Shown here: one piece after another, positions 1-64,000 of the stretch
Position numbering within the stretch: the stretch's first letter is position 1
Layout of the letters: every line of letters begins with the position of its first letter
Assembly (NCBI GenBank): GCA_965153355.1
Contig: OZ231126.1
Coordinates: 30,256,001 to 30,320,000 of the forward strand
Length of the DNA: 64,000 bases
Source of the DNA: Flaccisagitta enflata
Lineage: Eukaryota
Reading direction: 5' to 3'
Translations under genes and position numbers: made by a program
The notes under the pieces: model-generated
Told to the model about the DNA's origin: nothing
What the model saw: the letters and a program-made list of their open reading frames with translations, nothing else
Database searches by the model: none

Positions 1-2995
1 AAAATCAATGAGCAACTTCCCATTATAATCCTATGAGGGGGAAAAGCAAAAATTTCAATTTTTTTTTTTTTTTTAGCTATGATCACCAAAACATTAAGAA
101 CATTTTTTTTAGCAATTATTACTCTTTAGTGATGGTCTATTTCATGACTGGTTTCATATAGTAACAGACTAAATTGAAAACCCTAAAACAATTTGTTTCT
201 TTTTTTTATGTAAAGGTAGTTTCAGAAGATATTCACAACTGAAGATTTTGCTGATCCATATTTGCCTTACGGGCCCGGGCCTAGCCTCTCGGCTACTCCT
301 AAACTTGGTGCCATATTCAGCCATTTTTAGTGATAATAGATATTCTTGTAATAATCACTTAGAGTTAACTCACATTTGTTAAGAGGGCCTTGAACAAAAA
401 CACTTTTGGGCCTAGTAGTACTGTACCCTGGGTACAGCATGTAAATTTAAAAAATGAAAAATATTCTATGTTTGTGTTCAATCATAATAAATATGACTCA
501 ACTCCTTAGTGCCCATATAAATGGCCAAAATGAGTGGTAAGGCTATTTTAACAATTTTGACCAAAAATGCCAAAATCCTCCAACATTGGCTCTACCACCC
601 ATTTTTGGTCCTTTATATGGGCACTAAGGAGTTGAGGTCCCATATTTTTTATTCTTGAATATAAAAAGCACAAACATAGAAGAATACTAACTTTTTTTTC
701 AAAATTTCTATACTTCAGGTACTCCCGGCACTTAGCACTTCCTAGGGGTAAAACCTGTGAATGATTTTTTTGGTTCAATTTTTCCTAATAGATTCTTTGG
801 GCTAATACAAGAAGATTGACACCAAGATTGTCCTTTTACTATAAAAAATAGCTGAGATATAGCTTTTCAAAGTTCTGGGGGTACCCGGGGGGTCCAAAAT
901 TTCAAGCCCCCCTAAAACCCAAAATATGGGTCCGAGAGCGAAAATCTTTGGGATTCTTGAATATCTCCCCGAGGGCTACCTTTACACCAAAAATGAGCAA
1001 ATTCTATTTTTTTAGGGTTTTCAGTTTGGGTGATCTGTCATGAAACCACCCTATAATGGTACAACTCGCCAATTTGGAGTAATAGCACCTTGCTATATTA
1101 CCAACTCTCAGAAAGAGGATTCTAGATAAGCTCTGTTGTAAATTTTCCTCTTTAAGCCACGTTCTGTTGATATATTGTTTACAATTCAAACCTATTCTTT
1201 TTGACAGTAGATAAAAAGAATGTGCATTGATAAAATTCCCTTTCATTTGATATGTTGCACTATATGGTTTTGATTGAAAATTGAATTTTCATATTCTAGG
1301 CCACCTATGTAATTGTTAATAATAAAGGTGGCTAATCGCCGTAGGAAAAAGAGTGAATGCTGAGAAAAAGAGTTATGACGCCGGGATTGCGGACAGGGCA
1401 TCTAACTCCCCCATCCACATCCTAACCCCACACACAAGCATCTAGACCGCTTGTTTTTCGACTTTTCCACTTGGACGGACAGACGGACCGACAGAGCAAT
1501 AGATGGACTGACAGACTGACGGACAATGCCTTTCATAGAGTCCAGAGTCAAAATGAGAGAAAGACTGCACTGCCAGGATGCTCAATCATAACCATTTCAA
1601 AGTTCAAATAGCCTTCAACTAACTTGATTCCTTGTTTTTGGGATAAATGCAAAAAATGCGAAAAAACATAAAAAGATTTATAAAATCATAGCTCCAAAAC
1701 TATCAATCGCACAGAATTCTGCTGGCGTCATCTGAAAGAGGAGTTCATTAGCTCTTTCTAGCTATCAATTTCATGCAGAGTACCATTTGGACCCAAAGCT
1801 TATCAATCTCTCAAACGCTTTTCATGGAAAAAAAGGAAACTTTTCTTCGCGGAAATCAAAAAGTCTTCGAATCTTCGAATCTTGACTTTTTTCCAAATAA
1901 TGGTGGCTTAAGAAATGAAAATGTTATTTCTTTTTAAAACCCTATAGTGCGACCTATCAAATGAAAGAAAATTAGATCAGGATTAACAATATGCTGTCAA
2001 AAAATAAGTTAGACCAACCTGCAAAATTATTAATGTAAAATGAAGCTTAATATAATGAATTTCTGTAGTCGCTTCATATTTGTATGTGTGGATATTGATC
2101 GATATCGATATCCGGTAGTAGCTCCTTTGGCACAGTCGAAATTGCTCAATCGACAAAACAAAAGAGCAGGCCAACCATGCCAATCCATGCAATGCTCGCT
2201 CGTAATGCCATCTTTTGATCGCTACTCGAACCTACCGGTCGATTAGCTCCGAATATTTTCCAAATATTACTAAAAATAAGTAATTTCATCGCCTTAACGG
2301 ACTTCATACACTGTCACGATTGTTACAAGTGGTCCGTATCTTTCCTCGGTCAAGTTCCCTCACGCAGGGCCTTCCTGTGGACGGGAATCTGGTTCCACGT
2401 CCGTTTCAAGCAACCGAGTCAATTTTAACAGCAACTGACGTCATAACAAGATGGCTGCCTCCTGCTGTTTTCAAGGATAAGTTTCCTTCTCATTTTTGAA
2501 TCTCGTCTTCGCCCGGCTAAACTGAATGGCAAGTCAAAGTCCCCGCGTCCTGCGCCTCTACAATGGTCGCCAATTGCCGCTGACTTCTCCTTCGCGCTTC
2601 TCCGTACCCATGCCGGGTCCATCTGTCCATGCGGATCAAGGCCCGCCGAAGTCCGTCGCAATCATTCTACAACGTCCTACGCTGCTGCGAGAGTCGCCGG
2701 TTGCCTCCCCTTCTCCTTCGCGCTTCTCCGCACCCTTGCCGGGTTCCTCTGTCCATACAGATCAAGGCCCCGCTCTTCTGCCGCCTCCGTCCCCCCAGCC
2801 CATAGGGTTACGATGGCGACGATTCAGAAGAAGAATGCTTATCTTCTGCAGCAGCAGCTTCTCCAGCAGCAGCAGCTTTCTTCAGGATGCAGCAGGAGTG
2901 AAACTCGTATTTTCATCAAAGGTTAAATTGAGCAGGGTTGGATGTAATGATTGATTGATTGATTTTTGTCTCATATCGGACCTTGGTGGAATTTC

Positions 2996-3077
2996 ATCCA
3001 CACATACAAATATGAAGCGACTACAGAATAAATATTTCTTCCTGAAATGTTTTTCTTAGTCGCGGAGTATTTGTATG
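2996..3077. other. Internal complementary region (ICR) of the DIRS-like element
   Basis: 2996-3028 is the exact reverse complement of 2061-2093. 3025-3069 is the exact reverse complement of 7560-7604. The two halves overlap at AGAA (TTCT on the other strand). Confidence 0.9.
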
Positions 3078-4683
3078 GCCCTCCATCCATCCCCATCTCC
3101 ATCCCTTTTTGGTTCTCATATGATTCATCATTTCTCAATTATTAATCCATTCTTTCCCTTTCTCTCTTTTTCCTTTTCATGTACGACTCCCTTCGCCTTC
3201 ATCCTCGCTGCGTCGCTGCTGCTGCTGCTGCTATGGGGTGGCTTACCATTATACCCTACCTCAAGCTCGCAGGGTGACCTTTAAGGCTGCACCAGGGGCG
3301 CCCCCCCCTCTTCCTGGCGTCCATCCCTGATGGCGCTGCCACCTCCACTGCCACTGCGCACGCTGGAGGGGGCACAGGAAGATGTGAGTAGATCACTCCT
3401 AACTTGGTTTCGGCCAACATGGTGGGTCTTGGTATAATGGGCATACTAGAAGAGGCCTTTGATATTTTCTCATTCCTCTGTGTATGCTGTCATGAGTGAT
3501 TGTCAGAGTAGAAGACGAGTTTCATCAGGCCAAGTCACTCTGTTTTTTGCTCATGGCTGATTGCCTTCTGAGTCACTGGGTGGCTCAGGATTATGGAGGT
3601 AACTGCATGGCGAAGAAGCCGGAGGCGCCGAGGAAGATTCGGCGCCGCCGGAGGACGCCTTCACAAGTCTCCTAGGAGTCATGTCGGTGTCCGGGTCGCA
3701 TCATTCGCCGTCGAGGGCCTCATTCGATTTCGGCGCTGCCATTTTGTCCACGAGGAGAAAAATGCTACTCATGCGCCATTGGAGAAGCCGCCGTCATACG
3801 TGCATAGTCTCTATTCGGCATAGCGCCTATTCGGCATAGCGCAAAGTCGACAAAGTTCCTCCGGAATGCTTTGCCATCTGCCATGCATGCACAAGCTAGC
3901 GCCGCTTTTATTTTTGCGACGGTATGGTCCTTGGAGGTTGCCTCTCCGCAATTTGGTGTTTCCATTCATCATGGACAATGCACCAAAGATCAATGCGTAA
4001 GAAGTTGTTTACGCTCTACGCATACTTTTCAGCCTTCAGAAAAGTTATCGCTCTTTCAGGTCGGCTGCTCCACTACTTCTATTGCCAATTGAAGTTTCAG
4101 GTAAAAATCTGTCATTCAATTGTTTTTGATTCTCAACTTGTAGAGAAGTCGCCAGCAATGAGAAGTTTATTTACATATTATGGTTTGACCATCCTCTTTG
4201 AGTAGACGCTGGTGGTCATTCGCAAGGCTGTTAGCCTTGCCATCGCCATATACTCCTAGTCTTCATTGGCGATTACCAAAAGTGGAACAAGGCACTGTTT
4301 CTTATGGCATCCAATTATTGTTAAAATTTTTCAAAAGCTGGATGCATAAATAACCCTATTACAGCTGTTTTGTAAGAAAGACATCTTTCTCCTCCTCCTC
4401 CTGCATTGGCGGTACATTCGTCAGGTCCTGAATGTTATTCAGGTCCTGATGTGAGTGGTCGAGGAGGTGTATATCGCCCTTGTTTACTTGCTCTAGTTTC
4501 GGCCTTCTGCCTCATATCATTAACCCCTTCCTTCCTGACTCCGCTTCATGCCATCATCATCGAGGTTTCTGACGATCTTTAGCATGGGCCTGTAGCGATA
4601 GTCCTTCTAGAATTTGCTGAGTCCATTGAAGGCAGACATTTTTATGCGAAGTTTGAAGTATTCTACATAATCTCTGTAAGAGA

Positions 4684-4920
4684 TTGCGTAAGTTTCATAT
4701 GATCGTTGATCAGGTCTATTTTGGAAAATCAAAATTTACCTTTTCGCATATTTTATTTTATAGTTTCTACGACTTAAGAATTCCTCATCGTTTTGGGAAA
4801 TTTTTGCTGTTTCACCATTTCCCGGAACTATCATATCGCGCCCCTTCTAAAACTAAGTTTTGTGGTGCTAACGTTAGCCTCGCCTCTCGTGTCATTGTAT
4901 GGGTTTATTTCATTGGTTGA
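4684..4920 (+). pseudogene. Degenerate DIRS-type reverse transcriptase fragment
   Basis: KFHMIVDQV...YSFYDLRIPHRFGKFLLF...NVSLASRVI resembles the DIRS RT pattern KFxM...DAYYHVPIHP..RKFLxF...FGLSxAPRVF. No intact YxDD seen; flanked by stops. Confidence 0.5.
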
Positions 4921-5719
4921 ATTTAACCCTTCTTGTACCTCAAAGCCTCTTTGATTGTATTGACATTTGACCAGGGCCAGACGACGAACGTAGCCTTAGA
5001 TGTGTAAATGACTTTTTTAGGGTACCATCGTTTTTTACTGAGTGAATTCCAGATTCCTTGTTGCTTTTTTCTTCATTTTATGGATCAAAAAAATAACTAC
5101 CCGAAATTTCTTTGGTCAGTTTCTAGTCTTTAATTACAAATTGTTCGCGATGGTTGTGAGTCATAGTGCTATGAAAAAAGTAGGGAAGTGTCGATTGACC
5201 ATTCTGTGCATCAGGTTGGTTGAACAACAAAATGCTCTGTTAATGGAAGTTATGATGATTGCTAATGAATATTCTTTTCTTTCCTAGTTGACCTGTTCGA
5301 CCTCACTTTTTTCCAACTCCTATAACCGGAAGAATTGATTTTACTACAGATTCTTTTTAGTTAAACATGGTTCTGTGGGAATCAGGGGAGGAACCAATTC
5401 TTCCGGCAGTTTAGGTACCCTGCGTACCCCCCCTGGACCAGGGCCGGTTTCCGTCATTCCTGTTTTTCTTTTTGATTCAAATCTTGAATGGACGGTATTA
5501 TTATTATTTTCCTTAGGAAAAGATTAATTTGACTGAGTCAGGTCTATCTCTTGCCTTATGATAATCCTGTCCAAGATTTTAGCCCTTGGGTGCTCATTTT
5601 ATCAATCCCTATTATTTCTAGGTCTTGATTGCGTATCCGCCCCAATTTGTTTTAGGTTGGATTGTGGTCAGGAAGATGTTTTCATTTCGCATCTTCTTGG
5701 ACGGTATTTGTTGATGAGC

Positions 5720-5965
5720 GCTATGTGCCCCCACCCTCTAGGGTGGATCCTATGGGCTAAAATTTGTTTTATTGAGTTGGTTCTTTCAGAAACATCTTCA
5801 ATGGGCCTTCTGCCCATCTTTTCTCCGTCTAACGCTTCTTTTCCCCCCTAACTCTTTTAGGTTGGGAGTTTCTGCAAGATGTCTTTTACATCTTCAGACG
5901 GTATTCGTCATTGGCAGCTGGGCTAACCGCCTCTTTTGGCGGTTCTACTTAAATTTTCATCCTTT
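5720..5965 (+). pseudogene. Degenerate tyrosine recombinase C-terminal fragment
   Basis: MCPHPL (cf. LCPVRAL) followed in another frame by PNSFRLGVSA...GSWANRLFWRFYL, resembling the HxxR...GxW...FxRFY box of DIRS recombinases (His codon CAC could have become AAC). Confidence 0.55.
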
Positions 5966-7672
5966 TAACAATTTCTCACAGAAATTCCCAAAAGATGGAT
6001 GGGCATCTCCCATTGTGGATGCCATTTTTAGCTGAGTATCCCCTCCCTCTGAGCGGATCCTGCCGTTTTAAAATTTTAGTCCTTTTTGATCGATTCTTGC
6101 AGAAATTTTCTCGATTGGGATAGGCTTTTTCCCCTAGGGGAATGCCCCTTCAAGCTGTAGGCCACCTTTGGATGGCTCCTGCTTCATACTATCATAATCA
6201 TTTCGATTGTTTTTTTCACAGGGAATCTTCGTCGTAATTGACAATATTCCTTTGATGCCCCCCTTCTAAGCAATGTGCCTTTTTTCAGGTGGCATCAGTT
6301 TGCTTCTGTCATAATCATTTTGATTGTTCCTCTCAGGAGATCTTAGAAGTTAATGGATATCGTTCCATTAAGGTTCCCTTAAGAATCTAAGCTTATTCTG
6401 TTTGTCATATTCTTGACCTTGTTCATGACCATTAGTTCATGGACGATCTGTTGTTGAACTACTGTTGTTTCTCATTAGTTGTAACACATTTTCCCCACTG
6501 CCTTACCTCTCTCAGATCCAAGACAGTGGCCTCCCTTTCTTAGCCTCCTCTCTTTTCAGGAGTTGTGTGCAAAAAGTATGGCTTTAACATTCTACTTCCT
6601 TCCCTTACATGTATGTAGAATGTAATGTAAATATTATGGTTAATATTTTTTCCGGCTCTTAGCCCTTTGAGATCATGAGCCTCGAAGGTTGTACTTCTCC
6701 TTTTCTTGGGAAAAGAAAGAGGGGGGGTGTTGGTTTGGGAATCGCTCTCCATCTCTCCCTCCCGCGGGTGACTTTTGCCCTGTCCTTTCATAATAATTTA
6801 GATTATTTCTCAAAGGAGTCTTCGTTGTAAATGGAATTCGCTCCATTTTGACTTGTAAATCGGTCAGACCTGTTCCCTTTGGTCTTTCCTTTGTGTTTTA
6901 TTTTTGCGCCGCCAGATAAATTATGACTATTTCTCAGGTTACCGCCCTGGAAAGACTGCTCATTAGGCGGAGTGGATTGGTCTCATTCCTCCCTCCATCA
7001 TGTTTTTTTCCCTTTTATTCTTTGTAAGAGATACTCTTCAGGTTATCGTATATCTCTCCTTCCCATATGTATAACATATGGGGGGGGGGGGTTTCCCATT
7101 GGATTATTTATTGCCTAAAGCATAATCCTTAGCTCATTTTCCTTTCTCCTCTCTCAGAGATATTGAAAATGTCCACCCTTCATCCTTTTGCCTGTAAGCT
7201 TTTAACAGGTGCTGTTCTTGCGATCATGCCATGCTAGTCTTACGGACGTGTTTCGCGCTTCCTTTCGTTGCGCGGACATTACAGCGCCGCCGGTTTCGAC
7301 ACATCCCATATTGGTTGCGGTCGCATTCGCGCGCAGCGCCTTCATGTAGATATTCTCCATGCTGACTGAGCGTGCGCTCGCTCGTTTTTCCGGCACTATT
7401 GCCGTCAGCTTCGTGGTGATCTTCTCGATGGCATTACAAGCGAGCATTGCATGGATTGGCACGGTTGGCCTGCTCTTTTGTTTTGTCGATTGAGCAATTC
7501 GACTGTGCCAAAGGAGCTACTACCGGATATCGATGTCGATCAATATCCACACATACAATTACTCCGCGACTAAGAAAAACATTTCAGGAAGAAATATTTA
7601 TTCTCAAGACGGTGTGCTCGTGACTTTTTCCATCATTCAGTCAATAAAAGTTTCCATATATCTTTCACTCAG

Positions 7673-9071
7673 TCCCGCGCGATCCCGACTTGCCCTCGGC
7701 GGAAGCGGCCAAGAAGCAGAAGGAAGAGCAACGGAAAATCGACGAAGCGGAAGTCCTCAATGACGAGGAGGCCGAGGAGAAGGAGCAACTCCTCACGCAA
7801 GGATTCACCAACTGGAACAAACGCGACTTCAATCAGTTTATCAAAGCCAACGAAAAATGGGGCAGGGATGATATCGACAACATCTCACAGGTATAACTAG
7901 GTGGAGTAATAGTTCTCTTTAGGCAAACTGAACTATACGAAGACGTTATGGAAGCCCATTTCAGCCTAAGACTAGATTTAAGGCACTGTGTCGCATGCGA
8001 GAAGGTAGCGGACTATGAGTTTGGTCAGTGATGAAAAGAAAACGCCGGACATGGACTACACACCAAAGTCTGACCGACGGAGCAACCATCTGAGAATCCT
8101 GCCTACACCTTTTTGCCTTTCAGGATGTGGAAGGGAAGACGCCGGAAGAAGTGATGGAATACAGTTCGGTGTTTTGGGATCGTTGCAACGAGTTAACAGA
8201 CTACGACAAAATCATGGCTCAAATCGAACGCGGAGAGGCCAAGATTCAACGAAGGATCTCCATTAAGAAAGCCCTCGACGCGAAGATGGCCAGATATCGA
8301 GCCCCCTTCCACCAATTGAGACTACAATACGGCACCAACAAGGGCAAGAACTACACCGAAGAGGAAGACCGGTGAGAGAATTTTACCTTCTTTTACATTG
8401 ATACGATTACAATTAGGCTCCACTACTAGGTGCATGTTAGGTATTGAGCAATGAGGCCGGATACACGGCAATCCAGTCGCGGACGGTTGGGCCGGAGCAG
8501 TAATGCAATTGCAATTCAAAAATGTTATGGAAGGACAGACGGATGGACCAAGGTGTAGAGTTACGTGTCCGCGACTGAAAACATGCCTCATAGTGAAGCT
8601 GCCTAACTGCCAATATAGAGATTGCTGCAAAGTAGTAGGTTGTATGCCTTATAGGCGGGCATGTCCTGTTAGCGGGAGCGCTCTAGCGGTGGTCCACTGA
8701 ATCTAAATTTACTAAATTGATAAAATTTTATATTACGCTTGCACTGACACATGCCGTAGAATGTGTATTTTAGAAGTTGGAAATCTACCACGATAATGTC
8801 CCTAAGAATCTTTGCTTTCGTTTCAGATTTTTGGTATGCATGCTGTGGAAGTTGGGATTTGACAAGGAGAATGTCTATGACGAGCTTCGCACGGCATGCC
8901 GACAGGCGCCACAATTCCGCTTCGATTGGTTCCTCAAGTCAAGAACTGCCCTTGAGCTGCAGGTGAGTCGCGTCGCTGGTTTCTCACTGATTTCGTGTGA
9001 AATCATTCATCATCGCAAATTGTCATCTCTATCAATCGGTTTCTAGCCTACTTCGTTTGATACGCTTACCC

Positions 9072-9169
<98 letters not shown>

Positions 9170-9426
9170 TTAATTCCATCTTTCAGCGTCGTTGCAACAC
9201 TCTGATAACGTTGATCGAGCGTGAAAACGCCGAATTGGAAGAACGAGAGAAATCCTCCAAGAGCAAAGGCGGGAAATCGAAAGGCGGCGCCGGCGCCGCG
9301 GGCGGAGGAGGCGGCGCCAACGCCGGCGGTGGAGCCAAAGGCGGCGGCAAGAGGAAAGCCGAAGCCCCGGCGGAAGCGCCCTCGGGGGCGGCCAAAGGAA
9401 GACCCGGCAAAAAGAAGAAGGCTTAG
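7673..9426 (+). CDS. SMARCA5: ISWI/SNF2H-family chromatin remodeller, 3' exons (HAND-SANT-SLIDE region); 5' exons not seen in window
   Basis: Exons 7673-7890, 8124-8371, 8827-8962, 9187-9426 have GT/AG ends and matching phases. Translation includes [55 protein letters not shown] and [32 protein letters not shown], which are ISWI hallmarks. AATAAA near 9456. Confidence 0.96.
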
Positions 9427-11603
9427 ACTGCGGTCTGCGAATGATCCGGAACTTAAATAAATTGATTTTTCGCGATTCATGGGGCGAGAGCTTCGTCTTC
9501 GAAATCTGTGTAAGATGAAGAAATATTACACCAAGAGAAGATGCTGCCATTACCTGATTTACTGTCCGCATATTGCCCAACCCTCACTCGTATGTCTCTT
9601 ATGTGTCTCTATTTGTATCTTTCTTCATCCAAGACTTTCTCCTCTCAAACGTTGTTCACGCTAATTTTCATCATTTTTGACGACCCTTAAGCTTCACTCA
9701 CTAGATGTTTCGTTAGATCGCTGTTAGTACATCATGTTACCTTAGATATGGTAGGATTAAAAAAAGAAAACCTTGTTTTGACATCTTAGTGAACGTGAAG
9801 CGTTAATTCTGTTTTTCTTGCAGCAAACATGATTTCTTTTGTCGCATTTTACATCGCGTAATCTGTCTTTTAATATTCCTTATACATTTGTAAAATGCAA
9901 CTTGAGTTTTTACGCATTCCAATCTCATATCATTAGTTTTATTTCTCGCCGCAGTTTCCATGTATTACAAAAAGAAAACAAAATCCTTTCTCTGCTTTAT
10001 TCTGTTGAATGCATTGACTTAGTTTGGAAACAATAATTCAAACTGGGAAATTTCCCAGGTCATGCTAGGTTCATGCTAGCGGCGTGGTGTGACTGGTGTC
10101 AGTGCACCAGTGGGTTTGAGAAAGCCGCAGGCCTGCCCAAGATCATTGACCAAGATGTGAAAATGTAATTTTTGCATAAATTGACTGAGCTTGCCAGCAA
10201 GAATGGCAGTGTAGCAGCATGTAATCGAGGTAGCTTATTTGGACCGTCAGATATAAGAGTAAGAAGGAAAACTAATAGGGACTGAATAGAGGATAAAACT
10301 CTCAGGCGGCGATGTTGCCTCGCAGGCGGCGATGTTGCCTCGCAGGCGGCGATATTGCCTTTGTAGGTAATCGATTATCATTACCAATAGAATATATTTG
10401 CATCGTCACTCCATAGTGTACTCCCTCGCCGTCTGCTTTATCCGGTACCCACTACATTTTCCAGGGTGTCTAAAAACGCTGAAATTAATTTTCAACCCAT
10501 AGTTGTGTTTTTCCTTTCCAAAAATGCTTTCAAAAGAGCCATTGCGCGACTTTCAAATTAATCGGGAATCATCGTTAGGGTGACTTATAAGTTTCCATAG
10601 AAATGTATGACCGACAAAATTTGTATTATGGAGATATTGACTGTAATGATAATCAAATGCAAACTATAACCTCACCCAAACGGTGGTTCCTGATCGATAT
10701 GAAAGTCGCGCAATGGCTGATTAGAAAGCATTTTTAGTCGCGTGCACGTGACTGTACACCCCGCTTTGTCCGTCCGTCCATCCGTTGGTCTGTTTGTCCA
10801 TCACACTTTTACTTTTTTTATCAATTTTATTTCTTTGAGTCATTTAAAGTCATTTAAGAGTATACTGAGTCATTTTAACTTGTTTTGAATCAATCTGTAA
10901 GTCTCGCACGCGACTTATAGGTGTTAGCCTTGTTGCAAAGGAAAAATACTTATGCGAGGTGATGTTCAATTTTGGCTTTTTTGGGCAACCTGGCAAACTT
11001 AGTATCCACTAGCGCAATTCTTTCTATGGAATGAAACAAAAGCGCAAGGGCGTGGATCAAGCTTGTTGCATGTTTGGTCTATATGAGTCATTCATTACAA
11101 GATCTCTAATAGGGGCAGTATCAATCCTTTTCCTCCGTAATTGTTCGAAACCCTCCTCGCGTATGATCTGATAGATACGAGACGCATCAATAACTTCATG
11201 TACATATATCTCTAGTACATATATCTCTAGTGGAGGTTCTCCACTTATGAAATAGCAAGTCACTAATCGGGGAAAAAGTCACACTTGATTATAGATTATA
11301 GATTGAATAACAAGAACAAACAAGCAGTCAACCAGACAGATTATAGATTATAGATTGAATAACAAGAACAAACAAGCAGTCAACCAGACAGCATAAGATG
11401 CTCTCACAAAAAACCTACATTGAAAAAAAGAAATTACCATTTACGACTTTTTTTTTTTCAGTCGGCGATCAGTCGCCTTTATCGGTAATGTAAGCCTCCA
11501 AATTAAACATAGACACCGAAATTTTATGGTCATTTTTGGCTGATACGCGTCACGTCAAGGAATAGGACAGACAATATTAGAATTTTTTCGCGCAACTGAC
11601 TCG

Positions 11604-12437
11604 ATGGCTTCCAATCAAAGTGCCTCTTCCCTCCCAACTACCTCGTCGGCTCATTTAACGACTCGGGATCAGATCCTCGTTACAATTTTAGCCGGAGTGC
11701 ACGATCCCTTAAGCCCATTGTCAACGCTTCGTGGTATTCCGCATTTGGTGAAACTCATTTACCAGTTGGCCACCAACGAAATCTGGTGGAAGAAGTGCAT
11801 TCGGTTTCCAGATGAGGAGACAGATCGACGAGTGTTGCAACTGAAGCAAGGCAAATCGTGGATCTTCGATCACAAGCGACCAATTGAAAAGAAATGCAAC
11901 GACAATGACAAATTCCTGTTTTTCACCGAACTTGACGCGAGAAGCGTCGACGAACAGTGGGATCTTTTTTGGCCGCATTATGAAGACGCAGACGGCTCAG
12001 ATGAAGATGATGCGAATGAAAAAGATCCTGAAAAGGAAAGATTCAGGTAACAAGCGACACGAGGTCATAATATCGTTTCGGGCGGGTGGGCATTAGAGCC
12101 TTGCGACGGAGTATTTCCGCCACGATTTCGACGCGATTTCGACGCGCCTCCTAATCGCCACCCGACTTCCGTTTCTTGTTGGCGCTGAAACCGCGGTTTT
12201 CCGGTTACCTTTTCCGATTTTTCCAATTTTTACTCAAACCAATGCCATTTCCAAACGAAAAAAGATAGAGATACCAGATTGGCGCCAAATGAAAGAGTTT
12301 TTCAAGGGCTTGAAAATGGCCTAAGATTTCAATTAGTTTTTTTTATTTTCAATGGCGCAATCAACCATTCAAAAGTGCGTCTTTTTTTTTTGGTTGGCAC
12401 TATCACATGCCAGCGTTTCTTTTGAGCAAAATCAACA

Positions 12438-12487
<50 letters not shown>

Positions 12488-15400
12488 ACACACACACAAA
12501 CAAAGACTGAATGGTAGATTGGCAAGTGGGTTGGTAGAGGCAAGCAGATAACCGATTGATGGCGGTTTCTAAGATGCAAAATCGTCTATCGATTAGTAAG
12601 ACAAAATTGTCATCCGATTGTATTTTTCGATTAACTCGCGAGGCTCTAGTGGGCATGCTATCTCCATCTATATTCTCCCATACCCATGCTTATTCACACA
12701 CACACAGATAATCATAACTGCAGGATCAGAAATGCGCGTTTCCCCACTTATCGACTTGATTATCACGGACGGACGAACAGACAAAGTCTCTTATCCGTTC
12801 AAACTACCGCCAGGTGGTTTTCAGTATTACTCTGGATTTTCCGCTTGTTTACACTCAATATGGACCTCCTGAACAAGAATCCAGCTTCAAAAAAATCGTT
12901 CTTGTGGCGCCCTTTGAAAAAAATCCAAAATTGATTATTTTTTCTCTTATTTTAAAGTCAGAATTTTTAAGGCTGATGGAAGATCTTTTTAGCTAGCGTA
13001 TCTGAATTCCTGATAAAATTTCCTTTCATTTGATAGGTCGCACTATATATTTTTGAAAAGAAATAAAATTTTTAATTTCTAAGCCACCGTTACAAAAAGT
13101 AACGGTGGCTAAAAAATCGAAAATTTGATCTCTTTTGAAAATTAAAAAGTGCGACCTATCAAACGAATGGAAATTTCATCAGGAATTCAAATATGCTATT
13201 TAAAAAGGTTTTCTAACAACCCTCTAAAATCTGGGTGCATTAGAGGATGAAAAATTATCAATTTTGGATTTTTTTCAAAAAGCGCCACAAGAAAGATTTC
13301 TTTGAAGCTTGATCCTAGTTCAGGAAGTCCATCCTGAGTAAATACAAGCGGAAAATTCAGAGTAATACTAAAAACCACCTGGCGGTAGTTTGGACGGATG
13401 GTGTATAGATGTGTGTCCGCAACTAAATTTGAAATTCAAGATTGGCATAATTTTCTTTTTCTCTTGGCATAATTTTCTTTTTCTCTTGGCTTCTGCATTC
13501 CTTGTTCGCATGCTCAGTTGTTATGTTACAGTACACGCACTTGACCGAGTAACAACCTTCTTTATAACAACGTTGAGGCTCAAAATGTCAAAAAAATAAG
13601 AACATTTGTAGCAACATCGTCAGCCTCAGAAAATAAAAAATGTAACAACATTTCAGCCTTATGTCCAACCAATAATAACTTTTCTCTTAGATTCGCTATA
13701 ATTTCTGTTGCATTCAATTGTAACATGCGGCGGTTATTAAGATGGGGTGGCTTTTTCTTTTGTATTTTAGTTATAACAACACTTTGTTCCTTATTTTGAA
13801 TGGTTGTTCTCCTTTATTTCATTCCTACCCTAGATCCCTTTCATTCCAGAGAAAGCAGCGAAAGGAATGGAAGTACAGACATTCTAATCAATCGTTACAT
13901 TAGAAGATTGATGAGGAAAAAATAACAACAGTTTAGCGACGGTTTGAGCCTCATATCGTCATTCAAATAACAACATTGAGCCTCAGAAAAAAATAACCCG
14001 TTGTTACTCAGTCAAGTGCGTGTACACTCCGAACAAACCCGACTAAAACTGGAGGATACATTTTTAGATGCGTCCGTCAGGAACGCATCTCTATAAGAGG
14101 GTCTGTCCGTCCGTCCGTCGGTCCGTCCGTCCGTATGTCCGTCGGTCCGTCCGTCCGTATGTCCGTTCCGTTGCAAAAACCGCGTTTCTCGGCTGTTTTT
14201 GGCCACTGTGAGATCCTATAGGCTATACTGAAACAAATGATCAACCAACATGTTTTGAGAGCCTTCTTTACCACTTAGTCGTTTCACCCGTCTGTTCGTC
14301 CATATGTCTCCATATATGTCAAACGATCAATACACGCAGAGACACACGGCCCGGACGCATCGTTGCCCGGTCGGGCTTGTTATTACCTTAATTTTATTTC
14401 CCAAGCTTCATTTTTGGTGTCTTGGCTAATTAAAGGACGATTAATTTCTTGAACATATTTGGCGGTTAAAAGACCTAACTCATCACACCAATAATTTATA
14501 AAAGCGGCTGATCGCCGGTCGGCGTAGGAAAAAAAGAAAGAAAGACAGAAAGAAAGACAGAAAGAAAGACAGAAAGAAAGACAGAAAGAAAGACAGAAAG
14601 AAAGACAGAAAGAAAGACAGAAAGAAAGAAAGAAAGAAAGACAGAAAGAAAGACAGAAAGAAAGACAGAAAGAAAGACAGAAAGAAAGACAGAAAGAAAG
14701 AAAGAAAGAAAGACAGAAAGAAAGACAGAAAGAAAGACAGAAAGAAAGACAGAAAGAAAGACAGAAAGAAAGACAGAAAGAAAGACAGAAAGAAAGACAG
14801 AAAGAAAGACATGAGCAAGCAGGATAAAAGGTACTGTTTTCGAAGTCGGTGATGTCTTTTGTTTTACTGACTTTCTAAGCGGTTTTTTTAGATGCGTCCG
14901 TCAGGAACGCATCTCTATAAGAGGGTATGTCCGTCCGTCGGTCGGTCCGTCGGTCGGTCGGTCGGTCCGTCACGCCTGTGCTAAAACCGCGTTTCTCGGC
15001 TGTTTTTGGCCACAGTGATATTGTACACTGAAACAAATGTTTAACCAACATGTTTTGAGAGTCTTTTCACCCGTCTGTTTGTCCATCTGTCTCTCCATAC
15101 ATATGTCACATGATCAATATACGCTGAAACACAGCCCGGACGCATCGTTGCCCGGTCGGGCTTGTTATTTAGGGTTTGGGATAGGGTTAAGGTTGGTGTT
15201 GGGGGTGGTTTTAGGGTTAGGGTTAGGGCTAGCATTAGGGCTAGGTGAGGGCTGGGTTTTATACATTCCAACCCGAATCTACTCGAATTAAAGCTTCGCC
15301 CAAGCGGGAAAACCCGAACGAAACAAAAGATCTGTACCGTCTTGGAAATCTTTTCCGGATAATAAGCTAGCGTCATAAAAGTCAGTCAATATGCGTAACA

Positions 15401-18400
15401 TGTTGACTTTACTTTTGTGTGACAGGGCCCGAAATTATGATCAATATAAAATATTATTCTTCAGCAAGAATACGGAAAAATAAAAAAAAATTTAAAATAT
15501 CATAACGCGAAAACTATTGATCACACAATATTCTGCTTGGCGCCATCTGAAAGAGTAAAATCAGCTCTTTTTTAGCTATCAATTTCATGCGTAGTACCAT
15601 TTAGCCCCAAAAGCTTACCAACTTTCCCAAACACTTCATGGGAAAAAGGGAAATCTTAAAAAACTCTGCAGGACTCAAAAAGACCGAAGGGACTTCGTCT
15701 CTTCAACTTTTTTCCAAATCAATTCCATAAAGACTTCATTTTAGAGTGTTTTAATCTATCCCATTAGATTCAACAGAAAATTTTACCTAATTTTGAGAAA
15801 AAAAATCAATTCAATCGGACAATTCTCACAGGTTTTGCGGCCATTTTATATTTATTAGGACAATTTTCCAATGTTTTTTTAGGACATTTATCCTAAAAAA
15901 CTTAAAACGCATAAAAATTGTCCAATTGAGCTGTTTTTTTTCTTCAAAATTAAGTAAAATTTTCTGCTGAATCTAATGGTCTAGGTTAATACACTCTAAA
16001 TTGAAGTCTTCATGAGTTACGTTTTTTATTGCCAAATATTTGGACCCCGTTATTCAATGATTGAACATTGAACATTGTTCAAGGCATTAAGCCGGGCATT
16101 AAGCCTCCTTTAATTAGCCGGGCATTAAGCCTCCTTTAATAGCCCAGATACAAAAAATGAAGCTAGGGAAATGAAACTAAAGTATTAGAGATTTATCCTC
16201 CAATTTTAGTCGGGTTTCCTCGGAATATCGTCATTTCTCAAGGAAAACGTGCTGATGGACTTACATTATCAGGCAATACTTATCCCTTGTTCCAGGCACC
16301 CATCGAAGAGCGTGACATTCCCACCGCCAACCGACATCAACATCAACATGATGCCGTTTGTGATGGCAGACTCGTTCGAGGAATGCCAACTGCCCGATTA
16401 TTTGGAGCCATATTGGCCATTCATCGAACAATGCAGCAGCCGTGAAGCCGTCAAGGACTATACCATGTTCCACAAGACTTCAGACAAAGGAAAAATATGT
16501 TATCTTACGGTGCAAGAATCGTTTGTTGAGTCGGGTCAATCCCAAAGACGACCCGGGCTTCATGTTGACTGTCCGGGGTACGTCAAAATCAAGAATGAAG
16601 AGGTTTTAAGGACAACTGTTGCGGAGGCGGACAAAACGGAAAGGGAAAAAGCAGAAGGTGCGGAAGATGAAGAAGATGAATCGGAAGGCGAAGATGAAAA
16701 AGATGAATCGGAAGGAGAAGATGAAGAAGATGAATCGGAAGGAGAAGATTCGGACAAAAAGAAGAATGGTGAGTATGGCACCCTTTGGGGTCACGTTAGC
16801 GATGTCAATCCGTGTCTTTTGTTTTAAGTGTTTTTAAGCGGGTAATGTTTTAGGGTTAGGGGTGGGGTAAGGGTTAGGGATGGGGTGGGTTTTAGGGTTA
16901 GGATTAGGAGTAGGGTTAGGGCCAGGTGTGGGTTTGGTTTTATATGTTTTAGCTCGAGTAAGCTTGAATTGAACATTTGTCTTTGCGGGAAAAAACAAGT
17001 GACGGGATTGAATTCCCTAACATTACCCAGTTTGGCACACAGATAGAGCAAATGGAACATGTTTCTTTTATTGGTTGTTTTTTTTTATGTTTTGTTTTTT
17101 GGTGCGTCAGAGCACCTTTAATTGAGGTCTTGTCTGTCGGAGGGTCACAATTGACTGCAATCAACCACCGGCTGTAGTGGCTGCACTTGCTTGGCCTTAT
17201 TGGCCTGGTTTCATTTCCTGCTCTTTGGGACTTGGACTCTCTTAAAAAAATAGATTTTTTCTTTGCAGTTAAGTCTTTCAGATCCTAATTCCATGAAGCC
17301 TAAAAAAAACAGTGAAAACAGAATTACAACTTTACACAGGAAAAAAATTATTTTATTTCAGAAAATGGGATTGAGTTAGGCGGTCCAACGGCGCCAAAAG
17401 AAGGCGACGGCGTTTCCCGACGTTATTTGTCTCATCGATGGGGACTCGGCGGTTGTCAAGTCGTCCCTCAACAATCACATCTCGACAACAACGGCTCGAC
17501 GTTCCACGACCGAAGTTACGTGCTCACAGGTGGCATTTACATGACGTCAAATGTTGACGATTCTTGCAAAGTGTGGAATTGCAAAATCGTCCCAGAAGCG
17601 GAGGATGAGGAGGAAGAAGATGACCGAGGCACTTTCCTCAGAAAATGCTATTCCACTGGTTAGCCTTGATTGTTTGTAGAAGCATGTGTTCTTCTCTTCT
17701 TCATGCAGAGATTTAAGGATGGTATTGGGCGGTCAAAAAATAAAGAGATTTTTCTGATATTTCTGTTATTTGAAAATGAAATAAGATAACCAGAATAAAA
17801 AAAAACCCTCCCTCTGCTCATGCTCCATTTTTCAGTAGGATTTGCTTAAATTACAACAACATTATCCTACCGAAGCTGTAAAACGCCCTGAAACAAGTGA
17901 CGCGGGATCATAACATTGTTGCGGACGGGTGGGCAGGGGTATCCAACCCCTATCTACACGCCATACCCCCCACCTACATCTTAAAAAAGCATCTAAAATA
18001 CTTGTTTTCCCACTTTTTGTTATGGACCAAAGGATGGACAGAGCCTTTAGTTGTGTGTACGCCTTTAAAAAGACTCCTTCTCATTTTCTAGGAACTGACG
18101 AATTCTGCAAGTCAGACCGAAGAGAAGCCATTGGACAACTGGGAAACATCGAACATTTGCGGAAATTACTTCCGGATGAATTGGCACAAACGACAAAAGC
18201 CAATCAAATGTATTGGCTCACCGATCGGACGCCTCACGAATCACTTCCGCTGAAGGAAGGCACCTATCGACAGTTCTTCCGCTTAGTAATGAGTCAAGTC
18301 AGTCTGTGGTACAAAGATCATTCTACCCCGAATCCTAAAGGAGTCTTGCCAGACCCCAAGATAACCAAAATTGTCAAAGGCAATAAATTTGATTCAGAGG

Positions 18401-18423
18401 GAGTTGAAATAGTCGATATTTAA
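11604..18423 (+). CDS. Uncharacterised protein with 2OG-Fe(II) dioxygenase-like motifs
   Basis: Exons 11604-12046, about 16210-16768, 17362-17658 and 18092-18423. The last three join in phase 1 with GT/AG. Exon 1 ends in phase 2 while the visible exon 2 acceptors are phase 0, so a small exon may be missing or exon 1 may be separate. Motifs QRRPGLHVD, GGIYMTSNV, YWLTDRTPHESLP, RQFFRLV. Confidence 0.75.
12793..13403. mobile_element. Foldback MITE with long inverted arms
   Basis: AAACTACCGCCAGGTGGTTTT... mirrored by ...AAAACCACCTGGCGGTAGTTT. This explains the look-alike ORFs 12814-12996(+) and 13196-13378(-). Confidence 0.8.
14060..14381 (+). mobile_element. Helentron/DINE-like short element (family A); further copies about 14885-15165 and 62689-62807
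   Basis: Starts in a T run, subterminal inverted repeat GATGCGTCCG / CGGACGCATC, (GTCC/GTCG)n tract, 3' hairpin GCCCG-GT-CGGGC followed by TTGTT, no target duplication. Confidence 0.7.
14531..14810. repeat. (AGAAAGAAAGAC)n microsatellite; representative of many (AG)n, (AC)n, (AAAG)n and (TTG)n tracts in the window
   Basis: Direct reading. Others include 9074-9165, 20405-20597, 21070-21145, 23947-24040, 40018-40110, 45660-45791 and 50149-50350. Confidence 0.97.
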
Positions 18424-20157
18424 TATATTTGATCTTCTACAAGAAAGAATGAATGTTATTGTACAGATTTAGCTCAACTTTGATTATGTATCTAATGATA
18501 TCGGGCGCTGAAGATTACTCGGTACTGACGGCTAAAACGCTAGCAGGACTTTTCTTTGGGCCAGAGTCCTAGATTTTCCTGTTGCCTTAATTTGATCTTG
18601 GTGTCACTTGAATTTCGCAATATTTGCTAAAATGTCATGGTGGAAGAATGTTGGACTTACTGACTGGATTATAAAAGTCTAATTATCTCGCCGAATCTCG
18701 CCGATTTCTCTTAATTGAAATGAATAAGAAAGTGAGCATAGATCCAGAAGCAGAATTATGGTTATATTCAGGAATATTCGTTCACTTGCATAAAATTAAA
18801 TCCTAACTATGCAAAAACAGTTTTATTAACGGTTGATGACAATGTACGGTAAAAACCTCAACTCATGACAAAACAAACTCAACGCTACATGTACGATTAC
18901 TTTTCTTCAGTCTGTCGTCCATGATTCACATACATTACACGATTGATATGTAGATAGATACACTAGTTTAGTCACGTTAAGTCACACCTAACTTTGAATA
19001 TCCTATCAAAATGGTAGCATCTCATAGATTTTGTGGAAATTCTACATGATGGTTGTTATTCGATTGACTAAAAATGGTTTTGATTTGAAATAAGTTGTCT
19101 GAAACAAATTCATTTGTTTTTTTAAGGTTAGTCGCTTTTTGGAGAATCATGGACGAAGAAGTCGTCATAAGTTCAAATCAGAAAACTGGGAAAGGTTGTT
19201 TTTTTTTTAAAATCATTCCATTTAAATGTGTTAATATTAATTACCATAACTCTAGACATGACAAAACAAAATATTCAGCGGTATGCAGAAAATTAGATGA
19301 CTTTGATTAAGATGATGTAAACGACGAAATGAAAGCGGAACAGGTTAAACTTTTTATAGCACAGAAATCCAAATGGTTCTCATGAAAAAAAGAACGAAAC
19401 ACATAACACAAAGCAGCCTGGAAGCATGTGAAAAAAGAAAAAAATGAAGGGTGAGATCAAACGATCTCACTCATCTAATACGATTGAATCAGACAACGTT
19501 TATACGCGCGCGAGAGAGAGAGAGAAAAACGAATGAAAAGTCTGCATTCCGCAAAGTTTTATGATAATGAATGAGAGAGAAGATGCGATCCCCTATTCCG
19601 GTTTGTGATTAATTTCTCAAGAGAAAGAAAATCGTTTATAAATAATCCAAACTATAGTTTTGACGGCATATCAATGAACAAGAAAAGCGAGTTAGCCGCT
19701 AAAAAAGAACACACAAAAGATTACTAATTCTATACTCAAAAAGTATAATTATTATTTTTTTTTCATTCAAGAGCTACAAAAGGCGTTCACTTTTTCCTTC
19801 GAATTCGTTGCTCTTTTTTGTATCACAGATAGTATAATGACGATGTTGACTTAGGTTGTGCCCATTTTCACCCAAAAGATGGATCTACTGGTCACTTGAC
19901 AAACAAAACGAACAAGCATCGTCGAAGACAAGTCTTTCTTGTTCAGATCAAAGATCGGTCTTAGCAGAATACACAAGTCTCCATCCAAACCTCCTTGTTC
20001 CTTTCGCCTTCTGCTTCTTCTTCACATCCACCTTTTATCTTCTCCTCCACTTCCTTCTCCTTCTCTTTCATCCTACCCCTCTCCCAATAACATCTCATTC
20101 TCCATATGTCTCCTTCTCCCCCTTCTTCCTCCTCCGCCGCCTCCTACATCCTCCGCT

Positions 20158-24758
<4,601 letters not shown>

Positions 24759-25100
24759 CTGGAAGCAAAGTCAAAGAAAAACAAGGCCAACACCTGTAAG
24801 TCGCATGCGTGATATAAATAACTTAAGATGACCTTAATTGACTTCAAATGACTTGACATGACCTGAAATGACTAAGAATGACCTAAAATGACCTAAATTA
24901 ACCTGATTAACCCAAGTGACTCAATATAACTTAATATAACTTCAAATGACTTGGAATGACTTAAAATGACTCAGAATGACCTATAATGGCATTTGGGAAG
25001 GAGCTGTGAGCCCAAAAAGCTTAAAAACGCCAAAAAAGTGAATAGTCGCAAAAGCTTTAGATGGTCAGCGGTACCCGTTCCCCCTCAGTGAGTGTATGAA

Positions 25101-25584
25101 GGGCAGCGGCCCCGAAGGAGCCGATGACCTATGCTGTTTTTATTTGAGCCTGGAGGCTGGAATTGGGGCCTTGAAGCTGGAATTTGAGCTTAGAGGCGGG
25201 GATTTGAGCCTTGTGGCTGAGATTTGAGCCTCGAGGCTGGGATTTGAGCCTCGAGATTGGGATTTGAGCCTCAAGGCTGGGATTTGGGCCTTGAGGCTGG
25301 CATTTGTGCCTCGAGGCTGGGATTTGAGACTTGAGGCTGGGATTTGGGCCTCGAGGCTGGGATTTGGGCCTCGAGGCTGGGATTTGGGCCTCGAGGCTGG
25401 GATTTGGGCCTTGAGGCTGAGATTTGGGCAACGAGGTTGAGATTTGGGCCACGAGGCTAGGATTTGAGCCTCAAGGCTGGGATTTGGGTCGAGGCTGAGC
25501 GGGGTGAGTATGGAGAAGAAGAAAGAAGGAGAAATTTCTCGCATGTGAAAGCATAAGTCATCAGCCCCTTCGGGGCCGCTGCCC
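25101..25584. mobile_element. TIR element carrying an internal 20-bp minisatellite; degenerate relative at about 29110-29700
   Basis: GGGCAGCGGCCCCGAAGGAGCCGATGACCTATGC inverted at 25551-25584, enclosing about 17 copies of GGGATTTGGGCCTCGAGGCT. Confidence 0.75.
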
Positions 25585-25628
25585 AAGGGACCGACCAGCC
25601 TACGGACCGACAAAGGCGGGGTGTAGAG

Positions 25629-25966
25629 TAGGGGTGGGGGAAATGCACCTTAGTCAACAGATAAAGTTGCAGGTGAGGGAAATGTCATAATATGATAAGA
25701 ATAGATAGTATGCCAAGTTTCGAGGCCTTTGGAACAATTTCAGCCTAGCCCTCCACCCCCCTGATTTCCCATAGAAAATGTATAGGAATGATTTTGGCCT
25801 CAAAAGTTTCCTATCTTTTATAATGGGGCAGGAGGGGGGTAGAGGGCTAGGCTAAAACTGTTCCAAAGGCCCTGAAACTTGGCATACTATCTATTCTTAT
25901 CATATTATGACATTTCCTTCACCTGCAACTTGATCTATTGACTGAAGTGCATTTCCCCCACCCCTA
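25629..25966. mobile_element. hAT-like palindromic MITE
   Basis: Arms starting TAGGGGTGGGGGAAATGCAC are inverted over more than 120 bp. 8-bp duplication GTGTAGAG at 25621-25628 and 25967-25974. Confidence 0.88.
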
Positions 25967-26617
25967 GTGTAGAGTCGCGTAGCACGGGACTAAAAAGAAT
26001 TTTTATAATGAGATAAAAATATGCTGCTGAATAAGTGAGAAGTCCGAGTCCCGATAGAAGAAATGAACCACGAACTCACTGTCTGAAAAGAAGGCCATAG
26101 GTCATTCATGTTCCAGGCAAACCAAAAGAAATATGTTGGAGATTCCCTCTCCGCCCTTCCCCAAAAAGGTGAACATTTACTGATTAACCTGTAGATCTTA
26201 ACAACTATCTCATTAGACTTTCTCACTAAACCATGTAAAAGGAAGGAAAAAAAAGAAGAAACAAAAAAAAAAGAAAAAAAGAGACAAAGAAAAAAAAAAA
26301 CAAAGAAAGAAAAAAAACGTAAGGAAGAAAGAAAAAGGACGTAAGAAAGAAAAGAAGGAAGAAAGAAGAAAGAAAAACCGTCATAATTCATGAAGAAAGA
26401 AAGGTAAAATGGAATAAAGATTCAAAGTGGAGAGAGATTCAGAAACAGAGGAGGACAGACAAAGCCGATGAAAGCCGAGTTCCATTTTCCATTCTCATAT
26501 AATCAACTTATTGAAGAAAGAAGAAAGAAGAAAGAGAGAAAGAAAGAAGAAAGAAGTATCTAAAAGTGAAGAAAGAAAGAAAGAAAGAAAGAAGAAAGAA
26601 AAACAAGAAAGAAAGAA

Positions 26618-26665
<48 letters not shown>

Positions 26666-26836
26666 AAAAGAGAAAGAAAGAAAAAGAAAGAAAAAGGCTT
26701 TCAAGAGAAAAGAGCCACAGTGAATTGGATCAGTCAGTGGAGCAAAACATTACAGGAAAGAACAAAAAATGGCAGCTCAACTAAGGTGTAAAATAGAGTG
26801 CACACACGTACACAAACACACACACCAACACACGCC

Positions 26837-26924
<88 letters not shown>

Positions 26925-27598
26925 GTTCATCCGTTTGTCCGTTTATTCATCCCCTCACCTGGCCCTCCCAGGTCTGAAATCTGCCCTCTCAGGACTGAAA
27001 TCTACCATCTCAAGCCTGAAACCTGCCCTCTCCAGCCTTGAATCTGCCCCCTAAGGCCTGAAATTTGCTCTATCAGGCCTTGAATCTGCCCTCTCAGGTT
27101 TTGAATTTTCCCTATCAGGCCTGAAATCTGTCCTCTCAAATAGGCTTGAGATTCGGTGATTCACCAACCGAAAAAACGGTGGAGTGAATGCCAATTTTCA
27201 CTGATTCAGTGATTTGGATTTTCGGTTTTTCACCGTTTTTTTCTCCTTTCCCCAACTGCTCTTCAATTTGTGGAAGTTTCTATCATAAATCAGAAAATGC
27301 GCAAGTCGATCATTAAATATTGCAGGAAAAACAAAAATCCTCTATTTTACAATAGCCATAGTGAGAAGAAAAGAGTATTTGATGCCAGTTTTAATAAGCG
27401 AGTTTGTTTTTTACCCAGTTTGAGAAATGATAACAACATCCTTAGTTCAAGATGTCATGATTTACCTAGCTGTTTGTACTCATTGAGCATGTCACTGATG
27501 CCAATTTTGTTTTCACCAAAAAGAGAGAAAGTCCAGTAATGAAAGCAAGAAGAAGAAGAAAAAGAAAAAGGAGAGAGAGAGAGAGAGAGAGAGAAAAA

Positions 27599-27684
<86 letters not shown>

Positions 27685-30502
27685 AAACAATACTAACAGA
27701 CTGACTGACATCAACAAGTGACATGGGGTCACAATATTGTTGCGGACAGGTGGGCACACCCAATGCCCCACCCAACCCACTTTCCCACACACACATACAC
27801 AGAAAGCTCGTTTTCCCACTTTTTGACTTGATCACCTCTACAGACCAACAGATAGACCAATGGACGGATGGACAAAGCCTCTTATAGATTTGCGTGTCGG
27901 CAACTAAAAAACAGAGATAAACATACAGATCATGACACAAACATGATAGAATTCTTTTTTTTCATTTAAAGGCATAGGTCATCCTTTTGACCATGGTGTC
28001 AAGAATGCCAGTAAATCTGTATAGGAATAGAAGGATTTTTCTCTGCTTGGCAGCGCTTGAAACAAAGGTCATATAGCAAACTCAAGAAATGTTGTAACAA
28101 GAACAAGTAGACCAATAAGGTGGATCGTAAAACATTTACCAACCAACAGACAGACAGACACAGCTGGTTAAAGAGGTGTTTTGGCACACCTAAAAAGTGC
28201 AAGAAACCTATGCACTTCCATTTCATAGAAGGGACTTAGATGATTATCAAGCACAATGCATCTGATCAACCCTAACATGGGGAGCAGATGCAGAGTAAAA
28301 ATCACTGAAAAAAACGAAAAACGGTGGTGGCAAAAGAAAATCCCTGAAAATCGGTGGTGATTGAAAACCAGAGTCACTCTCAACTCTACTCTCAAGGCAT
28401 AAACCTGTCCTCACTGATTCAAAGCCTGAGAGGGTAGATTTCAAGCCTGAAAGGGCAGATTTCAGGCTTGAGAGGGCTTGGGGGTATGGATAGACGGATG
28501 GACGGACGGACGAGTGAACGACCAAAAGTGCCCCTGTGTTCAACAGGACTTCGTCTCTTTTGGGGCCGCTTCCCTGCTTCCTCTCACAATCATGCAAAGC
28601 AGGGCAACGGCCAACGGGTATCGTTGACCACACATAATATGAGTTTTTATGAGATTTAAACATTTTTTGCGATTTTTCACTCTACAACAAACCAAACGAC
28701 GGACCGACGGACCCGCTTCTTAAGATCTAACCGTACTTGAATACCAGTAATGGCAGCTGTTGCCGTGGGGAAAAAATTCGCAAGCGTTGGTCATTTTTCA
28801 CCAAGCTTTCGTCTTCAGTCACTGCAATTTTTTTCAAATCAAAAACAATTGTATGTATTGAGTTCATTGAAAATCAAAGGAAAATAGGACTGAGTCAGAA
28901 TGAGCTAGATGAACTAAAATACTCAAAATCACTGAACAAGATAACCAGCTAAGCTCAATGACATGCTTTCTTGTAATTGCAAGCTTACATCAAACCATTC
29001 ATTTATCTATCCAGTTTAAGATCAGAAAAAAAAAGACAGCTAAATGAGCTTAATGAGCTGAAAACTAAAAACACCCCAAGAGGAGGCAGCTCTGCACACT
29101 GACATGCTTTTTGGGCAGCAGCTGAAGAAGGAGCAAGTAATATCTTCACACAGGACAATTTCTCCTCCTTCTTCTTCTCAAATCCATCACCCCCTTTAGG
29201 CTCCATCATCCTAGCCTTGAGGCTCAAATCCCACTGAGGCCCAGATTCTCGACTCAGGCTGATTGTGACTCAGGCCAAATCCTGGCCTCAAGGGCTCAAA
29301 CTCCTGCCTTGATGTAAGCCCCACAGCCTTATGCCTCAAATCCCAGCCTAATGCTCAAATCCCAGCCTCCAGGCCTCAAATCCCAACCTCGATGCTCAAA
29401 TCCCAGGGTCTTGGCTTTAATTATAGCATCTTGGCTCAAACCACAGTCTTGAGGCTCAAATCACCGTCTTGAGGCTCAAATGACCCCCTTGAGGCTTAAA
29501 TCACCATCTCAAGGCTCAAATCACCACCTTGAGAATCAAATCACTGCCTCGAGGCTCACATCACAGCCTCAAGGCTCATCTTAAAGCCTCATGGCTCAAA
29601 TCCCATTTTTGATGCTAAAATTCAAGCCTAGAGTTTCAAAACTTACTAAGCATAGGTCAGCGGCCCCCCTTCACACACCCACATATACTCACTAAGGGGC
29701 AACGTATTAAAAATCATCCCATTAAAAATCAGAAAGAAAGATTGAGCTAAATGAGCTATTTGAGCTAGAATACTGAAAAACACCCTCACAGATGAGGAGC
29801 TACGCTCATAAACATGTTTTTTGTATTTCTATGCTCAAACAAACATCTATATACTTCTTTATTGCTTGGCACCAAATGAAAGAAAATTATCAAATTTACT
29901 AATTTCGTCCAAGGGTGCAATCAGCCGGATGAGAAAATGAAAACCTTGTTTTTCTCGAATATGACTGTCTTTTTTCCCGATGAAATTGAATGAAATGACG
30001 AGTATTATAAATGATGCTCGGGATAAGATTTCATGAGATTTTAAACATTTTCTGCGATTTTTCAACGAACCGACCAACAGACCGATGGACTAGCTTTATC
30101 AAACCTATCCTTAGCTGAATATGATTATGAATGAAACGACGAGAAACATGAGAGTTGTACAACATGAGTTTCTAAGATATTTTTGACATTTTCTGCGATT
30201 TTTGATTCGAGCGCAGGTGGGTGGAGTGGGATAAAGTGGCGTTAGGTGTTTTTTTTCCATCAGGGTGGATTTGATGGACTGTGGAGCGTGACCGATCAAC
30301 CGACCGATATACCGACAGACAGAGCCTCTCATAGAGATGCTATGGCTCACCTAAAAAGGTTAGAAAATGAGGGATCGGCAGCAGTCCAGCGTCGTGAAAG
30401 GTGGCAGCAACAATCCATCAGACTAATGGGCTAATGGCAACTATGGAGAACGAGGAAAACGCAGACAACGAGAAAAAGAGAGACCTCTGCTCCCAAGAAA
30501 GT

Positions 30503-30765
30503 AATGTGAGCTGTGTGACATATGACCTGCGTTACATCGGGTGTGTGTGGCATCTGACCTGCGTTACATAGGGTTGGTGTGACATCTGATCTCAAGAAAG
30601 TGAAGTGAGCCGTGTGACATCTGACCTGCGTTACATCAGGTCTGTATGACTTCTGATCTCAAGAAAGTGATGTGAGCTGTTTAGCATCTGACCTGAGTTA
30701 CATCAGGTCTGTGAGACATCTGATCTGTGTAATATCTGATCTGTGTAACATCTGACTTGTGTTAC
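30503..30765. repeat. Degenerate minisatellite
   Basis: Recurring TGTGACATCTGACCTGCGTTACATC and CTCAAGAAAGTGA motifs. Confidence 0.75.
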
Positions 30766-31476
30766 AACTACAGACCGACCGAACCTCCGATTCGGTCACC
30801 GAATTCAGTAGGTCAAAAAACCGAAGTTTGATCTTTTGTTTACTTTTCCTATCGAACATGCAAATTGGGACTCCGGTGCCCTCTGACACATGAAAGATGA
30901 TTCACACAACAAAACACATCTGCTCTTCTTGCCTAATCCCTCCTTTCCCTCTTCAAACAAAGGCCAACATAAGTCGCGTGCAAAGACTTACAGAATGACA
31001 CTTAGAAAGACTTAAAATGACAATTGCTCTCTAATAGCTTAGTATATATAAAATGAAAATGACTTAGGGAATAAAATTGATAAAAAAAAAAAGTGTGACG
31101 GACAGCAGGTGGACATGCTCAACAACTTAACGGACGAGACAGATGGACAAAGCGGGGTGTAGAGTCGCGTGCACACGACTAAAAGGAAGAATCATGTCGA
31201 GACTTGATACTTTAGCGCAACCTAAATCATGACAGTGCAAATCAATTTCTTTACAAAAAAGACAACCGGCCTTGTTTGTTGATTTAAATCTGTCTGTACT
31301 TCCGTCTGTCCCTGTGTGTGTAAGTGTGTGTGTTTGTGTGTGCGCGCTTGTGTGTGTGCGCGCGTGTGTCTATGTTGGGATTATCCCAGAGTTAACTGCC
31401 TTGACTTCGACCTTGAGTCAGGCACCATAGTAAAAATCAAAATTATTTTTTGTTGAAAGCAAATGCACTTTGTTAT

Positions 31477-31651
<175 letters not shown>

Positions 31652-32549
31652 CAAAAAAGACATATATAGAAAAAAAGACTGAAAAAAACAGGAAGAAAAA
31701 ATATCGTAAAAACAGGTATAAATATAAATGATTACAAAAAAAATTATTTTTTCTTCATAGGTTGATTTCAAATAAAGAAATATATATTAAATTTTTTTAC
31801 AAAAATTAATGTTAGTAAATAATATTTCATTATATCGAATGTGCATTCTTTAAGTCCCTTGGTTGCATTCGAACCTAGTATGTCGGTCGGTCCATCGCAC
31901 AAAAAAGCCTCTTATAGGGTTGCTAGTCCGCGACAGAAAAAAAAAAAAGAAAAAAAAAAAAAAAGCTTAACAAAATCACTCTCCACCCTACGACTGGTGT
32001 TGTCGTATATACGGCCTTGTTTCACAATGGCTAATTTCTTTGAGGTACACTCATGAATAAACTTTTCCCAAATTAAGTGCAATATTTTATCATTAGTAAT
32101 TTTTATACATGTAAAGCACGAGCTAAACGAAATGTTTTCGGTTATTGAACAATAAAGACATCTTACATGTTGTAAGATGGACCAAAATCAAATTTTGGCA
32201 TTCACCAGAACTCAAACGAGTATGTGTTTGGTTTTTCTTTACTCATATCGCGTCCCTACCCCCTACTTTAAGCCCTAAGAGCTCCTTTCCCAGCCCCCCC
32301 CCCCCATCCCATCCATAAACTCTTCTTTTTCAACCCAGCTACAGTTCAAACCCTGAATTTAACCATACGGCCTTTCCTGAAACAAATCATTTATCGTGAT
32401 TAAATTTCGTAACGTTTACGACTATAATCAAGATGTTACATCTTCTCTGATTTACACGTCCTAAATCTCATGAAAAAGAAATTGTGACCTACAATTTCTC
32501 TCCTGTACAATCCATTATGCGCTCTACCACTTAGACAGAGAAAAAAATG

Positions 32550-32699
<150 letters not shown>

Positions 32700-32763
32700 C
32701 TTTTATCTTATTCATATTTTTCCCCACAGCATTGATTAAACCTGAGGTAATATTTCGACCTCG

Positions 32764-33329
32764 CCCTTGGCTCCACTTTCCGTGCCTTGCCATGTTTTGC
32801 CCTTGGCTCCACTTCCCCTATCTTGCCATGTTTTACCCATGGCTCCTCTTCCCCTGCCTTGCCATGTTTTGCCCTTGGACACACTTCCCCTACCTTGCCA
32901 TGTTTTGCCCTTGGCTCCACTTTCCGTGCCTTGCCATGTTTTACCCTTGGCTCCACTTTCCGTGCCTTGCCATGTTTTGCCCTTGGCTCCACTTCCCCCG
33001 TCTTGCCATGTTTTACCCACGGCTCCACTTCCCCTGCCTTGCCATGTTTTGCCCTTGGCTCCACTTCCCCTGCCTTGCCATGTTTTGCCCTTGGCTCCAC
33101 TTTCCGTGCCTTGCCATGTTTTACCCTTGGCTCCACTTTCCGTGCCTTGCCATGTTTTGCCCTTGGCTCCACTTCCCCTGTCTTGCCATGTTTTACCCAT
33201 GGCTCCACTTCTCCTGCCTTGCCATGTTTTGCCCTTGGCTCCACTTCCCCTGCCTTGCCATGTTTTGCCCTTGGCTCCACTTTCCGTGCCTTGCCATGTT
33301 TTACCCTTGGCTCCACTTTCCGTGCCTTG
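32764..33329. repeat. 36-bp minisatellite (about 15.5 copies) with 180-bp higher-order period
   Basis: Unit CCCTTGGCTCCACTTTCCGTGCCTTGCCATGTTTTG; variant order recurs at 32941, 33121 and 33301. Confidence 0.95.
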
Positions 33330-33761
33330 TCACACCATACCTGTTCTTTTACTTCCTGTGCACATGTTCACCTTCTCACCCACCCACGCACCTGTCCAAC
33401 TATCCACCCAACTGTCCACCTATCACCCTCATGCCCACCAACCCTCGTGTTCACCTTCAACCCACCCAGTTGTCCGCCACCCCACATTATAAGACACGTG
33501 CAGCAGCTACCGAATACCTGCTTATCCCAAACTGTCGTTTTACTTTAGATGCTTGTCTTCCTCACACCTGCTTTTGTAATAAATTAATTTCAAATCTTTC
33601 AAGAAGCTTTCCCTTCCTCATCAAAACTTATCTTCTTCTGGACAAATTTGGAAGCTACACAGATACGTTTGCGCTACTCCATCGCCAGTATGTACTGTAT
33701 AGTTGAACAATGCAAAAGGGGATGTCAAAGGACCAAAAGTTTTACAGAAGAGGGGTTGATA

Positions 33762-34659
33762 CAAGGTGTGAACCCCCTAAAACTGTAGCACCCCCCTACA
33801 GATAAAACTACAGCAATAAGTAGTTTGTACTGAATTGTAAATCATAGTTTAGGACTATACAAGTGGCGCGACCAAGGCGATTTTGAAATTTCAACTCCAG
33901 TTTGGAATTATGGCACAAAATCCTTGATTTTATAAATATTTAGAACTAAACAATTTTAACACTTTTATAAGCTGCCACGCGAATAAAAAAAAAAGACACA
34001 CTTTTAAATAGCTCATTCAGCCATAAAAATTTAAAGAAACTAATTAAAATCTTAGACTATTTCAAAGCCCTTTGAATGTACTTTTATTTAGTGTCAACCT
34101 GGTATCTCTATCTTTTTTTGTTTAGAAATGGCATTAGTTTGAATAAAAATTTTGCATTTTACCAAAATAGTGCTTCTCTTTGCAGAGCTCTAGCTTCTAA
34201 ACCGTTTGAAATACAAACCTGGAATTGGTCTAGAGTGAAAGATTTTTTGAAAATCTTTAAAAATGACTGAACTAAAAATTACTAAGATTATTTTTTTAAC
34301 CTGTTTTATTCATAAAAAAAGGGGTGTGTCTTTTTTTTTTATTTGCGTGGTATATCTTGAGTTGAAGGTCAAAATTTAAGAATTACCCTGGTGGCGCCAC
34401 TTATATTGATATAAACATTCTTTTTTAGTCACGGACACGCGACTCTACACCTTGCCGTGTCGGTTGGTAGGTCAGTAGGTCGGTAGGTCGGTCCCGTAAC
34501 CTTTTTGAATTCCGAACGGTTTTTGCACTACTGCTCCTGCCCAACCATCCGCGACTGGATTGCCGTGTATCCGGCCTTGTTTACTACAAAAGTCTCTTAA
34601 ATGTAATTGGTTGGAGCTGTAGGTGGGGGTGCTACATTTTTCAGGGGGTTCACACCTTT
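33762..34659. mobile_element. Nested TIR elements (outer 33762-34659, middle about 33860-34403, inner 33975-34350)
   Basis: Inverted pairs AAGGTGTGAACCCCCT/AGGGGGTTCACACCTT, AAGTGGCGC/GCGCCACTT and CCACGCGAATAAAA/TTTTATTTGCGTGG. Confidence 0.65.
34421..34580 (+). mobile_element. Helentron/DINE-like short element (family B); related copies about 8452-8580, 10731-10935, 21967-22157, 30957-31183, 43288-43487, 45452-45613, 51880-52270, 56628-56771 and from 62097
   Basis: Shared layout: TTTTAGTCGCG...CGCGACTCTAC 5' hairpin, (GTCG/GTCC)n tract, 3' CGCGACT plus hairpin GCCGTGTATCCGGC and CTTGTT. Confidence 0.7.
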
Positions 34660-35341
34660 TATATAGCACTTCTCTGAATTTACTATAGCCGGATTTCCAT
34701 TATTGCCGATGAATTGATATGACGGAACAAAACTTTTTGTTCGTTATCATCTGAAAAAACAACCCGTCAGAAAAAAAACCAATTGGCTCCTGTGATGTTT
34801 TGCCCTTTTCAGTTTCTACTTTGAAATAGGAGAGTAGAAAATCTTCCAAGGATAATTTGCGGGAATACTTGTGCACTTCCCGGGCCAATGAGATCCTTAC
34901 AATTGGTGAGCAATAGGATTAAAACCGCGCAGCACTTCCTGGGCACTACTTGTCCTTCCCCCTTGAATATACGGGTCGTTTTTTTCAGATGCGATAAGCG
35001 GACTTTCGTTACTTTAGGGATCCGTTATAACTGTACTTAGTTGGTCTCTCGAGAGTTCGATGTGAGTGGAATAAGCCATCATTCTTCGATAGTCAAGCAG
35101 AAAATGAATTGAAAACGGGCATCGTACTTCCGAGAGTCAAAATTCATCCTTGTCATTTGTCATGACAAAGGTCAGTTGTAAATGCCATCGAGGTTCCGAT
35201 ATCATCTTTTGATTTCGACTTTTGAGCGCAGATTTATCAATCATGGCATCTTAATCACCCTAAGCTAACGGCCTCATCGTCAAAGTTGTCGTCATCGTCA
35301 TCGTCAAAGTCGTCGTCATTATCGTCATCTTCCATGTCACC

Positions 35342-38300
35342 TTGACTTGATAGGCATATCGTCCCCGATGAGGACCTGCCTCACCGATCGGGGCAGGCTT
35401 CGCGTTTGTGGCGTGCTAGGTTCGTACTCGCCATTTCCACGCCGCAAGAGCACACACACCTCTTCCCCTTATACACTCGCGGCCTTCTTTCTGCCGCTTC
35501 TTCTCCCGCCGCAATGGCCCTCATACACTTCTTTCTATGTCTTGCGATGTAAGATTTGGAGAATTCTCTCCCGCACGCGCATACTCTTCTGTCCGTCTGA
35601 CTAGCTGCAGCGCCACCACATATTTTCATGTGGTTGAGTTTGTTTGCCTCTTGTTGGAAGCTCGACCCGCAAGCTTCGCACGCGAAAGTCTTCTTTCTGC
35701 TCGAGACCTCGTGCATCCGTCTTCTATGCACAGTGAGGCCCCCCTTCGACTTACACCGCTTCCCACACACTCCACACACAAATTCCACCATGGTGCCAAC
35801 CCTCACATTTCTTTCCACTTCTTCCCCGTTCCACTGATGTCCTCTGCTTCTTTCCCATTTTTCCAGATGGCTCATTCTTTCTTTGACTAAGCTTTTCCAC
35901 TTCTTCCTATCACTCGTCACTCCCGCCAAATTGGTCCAGTCAATTCCCGCTTCCTTAAGCAACTTCTTCCAATAGCAGACAGTCTTCCTTTTTCTTCCCT
36001 TTGGCTTCTCCCACTTCTCCAGTTCTCCCATCCATCCAAGTATCACTGCTTTCGTCATTCGACTATCCTCCATCCTCATGACGTGGCCAATTCTTTCCAG
36101 GACCCGCTTTTCTATTTTCCATCTCAAAGATCTGACTCCTAACTCCCTCCTTACGTCCTCCATATTTTTGTGCTCCTTCTGCATCTGTATAAGCGGCGGC
36201 CCCGTCTTCCTACTCCATATGTATCTGTAGCAGCGATCCACCATCTTCTGTAATTGCTTTATTTCCTTCACATACCACACCCTGACGGCGCAATCGAAGA
36301 GCAGGCCGCTCTCCACACACGCCTCCACTACCCTCGCCTGCATCTTCTTCTTCATCTTTGATCCCACTAGTCGCGGTCTCACTTTAGCCCAAGCTCCTCT
36401 TGCTCTTTTTAATCTTGCTTTAATGTCCTCTTGCCACCCCATCCAGCAGCCCAACATCCTTATTTCTCCGCTTTCTTCGCTGCCAAATTTCAGTCTTTCT
36501 TCTTTGTCGTCGTTGTTTTTCTCCTCGAATTGGCTCATCACTTTCTTTACTATTTCCACTCCTTCCTCTAATTCTTCTTCATCTCCTACTGCCGTCGTAT
36601 CGTCGGCGAATAGAGAGAGGTCTACCCATACTTCCACTGCTTCTGAGTGCTCCTTTTCCCACAACCTACTTCCTGGCAATGCACTTCCTGGCACCCACTT
36701 CACACAAATTCCTACCTCCTTTCCTTTCTCCTCTGCTGCCATCTTCCGCTCCACCTTCGCCACCCTCATCACTGCTTGATGGAAAATGTTGAAGAGAATA
36801 GGCGACGATGGGCATCCTTCCCTCAATCCTCTTTCTGGCACCCATGGCTCGGAATCTCCCTCCTTTCCTCTGATTGCATACTCCGTCGTTTCATGCAAGT
36901 CCATAATCACCCTCAGAAACACTCCATCTAATCCATAACGCCGCAGCAATCTCCACAACGCCGGTTTGTTCACCCGCGGATACGCTTTACGGAGATCCAA
37001 AAGCCTAGCCGCCGGTTTCAATCCCTCTCCTTCCTCTCCCCTCCTCTTCTCCAAATCCTCCGCATCTTCCTGCAACCTCATCATCACTTGCGTCGCATCC
37101 GCCGTCGCTCTTCCACTCCTAAAACCCGCCTGATTGTCGTCCATCAATCCCATCGCCTCCGCCCACTCCTTCAATCTGCATGCCACAATCCGAGCTACAA
37201 TTCTGCTACCCATAGACAATAGACAGACACCCCTATAGTTATTAGGATCGTCCCTGTCTCCTTTATTTTTGTATAAAGGGACTACTTGACCAGAACGTAG
37301 GCTACTCTCCCACTTCTCCGCTCCATTCTCCCACATGAATTGGACGATTCTCACCACCTCTTGCATCACCGGCTCTCCACCCTTTCTCAAATAACAAAGA
37401 CGGACGCCATCCTCCCCCGGCGCCGCATCCTTCATCTTCCCCATTTCGCGCTCTATCTCTGCTCTATCCGGCGGTCTCCCCAACCGCTCCCTCCACCCCA
37501 CCGTCCTCTCATCCTCCCTCAGATCCACCGCCTTGTCCACCACCCTCTCCAGCTCCTCCGGAACATTCTCGAACCTCTCCTCTGACACTCGCATGAAATG
37601 ACCCCTGAACTCCTCCTTCGTCAGCGTCGTCTCCCCTTTCACCTTCTTGACCCCTCTTCCTCCAAGGGTCCTCAGACTCTTATACATCCCTCCCGTGTCT
37701 CCTCTTTCCGCCGCGTTCTCACATCTATTCAACTCTCCTTCCCACCATTCTTTCTCCCAGTTCGACAGCTCCCTCTTCCACTCCTTTCTTGCTTCTCTCA
37801 GCTCTTCTTTCGCCTCCTCCTCCTCCTCCTCTCCCTCTGCTCCGTTCCTCCTCTCCAAACATTGGCTAATTCTCCCTTTCAGTCTCTGCACTTCCTCTTC
37901 CTTCCCCATCATCCAGGGATTCTCAATCGACTTCTCCTTTTCACCGCACACTTCCTTCGCCGCTTCCAACACCACTTCCTGCAGCTTCATCCATCCCGTC
38001 TCTTCTTGACTCGGCTCTTCCTGCCTCTCCCTCATTTTGCTCTCCACACTCTCCTGATATCTCTTCTCCACTTCCTCGTTCTTTAGCTTCTCCCATTGGA
38101 TCATTGGTTTTCTTTTCCGCTCATACACCCTCCTCCACTTTTTCTTCTTTGCAATATCCAAAACCATTTTCTTCGGCTTATGGTCGCTGATAACATTTTC
38201 ACCCACCGTTTTTACCTTCTTGACGTACTTGTGCCTCTCTTCCGCTCTCATAATGAACCCATCCAACTCATACCATAAACCATTGAAATTTGATCTCCAT

Positions 38301-39375
38301 GTACCTCGCCACCTTTCGCTGAAGAAGCCATTAACCCAACATAAGCCATTTTCTTCACACCACTCCTTTAAAGCCTGACCTTGTGCGTTAGATGATCGCA
38401 GACCGAAACACCCACACACACTACCTCTCTGCTCACCTCCCCCTATATGCGCGTTGAGATCACCGCCGACGACCAACGTTTCTTTCTTCTCTGCCCATCT
38501 CACATGCTCCATCAGCTTCTCCCTTTCACCCTCTATCTCTTCCTCCCTGCCGTGAGTCCACACCGGCATATACGTCGCCACCATCACCCAGTCACCCACT
38601 TTCACCGACACATGTCTCTCATCCCACTTCTTCCTCTGTCCTCCCTCGCACCACCTCTTCAAAGCTTCCCCACGCAGCATCACCCCTGCTTTCTCCGCAT
38701 GCACAACCACCACCAATTTCTCTGCTTGCCCTAACCACACTACTCCTTTCCCGCTTGCCCTCAGCTCACTTAGCAACACAACATCCCATCCACTCTTCTC
38801 CGCGTAGCTAACCACCATCCTCAGCTTCCTCCTCCTCAAACTCTCTACCGACATCCCCTGCACATTCCACGTCGCCACCACCATCTCCTCTTTCGACGTC
38901 ACACCCCTCGCCATCTCCTCCTTTCTCCTCCTCTCTTTTTCTTCCCTCCTCGCGATCCTCCTCTTCTTCCTTCTTTCCCTCCTGCTCTTCCTCCTGACTT
39001 CCGCTCGAGGCCCGGGGTTTGGATGGATGGTTGTTAATGCCATCCTCACCTCGGCTCTTCTTCTTCTCTCTTCATCCACAGCCAGTGGCCAAAACGATGA
39101 TGGAATTGAGTTTGGTTGTCCTGACCACCAGCTGCGACGCGAAGCTGCCCTCCTCGGGCTAAAGCCTACAATTTGTTTTAGGAGGTGAGAAAGACGGCCG
39201 GGCTCTCCCCACTCCGTTGCCCAAAAAACGGACCCCACTTCCATTCTTTCGAACTTTGTTGAATCCTCGTTTCCTGAGCCTCCCGTTCCGCTTTGCCACG
39301 CTTTCCTCCACTTCTGCTTTCGCTTCTGTTTTGGTCCGCGTGCCCACTGGCACCCCAGGAAGGTGTAAGAACGTG

Positions 39376-39405
<30 letters not shown>
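35342..39405 (-). mobile_element. Apparently intact RTE-type non-LTR retrotransposon
   Basis: Single long ORF, short 3' end with (TCAAG)2 tail, 5' (CTGG)n tract, and 27-bp direct repeat GTCATTATCGTCATCTTCCATGTCACC at 35315-35341 and 39406-39432. Confidence 0.93.
35381..39244 (-). CDS. APE endonuclease + reverse transcriptase + C-terminal zinc-finger polyprotein (1287 aa)
   Basis: Endonuclease motifs ATWNVQG, LSELR, GDLNAHIG, SDHKP. RT motifs NYRGVCLLS, QAGFRSGR, DLRKAYPRV, GLREGCPSSPILFNIF, FADDT. C2H2 finger CGVCGKRCKSKGGLTVHRRRMH. No stops. Confidence 0.96.
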   Translation of the reverse strand: MEVGSVFWATEWGEPGRLSHLLKQIVGFSPRRAASRRSWWSGQPNSIPSSFWPLAVDEERRRRAEVRMALTTIHPNPGPRAEVRRKSRRERRKKRRIARREEKERRRKEEMARGVTSKEEMVVATWNVQGMSVESLRRRKLRMVVSYAEKSGWDVVLLSELRASGKGVVWLGQAEKLVVVVHAEKAGVMLRGEALKRWCEGGQRKKWDERHVSVKVGDWVMVATYMPVWTHGREEEIEGEREKLMEHVRWAEKKETLVVGGDLNAHIGGGEQRGSVCGCFGLRSSNAQGQALKEWCEENGLCWVNGFFSERWRGTWRSNFNGLWYELDGFIMRAEERHKYVKKVKTVGENVISDHKPKKMVLDIAKKKKWRRVYERKRKPMIQWEKLKNEEVEKRYQESVESKMRERQEEPSQEETGWMKLQEVVLEAAKEVCGEKEKSIENPWMMGKEEEVQRLKGRISQCLERRNGAEGEEEEEEAKEELREARKEWKRELSNWEKEWWEGELNRCENAAERGDTGGMYKSLRTLGGRGVKKVKGETTLTKEEFRGHFMRVSEERFENVPEELERVVDKAVDLREDERTVGWRERLGRPPDRAEIEREMGKMKDAAPGEDGVRLCYLRKGGEPVMQEVVRIVQFMWENGAEKWESSLRSGQVVPLYKNKGDRDDPNNYRGVCLLSMGSRIVARIVACRLKEWAEAMGLMDDNQAGFRSGRATADATQVMMRLQEDAEDLEKRRGEEGEGLKPAARLLDLRKAYPRVNKPALWRLLRRYGLDGVFLRVIMDLHETTEYAIRGKEGDSEPWVPERGLREGCPSSPILFNIFHQAVMRVAKVERKMAAEEKGKEVGICVKWVPGSALPGSRLWEKEHSEAVEVWVDLSLFADDTTAVGDEEELEEGVEIVKKVMSQFEEKNNDDKEERLKFGSEESGEIRMLGCWMGWQEDIKARLKRARGAWAKVRPRLVGSKMKKKMQARVVEACVESGLLFDCAVRVWYVKEIKQLQKMVDRCYRYIWSRKTGPPLIQMQKEHKNMEDVRRELGVRSLRWKIEKRVLERIGHVMRMEDSRMTKAVILGWMGELEKWEKPKGRKRKTVCYWKKLLKEAGIDWTNLAGVTSDRKKWKSLVKERMSHLEKWERSRGHQWNGEEVERNVRVGTMVEFVCGVCGKRCKSKGGLTVHRRRMHEVSSRKKTFACEACGSSFQQEANKLNHMKICGGAAASQTDRRVCACGREFSKSYIARHRKKCMRAIAAGEEAAERRPRVYKGKRCVCSCGVEMASTNLARHKREACPDR

Positions 39406-39409
<4 letters not shown>

Positions 39410-40014
39410 TTATCGTCATCTTCCATGTCACCGTGGTAGTCATCATCGTCGTCGTCGTCATCGTCGTCGTCGTTGCCGTCGTCATCGTCATCGTCATCGC
39501 CTGTTTCGTTGTCCTTATTGTCATCTTCCATGTAACCGTGGTATTCATCGTCGTCGTCGTCGTAGTCTCCATCGCCGTCATCATCGTTATCGTCGTCGCC
39601 ATCGTCGTTGTCATCGTCATCTTCATTTAACGCCCTCGCAAGGTCTCAGAAAACAAGAGCTACATTCACTTTTCAATTAGCTGATTATTCATTTGCTAAT
39701 TGCTACTTTTTGGCTATGAATCGAATCCCAACATCAAAATTTATGATTTATGTCTTATTCCACCTCCGCAGACTTTGTCAAATATCCTTTCTCCTTTTTT
39801 TCTTGTTTTTAAAGCAACCAGTCTGTATTATGTAAATCACAGTAAAGCAAGGATGTCCCAGTCCCACCTCGATGCCTTCCTGATGAGCGAATTCCTTACA
39901 ATCGACCTTTAACTGTTCGTTTTTTATGAAACTTAAACCGATTGTCTGTATGTTGCTTTTTCTTTTTCGCCTTTTTCAATCTCTCTTAGTCTTATTCAGA
40001 AATTCACTTTCTCA

Positions 40015-40116
<102 letters not shown>

Positions 40117-40263
40117 GTGTGTGTTTGTCTGTATTCACACTTACTTTGTTTAATTGTTAAACGCGAAGTTGATTTTCTTTCTGATGAAAATCCTTTTTTG
40201 GAAATCTAGCGATTTTAACTTTTAAGTTGGTTGTTGCTATGACTAATTCTTAAATGTAAGCTC

Positions 40264-41230
40264 TAACCTTGGCGACCAAAAAAATGGCGGATTTTTTCAA
40301 AACAGATTCTATTTACCTTAATCTAATAAAAACTTATCAAAATTGGTGATGGTTAGAAAGCTCTTCGAAAGATCTTTCATTTGAGTTGTGTCTGGAATTT
40401 TTAACTCAAACGGTTTAGAAGCTACAGCAGTTTGAACATGACTACTCCATTTCTGCTCTAATGTCACTTCAAGAATGAGTGATAAAAAACAATCATCTTA
40501 AAACCATAGTAAAAATTCTCTGATTTTGATGAAAATTGAACTTGAAGCGCTGAATACCTTCCTCTGACAGCTCCTCAAAAATTTTAAAAATCGGACAATT
40601 TTTTCTATCGTTTTCATTATGAGAAAGATCTTGAAATCTTCTAGAAATCTGAGCGTCAATGAGATAACAACATGGTTTTTTTGAAGGATTTCTATTATCA
40701 AGTTTTGACAAAAATCATATCAAATTCATGATGGTTTTGAAGCTCTTAGAATAATGTTCAAGTTGGAATAGCACAGGAGAGGTTTTAATAATTCAGCAGG
40801 GAAGTAAATGCAACAACAGCAAACCACTTCAGTTTTTGTGTATTTTATTGAGATCTAGAATATAAAATTATGAAAACCCTTGTAAAAATCATCCAATTAA
40901 CATGAAAATTGAAGTGATATCAGAAGACATACACCTGAACTACCACCTGAAATTTTGTAGAAATCGGACCAAAACTTCCATCATTTTTTTAGATTTTATT
41001 TTTTTTTTCAAATTCCCTTCTATAGAGTCACGGGCAGTCCAGAAAATGAGTAGTCATGCTCAAATTGCTCTAGTTTCTAAACCGTTTGAGTTAAAATTTT
41101 CAGACACGACTCAAATAAAAGAACTTTTGAAGAGCTTTCTAACCATCACCGAATTTAATAAGTTTTTCTCAAATTGAGGTAGATAGAATCTGTTTAAAAA
41201 ATCCGCCATTTTCTTTGTCGCCAAGGTTAA
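40264..41230. mobile_element. piggyBac-like (TTAA) MITE
   Basis: TAA-CCTTGGCGAC...GTCGCCAAGG-TTAA with about 200-bp inverted arms. Confidence 0.7.
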
Positions 41231-41470
41231 ATTAAGGGATATCCATTTAAGGATGGATTTTAGCTCAGGATTTGATGCTCGTTTCACTTCGTAAATCGGT
41301 CAAGTGTGTATTTGTTTGTCGGTGTCTGTTTGTCTGCTAGTCGCATTATCTGTTTCTTCTGTTCGCCTTTTTTCAGTTTCTCTTTCTGTCTCTGTCTCTC
41401 TCTGTCTCTCTCTGTCTCTGTCTCTGTCTCTGTCTCTCTGTCTCTGTCTCTCTGTCTCTGTCTCTCTGTC

Positions 41471-41583
<113 letters not shown>

Positions 41584-42202
41584 CATGTACCAATGACTCA
41601 TTCTATTTACATTCGGGAAAATGGCGATGCTCGCAAATTTTTTGCTTTTTCTTTCAAATGAAAAAACAAGAAAGTGTATTGATTAAAAGCAGGCGAATAA
41701 AAACCATGAAAGAGGATGCATTAAAGGAGGAGAAAAAGGATTCGTTCGCTCTCAGGCTCAAGATTGGTTTCATAGGTCATTATTGATTTTCTGCGGCTGC
41801 ATCTATTATAATAAGTTTGACGTAATACATAGACTCGCATTTTGGCAAACATGCCCATAAGGGAATATTGTTTGTGTAAAAAAGAAAATAATAAAAGAAC
41901 AGATTTTCATATCATTCATATCATTCAAAGAAATGAGACTGTTATAAAAAAAGAGTTTGATGTATGAAGTTTGGCACATATATGAAACCGTTTTTAACAG
42001 TGCCGAAAACGCTCATTTATTGCACAATGCACCAGCACACATACACACTTGCCCACTTGCCTTTCAAACAAACTATTTATTCAATTATTCATTGGATATT
42101 GGAAACTGGATGAATCGCGTTTATTTAAATCTATTCATTGGTGAAGGCGAATGCACCCAAACACGAAAGCTGAATGGAAGAGATAATGACTCTGAGGCTG
42201 AG

Positions 42203-42300
<98 letters not shown>

Positions 42301-42366
42301 ACTGACAGACAGACGGCTACCCCCCCCCAAAAAAAAAAAATTAATTCAAGTTACAATATTCTCGTA

Positions 42367-43003
42367 CGCTGAGGAAAAAACACTTTTTTTCATGCAGGGA
42401 CCCTGAGGAGGGCCCAGATTTTATTATTTTGATGTAACTATTAGTTACTAACTAATGTATTCTAAAAATTTCAGGACCATAGGTGTCCTTAACATTCGTC
42501 ATATTGCTTCTGAAAAATGGCTCATCCTTAAGGGGGCCAAAATTTTCAAAATCATTTTTCCTCAAATCTGATGCGGTGATGCCAGATTCAGATTCCGTGT
42601 AAAAAATTGTGTTAGATACTATACTTTCTATTTTCAAAATTCTTTTTTAAGCTAAAAAAATGCCAAAAAAAAAAAAAACCTCTAAAAAACCTTGTTTTTT
42701 AAAAACCCTTATTTTTGGAGGTTTTTTACATTTTTTCAGCTTAGAAACAAAATTTAAAAAAAAAGATAATATAGAATCTGGCATAAATCTTTACAAAGAA
42801 TCTGAATCTGGCATCACATTTGAGGAAAAATGATTTTGAAATTTTAGCCCCTTAAGGATGAACCATTTTTCAGGTGCAATATGATGAATGTTTAAGAACA
42901 TTTATGGTCCTGAAATTTTTAGAATATATTAGTTACATCAAAATAAGAAAATCTGGGCCCTCCTCAGGGTCCCTGCATGGAAAGAAATGTATTCTCCTCA
43001 GCG
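42367..43003. mobile_element. TA-targeting foldback MITE
   Basis: TA-CGCTGAGGA...TCCTCAGCG-TA; arms inverted over about 300 bp (CATGCAGGGACCCTGAGGAGGGCCCAGATTTT and its complement). Confidence 0.82.
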
Positions 43004-43584
43004 TAACCCACACCCATGGGCAATAAAGCACTCTTTAATCAGGAGCGGGGAGCGCCGCTCCTCGGAAGGGATGGAAGCTTGTCGGAAGGGAAGGGAAGGG
43101 AAGGGAAGGAAGGATAAGAAAGGAAAAGAAAAAAAGAAAGAAAGAAAGAAAGAAAGCAGGAAAGACAGGAAGGAAGGAAAAACAAAACAAAAAAGAGAGG
43201 AAAAAAGAAAATAATGAAGAAAGAAAAAAAATTAGGAAAGAAAAAACAAAAAGAAAGGAAAGAAAAAAAGAATAGAAAAAGAAAAAGAACAAGGCCCGAT
43301 GCACGGCTACCCCAGTCGCGTGCGGGTGGGCAGGGGCCATAATTGAGGTCACCAGATCATTTGGGCAGGAGCAGTGAAGCCAAAAATTCCAAAAACCCCA
43401 AAAAAGTAAAGTGTGACGGATGGACGGACGGACCGACGGACGGACCAACAGAGCGGGGTGTAGAGTCGCGTAGCACGCGACTAAAAAAGAAAGGAAAGGA
43501 AAACAAGAAGAAAAAGAACAAGGCCGGATACACGGCTATCCCAGTCGCGTGCGGTTGGGCAGGGGCCATATTTGAAGTCACTTG

Positions 43585-44448
43585 CAGGCATGCTTTTTAT
43601 GGAGTAGCGAGTAGCGCCGCTACTCGGAATGATATTGGCGCCTCTTGGAAGATCGAAGAAGAAGAAGAAGAAGAAGAAGAAGAAGAAGAAGAAGAAGAAG
43701 AAGAAGAAGAAGAAGAAGAAGACAAAGAGAAAAAAAAAAAGGAAAAGAGAAAAAAAAGAAGAAAAAAGTGAAGAAGAAGATAGAAATAATAAGAAATAGA
43801 GGGAACATGGTTATACTTCCACCCCAATTCACATGCTCACCGCCTATGTTCCCTTCGACCTCTTCGACTGATTCTTCACCTCGTACTTTTGATCTCCAAC
43901 TGACGCCAACAGTTTCTGGGCGGGTTAGATCCCCCGCCATCCAAAAATGCCCCCAGAAGGTAATCCGGAAGGTTAAGAAAAAAACACCGAAGCCGAAACT
44001 ACGCAATGATCACTTAGGTTGACGTCTTATGATTAACTTTGAAGTTAAGACTCAGATTAATCCTCAGATAAACGTTCTTTAATGTGACGCAATTAAACTG
44101 ATCATAGCATTCATGGAATTTCATTTAGTAACTTAATGATAAAACACACAATAAAGTTGCGCATTGATAAATCTGTGACGACATTAAGATTGTTTTAGAC
44201 AGTAAAAGAAACCTTGCTACTGCAATATGCAAATCATCCCTTTACATTAATTTTGAGAGATGGAAAGATGTAACATTCATCTGTACAATCTTGTCGATAG
44301 AGATGAAGCAAAGATGACAAGACCAAGAACAAAACATGTAGAGCATGTAACTAACCTTAGCCTATTTGACAAGTGTATGATAGACAAGTCGGAAGATCTA
44401 AAGGGGAAATACATGCTACTCGGAGAGATAGAAGAAAAAGCATGCCTG
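43585..44448. mobile_element. hAT-like non-autonomous element inserted in a Helentron-like copy
   Basis: 14-bp TIR CAGGCATGCTTTTT / AAAAAGCATGCCTG with 8-bp duplication GTCACTTG at 43577-43584 and 44449-44456. Confidence 0.85.
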
Positions 44449-45658
44449 GTCACTTGATCATTTGGGCAGGAGCAGTGCGGCCAAAGACCGCAAAAAAGAA
44501 ATGAAGTGTGACGGACGGACCGACCGACAGACGGACCGACAAAGTGGGGTGTAGATTCGCGTAGCACGCGACTAAAAAGAGAGGAAAAAAAATAATGAAG
44601 AAAGAAAAAAAAGAAGGAAAGAAAAAAAAGGTCAAAGAAGTCATCATAGCTCGGAGTGGCCCAAAAATTCAACACACTAATGGGTTGATTAAAGACACGA
44701 TTGACATGATGCATGGTGCAGGAAAATGGCACTGTGCATAGCTCTGCAGCTTCAAAACTCAAATTCTATCACATCTCAGAGACTGTTGATTCACTTCAAA
44801 ATGTCAGCCCCACTTTTTTCCTTGATTAGGCGTAGAACTGGGTTATTGTATGTCTTAAAATGAAAAAAGTAAATTACTGCATATTTTTTGCATTTTTCTA
44901 TATTTTGATTGATATTAGACAGTAAATAATTAGAAATATGTCCGTCGGAAACTTTGAGGTTGAAATCCCTGCCCCTCGGAAGGTTTGAAAGATGTGTATG
45001 TCTGGTGGGATCTACAAAGGTCCTCTCTCTTAGCGTATGAGTCTATATGAGTCTATACTACTATGCTCTGTGTTTCTAATCAACACTGACTCATCCTTTT
45101 AACTCCAAGACACATTTTTTTTATGGCATTTTGATTTTAAACGGTTCATTACCCTTTCTTTATGGCATTTGTCTGTCCATAGAATTAGCTCTCCCTCCAA
45201 ATGAGGATATGTAATTCATTTCTAAGTTAGGACAGTTTGTGGCCCAAATGTAACGCTTGATTTTCAGTCTGTTCGTTACGTTGCCACAGGCGTAAGAAAA
45301 CAAGCTTCCATATTGGTTGGCAATTAAACAAATTACGAATTGGAAGTGATGACTGATTGATTCCATGATGACAAGTGACTAAATGAAAGACAAAAAGTTA
45401 AACATTGGACGACAAAAGGAAATTTGGTCTAATCAAATGGACACATATCTGAACAAGGCCGGATACACGGCTATCAGTTGCGGACGGGTGGGCAGGGGCG
45501 GAAATGCGCGTTTTCCCACTTTTCGACTCGATGGTTACGGACGGACCGACGGACCGACCAACCGACCGACGGACGGACAGAGCCTCTTATAGAGTTGCGT
45601 GTCCGCAACTAAAAACAAACAAACAAACAAAAAAAGACCGACAAAAACACGCATGCGG

Positions 45659-45795
<137 letters not shown>

Positions 45796-45969
45796 CCCAC
45801 TGTGTTTCTAAGTTTCGACTTCAAGTCATTGTCCCTCTGTCTCTCTATCTTTGCCTCTATCTGTCAGTCTGTCTGTCTGTCTGTCTATCGGTGTGTCGGT
45901 CTGTCTGTCTGTGGGTCTGTCTGTCAATCTATGTGTCTATCTGTGTGTCTGTCTGTGTGTCTGTATGTC

Positions 45970-46068
<99 letters not shown>

Positions 46069-46717
46069 TTCCAGTAAGAAGGATTTAAGGAACGACTTAT
46101 GATATTCAGAATTTATTCAGATCCGCGGAGTGATGTTAGTTGAGATGAGATGTCAGTTGAGATGAGATGTCAGATGAGCACAAGATGAGACAGAGACGGT
46201 ATCAAAGGACATCAAAGAAAGCTTTTGACCTTATCTCTCTGGGCATCTCACTAATCTAGCCTTGTTGTTGAAAACAGGCACGAAAAACAAAAGATAACGA
46301 CGCGCCGCCGAGGAGCTTGAGGAGGAGGAGGAGGAGGAGGAGGAGGAGGAAAAGGAAGATGGAGTGTAAGAGGAGATGAAGAAGGCAGAGAAGAAGTGCA
46401 AACAAGGCTTAAGATTGAAGAAGATGTAGAGAAGATGTACTGGAGAGAGAGTGGATGTATTGGAATTCTCTATCCTATGTAAAAGTCGATCTTATTCAAT
46501 GAAACAAGTGACGCGGAGTCACAATATCGTTGCGGAAGGGTGGGCTGGGGCGTCCAACCTCCGTCCCTATCTTAACCCCCAACCCACACACAAACATACA
46601 CAAAATGACTCCGTACCAACAGACCAAGGGAGGGAGAGAGGGACGTACCCAACAGACGGACAACGCCGTTATAGAATTGCGTGTCCGCGACTAAAAACAA
46701 GGCCAAGTAGGCCAATA

Positions 46718-47480
46718 CACCGTCTTTAGATCGAATTGAAAAATGTTAAACCTTTATAATTCCTAAACTACTTGGCTAAAAGTCTTCAAATTTTCAGTGA
46801 ACATTGCTAATATGTGACAGTTTTGTTGTGCAAAACCTTAGATAAGAGTACTGAATAATTGGAGCACAGCATAACACTGAAAGAATCGGTCTTTATAAGC
46901 CTTGGTGAATTTTTCCTTCACTTTTTTCAAAGGAGCTGTCTTTTTCTGCTTGCCATTTCCAAGCAAATCAAACTAAAATGTTGGCATTGGTAACAATTGA
47001 TTGGTAACTAGTTGTAGAAAGCACATTTGCTGAAAAATTTGAGAAAAAATGGATACTTTGCGGAATTTTCACAAATTTTAGGTGATTTTTTACAAAATCA
47101 TGAGTGGCAAACATAAAAATCATTATAATATTTTCAAAACTAATGAAAATCAGTAGATTTTCAAGCAAAATGGAAGAGTCTGAATGTTCATCATTAGTCT
47201 ACAAGTGTTTTTGGGGTTCTAGTTTAATTCATTTGGAGTTGATAGGCAGCAAAAGGACAGCTTCTTTTAAAAAATGATGAAAAAAGGTTTATTTTGCTTT
47301 AAAAAAAGACCATTTTTTCAGGGTTTTGCTGTACCCCAATTATTCACTATCTATGTTTAGGCTTTTACATAATAAAACCGTCACATGTTAGCAATGTTCA
47401 CTGAAAATTTGAAGACTTTTTGCCCAGTAGTTAAGGAGTTATAAAGGTTGGACATTTTTCAAATCGATCTAAAGACAGTG
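46718..47480. mobile_element. TA-targeting MITE
   Basis: TA-CACCGTCTTTAGATCGA...TCGATCTAAAGACAGTG-TA with long inverted arms. Confidence 0.8.
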
Positions 47481-47612
47481 TAAGTTGCGTCAGGTGGATC
47501 GTCGTATGAATATTACCCCAAACTCCAACAACCGACGGACTCAGCCTTTGGCGCACCCTAAAAAACAAACATCTTGATAGATGGGATTTCACATTCCATG
47601 TCTATATACGTA

Positions 47613-48182
47613 CAGTGGGGTTCATGGAATAACAGCCTAAACTGGAGGAAGGTATTTAAGTGTCTTAATTTCATTTGACAAAGTTGATATTTGAAATATA
47701 AGTTATTCAATTGATGTTTTGTCTAAGTTTTTGGTTGCTATGGAAACCAAATTATTTAACATTTATTCTAAAAATATATTTAAACTAAATATTACAAAGA
47801 ATATTCTCAGAATTGAATTTGCTACAACTTTTTTGTCTTTTCTAAGAATATTGCTCGTTTGGCAGTTGCTGAGGCATCCACATACTAACCAGCTAAATGA
47901 TATACAACGACAAACTAGCAATATTCTTACAGAACATACTGTGGGAAAGTTGTAGTAAATCAAATTTTGAGCAATGTTCCCTGATGATATTTGTCAAAAT
48001 ATTGATATTCTAGTTGTTATAAATGTTTGAAAAAATAATTTTGGTTTCCATAGCAACCAAGAAACTCAGGGACAAAAACATCGATTAAACAACTTATATT
48101 CCAAATATCAAGTTTGTCAAATGAATTTAAGACACTTAAATACCTTCCTCCAGTTGAGGCTGTTATTCCACGAACCCCACTG
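47613..48182. mobile_element. Tc1/mariner-like MITE
   Basis: TA-CAGTGGGGTTC...GAACCCCACTG-TA with long inverted arms. Confidence 0.85.
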
Positions 48183-48554
48183 TATGTCAGAATATAATTG
48201 ACTCGTAATTCTGTAGTAATTTTTCAAAATCTACCAACAGAAATAGGTTCAAAGGTTGCCTACTCTGCTCATAATGCAAAGAATTACGTATATGGAGTGA
48301 CGTTTCTCCTGGTTTATTTACTTGTTCTGTTTTATTGGTTGTCCTCCAGGCTTCCTGTGGCTTCCTGTGACTTTCTAGATAAAGCTTCCTGTGGCCTCCC
48401 GTAGGCCGTGGCTGTGGTTGCCATTGTTGTGGGGTGTGGTTTCCTCAGGCTGCAGCTCCATTTCATCGCTCTTCCATGAAAACATATCTTTTGCGGATTG
48501 TCTGTCTGTCTGTTTGTCTGTCTGTTTGTCTGTCTGTATGTCTGTATGTCTGTA

Positions 48555-48619
<65 letters not shown>

Positions 48620-48695
48620 TCCTGTCTGTCTAGTGTCTTTCTGTCTGCCTGTCTGCATCTGTCTCTCCTTCTGTTTGTCTGTATCTGTATCTGTA

Positions 48696-48796
<101 letters not shown>

Positions 48797-48904
48797 CTTG
48801 CTCTCTGAATGAGCTGGGAGGATGTGTTGTAACAGTGGAGAATTTGCGAAGAAGACTGCGTTTTGTTGTAATAAGAGAAGACAAATAACGGGTTAAGAAA
48901 AAAG

Positions 48905-48963
<59 letters not shown>

Positions 48964-49204
48964 CTAGTCATTGTGGGCCGAACGAAGAAGTTTTTGATTG
49001 CCAGCCGGCGATAAGATCAAAGTATATTTACACAATTTGTTTAGTGGCGTGTTTTTCATTTTCTTCATTCATTCATTCGTTCATTTATTTATTCGTTCAT
49101 TCATTCATTCATTCATTCATTTATCCATTCATTCATTCATTCATTCATTTCTCTTTTCAACGATTCGCTCCTTCATGGCTTCCAATTAAGCGATCGATCA
49201 ATCT

Positions 49205-49238
<34 letters not shown>

Positions 49239-50148
49239 AATTCCGTCGTTCCTCCCTTCCTTCCTTCCTTCTTTCCTTCCTTCCTTCCTTCCTTCCTTCC
49301 GACATTCATTCATTCATATGTATACCATACCTAATTTTGATAATTTTCCCTGACAAATTCATAAATAAGTGATGGTAATTCACGAGATAAAAAAAAACAT
49401 CATTTGGTTCCAGTACAAAGACGCATCTCTGATACCGACAAAAGAAAAAAGAAGAAGAATTTTGAGGATTGATGATATGAAAACAAGGAGCTTACAGGTA
49501 AAATAACAAAAGAAAAGTGTCTCTGACCGAACAAATATTCGACGAATGAATCGAACCAAAACAACAATTATTTTGAAGATAAGTCAACAAAAAAAGGGTC
49601 ACTGAAAATTATTGTAACGACAGATTGTAAATTGTAAATCAGGTTAGGAAAAAAAATGCGATTATTGATCAGAGCGAATTTATGGGAAACAAATTGTCCA
49701 ACTATTTCGGAAAAAAGAAAAAAAAATAATGGAAAAAAAATTCTAAAAGATCATAACGAGGTTTGAAAATAAAAGCGGAATCACGATGCGAGGTGAGGAT
49801 GAGAGAGAGAGAGAGAGAGAGAGATAATGAGAGGCTAGATCATAGAGGAAGGGGAATTTTTTTCAAGGAGTTGTTGATGATTTCAAGAGGCATCCTCGTT
49901 AGCGTCGTCATCACCGTCGTCATCGTCGTTATCGTCGTCATCACCGTCGTCATCGGCATCGTCATCGTCGCCGTCGTCATCGTCGCCGTCGCCGTCATCG
50001 TCATTTTGGTAGTGATCAGCGTTTTAAAATGCCTTTAGCCATATCCAGCAGATGTTTTTCATTTTTTCCCCTCTTTCTGATATCTAAACATCACAACCGA
50101 ATTTGGCGTGCGGGAAATACGAAACTCTCTAAAAGGTACGTAAATGTC

Positions 50149-50245
<97 letters not shown>

Positions 50246-50249
50246 CGTC

Positions 50250-50351
<102 letters not shown>

Positions 50352-51100
50352 ATTGTTGTTGTTGGGTTGTTGTTGTTGTTTGCTAATTGATGTTATTGTT
50401 GTTGTTGTTGGCTTGTTGTTATTGTTTGCTAATTGGTGTTATTGTCGTTGTCGTTATTGTTTGCTTTATCATTAGGAAGATAAAATTGATGAAATAAAAC
50501 CTATAAAAAAAAACATGATACTTTCTCCATGAATGAAAGAATTTATGGAACTGCACTGCTGTAAATGTAAGAATGTATTTCTTATTGACAGAGCGCAATA
50601 ATCTCTGTTGTTGAATTGCACCATACATGAAGTTAACCAAATCCGTGCGGCAAAAAGAAAAAAATATCGCATGTAATCACAGCAAATCAAACATCTGTCA
50701 GACGTACATCTACGTGATCATACACGCTTAAATGTGCGTGTACGCATGCAAAGAACGATATTGGAATTCCAAGTCGACGTCTTGAGCCAATATTGTGAAC
50801 TGAGTTGTGTGTTATGTTTTTTTTAGGTGCGACAAAGCTCCTCTATAACTGGCTGTGTCCGTCGGTCGGTCGGTTCGTTGGTCGGTCGGGTTACACATTC
50901 GTTCGACGATCCACACGTCGCACCTTATTGGCCTTCTTGGCCATGTTTGTTGGTTAAACAAGAATAATATGGATGGAACAAAGACGAGCCGAGAAAATGG
51001 CCAGTCACTCGAGCCAAGACGGCGTTTTCAATCGTTACCGACAGACTGACTGAACAACGCCTTATAAAAAAAGTTATATGGCCTTACGCCATACGCGTTG

Positions 51101-51862
51101 CACGGCGTCCAGGAACAAACCATAGGTCTGAAAAAATGCTCAAGACTCGGCTTGGAAATATAGAATTCAAAGCTTAAAGATAGCAAAAATGAAGCATTTT
51201 TATACATTTTTTATATCAGAAATTAGAATTGTAGCTTCAAGCTGTTTAAAAAATATCTGAAAAGTGTGGCAATAGTTGCTGTAATAATGCTTTTACCTAT
51301 TTGGTAAGTTCAGAGGGTTATTTTATAGATAAAAACTAAAAAAGTTATTTCAAACTATAAAATTGATTTTTTTTTCAGCCAATTTTTATATTTACTTATT
51401 TAAAATTCTTGAAGACTATGAAAAGTGTAGAAACATTATTGAGATACACATGCTGGAATATAATCCAGCTAGTTTTAAGAAATATTTGATAGTTTAGAGC
51501 TTAGAAATAACAAAAAATAACAAAAAATAGTCATTTTACAACAGTTTTTGGCATTTTTCTGGTTTGATTATTAGAAAATCACTCTGAACAAACTGAAGTA
51601 GGTAAAAGCATTAGTGCAACCACTGTAGCCAAACTAATCATACATTTCTACATACTTTTAGAAGCCATGAATACAATTTTTAATCTAAAATATGCTTAAA
51701 AATGCCTTTTTTGGCTATTATTTGACCATCAATTCTATATTTCCAAGCCGATTTTTTAATTTTTGCCATAAATTGATAGCTAATGCATCAAAAAAGACTT
51801 TTATCCCAGGACAGGAGTCTTGGGCATTTTTTTAGACCTATGGTTTGTTCCTGGACGCCGTG
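51101..51862. mobile_element. Chapaev-like MITE
   Basis: TIR CACGGCGTCCAGGAACAAACCATAGGTCT at both ends with 4-bp duplication GTTG. CAC termini with a 4-bp TSD fit Chapaev. Confidence 0.75.
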
Positions 51863-52512
51863 GTTGGCGCACCAACAAAGCCAGCACCTATAAGTTGCCT
51901 GCGGGACATAGTTAGCTTAAGTTGCCTTTAAATGGCTTAAGATGACCTGAAATGACATAAACAGACTTAAAATGACTGAAATGACTAAATTGACGTAATT
52001 GACTAAATATAAAGTGACTTGATATAACCTAATACGACTTAGAATACGACTCAAAATGACTTGAAATGGCATTCAAGCAGGAGCTGAGAGCTCAAAAAAG
52101 CTAAAAACGCTGAAAAAGTAAAGAGGGGACCAACTGACCGACCGACCAACCAACCGTCCAACCAACTGACCAACAGACCAACCAACCGACCGACCGACCG
52201 ACCGACCGACCAACCGACCGACCGACTGAGCGACAAAGCGGGGTGTAGAGTCGCGTAGCACACGACTAAAACTATTAAAACAAAAGACTAAGAGTCTGGC
52301 CATCGAACGCAACAGACACGGACAATTCGACAGGAAATCAGACAGACAACACTATATTGTGTAGCGGGCAGCCGTCATTCTTCATATTCTTCAGATTTTC
52401 TTGGACTTAACGTGGACACAATATTTGTCTCTGTGTGGATTTATCAATGGTCGCGACCGATTGTTACTTGCTACGTTTGAAATATACACACACGAGTCTC
52501 ACATCACTCAAA

Positions 52513-55411
<2,899 letters not shown>

Positions 55412-55494
55412 CTGAATTTTTTATTTCATTTTGTAGGAGGAGGGCAAACATTGATAAGCGATCGGGGGCGGAAAGAGGTGTTGGTATGAGAGAG

Positions 55495-55535
<41 letters not shown>

Positions 55536-55738
55536 AAGAGAAAATGGAGGAAGAGAAAAAGAAAGACAGAATGACAAAAAAGGGTACAGATAGACCGAAT
55601 GACATGAAAAAAAGAGAGAACAGGCAGACAGACACACAGACAGATAGATAGACAAAGAGACAGACAGATAGACAGACAGACAGACAGACAGACCGACAGA
55701 TAGCCAGACAGACCCACAGGCAGAAAGAAAGAAAGAAA

Positions 55739-55814
<76 letters not shown>

Positions 55815-55856
55815 CAGCCAGACAGACCCACAGGAAAGACAGCCAGACAGACCCAC

Positions 55857-55939
<83 letters not shown>

Positions 55940-57084
55940 AAAAAGAAAGAAAGAAAAATAGAAAGAGAGAGAAAAAAAAAAGAAAGAGAAAAAAAAAAAG
56001 ATACGTAAAAGTAAGAAAGAGAAAAAAGATACAGAAAGACGGAATGACATGTCAGAGACAAAAAGACAGAAAGAAAGATTTATAGACAGACAGGCAAACA
56101 GAAATGTCGGGAATTGGGCAAGCGAGGGAGGAAAGAGGAGGATGAGGAGGGAGAGAAAAAGAGCGGAGATATTGAGGGTATGTTTGAATATCATTTGTAA
56201 GGTAACAATCTGTTTTGGCAGGACACGAAAAAAAAAAATCAACTCTCGTTGCCAAAAGATATTGTCAAATATGTTTGAGTGATGAAAATATAATTTCAGA
56301 TGCTTCATTTTTCACGTCGTTGATGTCGTCATCATCGTCACCGTCGTTGTCATCATTATCGTCAGCGTCGTCGTCATCATCGTCAGCGTTATCATTGTCG
56401 TCATCCTCATCGTCACCGTCGTCACCATCAATTCTACCATCAGAAACCAACTACGCATCCGCACGTGCGCACACAGGTCTGCAGGTTCAACCGGATGTCT
56501 ACGCATGATGGAGAGGTTCTGCACTTCTACACCCGATCCCTACGGCCTGATCACTCGGTTCCACAGCCCCTCTCGGCCAAGGGTCCCGGCGCTGGGTCCA
56601 ATACATTAAGCCCGAGCATACTGCTGTGTTTTTAGTCGCGGACACGCAACTCTACACCTTGCCGTGTCGGTCGGTCCGTCGGTCGGTCCCGTAACATTTT
56701 TGAATTTCGAGTTGTTGTCGCACTACTGCTCCTGCCCAACCGTCCGCGACTGTATTGCCGTGTATCCGGCCCGAGCCCGAGCATACTGCTGTTTTTTTTT
56801 ATACATACTGCTGGGTTAGGAGTTTCAGGATTCCACCAAAAGTGTTTGTTTTGACGATATGTTTTAAGCATATTGATCTTATCGTTTGACGGCTAACCAA
56901 CAGCCAAAACTTTTACTTTAAAACATTTTAGCGCGTCTCATCGATTGTGATTTGTAAAAGTTCATTCCAAACTCTGGGTTCAGATACCAGTTGATTATAC
57001 CTCATTTATTCGCCATCGGAAAAATTGTGCAGTGTTTGGACAACTGCATTATGTACATTAGGTTCTCAAGCTGGCCTCACCACG

Positions 57085-57827
57085 TAAGTTATCCTCCTTC
57101 TCCCCGGTGGCGAGGATCTATCGACTGTAAGAGCTAAATTTGCTGGAATGATGAATAATGAATGAGTGATGGATGATGAATGATGAATGATGACTGATGA
57201 ATGATTAATGCGGAATGATGATTGAATGGTCTACATTTTCCTTGGTGGCAAGGATGGATCTACTGTAAGAGCTGAATTAGCCAGAATGATAAATGATGGA
57301 TATTTGAATGATGAATGTCAAATTTTAGATGATGAATGATGATTGAAGGCAGATTAAAGATGAATGATGAATGATTAATGCAGAATGATGAATGAATGGT
57401 CTACATTTTCCTTGGTGGCGAGGATGGATCTACTGTAAGAGCTGAATTTGCCAGAATGATAAATGATGGATATTTGAATGATGAATGTCAAATTTTAAAT
57501 GATGAATGATGATTGATTTAATATCAAAGATGAATGATGAATGATGAATGATGAATGTTGATTGATGAATGATGAATGATAAATGATGAATGCCAGATGA
57601 ATGAACCTTTTCCTCAGCGACTGTAAGAGCTGAATTTGTCAGAATAATGAGTGATGGATAATTGAATGTTGAATGATGAATGATGAATGCTGAATGATAG
57701 ATGGTGAATGACGAATGATGAATGATGAATGATGAAAGAATGATCTACCTTTTCCTCGGCGGCGAGGATCGTTCATCTGCAAGAGCTGAATTTGCCAGAA
57801 TGATGAATGATGGATTTTTGAATGTTG

Positions 57828-57858
<31 letters not shown>

Positions 57859-57925
57859 GAATGTTCTACCTCTTCCTCGGCGGCGATGATCGATCGACTG
57901 TAAGAGCTGAATTTGCCGGGAGAGA
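57085..57925. repeat. Compound tandem array: about 50-bp exon-end copy plus (GATGAAT)n spacers, 6 units
   Basis: CCTCGGCGGCGAGGATC...CTGTAAGAGCTGAATTTGCC recurs near 57100, 57240, 57410, 57612, 57753 and 57875. Confidence 0.85.
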
Positions 57926-58572
57926 CGCGGATTTGACTTTGACTTGAGCGCCACTCAAATTTCCGACGCCGACGTAAATACCAACTCCGGCACCGACGGG
58001 TTTGTCGACGCCGAGAGGTTTGTCGACGCCGAGAGGTTTGTCGACGCCAAGACCTTTGTCTACTTTGACGCCAATTAATTCGTCCTTATAATGTCCACCG
58101 GATACACGTCTACCGGATGGATGTCCTTCGGTCAGTGGAAACAGTCTCGCTCTTATTTGATCCGAGGTTAACGGAACTTCCTCTCCTCCTCTATAATCTG
58201 GTCCTACTCCTCTAGTCGCGCACGAGGCTTTGCGGTTGCCGCCACCACTGATGCCGCCGTTGCCGCTTCCACTGATGCCGCTGCTGCCGCCACCACTGAT
58301 GTTACTGCTGCCGCCACAACTGATCTTACTGCTGCCGATGCCGATGCCGCCGTCAATTGAATCGCCGAAGTTGTGATCGCGCGTCGGCCGACTCGAATTG
58401 GCGGCTTGAAGGAACTCTTTGCCGTCGAAAATCGGTGAATCCTCGGGAAATCTACCGGAAAGGTGATGCCGGACGCCGACGGAGGCGTTGTTGACGCCGA
58501 CGGAAGAGTTGACGTAGAAAGATGCGGAAGAAGAACAAGTTGGCGAAGATGTGGAAGAAGTGACGACAAATT

Positions 58573-59232
<660 letters not shown>

Positions 59233-59367
59233 ATGATAATGGCTGGCGACAATGATGTTGTTGGTACCACCGTATCCGTTCCTTACACATAAAACGCATC
59301 CATTATAAATTTGCGGGAAAAAATTTTAAAAAAAAATGTGTTGAAACTGTGGCTTCCGATTGGATTT

Positions 59368-59403
<36 letters not shown>

Positions 59404-59645
59404 GAGAGAGAGAGAACGAGCTGCAAATTGAAATTCGATCCAGACTCTAGGAATTTGTTTATTTTTGTGTGTGTCTTTTGTTTATTTTTTTATTTTGTTT
59501 TTTTTTCTGTCTCTCTTACTTTATCTCTTTTTCCATCCGTCGTATTGTTTCAGCTGCAGGGTTGAGAAAAAGAGAGAAAGAAAGGAAGGAAGAAAGGAAG
59601 GAACCAGGCTTTAAAACCTCCAGGCCAGAAAACGAAAATGAGAGG

Positions 59646-59705
<60 letters not shown>

Positions 59706-59839
59706 AGAGAGAGAGGAAGAAAGAAGAAAGAAGGGAAAGAAAGAAAGAAAGAAAGAAAGAAAGAAAAGAAAGAAAGAAAAGAAAGAAAGAAGAAAGAAAA
59801 GAAAGAAAAGAAAGAAGAAAGAAGAAAGAAAGAAAAGAA

Positions 59840-59883
<44 letters not shown>

Positions 59884-60017
59884 AAAAGTTAGAAAGAAAC
59901 AGAGTAAGAAAGAAAGTTAGAAAGAAAGAATAAAAGAAAAAAAAGAACGTCTACAAAGAGTAAAGAGCAAGGAAAAGAGGGAGGAGAAGAGAGAGCAATT
60001 GGAATAATAAGACATTC

Positions 60018-60080
<63 letters not shown>

Positions 60081-60223
60081 TTTCTTGGGCTTTACCAACG
60101 ATCCGACGTTCATCAATTACATAAAAGCGATCACTGCAGTGCACTGGGGCAATGGAACCGAATGGGTAGGAGCAGTGCAATGAGGTCGAAAAACCTCTTG
60201 GACGCTGAAACAGTAAATGTGTA

Positions 60224-61845
60224 CAGTAGATGTCGTCTATACTTGAAATACATGGCCCCCATATCCTAAATACCATTTGTGCAAATGAAAGAAACTGTGT
60301 GTGCATAATGCTTATGTCCTGTAGGGTTGACAATGGGGTATGGCAGCTCTTAGGATAGAAAATTCTCTTGAATACACTAAATCAAATTCATTCTACTCCA
60401 ACTCTTGTTGGAAGTAGTCTAGTGGTTAACTCGCTTGACTTCAGACTTATCAAGATCAGTTTTTTTAAAGGTTCCAGGTTCGAATCGCAGTCTGGTTTTG
60501 CAATTCAAGCAACTTGTTCTAATTGTCTTGTTTCATTTTTGCAAATTGTTTACATTTGCCAAATTTTCCCCTGAATTCTAAAATCTTTTTTCTTCTTTCC
60601 CATTAACCATCAGGATTGTCATCAAAGGCCGCACGGTCAGGAAACAACGACTGCAACATGAAAATTGGGCATCGTTCCGTTGGTGCCCTCAAAACCACAC
60701 TTCAAACAATCCAGGAAAGTTTATTTTCATCTATATGGTATAAAGAAAACGCGTTTAAAAAAATCATGCATTCATTGCCACCGGATTAGAGTGAAATCTG
60801 ATCCAACAGGCAATGGCCACAACTGGTGACCTTTGGTCATCGCCTTAAAAACCCTTGCGTAACCCCCTTTCTCTGGGGTAGCAACAAACTTCCTCTTTTA
60901 ACTGCTCTTGAAACAAACGGAGAAACCATATGGTTAGATGTGTCTGTTGAATCATTTCAAAAAAAGGCATAATTGAATGTGTATGCCCTTGATCGCTATT
61001 GGTCTGCTAAAACTTGTAAACGTGTTAAATTAGGTTTTATGTATCTTATCAATTTGCGAATGGGGCTCATTTGAGTGGATTGAGAAGCAAGCCCTAAGTT
61101 GATTCAGTCAAATAAGTGGAAGTATCCACTCTGTTACGCGTTCAAATATGTCATCTGTACTTATATTTCCCTCTCCTAGATTTCTTCTTCCGCCTACCGC
61201 GCAGCATCATTTGACATGGGGGCCGTTTACGTTATCCTGCAACTCTTAGGCGGACGGGAAATCAGAACCGGGAAAATTAGCGTTAAACAACAACCTCAAC
61301 AGCAACTCAGACTCAACAACAAACGTAACAACAAACTCAACAACAATAACAACAACAACCACAACAACAAACACAACAAACTCATCAACAAACTCAACAG
61401 CAACTAAAAACTTTCTCAAGAAGTCACAACTTCTTTCGGGTTACATAATCAACAAGCTTCCATTATCGCGCTCAATGAATGCAATTTCTGAAAATAACTC
61501 TCTCATTTGCGTATCATTGTATACTGTGTCTTATTACTGCTTTGGACCCATGGCTTATTTGTAATCCTTCCGATAAGTTTTATTGTAAATCGTCATTTCC
61601 CCCACACATGTTCGGAGAATATATTCATTTTCATTTTTTCAAATAGATGAAGCTGAAATTCTGCAAAAAAAGTGATTGATCCTACTTAAAGTTTTTTTCT
61701 TAAGGTAAGCTGTAGAGGGATGCCATACCCCATCGTCAACCCCTAAGGGTCTATACATTACACTAGCAAAATATCAGTCCTCTCACTATATTGATAGTCA
61801 GGTTATGAGCTCCCCCGAATTTCCTTGTATAGACGACATCTACTA
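60224..61845. mobile_element. TIR-bounded element with second inner inverted pair (60322-61745)
   Basis: AGTAGATGTCGTCTATAC / GTATAGACGACATCTACT outer pair; GGGTTGACAATGGGGTATGGCA / TGCCATACCCCATCGTCAACCC inner pair. Confidence 0.6.
60408..60497 (+). pseudogene. tRNA-like (Pol III A/B box) sequence, likely SINE head or tRNA pseudogene
   Basis: A box TAGTCTAGTGG, B box GGTTCGAATC, CTTGA/TCAAG stem; internal T7 run and no clean acceptor stem. Confidence 0.4.
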
Positions 61846-63793
61846 TATAGGGCAGAGGGACGGATGGATGAACTGTCGGACGGACGATCAGATGGATGGA
61901 TGGACTGTCGGACAGATGCAAGTAATGCGTCGGATCAAATAACGGGGTACCTAGAGACACGTGAGGGCGACTAGAAATGACACACATATGATTAAATGTT
62001 TCTTCATGAATATGGAAGACAAAATCAAGACGTCAGAAGTAGAAAAAACATCGCCAGCTGCAATCATGAATGAAAATGCTGTTTGAGTCCCAGTACTTTT
62101 TAGTCGCGTGCACGCGACTCTAAACCTTGCCGTGCCGGTTGGCAGGTTGGTAGGTCGGTAGGTCGGTCCATAACATTTTTAAAATTATGACTTTTTAAGG
62201 TTTTTTAAGGTAATTTAAGGTACTATAGGGTATTTCAGGGTACTTTAGGGTACTTCAGGGTACTTTAGGGTACTTAAGTTATTCTAGGTACTTAAACCTA
62301 AAACCTAGGGTATTTTCAGATATTTTTGGGCACTTTTAGGTATTTTTGAGTATTCTTGGATATTTTTTGGTATTTTTAGGTATTTTTTGGGTATGTTTGG
62401 GTATTTTCGGTATTGTATTGTATCGATATATTTTTGATATCGTATCGATATTGTACCGACATTCTATCAATACATATTGCGCGGCCTTGGGGTAGGAACT
62501 CTTTTGTTTGTCATTTCCAGACGCATGCGACTGTTGCCCTCTTGGGCTTGTTTCTGGTGTACTACACTTCCTCAATTATAAGACCTGGGACTTAGAAACC
62601 TTCTTTTTTTCGTTTGTTTGCTGGTTTGTTCATTCGTTAGTTAGTTAGCCTGTTAGTTCATTCGTTTGTTCTTTGGTTCATTCATATATTTTTAGATGCG
62701 TCATCGCATCTCTATGAGAGGTTCTGTCCGTCCGTCCGTCCGTCCGTCCGTTACGCCTCTTCTGATATCACGCAGATGACGCATCGAGTTGCCCGCCTGG
62801 GCTTGTTTTCGTTTATAAATTGTTTGTTCGTTCATTTGTTTATTGATTGTAAGGTCTTTTGCTCGTTTGGTTGTTTATTCCTTAGATCGGTCATCTTTTT
62901 AAAGAGGGAAGCATTCAAAGAAACACGACTGCGTGCATCACGCAATGACGTGAGCGTGGACAGGGGCGCTGAGGTAAAATATATGCAACGGGCTTTCATG
63001 CACAAACTCCCCGTTTTTATACCCCCTTCCCCCTTCCAAAAAAACAAAATCAAAGAGGAAAAATAGCGCTGATGCTGAATGCGGATATCTCAACTTTTTT
63101 ATGCGCGTTCTCCCATATCTATAAGAGGTCATGTCTATCCATTGGTAGGTCGATCGGTCGGTCGGTTGGTCCGTCACGCTTACATTTAAACCGTTCAAAA
63201 CCGCGTCTTTCTTCTACATCTGTGACCTCACTCGCCTTCTTTCTTTCATTTTCATTCAGACATTCTTTCATTCATTCATTGACGTATTCATCAAAAACGT
63301 TCATTCATTCGAAACGTCCATTCACACGTTTAATCAGCGAGGCGCACATATTGGCCCAGTGGCCATAACATGGCCTTGTTTCTCTAGCAAGAAAGAGGAA
63401 TCAATACCCAGAGATAAGAGTCGTCGTCGTAATGAGAGAGTGAATTGAAAATCCACAACTGATGAGTGAATCAAGAGTGATATTGACAGAGATAACACGA
63501 AAATAAGATTGGAAGGGTTGAATGTGCATTGGCAAGTCATTCTGCAGATCAGAGATAGTCTGCCATGAAATCCTTTTTCTGTTTCTTTGATTCCTTCTTT
63601 AGTTCTTTTTTTTTATTATTCTTTGATTATTTTTTTGATTCTGTCTTTGATTCTTCGTTCCTTTTCTTTTCTTTTTTGATATTTGTTTCTGTGATGCTTG
63701 ATTTGAATTTTTTCTTCTGTTTTTACCTCTCGTTGTTTCTTGGTATATTGCTTTCTTTCTTTCTTTTATTCTTTCTTTCTTTCTTTCTGTTTT

Positions 63794-63885
<92 letters not shown>

Positions 63886-64000
63886 TTCTTTCTTTCTACT
63901 CTTTTTTCCAGACTTAATTCAATAGAAACGGAAACCAATATTTGCGATTTTTCCTTTTGCTTTGCATTCTTGTTTTTCTTTTGCGTTTGCTTTCAGGTTT

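Follow-up and report, generated by a model that had tools for sequence, protein, structure and literature searches.

The element at 2061–7604 of the window, the 64 kb stretch of DNA analysed here, is likely a non-autonomous DIRS1-like tyrosine-recombinase retrotransposon of the ITR/ICR type, ~5.04 kb long without a nested insertion and mobilised in trans. It is protein-less, with the gag, RT/RNase H, methyltransferase and recombinase ORFs all absent. The element is classified as a non-autonomous derivative rather than an autonomous member because these ORFs are absent while a positive control in the same window passes. As no proteins are encoded, its copying must use the enzymes of another element. 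Directly established are the architecture, the absence of coding, the existence of several copies that have diverged, and a further insertion site sharing this boundary.

Repeat architecture

The ITRs pair 2061–2212 with 7576–7427 over 152 aligned nt at 93.4% identity (E = 2e-60), confirming the repeats reported in the preliminary description. Pairwise alignment of the conserved part, 2080–2212, with the right ITR shows 3 substitutions and one indel in 133 nt. The outer 14 nt (2066–2079) carry 5 mismatches to the right ITR, yet match the ICR exactly. The right end bears an extension of 28–32 nt (7573–7604) whose only partner is ICR 3025–3056; the left end has none, as only TTCTG lies outside the ITR there. 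The extension is self-complementary, with its terminal UUCU pairing to the AGAA adjoining the ITR, and the resulting hairpin is weak (−3.3 kcal/mol, z −0.5). TTCT is found at both borders (2061–2064 and 7601–7604). No target-site duplication was observed beyond this shared core, and no empty site was seen.

The ICR comprises 82 nt (2996–3077), which reverse-complement the junction of right end and left end. One half is complementary to 2061–2093 (E = 1.5e-11) and the other to 7552–7604 (E = 9e-21), with an identity of 85/86 to the termini. The halves overlap by AGAA, the complement of the terminal TTCT, which occurs once in the ICR. Both halves and both termini share the short motifs TAGTCGC and TTGTATG. 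The whole ICR folds as a single long hairpin of −34.6 kcal/mol (z −7.6), with 0 of 200 shuffles as good. An exact junction copy had been proposed at 2996–3069; its presence is borne out, but it contains one mismatch and extends to 3077. Its position ~930 bp from the left end was given correctly. The ICR lies 783 bp from the extension-less ITR and 4.35 kb (4,349 bp) from the extension-bearing ITR, abutting neither; this layout is non-canonical whichever strand is sense.

The DIRS-type identity first proposed agrees with the fine structure of the ITRs, ICR, extension and TTCT. Features of DIRS1-like elements found here are the outer-imperfect ITRs, an inverse-complementary ICR with overlapping halves, an extension matched only by the ICR, and a shared terminal oligonucleotide. 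An ICR adjoining the right ITR and the gag/RT/RNase H/recombinase ORFs are missing.

Table 1. Features of the element, in window coordinates.
Feature	Position	Strand	Remarks
TTCT core, left border	2061..2064		Common to right border; as AGAA, the overlap of the ICR halves
Left terminus / ITR	2065..2212		Outer divergent part 2066–2079, conserved part 2080–2212
Region X, non-coding spacer, 783 bp	2213..2995		Left ITR to ICR; direct repeat 2546–2644 / 2673–2770 (81%)
ICR half, left-terminus complement	2996..3028		First 33 nt of left terminus, 33/33
ICR half, right-terminus complement	3025..3077		Last 53 nt of right terminus, 52/53
Inner non-coding segment, first part	3078..4978		+ strand T-rich; other copies lack 36 nt, 3879–3914
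Nested insertion, 467 bp, high-copy repeat	4979..5445		Private to window copy; contig joint 4968->5436
Inner non-coding segment, second part	5446..7426		Weak ~117-nt repeats at 6189, 6306 and 6785
81-codon open frame	7205..7447	-	ATG inside right ITR, reads inward
Right ITR	7427..7572		Repeat alignment
Terminal extension	7573..7604		ICR-only match; TTCT end 7601–7604; mirrored AGAA 7573–7576

Coding content, host locus and family copies

A six-frame Pfam search of 2061–7604 with stops read as X returned 0 families at E ≤ 10 in five frames; the sole match in the remaining one was Dehydrin, at E 2.6. The positive control, the LINE ORF at 35384–39406 of the same window, matched RVT_1 at 1.1e-16. 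No family was found at the RT-like (4684–4920) and YR-like (5720–5965) remnants described earlier, which are absent, and the minus strand showed no coding either. The longest stop-to-stop frame in the element has 159 codons, among 56 frames of at least 50 codons, and the frame lengths equal those expected by chance. A period-3 signal is likewise absent from the element, where the power of 0.8–2.8 lies inside the shuffle range, against 25.9 in the LINE ORF (0 of 200 shuffles as high). In 1–9000, Rfam matched nothing beyond RNase P at chance level (E 0.054), and a tRNA scan found none.

Two open frames were considered individually. A 142-codon frame at 2526 was rejected, as contigs of three DNA runs lack one base at 2541, closing the frame after 18 codons. 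The ITR-born minus-strand frame at 7205–7447, which has 86 codons in most variants outside the window, is probably not a gene. Its period-3 signal is marginal (6/200 shuffles as high), and no relatives were found among 1.84 billion representatives except its own copies. It was also rejected as a gag remnant, its sole match in that set being its own copy.

The nested insertion is flanked by a 10-nt duplication, GACCAGGGCC, at 4969–4978 / 5436–5445. Its read depth is ~40,000 versus ~500, and contigs of runs X1, X3 and X5 carry the joint from which the repeat is absent.

The element is intronic to a metazoan ISWI gene, with an exon matching chain 2nog (deposited as 'ISWI protein') at E 5.5e-34 versus 1.5e-07 for yeast ISW1. 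It belongs to a low-copy family with several diverged copies. Depth over 12 inner bins is ~3.2–3.4x that of the single-copy flank in three runs, although depth is no direct copy number. Outside contigs are colinear with 2194–7445, differ by 1–7% and lack the nested 467 bp. Within one run, a contig with 0 differences was found together with one carrying 27 differences in 367 nt over 5483–5849. The ORF cluster of the ITR frame holds 31 sequence variants.

Copies at different sites would be expected of a family mobilised in trans, and one second site was recovered. The 3,580-bp outside contig P0017 contains the ITR and a right-type end with the extension to TTCT, followed by flank unlike that of the window. 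This second insertion site, defined by one recovered flank, has the same TTCT boundary, which suggests that the full DIRS cycle works. Frames across the left terminus, sought for further flanks, gave no candidates, and no other copies were found inside the 64 kb window at E ≤ 1e-3. Two ITR words (22 and 20 nt) had 0 matches each in metagenome contigs; viral contigs gave 0 matches to the ITR 20-mer and none for P0003. No autonomous partner emerged from these scans. In the ~6% of one polyA RNA run (X18) that was read, 0 reads fell on the element, a result that weighs neither for nor against transcription.

Proposed mechanism and alternative readings

The element retains the cis parts alone: two ITRs, the terminal extension and the ICR. 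In the proposed mechanism, transcription would proceed from one ITR, and an RT acting in trans from an autonomous DIRS1-like element would produce single-stranded cDNA. With the ICR as template or splint, both termini may then be rebuilt and linked in a circle junction that is nearly palindromic. A tyrosine recombinase that likewise acts in trans would cross the TTCT of this junction with a genomic TTCT, leaving TTCT on either side without truly duplicating the target. The cis parts themselves were observed, while an RNA intermediate, helpers acting in trans and the choice of sense strand are what we infer. The element's size of ~5 kb equals that of autonomous elements (on average 5160 bp for the DIRS1-like elements described in PMC3266345) and is odd for a deletion derivative, which counts against trans mobilisation. 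The same holds for the DIRS-1 experiment described in PMC7192593, in which a truncated element failed to complete retrotransposition.

In full, the preliminary description amounts to an autonomous element that has decayed and represents an undescribed lineage, its RT and recombinase remnants lying on the + strand downstream of a 5' ICR. The typical autonomous length reported in PMC3266345 would also suit such an element. This reading is highly improbable, as the six frames hold no domains, period-3 is absent and the frame lengths are those of chance. In addition, the 85/86 agreement of ICR and termini and the 1–7% between copies indicate an element too young for its coding to have decayed unrecognisably. 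A new lineage is not supported; the simplest reading is a derivative without proteins, in which the internal arrangement can vary freely. Long inverted repeats of 150 bp with TTCT on either side could recall a DNA transposon with a 4-bp TTCT target duplication, but this is scarcely credible. Between the right repeat and the right TTCT lie 28 nt, so that the duplication does not flank the repeat directly. Cut-and-paste transposition would also have no use for an internal 82-nt copy of the joined ends, and six-frame Pfam found no transposase.

Another explanation is that the inner segment of the window copy is inverted, through assembly or ITR-to-ITR recombination, and that the true layout has region X adjoining the extension-bearing ITR. 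P0017 reads in this manner, passing from region X (32/32 residues matching 2307->2212, minus) through the ITR to a right-type end with extension. That joint differs from the window layout and thereby also counts against the trans-mobilised reading; the contig may be chimeric or represent an inversion isomer. An artefact or private rearrangement of the window copy is nevertheless unlikely. Re-inverting the segment would make the ICR a direct copy of the junction, against the family-defining complement seen here at 85/86. A short-read contig can jump from ITR to ITR via shared words, the repeat-rich 64 kb window has no N, and contigs of three runs are colinear with 2194–3077. Inversion of the window copy between its ITRs was rejected, since the ICR is still inverse-complementary to both termini.

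Taking the element as a trans-mobilised derivative, the two possible sense strands have roughly equal odds. Orientation cannot be read from coding because the RT and recombinase remnants claimed for the + strand do not exist, removing the original basis for a 5' ICR. The terminal features lend independent, though indirect, support to + sense and hence a 5' ICR, while strand composition and the rule of a 3' ICR oppose it. If + is sense, which is quite possible, the ICR lies near the 5' end, 935 bp in from the left, and is separated from the right ITR by 3.9 kb of non-coding cargo. In this orientation the termini fit the animal pattern in Table 3 of PMC3266345, where all 20 animal elements with annotated termini have a right-only extension. 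As in that pattern, the left ICR half is shorter than the right (33 vs 53), and the terminal oligonucleotide is T-rich, TTCT here and NTT in 23/28 elements of the same paper. The folding of UUCU onto AGAA beside the ITR resembles the DIRS-1 3' hairpin described in PMC7192593, although the weakness of the fold tells against this. The termini must suit the helper enzymes, while the interior of a protein-less derivative can be arranged freely. Conversely, the ICR is placed at the 3' end in every description consulted. The + strand is also pyrimidine-rich (T 35% / A 20% in 3,882 nt), whereas the window's only coding retroelement is purine-rich on its sense strand. Its sole AATAAA lies inside the ICR, with none near the right end.

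If minus is sense, a reading held with the same reserve, the ICR is 3' as in all described elements, a 783-bp spacer precedes the ITR, and the extension becomes a left one, like those of AcasDIRS1 and AmDIRS1. The minus strand is purine-rich and resembles the LINE sense strand, and the 81–86-codon frame opens on it at the ITR ATG, although this frame has no relatives among the 1.84 billion representatives beyond its own copies. Intronic elements are usually biased antisense to their host gene, and the element would then be antisense to the ISWI gene. Elements with only a left extension are known from Table 3 of PMC3266345, with ICR halves of 52–36 compared with 53–33 here. They account for just 2/27 of its elements with annotated termini and 0/20 of the animal ones, and the termini would start with AGA and end with GAA, an A-rich type present in 2/28. 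Further, the ICR and ITR of the Xenopus families are described as overlapping slightly, but are 783 bp apart here. The last 1.8 kb before the minus 3' end contain neither AATAAA nor ATTAAA. As orientation cues, poly(A) signals were set aside as uninformative on both strands, and so was the order of the ICR halves, as flipping keeps the order and only the half sizes differ.

Significance and comparison with known systems

Surveys of DIRS elements are domain-based: ReDoSt requires RT, MT and YR together (PMC3266345, as described there), and a fungal survey required at least one domain (PMC3783388, likewise). Protein-less derivatives are invisible to such surveys because these are built on protein domains. 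In the literature on non-autonomous DIRS-order elements, TOC1 was the only named one found, and none was of the ITR/ICR type. Structure-only annotation is possible, using ITRs and an inner copy of the joined ends. If a natural family does move without its own proteins, RT, ICR end repair and recombinase can all act in trans, and trans action of the full cycle is the point that the DIRS-1 experiments could not show. A truly displaced ICR would mean that coding elements keep theirs beside the right ITR by habit and not by mechanistic need.

A more specific proposal, which is doubtful, is that of a protein-less DIRS1-like parasite of a marine animal with a 5' ICR on an otherwise canonical right-extension element. 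Its circle junction would be almost perfectly palindromic, with two TTCT cores in mirror image, and the window copy and P0017 would perhaps be two inversion isomers. In such a parasite the ICR would function anywhere in the transcript. Were the isomers real, only the window type would replicate, and ITR recombination would be a built-in on/off flip.

The fine structure of DIRS1-like elements described by Piednoel et al. 2011 (PMC3266345) includes a divergent outer ITR under constraint from the ICR, an inner part that is conserved, an ICR-only extension and overlapping ICR halves. Compared with the animal elements DpuDIRS3, GaDIRS1 and XtDIRS3 in that description, the present element likewise has a divergent outer and a longer conserved ITR part (14 + 133 nt here), a single ~30-nt ICR-only extension and overlapping ICR halves of 33 + 53 nt. 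It also shares their length of ~5 kb and the lack of a target duplication beyond the core. It differs in its 4-nt TTCT core, where theirs has 3 nt and is mostly ATT (PMC3266345). Unlike these elements, it has no gag, RT/RNase H, methyltransferase or recombinase, and its ICR is 4.35 kb from the extension-bearing ITR and 783 bp from the other.

Were minus the sense strand, AcasDIRS1 of Acanthamoeba and AmDIRS1 of Allomyces, as far as described, would be the closer match, with a 5' extension, long-short ICR halves (52–36 vs 53–33 here) and an ICR toward the extension-less right ITR. These are autonomous elements of an amoebozoan and a fungus, unlike the present one with its animal host. PMC9940879 describes TOC1 of Chlamydomonas as a non-autonomous DIRS retrotransposon; it is similarly a protein-less DIRS-order element, and its copy number is described as varying between strains. 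It differs in its host, a green alga. TOC1 has split direct repeats in a PAT-like layout, not ITRs and an ICR. The engineered DIRS-1 constructs described in PMC7192593 seem to have a natural equivalent in the present element. The truncated construct reported there failed to complete retrotransposition in that assay, whereas the second insertion site found here suggests a full cycle.

Architecture and coding content

Self-BLAST of the DIRS-type candidate at 2061-7604 bears out the repeat geometry given in the preliminary description, recovering the inverted terminal repeats (ITRs) and both halves of the inner copy of the joined ends (ICR). The halves overlap at AGAA, which is complementary to the TTCT bordering the element on either side. 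The right end carries an extension of 28-32 nt (7573-7604) that has a partner only in the ICR and none at the left end, where TTCTG is all that lies outside the ITR. The conserved inner ITR part (133 nt) contains three substitutions and one indel, while 5 of 14 positions of the outer, "divergent" part differ between the ITRs, each following its own ICR half. A four-way alignment shows TAGTCGC and TTGTATG to be common to the left terminus, the reversed right terminus and both ICR halves. The ICR folds as a single long hairpin (-34.6 kcal/mol, z -7.6, 0/200 shuffles as good), a fold which the predicted circle junction would share. Given the inverted ITR ends and a self-complementary extension, this junction would contain two mirrored cores.

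Coordinates of the element, its flank and other features of the window
Feature	Position	Strand or orientation	Details
ITRs	2061-2212 / 7576-7427	inverted	152 nt, 93.4%, E 2e-60 (self-BLAST)
ICR half, left	2996-3028	reverse complement of 2061-2093	33/33, E 1.5e-11
ICR half, right	3025-3077	reverse complement of 7552-7604	52/53, E 9e-21
Mirrored junction cores (predicted)	7573-7576; 7601-7604		AGAA; TTCT
Nested insertion	4979-5445		467 bp; very high-copy repeat, depth ~40,000 vs ~160 in single-copy flank
ITR-born open frame	7447->7205	-	81 codons, ATG inside right ITR
ISWI (SMARCA5-like) exon, HAND/SLIDE region	7648-7896 and downstream	+	right flank of element
Palindrome	12793-13399		301-nt arms, 82% complementary, 5 nt apart
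Minisatellite	25102-25541		20-bp unit; inverted partner array 29370-29640, ~4 kb away, ~270 nt, 71-72% complementary
Minisatellite	32691-33440		36-bp unit, at least 14 units
LINE ORF	35384-39406	-	1,341 codons, intact, non-LTR type
Open frame	52516-55425	-	970 codons, no Pfam family

Three tests concur that the element is non-coding. A Pfam search of its six frames, with stops as X, returned no family at E<=10 in five and only Dehydrin (E 2.6) in the sixth. The longest stop-to-stop frame spans 159 codons (56 frames reach at least 50), and period-3 power (0.8-2.8 across the whole element) falls inside the shuffle range. None of these tests recovered the previously reported remnants, RT-like at 4684-4920 and YR-like at 5720-5965. 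The LINE ORF in the same window served as positive control and passed both the Pfam and period-3 tests, with RVT_1 at 1.1e-16, endonuclease/exonuclease/phosphatase and C2H2 zinc-finger matches, and a period-3 power of 25.9 (0/200 shuffles as high). Simple acidic and proline repeats abound in the 970-codon frame, and its period-3 power of 84 (1.7 in shuffles) may stem from trinucleotide repeats, not a gene.

Sense strand and position of the ICR

The ICR abuts neither ITR in either orientation, lying 783 bp from the extension-less repeat and 4,349 bp from the extension-bearing one. Two readings of the sense strand are about equally probable. If the + strand is sense, the ICR is 5' and the extension right-hand, the side on which all 20 animal elements with annotated termini carry it (PMC3266345 Table 3); the two of 27 elements in that table with only a left extension come from an amoebozoan and a fungus. 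The same table supports + through its pattern of a shorter ICR half first (here 33 then 53) and through the T-rich terminal oligonucleotide, NTT occurring in 23/28 elements. On this strand the extension hairpin also pairs the last four bases with the ITR-adjacent AGAA, albeit in a weak fold (z -0.5), and resembles the 3' hairpin noted for DIRS-1 (PMC7192593). The order of the ICR halves was rejected as an orientation cue, as it is unchanged on flipping the element. If instead the minus strand is sense, this would be the first animal element with only a left extension, with a long spacer and a 3' ICR. A 3' ICR near the right repeat is found in every published DIRS description examined, including that of Xenopus families, where it even overlaps the ITR. 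Composition also points to minus: throughout its length the + strand is rich in pyrimidines (T 35%, A 20% over 3,882 inner nt; the 783-bp spacer at 2213-2995 is alike), unlike the purine-rich sense strand of the window's LINE. A further cue for minus is that the sole AATAAA on + sits within the ICR. Composition spans the whole element; the termini are the more trustworthy cue because they must fit the enzymes of a helper, a presumed autonomous DIRS1-like element.

Insertion sites and other copies

The element is intronic, ~65 bp upstream of the 3' splice site of an ISWI exon. This exon matches the HAND domain (E 3.4e-06) and the solved chains 2nog, deposited as "ISWI protein" (5.5e-34), 8v4y, a SWI/SNF-related SMARCA-family chain (5.2e-33), and 1ofc, "ISWI PROTEIN" (4.2e-27), which we take to be Xenopus, human SNF2h and Drosophila proteins, respectively. 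The exon is closer to 2nog and 8v4y than to 1ofc or to yeast ISW1 (1.5e-07), and the host is therefore an animal. The left flank consists of high-copy repeats, with bin depths in the host's runs of up to 460,000 over 601-2060. On the other side of the element depth reaches 1.8 million over 8454-8508, vs ~160 in single-copy sequence. Similarity (76%) links 1898-2041 in the left flank to the arms of the palindrome, which is kin to the left-flank repeats and possibly a foldback or MITE-like repeat. Tetranucleotide and dinucleotide microsatellites are numerous throughout the window.

Part of the stretch is present in 11 of 18 listed public runs from six studies, covering marine metagenomes and an organism coded A. 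Four runs, three of them DNA, were mapped to window 1-9000. In all three DNA runs, 12 inner bins without ITR, ICR or nested repeat have ~3.2-3.4x the depth of single-copy flank, by our own arithmetic and not as a copy number. Outside contigs are colinear with 2194-7445 and differ by 1-7%; one run of organism A yielded a contig with no differences and another with 27 across 5483-5849 (367 nt). In each of the three DNA runs, contigs skip 4969-5435. As this high-copy 467 bp is bordered by a 10-nt target duplication, GACCAGGGCC (4969-4978 / 5436-5445), it is a nested insertion private to the window's copy, leaving a unit of ~5.04 kb. Within the window the repeat occurs only here, and neither terminal repeats nor a tail are obvious in it.

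The ITR-born frame was matched once in a set of 1.84 billion representative proteins, by its own copy (96%). Its cluster contains 31 variants, drawn from contigs in ENA and Logan that reach 5,508 bp, and the 15 listed align at 91-99%. This shows a family and probably not a gene: the frame lacks relatives beyond the cluster, and sampling favours intact frames.

A protein frame from an outside 3,580-bp contig, P0017, was found with the frame crossing the right terminus (7494-7760). It tracks the ITR, then the outer part of right type and the extension as far as TTCT (59 residues, 93% identity), and its 64 residues past TTCT match nowhere in the window. As this flank is unlike the window's, P0017 marks a second insertion site ending at the same boundary. 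Its first 32 residues are identical to the minus strand of the spacer (2307->2212), which adjoins the left ITR in the window (2212-2307) and the extension-bearing right-type terminus (cf. 7428-7604) in the contig. Either short-read assembly crossed between the ITRs through shared words, making the contig chimeric, or ITR-ITR recombination flipped the inner segment to give an inversion isomer. In such an isomer the ICR would directly repeat the junction sequence instead of complementing it, at odds with the family mechanism. The window's layout is taken as the transposition-competent one because there the ICR complements the two ends (85/86) and the flipped layout misfits that mechanism; as to the internal inversion raised earlier as a concern, the window's copy is not the inverted one.

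Proposed mobility and relation to known elements

The sequences show the cis architecture and the lack of coding. They also show that several diverged copies exist and that insertions at two sites end at TTCT. By analogy with the DIRS-1 model and experiments (PMC7192593), transcription would start from an ITR, the RT of the helper would make cDNA, the ends would be rebuilt and joined on the ICR, and the helper's tyrosine recombinase would recombine the TTCT of the junction with one in the genome. Full mobilisation in trans may be proposed on this basis, although a truncated DIRS-1 element did not complete the cycle in the same account.

The suggestion that this is a new lineage whose 5' ICR precedes RT and YR is unsupported as worded, given the missing remnants, but its central point holds: the ICR occupies a non-canonical place. 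Searches of open-access full text yielded no report of a protein-less ITR/ICR-type element or of an ICR placed at a distance from the right ITR; earlier descriptions may exist elsewhere, for instance in Repbase. Domain-based DIRS surveys (PMC3266345, PMC3783388) would miss protein-less elements by design, and TOC1 of Chlamydomonas is named a non-autonomous DIRS retrotransposon (PMC9940879). The fine layout of termini and ICR in the four-way alignment is the same as that of the DIRS1-like elements of Piednoel et al. (PMC3266345).

What the first reader, a model, noticed from the sequence alone, without database searches (positions are those of the whole stretch)
16210..18423. Intron-containing animal gene for an orphan 2OG/Fe(II)-dioxygenase-like enzyme
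Seen: RRPGLHVD (HxD), distal TPHESLP (His) and RQFFRL about 10 residues later. Known: an HxD...H metal triad plus a downstream Arg on the last strand is the signature of double-stranded beta-helix 2OG oxygenases. I do not recognise it as a standard animal family (TET, AlkB, JmjC, P4H, PhyH). From memory the motif style resembles uncharacterised protist, bacterial and phage proteins, which is unverified. Inference: an undescribed hydroxylase or demethylase with possibly patchy distribution or horizontal origin.
Basis: partly seen in the sequence, partly recalled or inferred. Interest (0 to 1): 0.7.

Follow-up and report, generated by a model that had tools for sequence, protein, structure and literature searches.

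The report
Orphan iron/2OG oxygenase gene in animal
This is a real, spliced animal gene for a protein with the fold and conserved metal-binding residues of an iron/2-oxoglutarate oxygenase; its family has no description or known substrate and also occurs in protists, corals, giant viruses and very large phages.

Summary
The motifs are real, but the gene is larger than reported. It has four GT-AG exons (11604-12046, 16296-16768, 17362-17658, 18092-18423; 514 aa). Marine metatranscriptome contigs carry both downstream splice joints exactly as modelled.

No Pfam, NCBIfam, PADLOC or PDB sequence match exists. The only library hit is PHROG 8970, of unknown function.

The family is large: 1976 clusters at 50% identity. 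Named members are octocorals, a hydrozoan, Catovirus, Orpheovirus and jumbo phages.

AlphaFold models of two homologues (pLDDT 85.8 and 96.4) match almost only Fe(II)/2OG oxygenases. The best matches are EvdO2 (Z 9.0 and 9.6), ThoJ, EctD, KanJ and PhyH.

The key residues are nearly invariant: H 256/259, D/E 254/259, distal H 257/265, and R eleven residues later 259/264.

The upstream neighbour is an ISWI gene whose best named matches are molluscs, so the host is a bilaterian.

Verdict: an undescribed family of the 2OG-oxygenase superfamily, probably catalytic. The substrate is unknown. The clustering of the triad in 3D could not be measured. The window protein itself could not be folded. Horizontal origin is plausible but unproven.

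The parts
11604..12046 (+). Coding exon 1 (ATG at 11604; donor CAG|GTAACA, phase 2). Encodes the N-terminal helical region with LRGIPHLVKLIYQ.
   Evidence: tblastn of 12 homologues: 7 hit 11658-11963. ORF and sequence. A 971-nt RNA contig has 607 nt upstream of exon 2.
12047..16295 (+). Intron 1 (4249 nt, GT..AG). Holds a 12-nt tandem array at 14535-14811 and TTAGGG-like repeats at 15169-15253.
16296..16768 (+). Coding exon 2: ININMMPF, YLTVQES, QRRPGLHVD (proposed Fe ligands H237 and D239 at 16546-16569), then an acidic 27-nt x 3.2 repeat (16663-16749).
   Evidence: PHROG 8970 E 2.2e-11. RNA contigs end at 16768.
16769..17361 (+). Intron 2 (593 nt, GTGAGT..TTTCAG) with a degenerate TTAGGG array at 16850-16942.
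   Evidence: Joint 16767->17361 (GT..AG, cut +1) in one X7 RNA contig. Repeat.
17362..17658 (+). Coding exon 3: RWGLGG, GGIYMTS, SCKVWNC core strands and a second acidic insert.
   Evidence: X7 record 13 covers 17361-17657.
17659..18091 (+). Intron 3 (433 nt, GTTAGC..TTCTAG).
   Evidence: Joint 17657->18091 (GT..AG, cut +1), side 255, in an X7 RNA contig.
18092..18423 (+). Coding exon 4 with stop TAA at 18421-18423: GNIEHLR, YWLTDRTPHESLP (distal His H453, 18229-18249), YRQFFRL (R464, 18268-18285), DHSTPNP (18316-18336).
   Evidence: PHROG 8970 E 3.3e-10.
18424..18633 (+). 3' untranslated region, at least this far.
   Evidence: RNA contigs run from 18091 to 18506 (X7 record 13) and to 18633 (X9 record 23).

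Best explanation
A four-exon, transcribed host gene of a bilaterian animal encodes a 514-aa protein. It has a short N-terminal helical region and a double-stranded beta-helix catalytic domain, and belongs to a large undescribed family of the Fe(II)/2-oxoglutarate oxygenase superfamily.

Proposed mechanism (inferred): H237 and D239 (QRRPGLHVD) and H453 (TDRTPHES) hold Fe(II). R464 (YRQFFR), 11 residues after the distal His on the next strand, binds the C5 carboxylate of 2OG. Oxidative decarboxylation of 2OG gives an Fe(IV)-oxo species that hydroxylates, or otherwise oxidises, a substrate.

Two long acidic inserts fall in loops that are disordered in the homologue model.

Substrate (inference only): the closest folds are PhyH-like enzymes that act on small molecules, and the core of about 200 aa is 36-46% identical from phages to animals. 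I therefore favour a small, universally available metabolite (about 0.5) over a protein side chain (about 0.3) or a nucleic acid (about 0.2).
For: Gene model
- Exon-by-exon homology to 12 relatives.
- Open 1545-nt CDS with GT-AG introns.
- Spliced RNA contigs carrying both downstream joints.

Family
- 367 hits from exon 4 alone.
- 1976 clusters with E<=1e-3 and 842 with E<=1e-30.

Fold
- The Dendronephthya homologue model has pLDDT 85.8 and pTM 0.83.
- Its best matches among 48,161 chains are EvdO2 (Z 9.0, 170 aligned, 3.7 A), ThoJ 8.7, EctD 8.5, KanJ 8.5 and human PhyH 7.9. Nearly all 50 listed rows are Fe/2OG oxygenases.
- An overlapping (not independent) alignment led by a 207-aa phage member gave pLDDT 96.4 and pTM 0.92. 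It returned the same list: EvdO2 9.6, ColD 9.2, ThoJ 8.9, PHYHD1 8.6, with 15 chains at Z>=8. Foldseek gave HygX at E 9.3e-4.

Residues
- H, D/E, H and R are 97-99% conserved, and the acid alternates D and E as in known triads.
- All four are kept in the phage, the giant-virus-like contig and the bacterial members.
- In both models the first His follows the first long strand, the distal His starts a strand, and the Arg lies on the next strand (DSSP).
Against: - The window protein itself was never folded. Both models are of homologues (overall 42% identity to the closest full-length one).
- The 3D clustering of H/D/H was not measured, because no coordinates are returned.
- Foldseek E-values are weak: best 1.2e-3 and 9.3e-4. 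Z of 9-9.6 is only a little above the tool's stated background of 7-8.
- Sequence-profile comparison with a PhyH profile is not significant: E 0.1, and 0.24 and 0.46 against single PhyH-like proteins. In the extended alignment the HxD did not align with PhyH's HxD.
- An Arg in this position also occurs in relatives that do not use 2OG. ACC oxidase is among the Foldseek rows.
- The source organism's own polyA RNA run showed no reads on the gene in the 6% of the run that was read.
- No substrate evidence of any kind. Viral and bacterial neighbourhoods are uninformative.
Confidence: 0.75

Rival explanations
1. A member of the same fold superfamily that binds iron but does not use 2OG as co-substrate, like ACC oxidase or isopenicillin N synthase, or a cupin-type isomerase or lyase.
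For: The fold matches are to the whole superfamily at similar Z, with rows within 1 Z tied. ACC oxidase (5gja) and the cupin-like YjgK appear among the Foldseek rows. No Pfam 2OG model matches.
Against: The great majority of matches are 2OG-dependent. The Arg 11 residues after the distal His is kept in 259 of 264 sequences. From recalled knowledge, not a call, that is the same spacing as in PhyH. In the one aligned stretch with non-zero per-column confidence (overall E 0.1), the profile comparison places H and R on PhyH's distal His and Arg.
Confidence: 0.1
2. A catalytically dead binding module (pseudo-enzyme) that keeps the fold only.
For: No activity has been shown. Relatives are fused to interaction domains: ankyrin, WWE, ubiquitin, UQ_con, villin headpiece, DEK_C, SH3_3. 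A non-enzymatic PhyH-like subunit of a trypanosome RNA-editing complex is among the fold matches (8fnc).
Against: Near-invariance of all four catalytic-type residues across phages, giant viruses, protists and animals is what purifying selection on an active site gives. Pseudo-enzymes usually lose them.
Confidence: 0.05
3. Not a working host gene: a recent insertion of giant-virus or other foreign DNA, or an assembly contaminant.
For: The family is found in giant viruses (Catovirus 40% identity; the giant-virus-like contig L003). The organism's own RNA run gave no reads in the part sampled. No named bilaterian relative appears among the 120 listed hits.
Against: The gene has three spliceosomal introns, spliced transcripts 95-99% identical in marine metatranscriptomes, and an intact frame. 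G+C is like the rest of the window (0.36-0.43 in the 2-kb bins across the gene, 10001-20000). A conserved animal ISWI gene lies on the same strand 2.2 kb upstream. DNA runs of the same organism hold 0.60-0.62 of the words.
Confidence: 0.05

Closest known systems
PhyH-like Fe(II)/2OG oxygenases (Pfam PF05721 clan): EvdO2, AviO1, HygX, ThoJ, EctD, KanJ, SnoK, PhyH, PHYHD1
   Same: Best structural matches for both models (Z 7.9-9.6, 150-186 residues aligned). Same order of HxD/E, distal His and Arg. The His-to-Arg spacing of 11 is as in human PhyH (recalled, not from a call).
   Different: No Pfam match at E<=10. Profile-profile E is only 0.1. The core is shorter (about 200 aa). It has its own invariant motifs (ININMMPF, SQRRPG before the His, TDRTPHE, DHSTxNP). 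Eukaryotes and giant viruses carry a family-specific N-terminal helical region.
PHROG 8970 (phage protein family, function unknown)
   Same: Sequence-level membership: P0023 E 2e-29 over 197 of 205 profile positions; window exon 2 at 2.2e-11; window exon 4 at 3.3e-10. Phage members keep all the motifs.
   Different: The phage proteins are the bare core of about 200 aa. The window protein adds the N-terminal region, two acidic inserts and introns.
Uncharacterised proteins of giant viruses and jumbo phages (Catovirus CTV1 A0A1V0S8Z7, Pseudomonas phage Noxifer, Orpheovirus, Salicola phage SCTP-2 gp479)
   Same: Foldseek E 1.3e-23 with 40% identity to the Catovirus protein. tblastn 36% identity, E 3e-24, to SCTP-2.
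   Different: None has a described function, so they give no functional transfer.
Standard animal 2OG oxygenases (prolyl hydroxylases/PHD, AlkB homologues, JmjC/FIH, TET)
   Same: Same superfamily fold. PHD2, ALKBH3/7, TYW5 and YcfD appear at Z 6-8.
   Different: None of their Pfam models matches, and they rank below the PhyH-like group. TET does not appear in the rows listed.

Membership tests
Fe(II)/2OG oxygenase superfamily | Double-stranded beta-helix (jelly-roll) core | tested here: met
   Two AlphaFold models of homologues (pLDDT 85.8 and 96.4). The top 50 structural matches are almost all of this superfamily, best Z 9.0 and 9.6. The window protein itself could not be folded.
Fe(II)/2OG oxygenase superfamily | HxD/E...H metal triad conserved in sequence | tested here: met
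   H in 256 of 259; E 168 plus D 86 of 259; distal H in 257 of 265. Window residues are H237, D239 and H453.
Fe(II)/2OG oxygenase superfamily | The three ligands cluster around one metal site in 3D | not testable with these tools
   No tool returns coordinates. Only the strand positions from DSSP fit.
Fe(II)/2OG oxygenase superfamily | Basic residue on the strand after the distal His that binds the 2OG C5 carboxylate | tested here: met
   R in 259 of 264, 11 residues after the His, lying in strand 269-277 of the model. Binding itself is not shown.
Fe(II)/2OG oxygenase superfamily | Fe(II)- and 2OG-dependent turnover | not testable with these tools
   Needs an enzyme assay.
PhyH family (Pfam PF05721) | Match to the family model above its cut-off | tested here: not met
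   No PF05721 hit for the window exons at E<=10 or for 26 relatives at E<=0.01.
PhyH family (Pfam PF05721) | Significant profile-profile similarity | tested here: inconclusive
   hhalign of 238 family sequences against 25 PhyH proteins gave E 0.1. Only the distal His/Arg stretch aligned with any confidence.
PHROG 8970 | Match to the family HMM | tested here: met
   E 2e-29 (P0023), 2.2e-11 (window exon 2), 3.3e-10 (window exon 4).
TET/JBP, AlkB, JmjC, prolyl 4-hydroxylase | Match to any of their Pfam models | tested here: not met
   No such hit. Structural similarity exists only at superfamily level.

The most novel reading that the evidence does not exclude
This is a previously unnamed oxygenase family shared by jumbo phages, giant viruses, marine protists, cnidarians and at least one bilaterian. 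It oxidises a universal cellular component that viruses benefit from altering, such as a nucleotide, a nucleic-acid base or a part of the translation apparatus. It reached animals patchily by horizontal transfer from viruses or protists and then gained introns and an N-terminal module.
Probability: 0.15. Interest if true: 0.75.

Novelty: new variant of a known kind. Interest (0 to 1): 0.55.

Why it matters
Fe/2OG oxygenases include oxygen sensors, chromatin and nucleic-acid demethylases and many metabolic hydroxylases, so each new family has tended to reveal a new modification or metabolite.

This family is large: 1976 clusters at 50% identity. It is strongly conserved from phages to animals, yet it has no Pfam, NCBIfam or literature description that I could find.

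A compact phage member of about 200 aa folds with very high confidence, which makes it a good target for expression and substrate discovery.

For animal genomics, it is an example of a gene with named relatives only in cnidarians among animals, sitting in a bilaterian genome. That makes questions of gene loss versus transfer testable once more genomes are named.

Tried and rejected
- **PDB sequence searches.** Exon 4 gave one hit at E 1.1, and the 86-sequence profile gave one hit at E 0.27. Both are noise.
- **NCBIfam and PADLOC.** Nothing relevant.
- **Profile-profile comparison with PhyH.** I collected PhyH genes from Myxococcota genomes. Results were E 0.24 and 0.46 against single proteins and E 0.1 against a 25-sequence profile. 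The greedy and global modes added nothing reliable.
- **Genome neighbourhoods for a functional clue.**
  - Salicola phage SCTP-2: all neighbours hypothetical apart from a tail sheath.
  - One Polyangiales MAG: peptidases and MOSC.
  - One giant-virus-like contig: PolB, GDP-mannose dehydratase, Ulp1.
  - Two phage contigs: RNA ligase, DUF932, homing endonuclease.
  - There was no recurring partner.
- **Scan of bacterial genomes.** It found 1 relative among 10 pattern matches. The patterns were eukaryote-type motifs, so this is not a measure of bacterial occurrence.
- **Whole-genome search.** No genome is held for the window.
- **Second copy in the window.** Only chance-level tblastn hits at 63473-63571, E 0.19-0.56.
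- **RNA of the source organism.** No reads on the gene in the 6% sampled. This does not show silence.
- **Literature.** 'phrog_8970' gave 0 papers. The motif strings gave only unrelated acronym hits. Three keyword searches were run. I read passages of the jumbo-phage comparative paper PMC7824862 by term search, which mentions only AlkB-like and cyanophage 2OGFeDO enzymes. None describes this family. Subscription journals are not covered.
Full report
**1. Observation**

- RRPGLHVD lies at 16546-16569.
- TPHESLP lies at 18229-18249.
- RQFFRL lies at 18268-18285. Its Arg is 11 residues after the His.

**2. Gene model**

Canonical splice sites link the three stretches.
- Exon 2/3: G|GTGAGT at 16768/16769 and tttcag| at 17361/17362.
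- Exon 3/4: G|GTTAGC at 17658/17659 and ttctag| at 18091/18092.

I ran tblastn of 12 full-length relatives against the window. All 12 hit these three exons.

That exon starts at the ATG at 11604, which is the first in-frame ATG after a stop at 11541-11543. It ends at CAG|GTAACA (12046/12047). It joins the acceptor ttccag| at 16295/16296 in phase.

Joined by coordinates in a script, the CDS is 1545 nt, or 514 aa, with one terminal stop.

**3. Transcription**

Word-index search found the stretch in DNA runs of one coded organism (shares 0.62 and 0.60). It also found it in marine metagenomes and metatranscriptomes of 9 studies.

I laid reads on 14900-18900.
- One metatranscriptome contig skips 16767->17361.
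- One skips 17657->18091.
- Both skips have GT..AG ends and a one-base ambiguity that fits my junctions.
- A 713-nt contig covers all of exon 3 and exon 4 through 18506.
- Contigs of a second run stop at 16768 and 17658 and start at 18091.
- A 971-nt contig matches 16293-16656 with 607 further nucleotides upstream. That is enough for exon 1 plus about 165 nt of leader.

The organism's own polyA run gave no reads on the gene in the roughly 6% of the run that was read. Expression is therefore shown only by environmental RNA that is 95-99% identical.

**4. Host**

I scanned 98 longer ORFs of the window against Pfam. It found HAND and SLIDE domains at 7648-9043 on the + strand, and a reverse transcriptase at 35384-39406 on the - strand.

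The HAND/SLIDE exons are the 3' end of an ISWI/SMARCA5 gene that ends near 9426. One exon (8124-8372) gave 1234 hits at E<=1e-10. Among the best 120 listed:
- 99% identity to an unnamed Logan protein;
- 95% to an NCBI protein whose organism was cut off in the listing;
- 93% to Pinctada imbricata and 90% to Sinanodonta woodiana;
- 86-90% to the other listed animals (annelids, arthropods, vertebrates).

The window is therefore bilaterian, and probably lophotrochozoan. That placement rests on one 83-aa exon.

**5. Family**

*Library searches*
- Exon 4 alone found 367 proteins (E<=1e-3, 410 candidates). The best was 81% identical.
- Of the 120 listed, only one had any precomputed Pfam domain, a C-terminal DEK_C.
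- Five rows carried NCBI names: three from Dendronephthya gigantea, one from Hydractinia symbiolongicarpus and one from Paramuricea clavata. All are cnidarians.
- Five rows came from EukProt.
- A profile of 86 members (A1) found 1976 clusters at E<=1e-3, 1537 at E<=1e-10 and 842 at E<=1e-30 among 1.84 billion representatives.
- Pfam gave nothing for the catalytic region in the window exons or in 26 relatives.
- Of those 26 relatives, 12 had accessory-domain hits at E<=0.01, and 10 of these exceeded the curated cut-offs: ankyrin, WWE plus F420_oxidored, DUF4116, villin headpiece (twice), ubiquitin, UQ_con, DEK_C, SH3_3 and an Rpb1 domain 7.
- NCBIfam and PADLOC gave nothing.
- PHROGs gave one family, 8970, of unknown function: E 2e-29 for P0023, 2.2e-11 for window exon 2 and 3.3e-10 for window exon 4.

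*Viral and bacterial relatives*
- Catovirus CTV1 (Foldseek E 1.3e-23, 40% identity), Pseudomonas phage Noxifer, Orpheovirus, and Erwinia and Ralstonia jumbo phages.
- Salicola phage SCTP-2 gp479 (36% identity, E 3e-24) and three Erwinia jumbo phages (six records).
- Three IMG/VR contigs. One is giant-virus-like by its PolB, GDP-mannose dehydratase, Ulp1 and 24% G+C. Two are phage-like.
- One Polyangiales MAG.
- The ESM Atlas placed the nearest large clusters in Uroviricota and Actinomycetota.

**6. Fold**

The spliced window protein could not be given to the fold tool, so I folded homologues.

*Model 1: Dendronephthya P0023 with A1*
- pLDDT 85.8, pTM 0.83. The low-confidence stretches are residues 1-8, 163-171 and 175-187.
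- Foldseek against the PDB gave no E<=1e-3. Its best rows (1.2e-3 onward) were BelL, AviO1, KanJ, SptF, FtmOx1 and the ethylene-forming enzyme.
- The exhaustive aligner gave EvdO2 Z 9.0 (170 aligned, 3.7 A), ThoJ 8.7, EctD 8.5, KanJ 8.5, ColD 8.5 and PhyH 7.9. Five chains had Z>=8, and nearly every one of the 50 rows was an Fe/2OG oxygenase or halogenase.

*Model 2: a 207-aa phage member with alignment A3*
- pLDDT 96.4, pTM 0.92.
- It returned the same list: EvdO2 9.6, ColD 9.2, ThoJ 8.9, AviO1 8.7 and PHYHD1 8.6, with 15 chains at Z>=8.
- Foldseek gave HygX at 9.3e-4.

The tool warns that Z of 7-8 is common background. The argument therefore rests on how uniform the lists are and on coverage of the whole domain, not on the scores alone.

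**7. Active-site residues**

I aligned 266 sequences: 259 database proteins of up to 900 aa, five locus proteins, the reference P0023 and the window protein. Counts are over sequences with a residue in the column.

| Residue (window protein) | Conservation |
|---|---|
| First His (H237) | H in 256/259 |
| Acid (D239) | E in 168 and D in 86 of 259 |
| Distal His (H453) | H in 257/265 |
| Arg (R464) | R in 259/264 |

All four are kept in the phage, giant-virus-like and bacterial members.

Other near-invariant positions are E142, the two Arg before the first His, W253, D256, T258, P259, R275, W284 and the DHSTxNP histidine. These probably shape the substrate pocket.

In both models the first His sits in a short strand after the first long strand. 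The distal His opens a strand, and the Arg lies in the following strand. This is the usual arrangement, from general knowledge of the superfamily.

I could not measure distances, so the 3D clustering of the triad remains untested.

Profile-profile comparison with 25 PhyH proteins was not significant (E 0.1). Its only confident stretch put the family's distal His and Arg on those of PhyH. The extended alignment did not pair the two HxD motifs.

**8. Window-specific features**

Compared with the compact relatives, the window protein has two long acidic inserts.
- The first is partly a 27-nt repeat of 3.2 copies at 16663-16749. It falls where the P0023 model is disordered, after the HxD loop.
- The second spans the exon 3/4 boundary.

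**9. Phylogeny**

I built a FastTree tree of 68 rows, chosen by hand from the 266, rooted on phage rows and with local support only.
- The window protein sits with five unnamed transcripts (P0007, P0008, P0012, P0004, P0005; support 90).
- That group lies next to a group containing a EukProt sequence.
- The named cnidarians lie in a different 21-row group (support 92).
- Several long branches were flagged, and no clade test was run.

This neither shows nor excludes horizontal transfer.

No named bilaterian appears among the 120 listed hits, and Pfam has no model. Both argue against a broadly conserved animal family. Only about a quarter of database proteins carry names, however, and 247 of the 367 hits were not listed.

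**10. Interpretation**

- *Shown:* a real, spliced gene in an animal genome; membership of a large, unnamed family (PHROG 8970 and relatives); a 2OG-oxygenase-type fold in homologues; near-invariant HxD/E, H and R.
- *Inferred:* Fe(II)/2OG chemistry.
- *Guess:* a small-molecule substrate. The closest folds are PhyH-like small-molecule enzymes, and the core is conserved across hosts as different as bacteria and animals.

**11. Literature**

I found no description of the family in six searches and one term search within a paper.

Noticed in passing
window 7648-9426 (+): The last exons of an ISWI/SMARCA5-type chromatin remodeller (Pfam HAND and SLIDE), ending in a Lys/Gly-rich tail. The exon at 8124-8372 is 93% identical to Pinctada and 99% to an unnamed Logan protein.
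   Followed up: partly
window 35384-39406 (-): An uninterrupted 1341-aa ORF of a non-LTR retrotransposon (Pfam RVT_1, plus weak C2H2 zinc-finger hits below the Pfam cut-offs near the C-terminus). It lies in a stretch of strongly skewed, higher G+C (0.49-0.52).
   Followed up: no
window 16850-16942 and 15169-15253: Degenerate TTAGGG-type (telomere-like) arrays inside introns 2 and 1 of the gene.
   Followed up: no
window 14535-14811 and 14900-15033: A 12-nt tandem array (23 copies) and an adjoining repeat with enormous summed depth in the DNA run. It is the only part covered by the organism's own RNA reads, so it is a high-copy, transcribed repeat family.
   Followed up: no
window 16663-16749: An acidic 27-nt coding repeat in exon 2. 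DNA and RNA contigs show alternative letters, back-joints and loose ends here (16733-16734), suggesting length variants or related copies.
   Followed up: no
window 52516-55425 (-): A 970-aa open frame rich in Pro/Ser with a very long poly-Gln run and no Pfam match. Many long (CT)n, (GA)n and (AC)n microsatellites occur throughout the window.
   Followed up: no
L003 5599-6441: The giant-virus-like contig's member aligns from residue 11 of the cnidarian protein, so the N-terminal helical region is shared by eukaryotes and giant viruses. It is missing in the members of phage type, which are about 200 aa long.
   Followed up: partly
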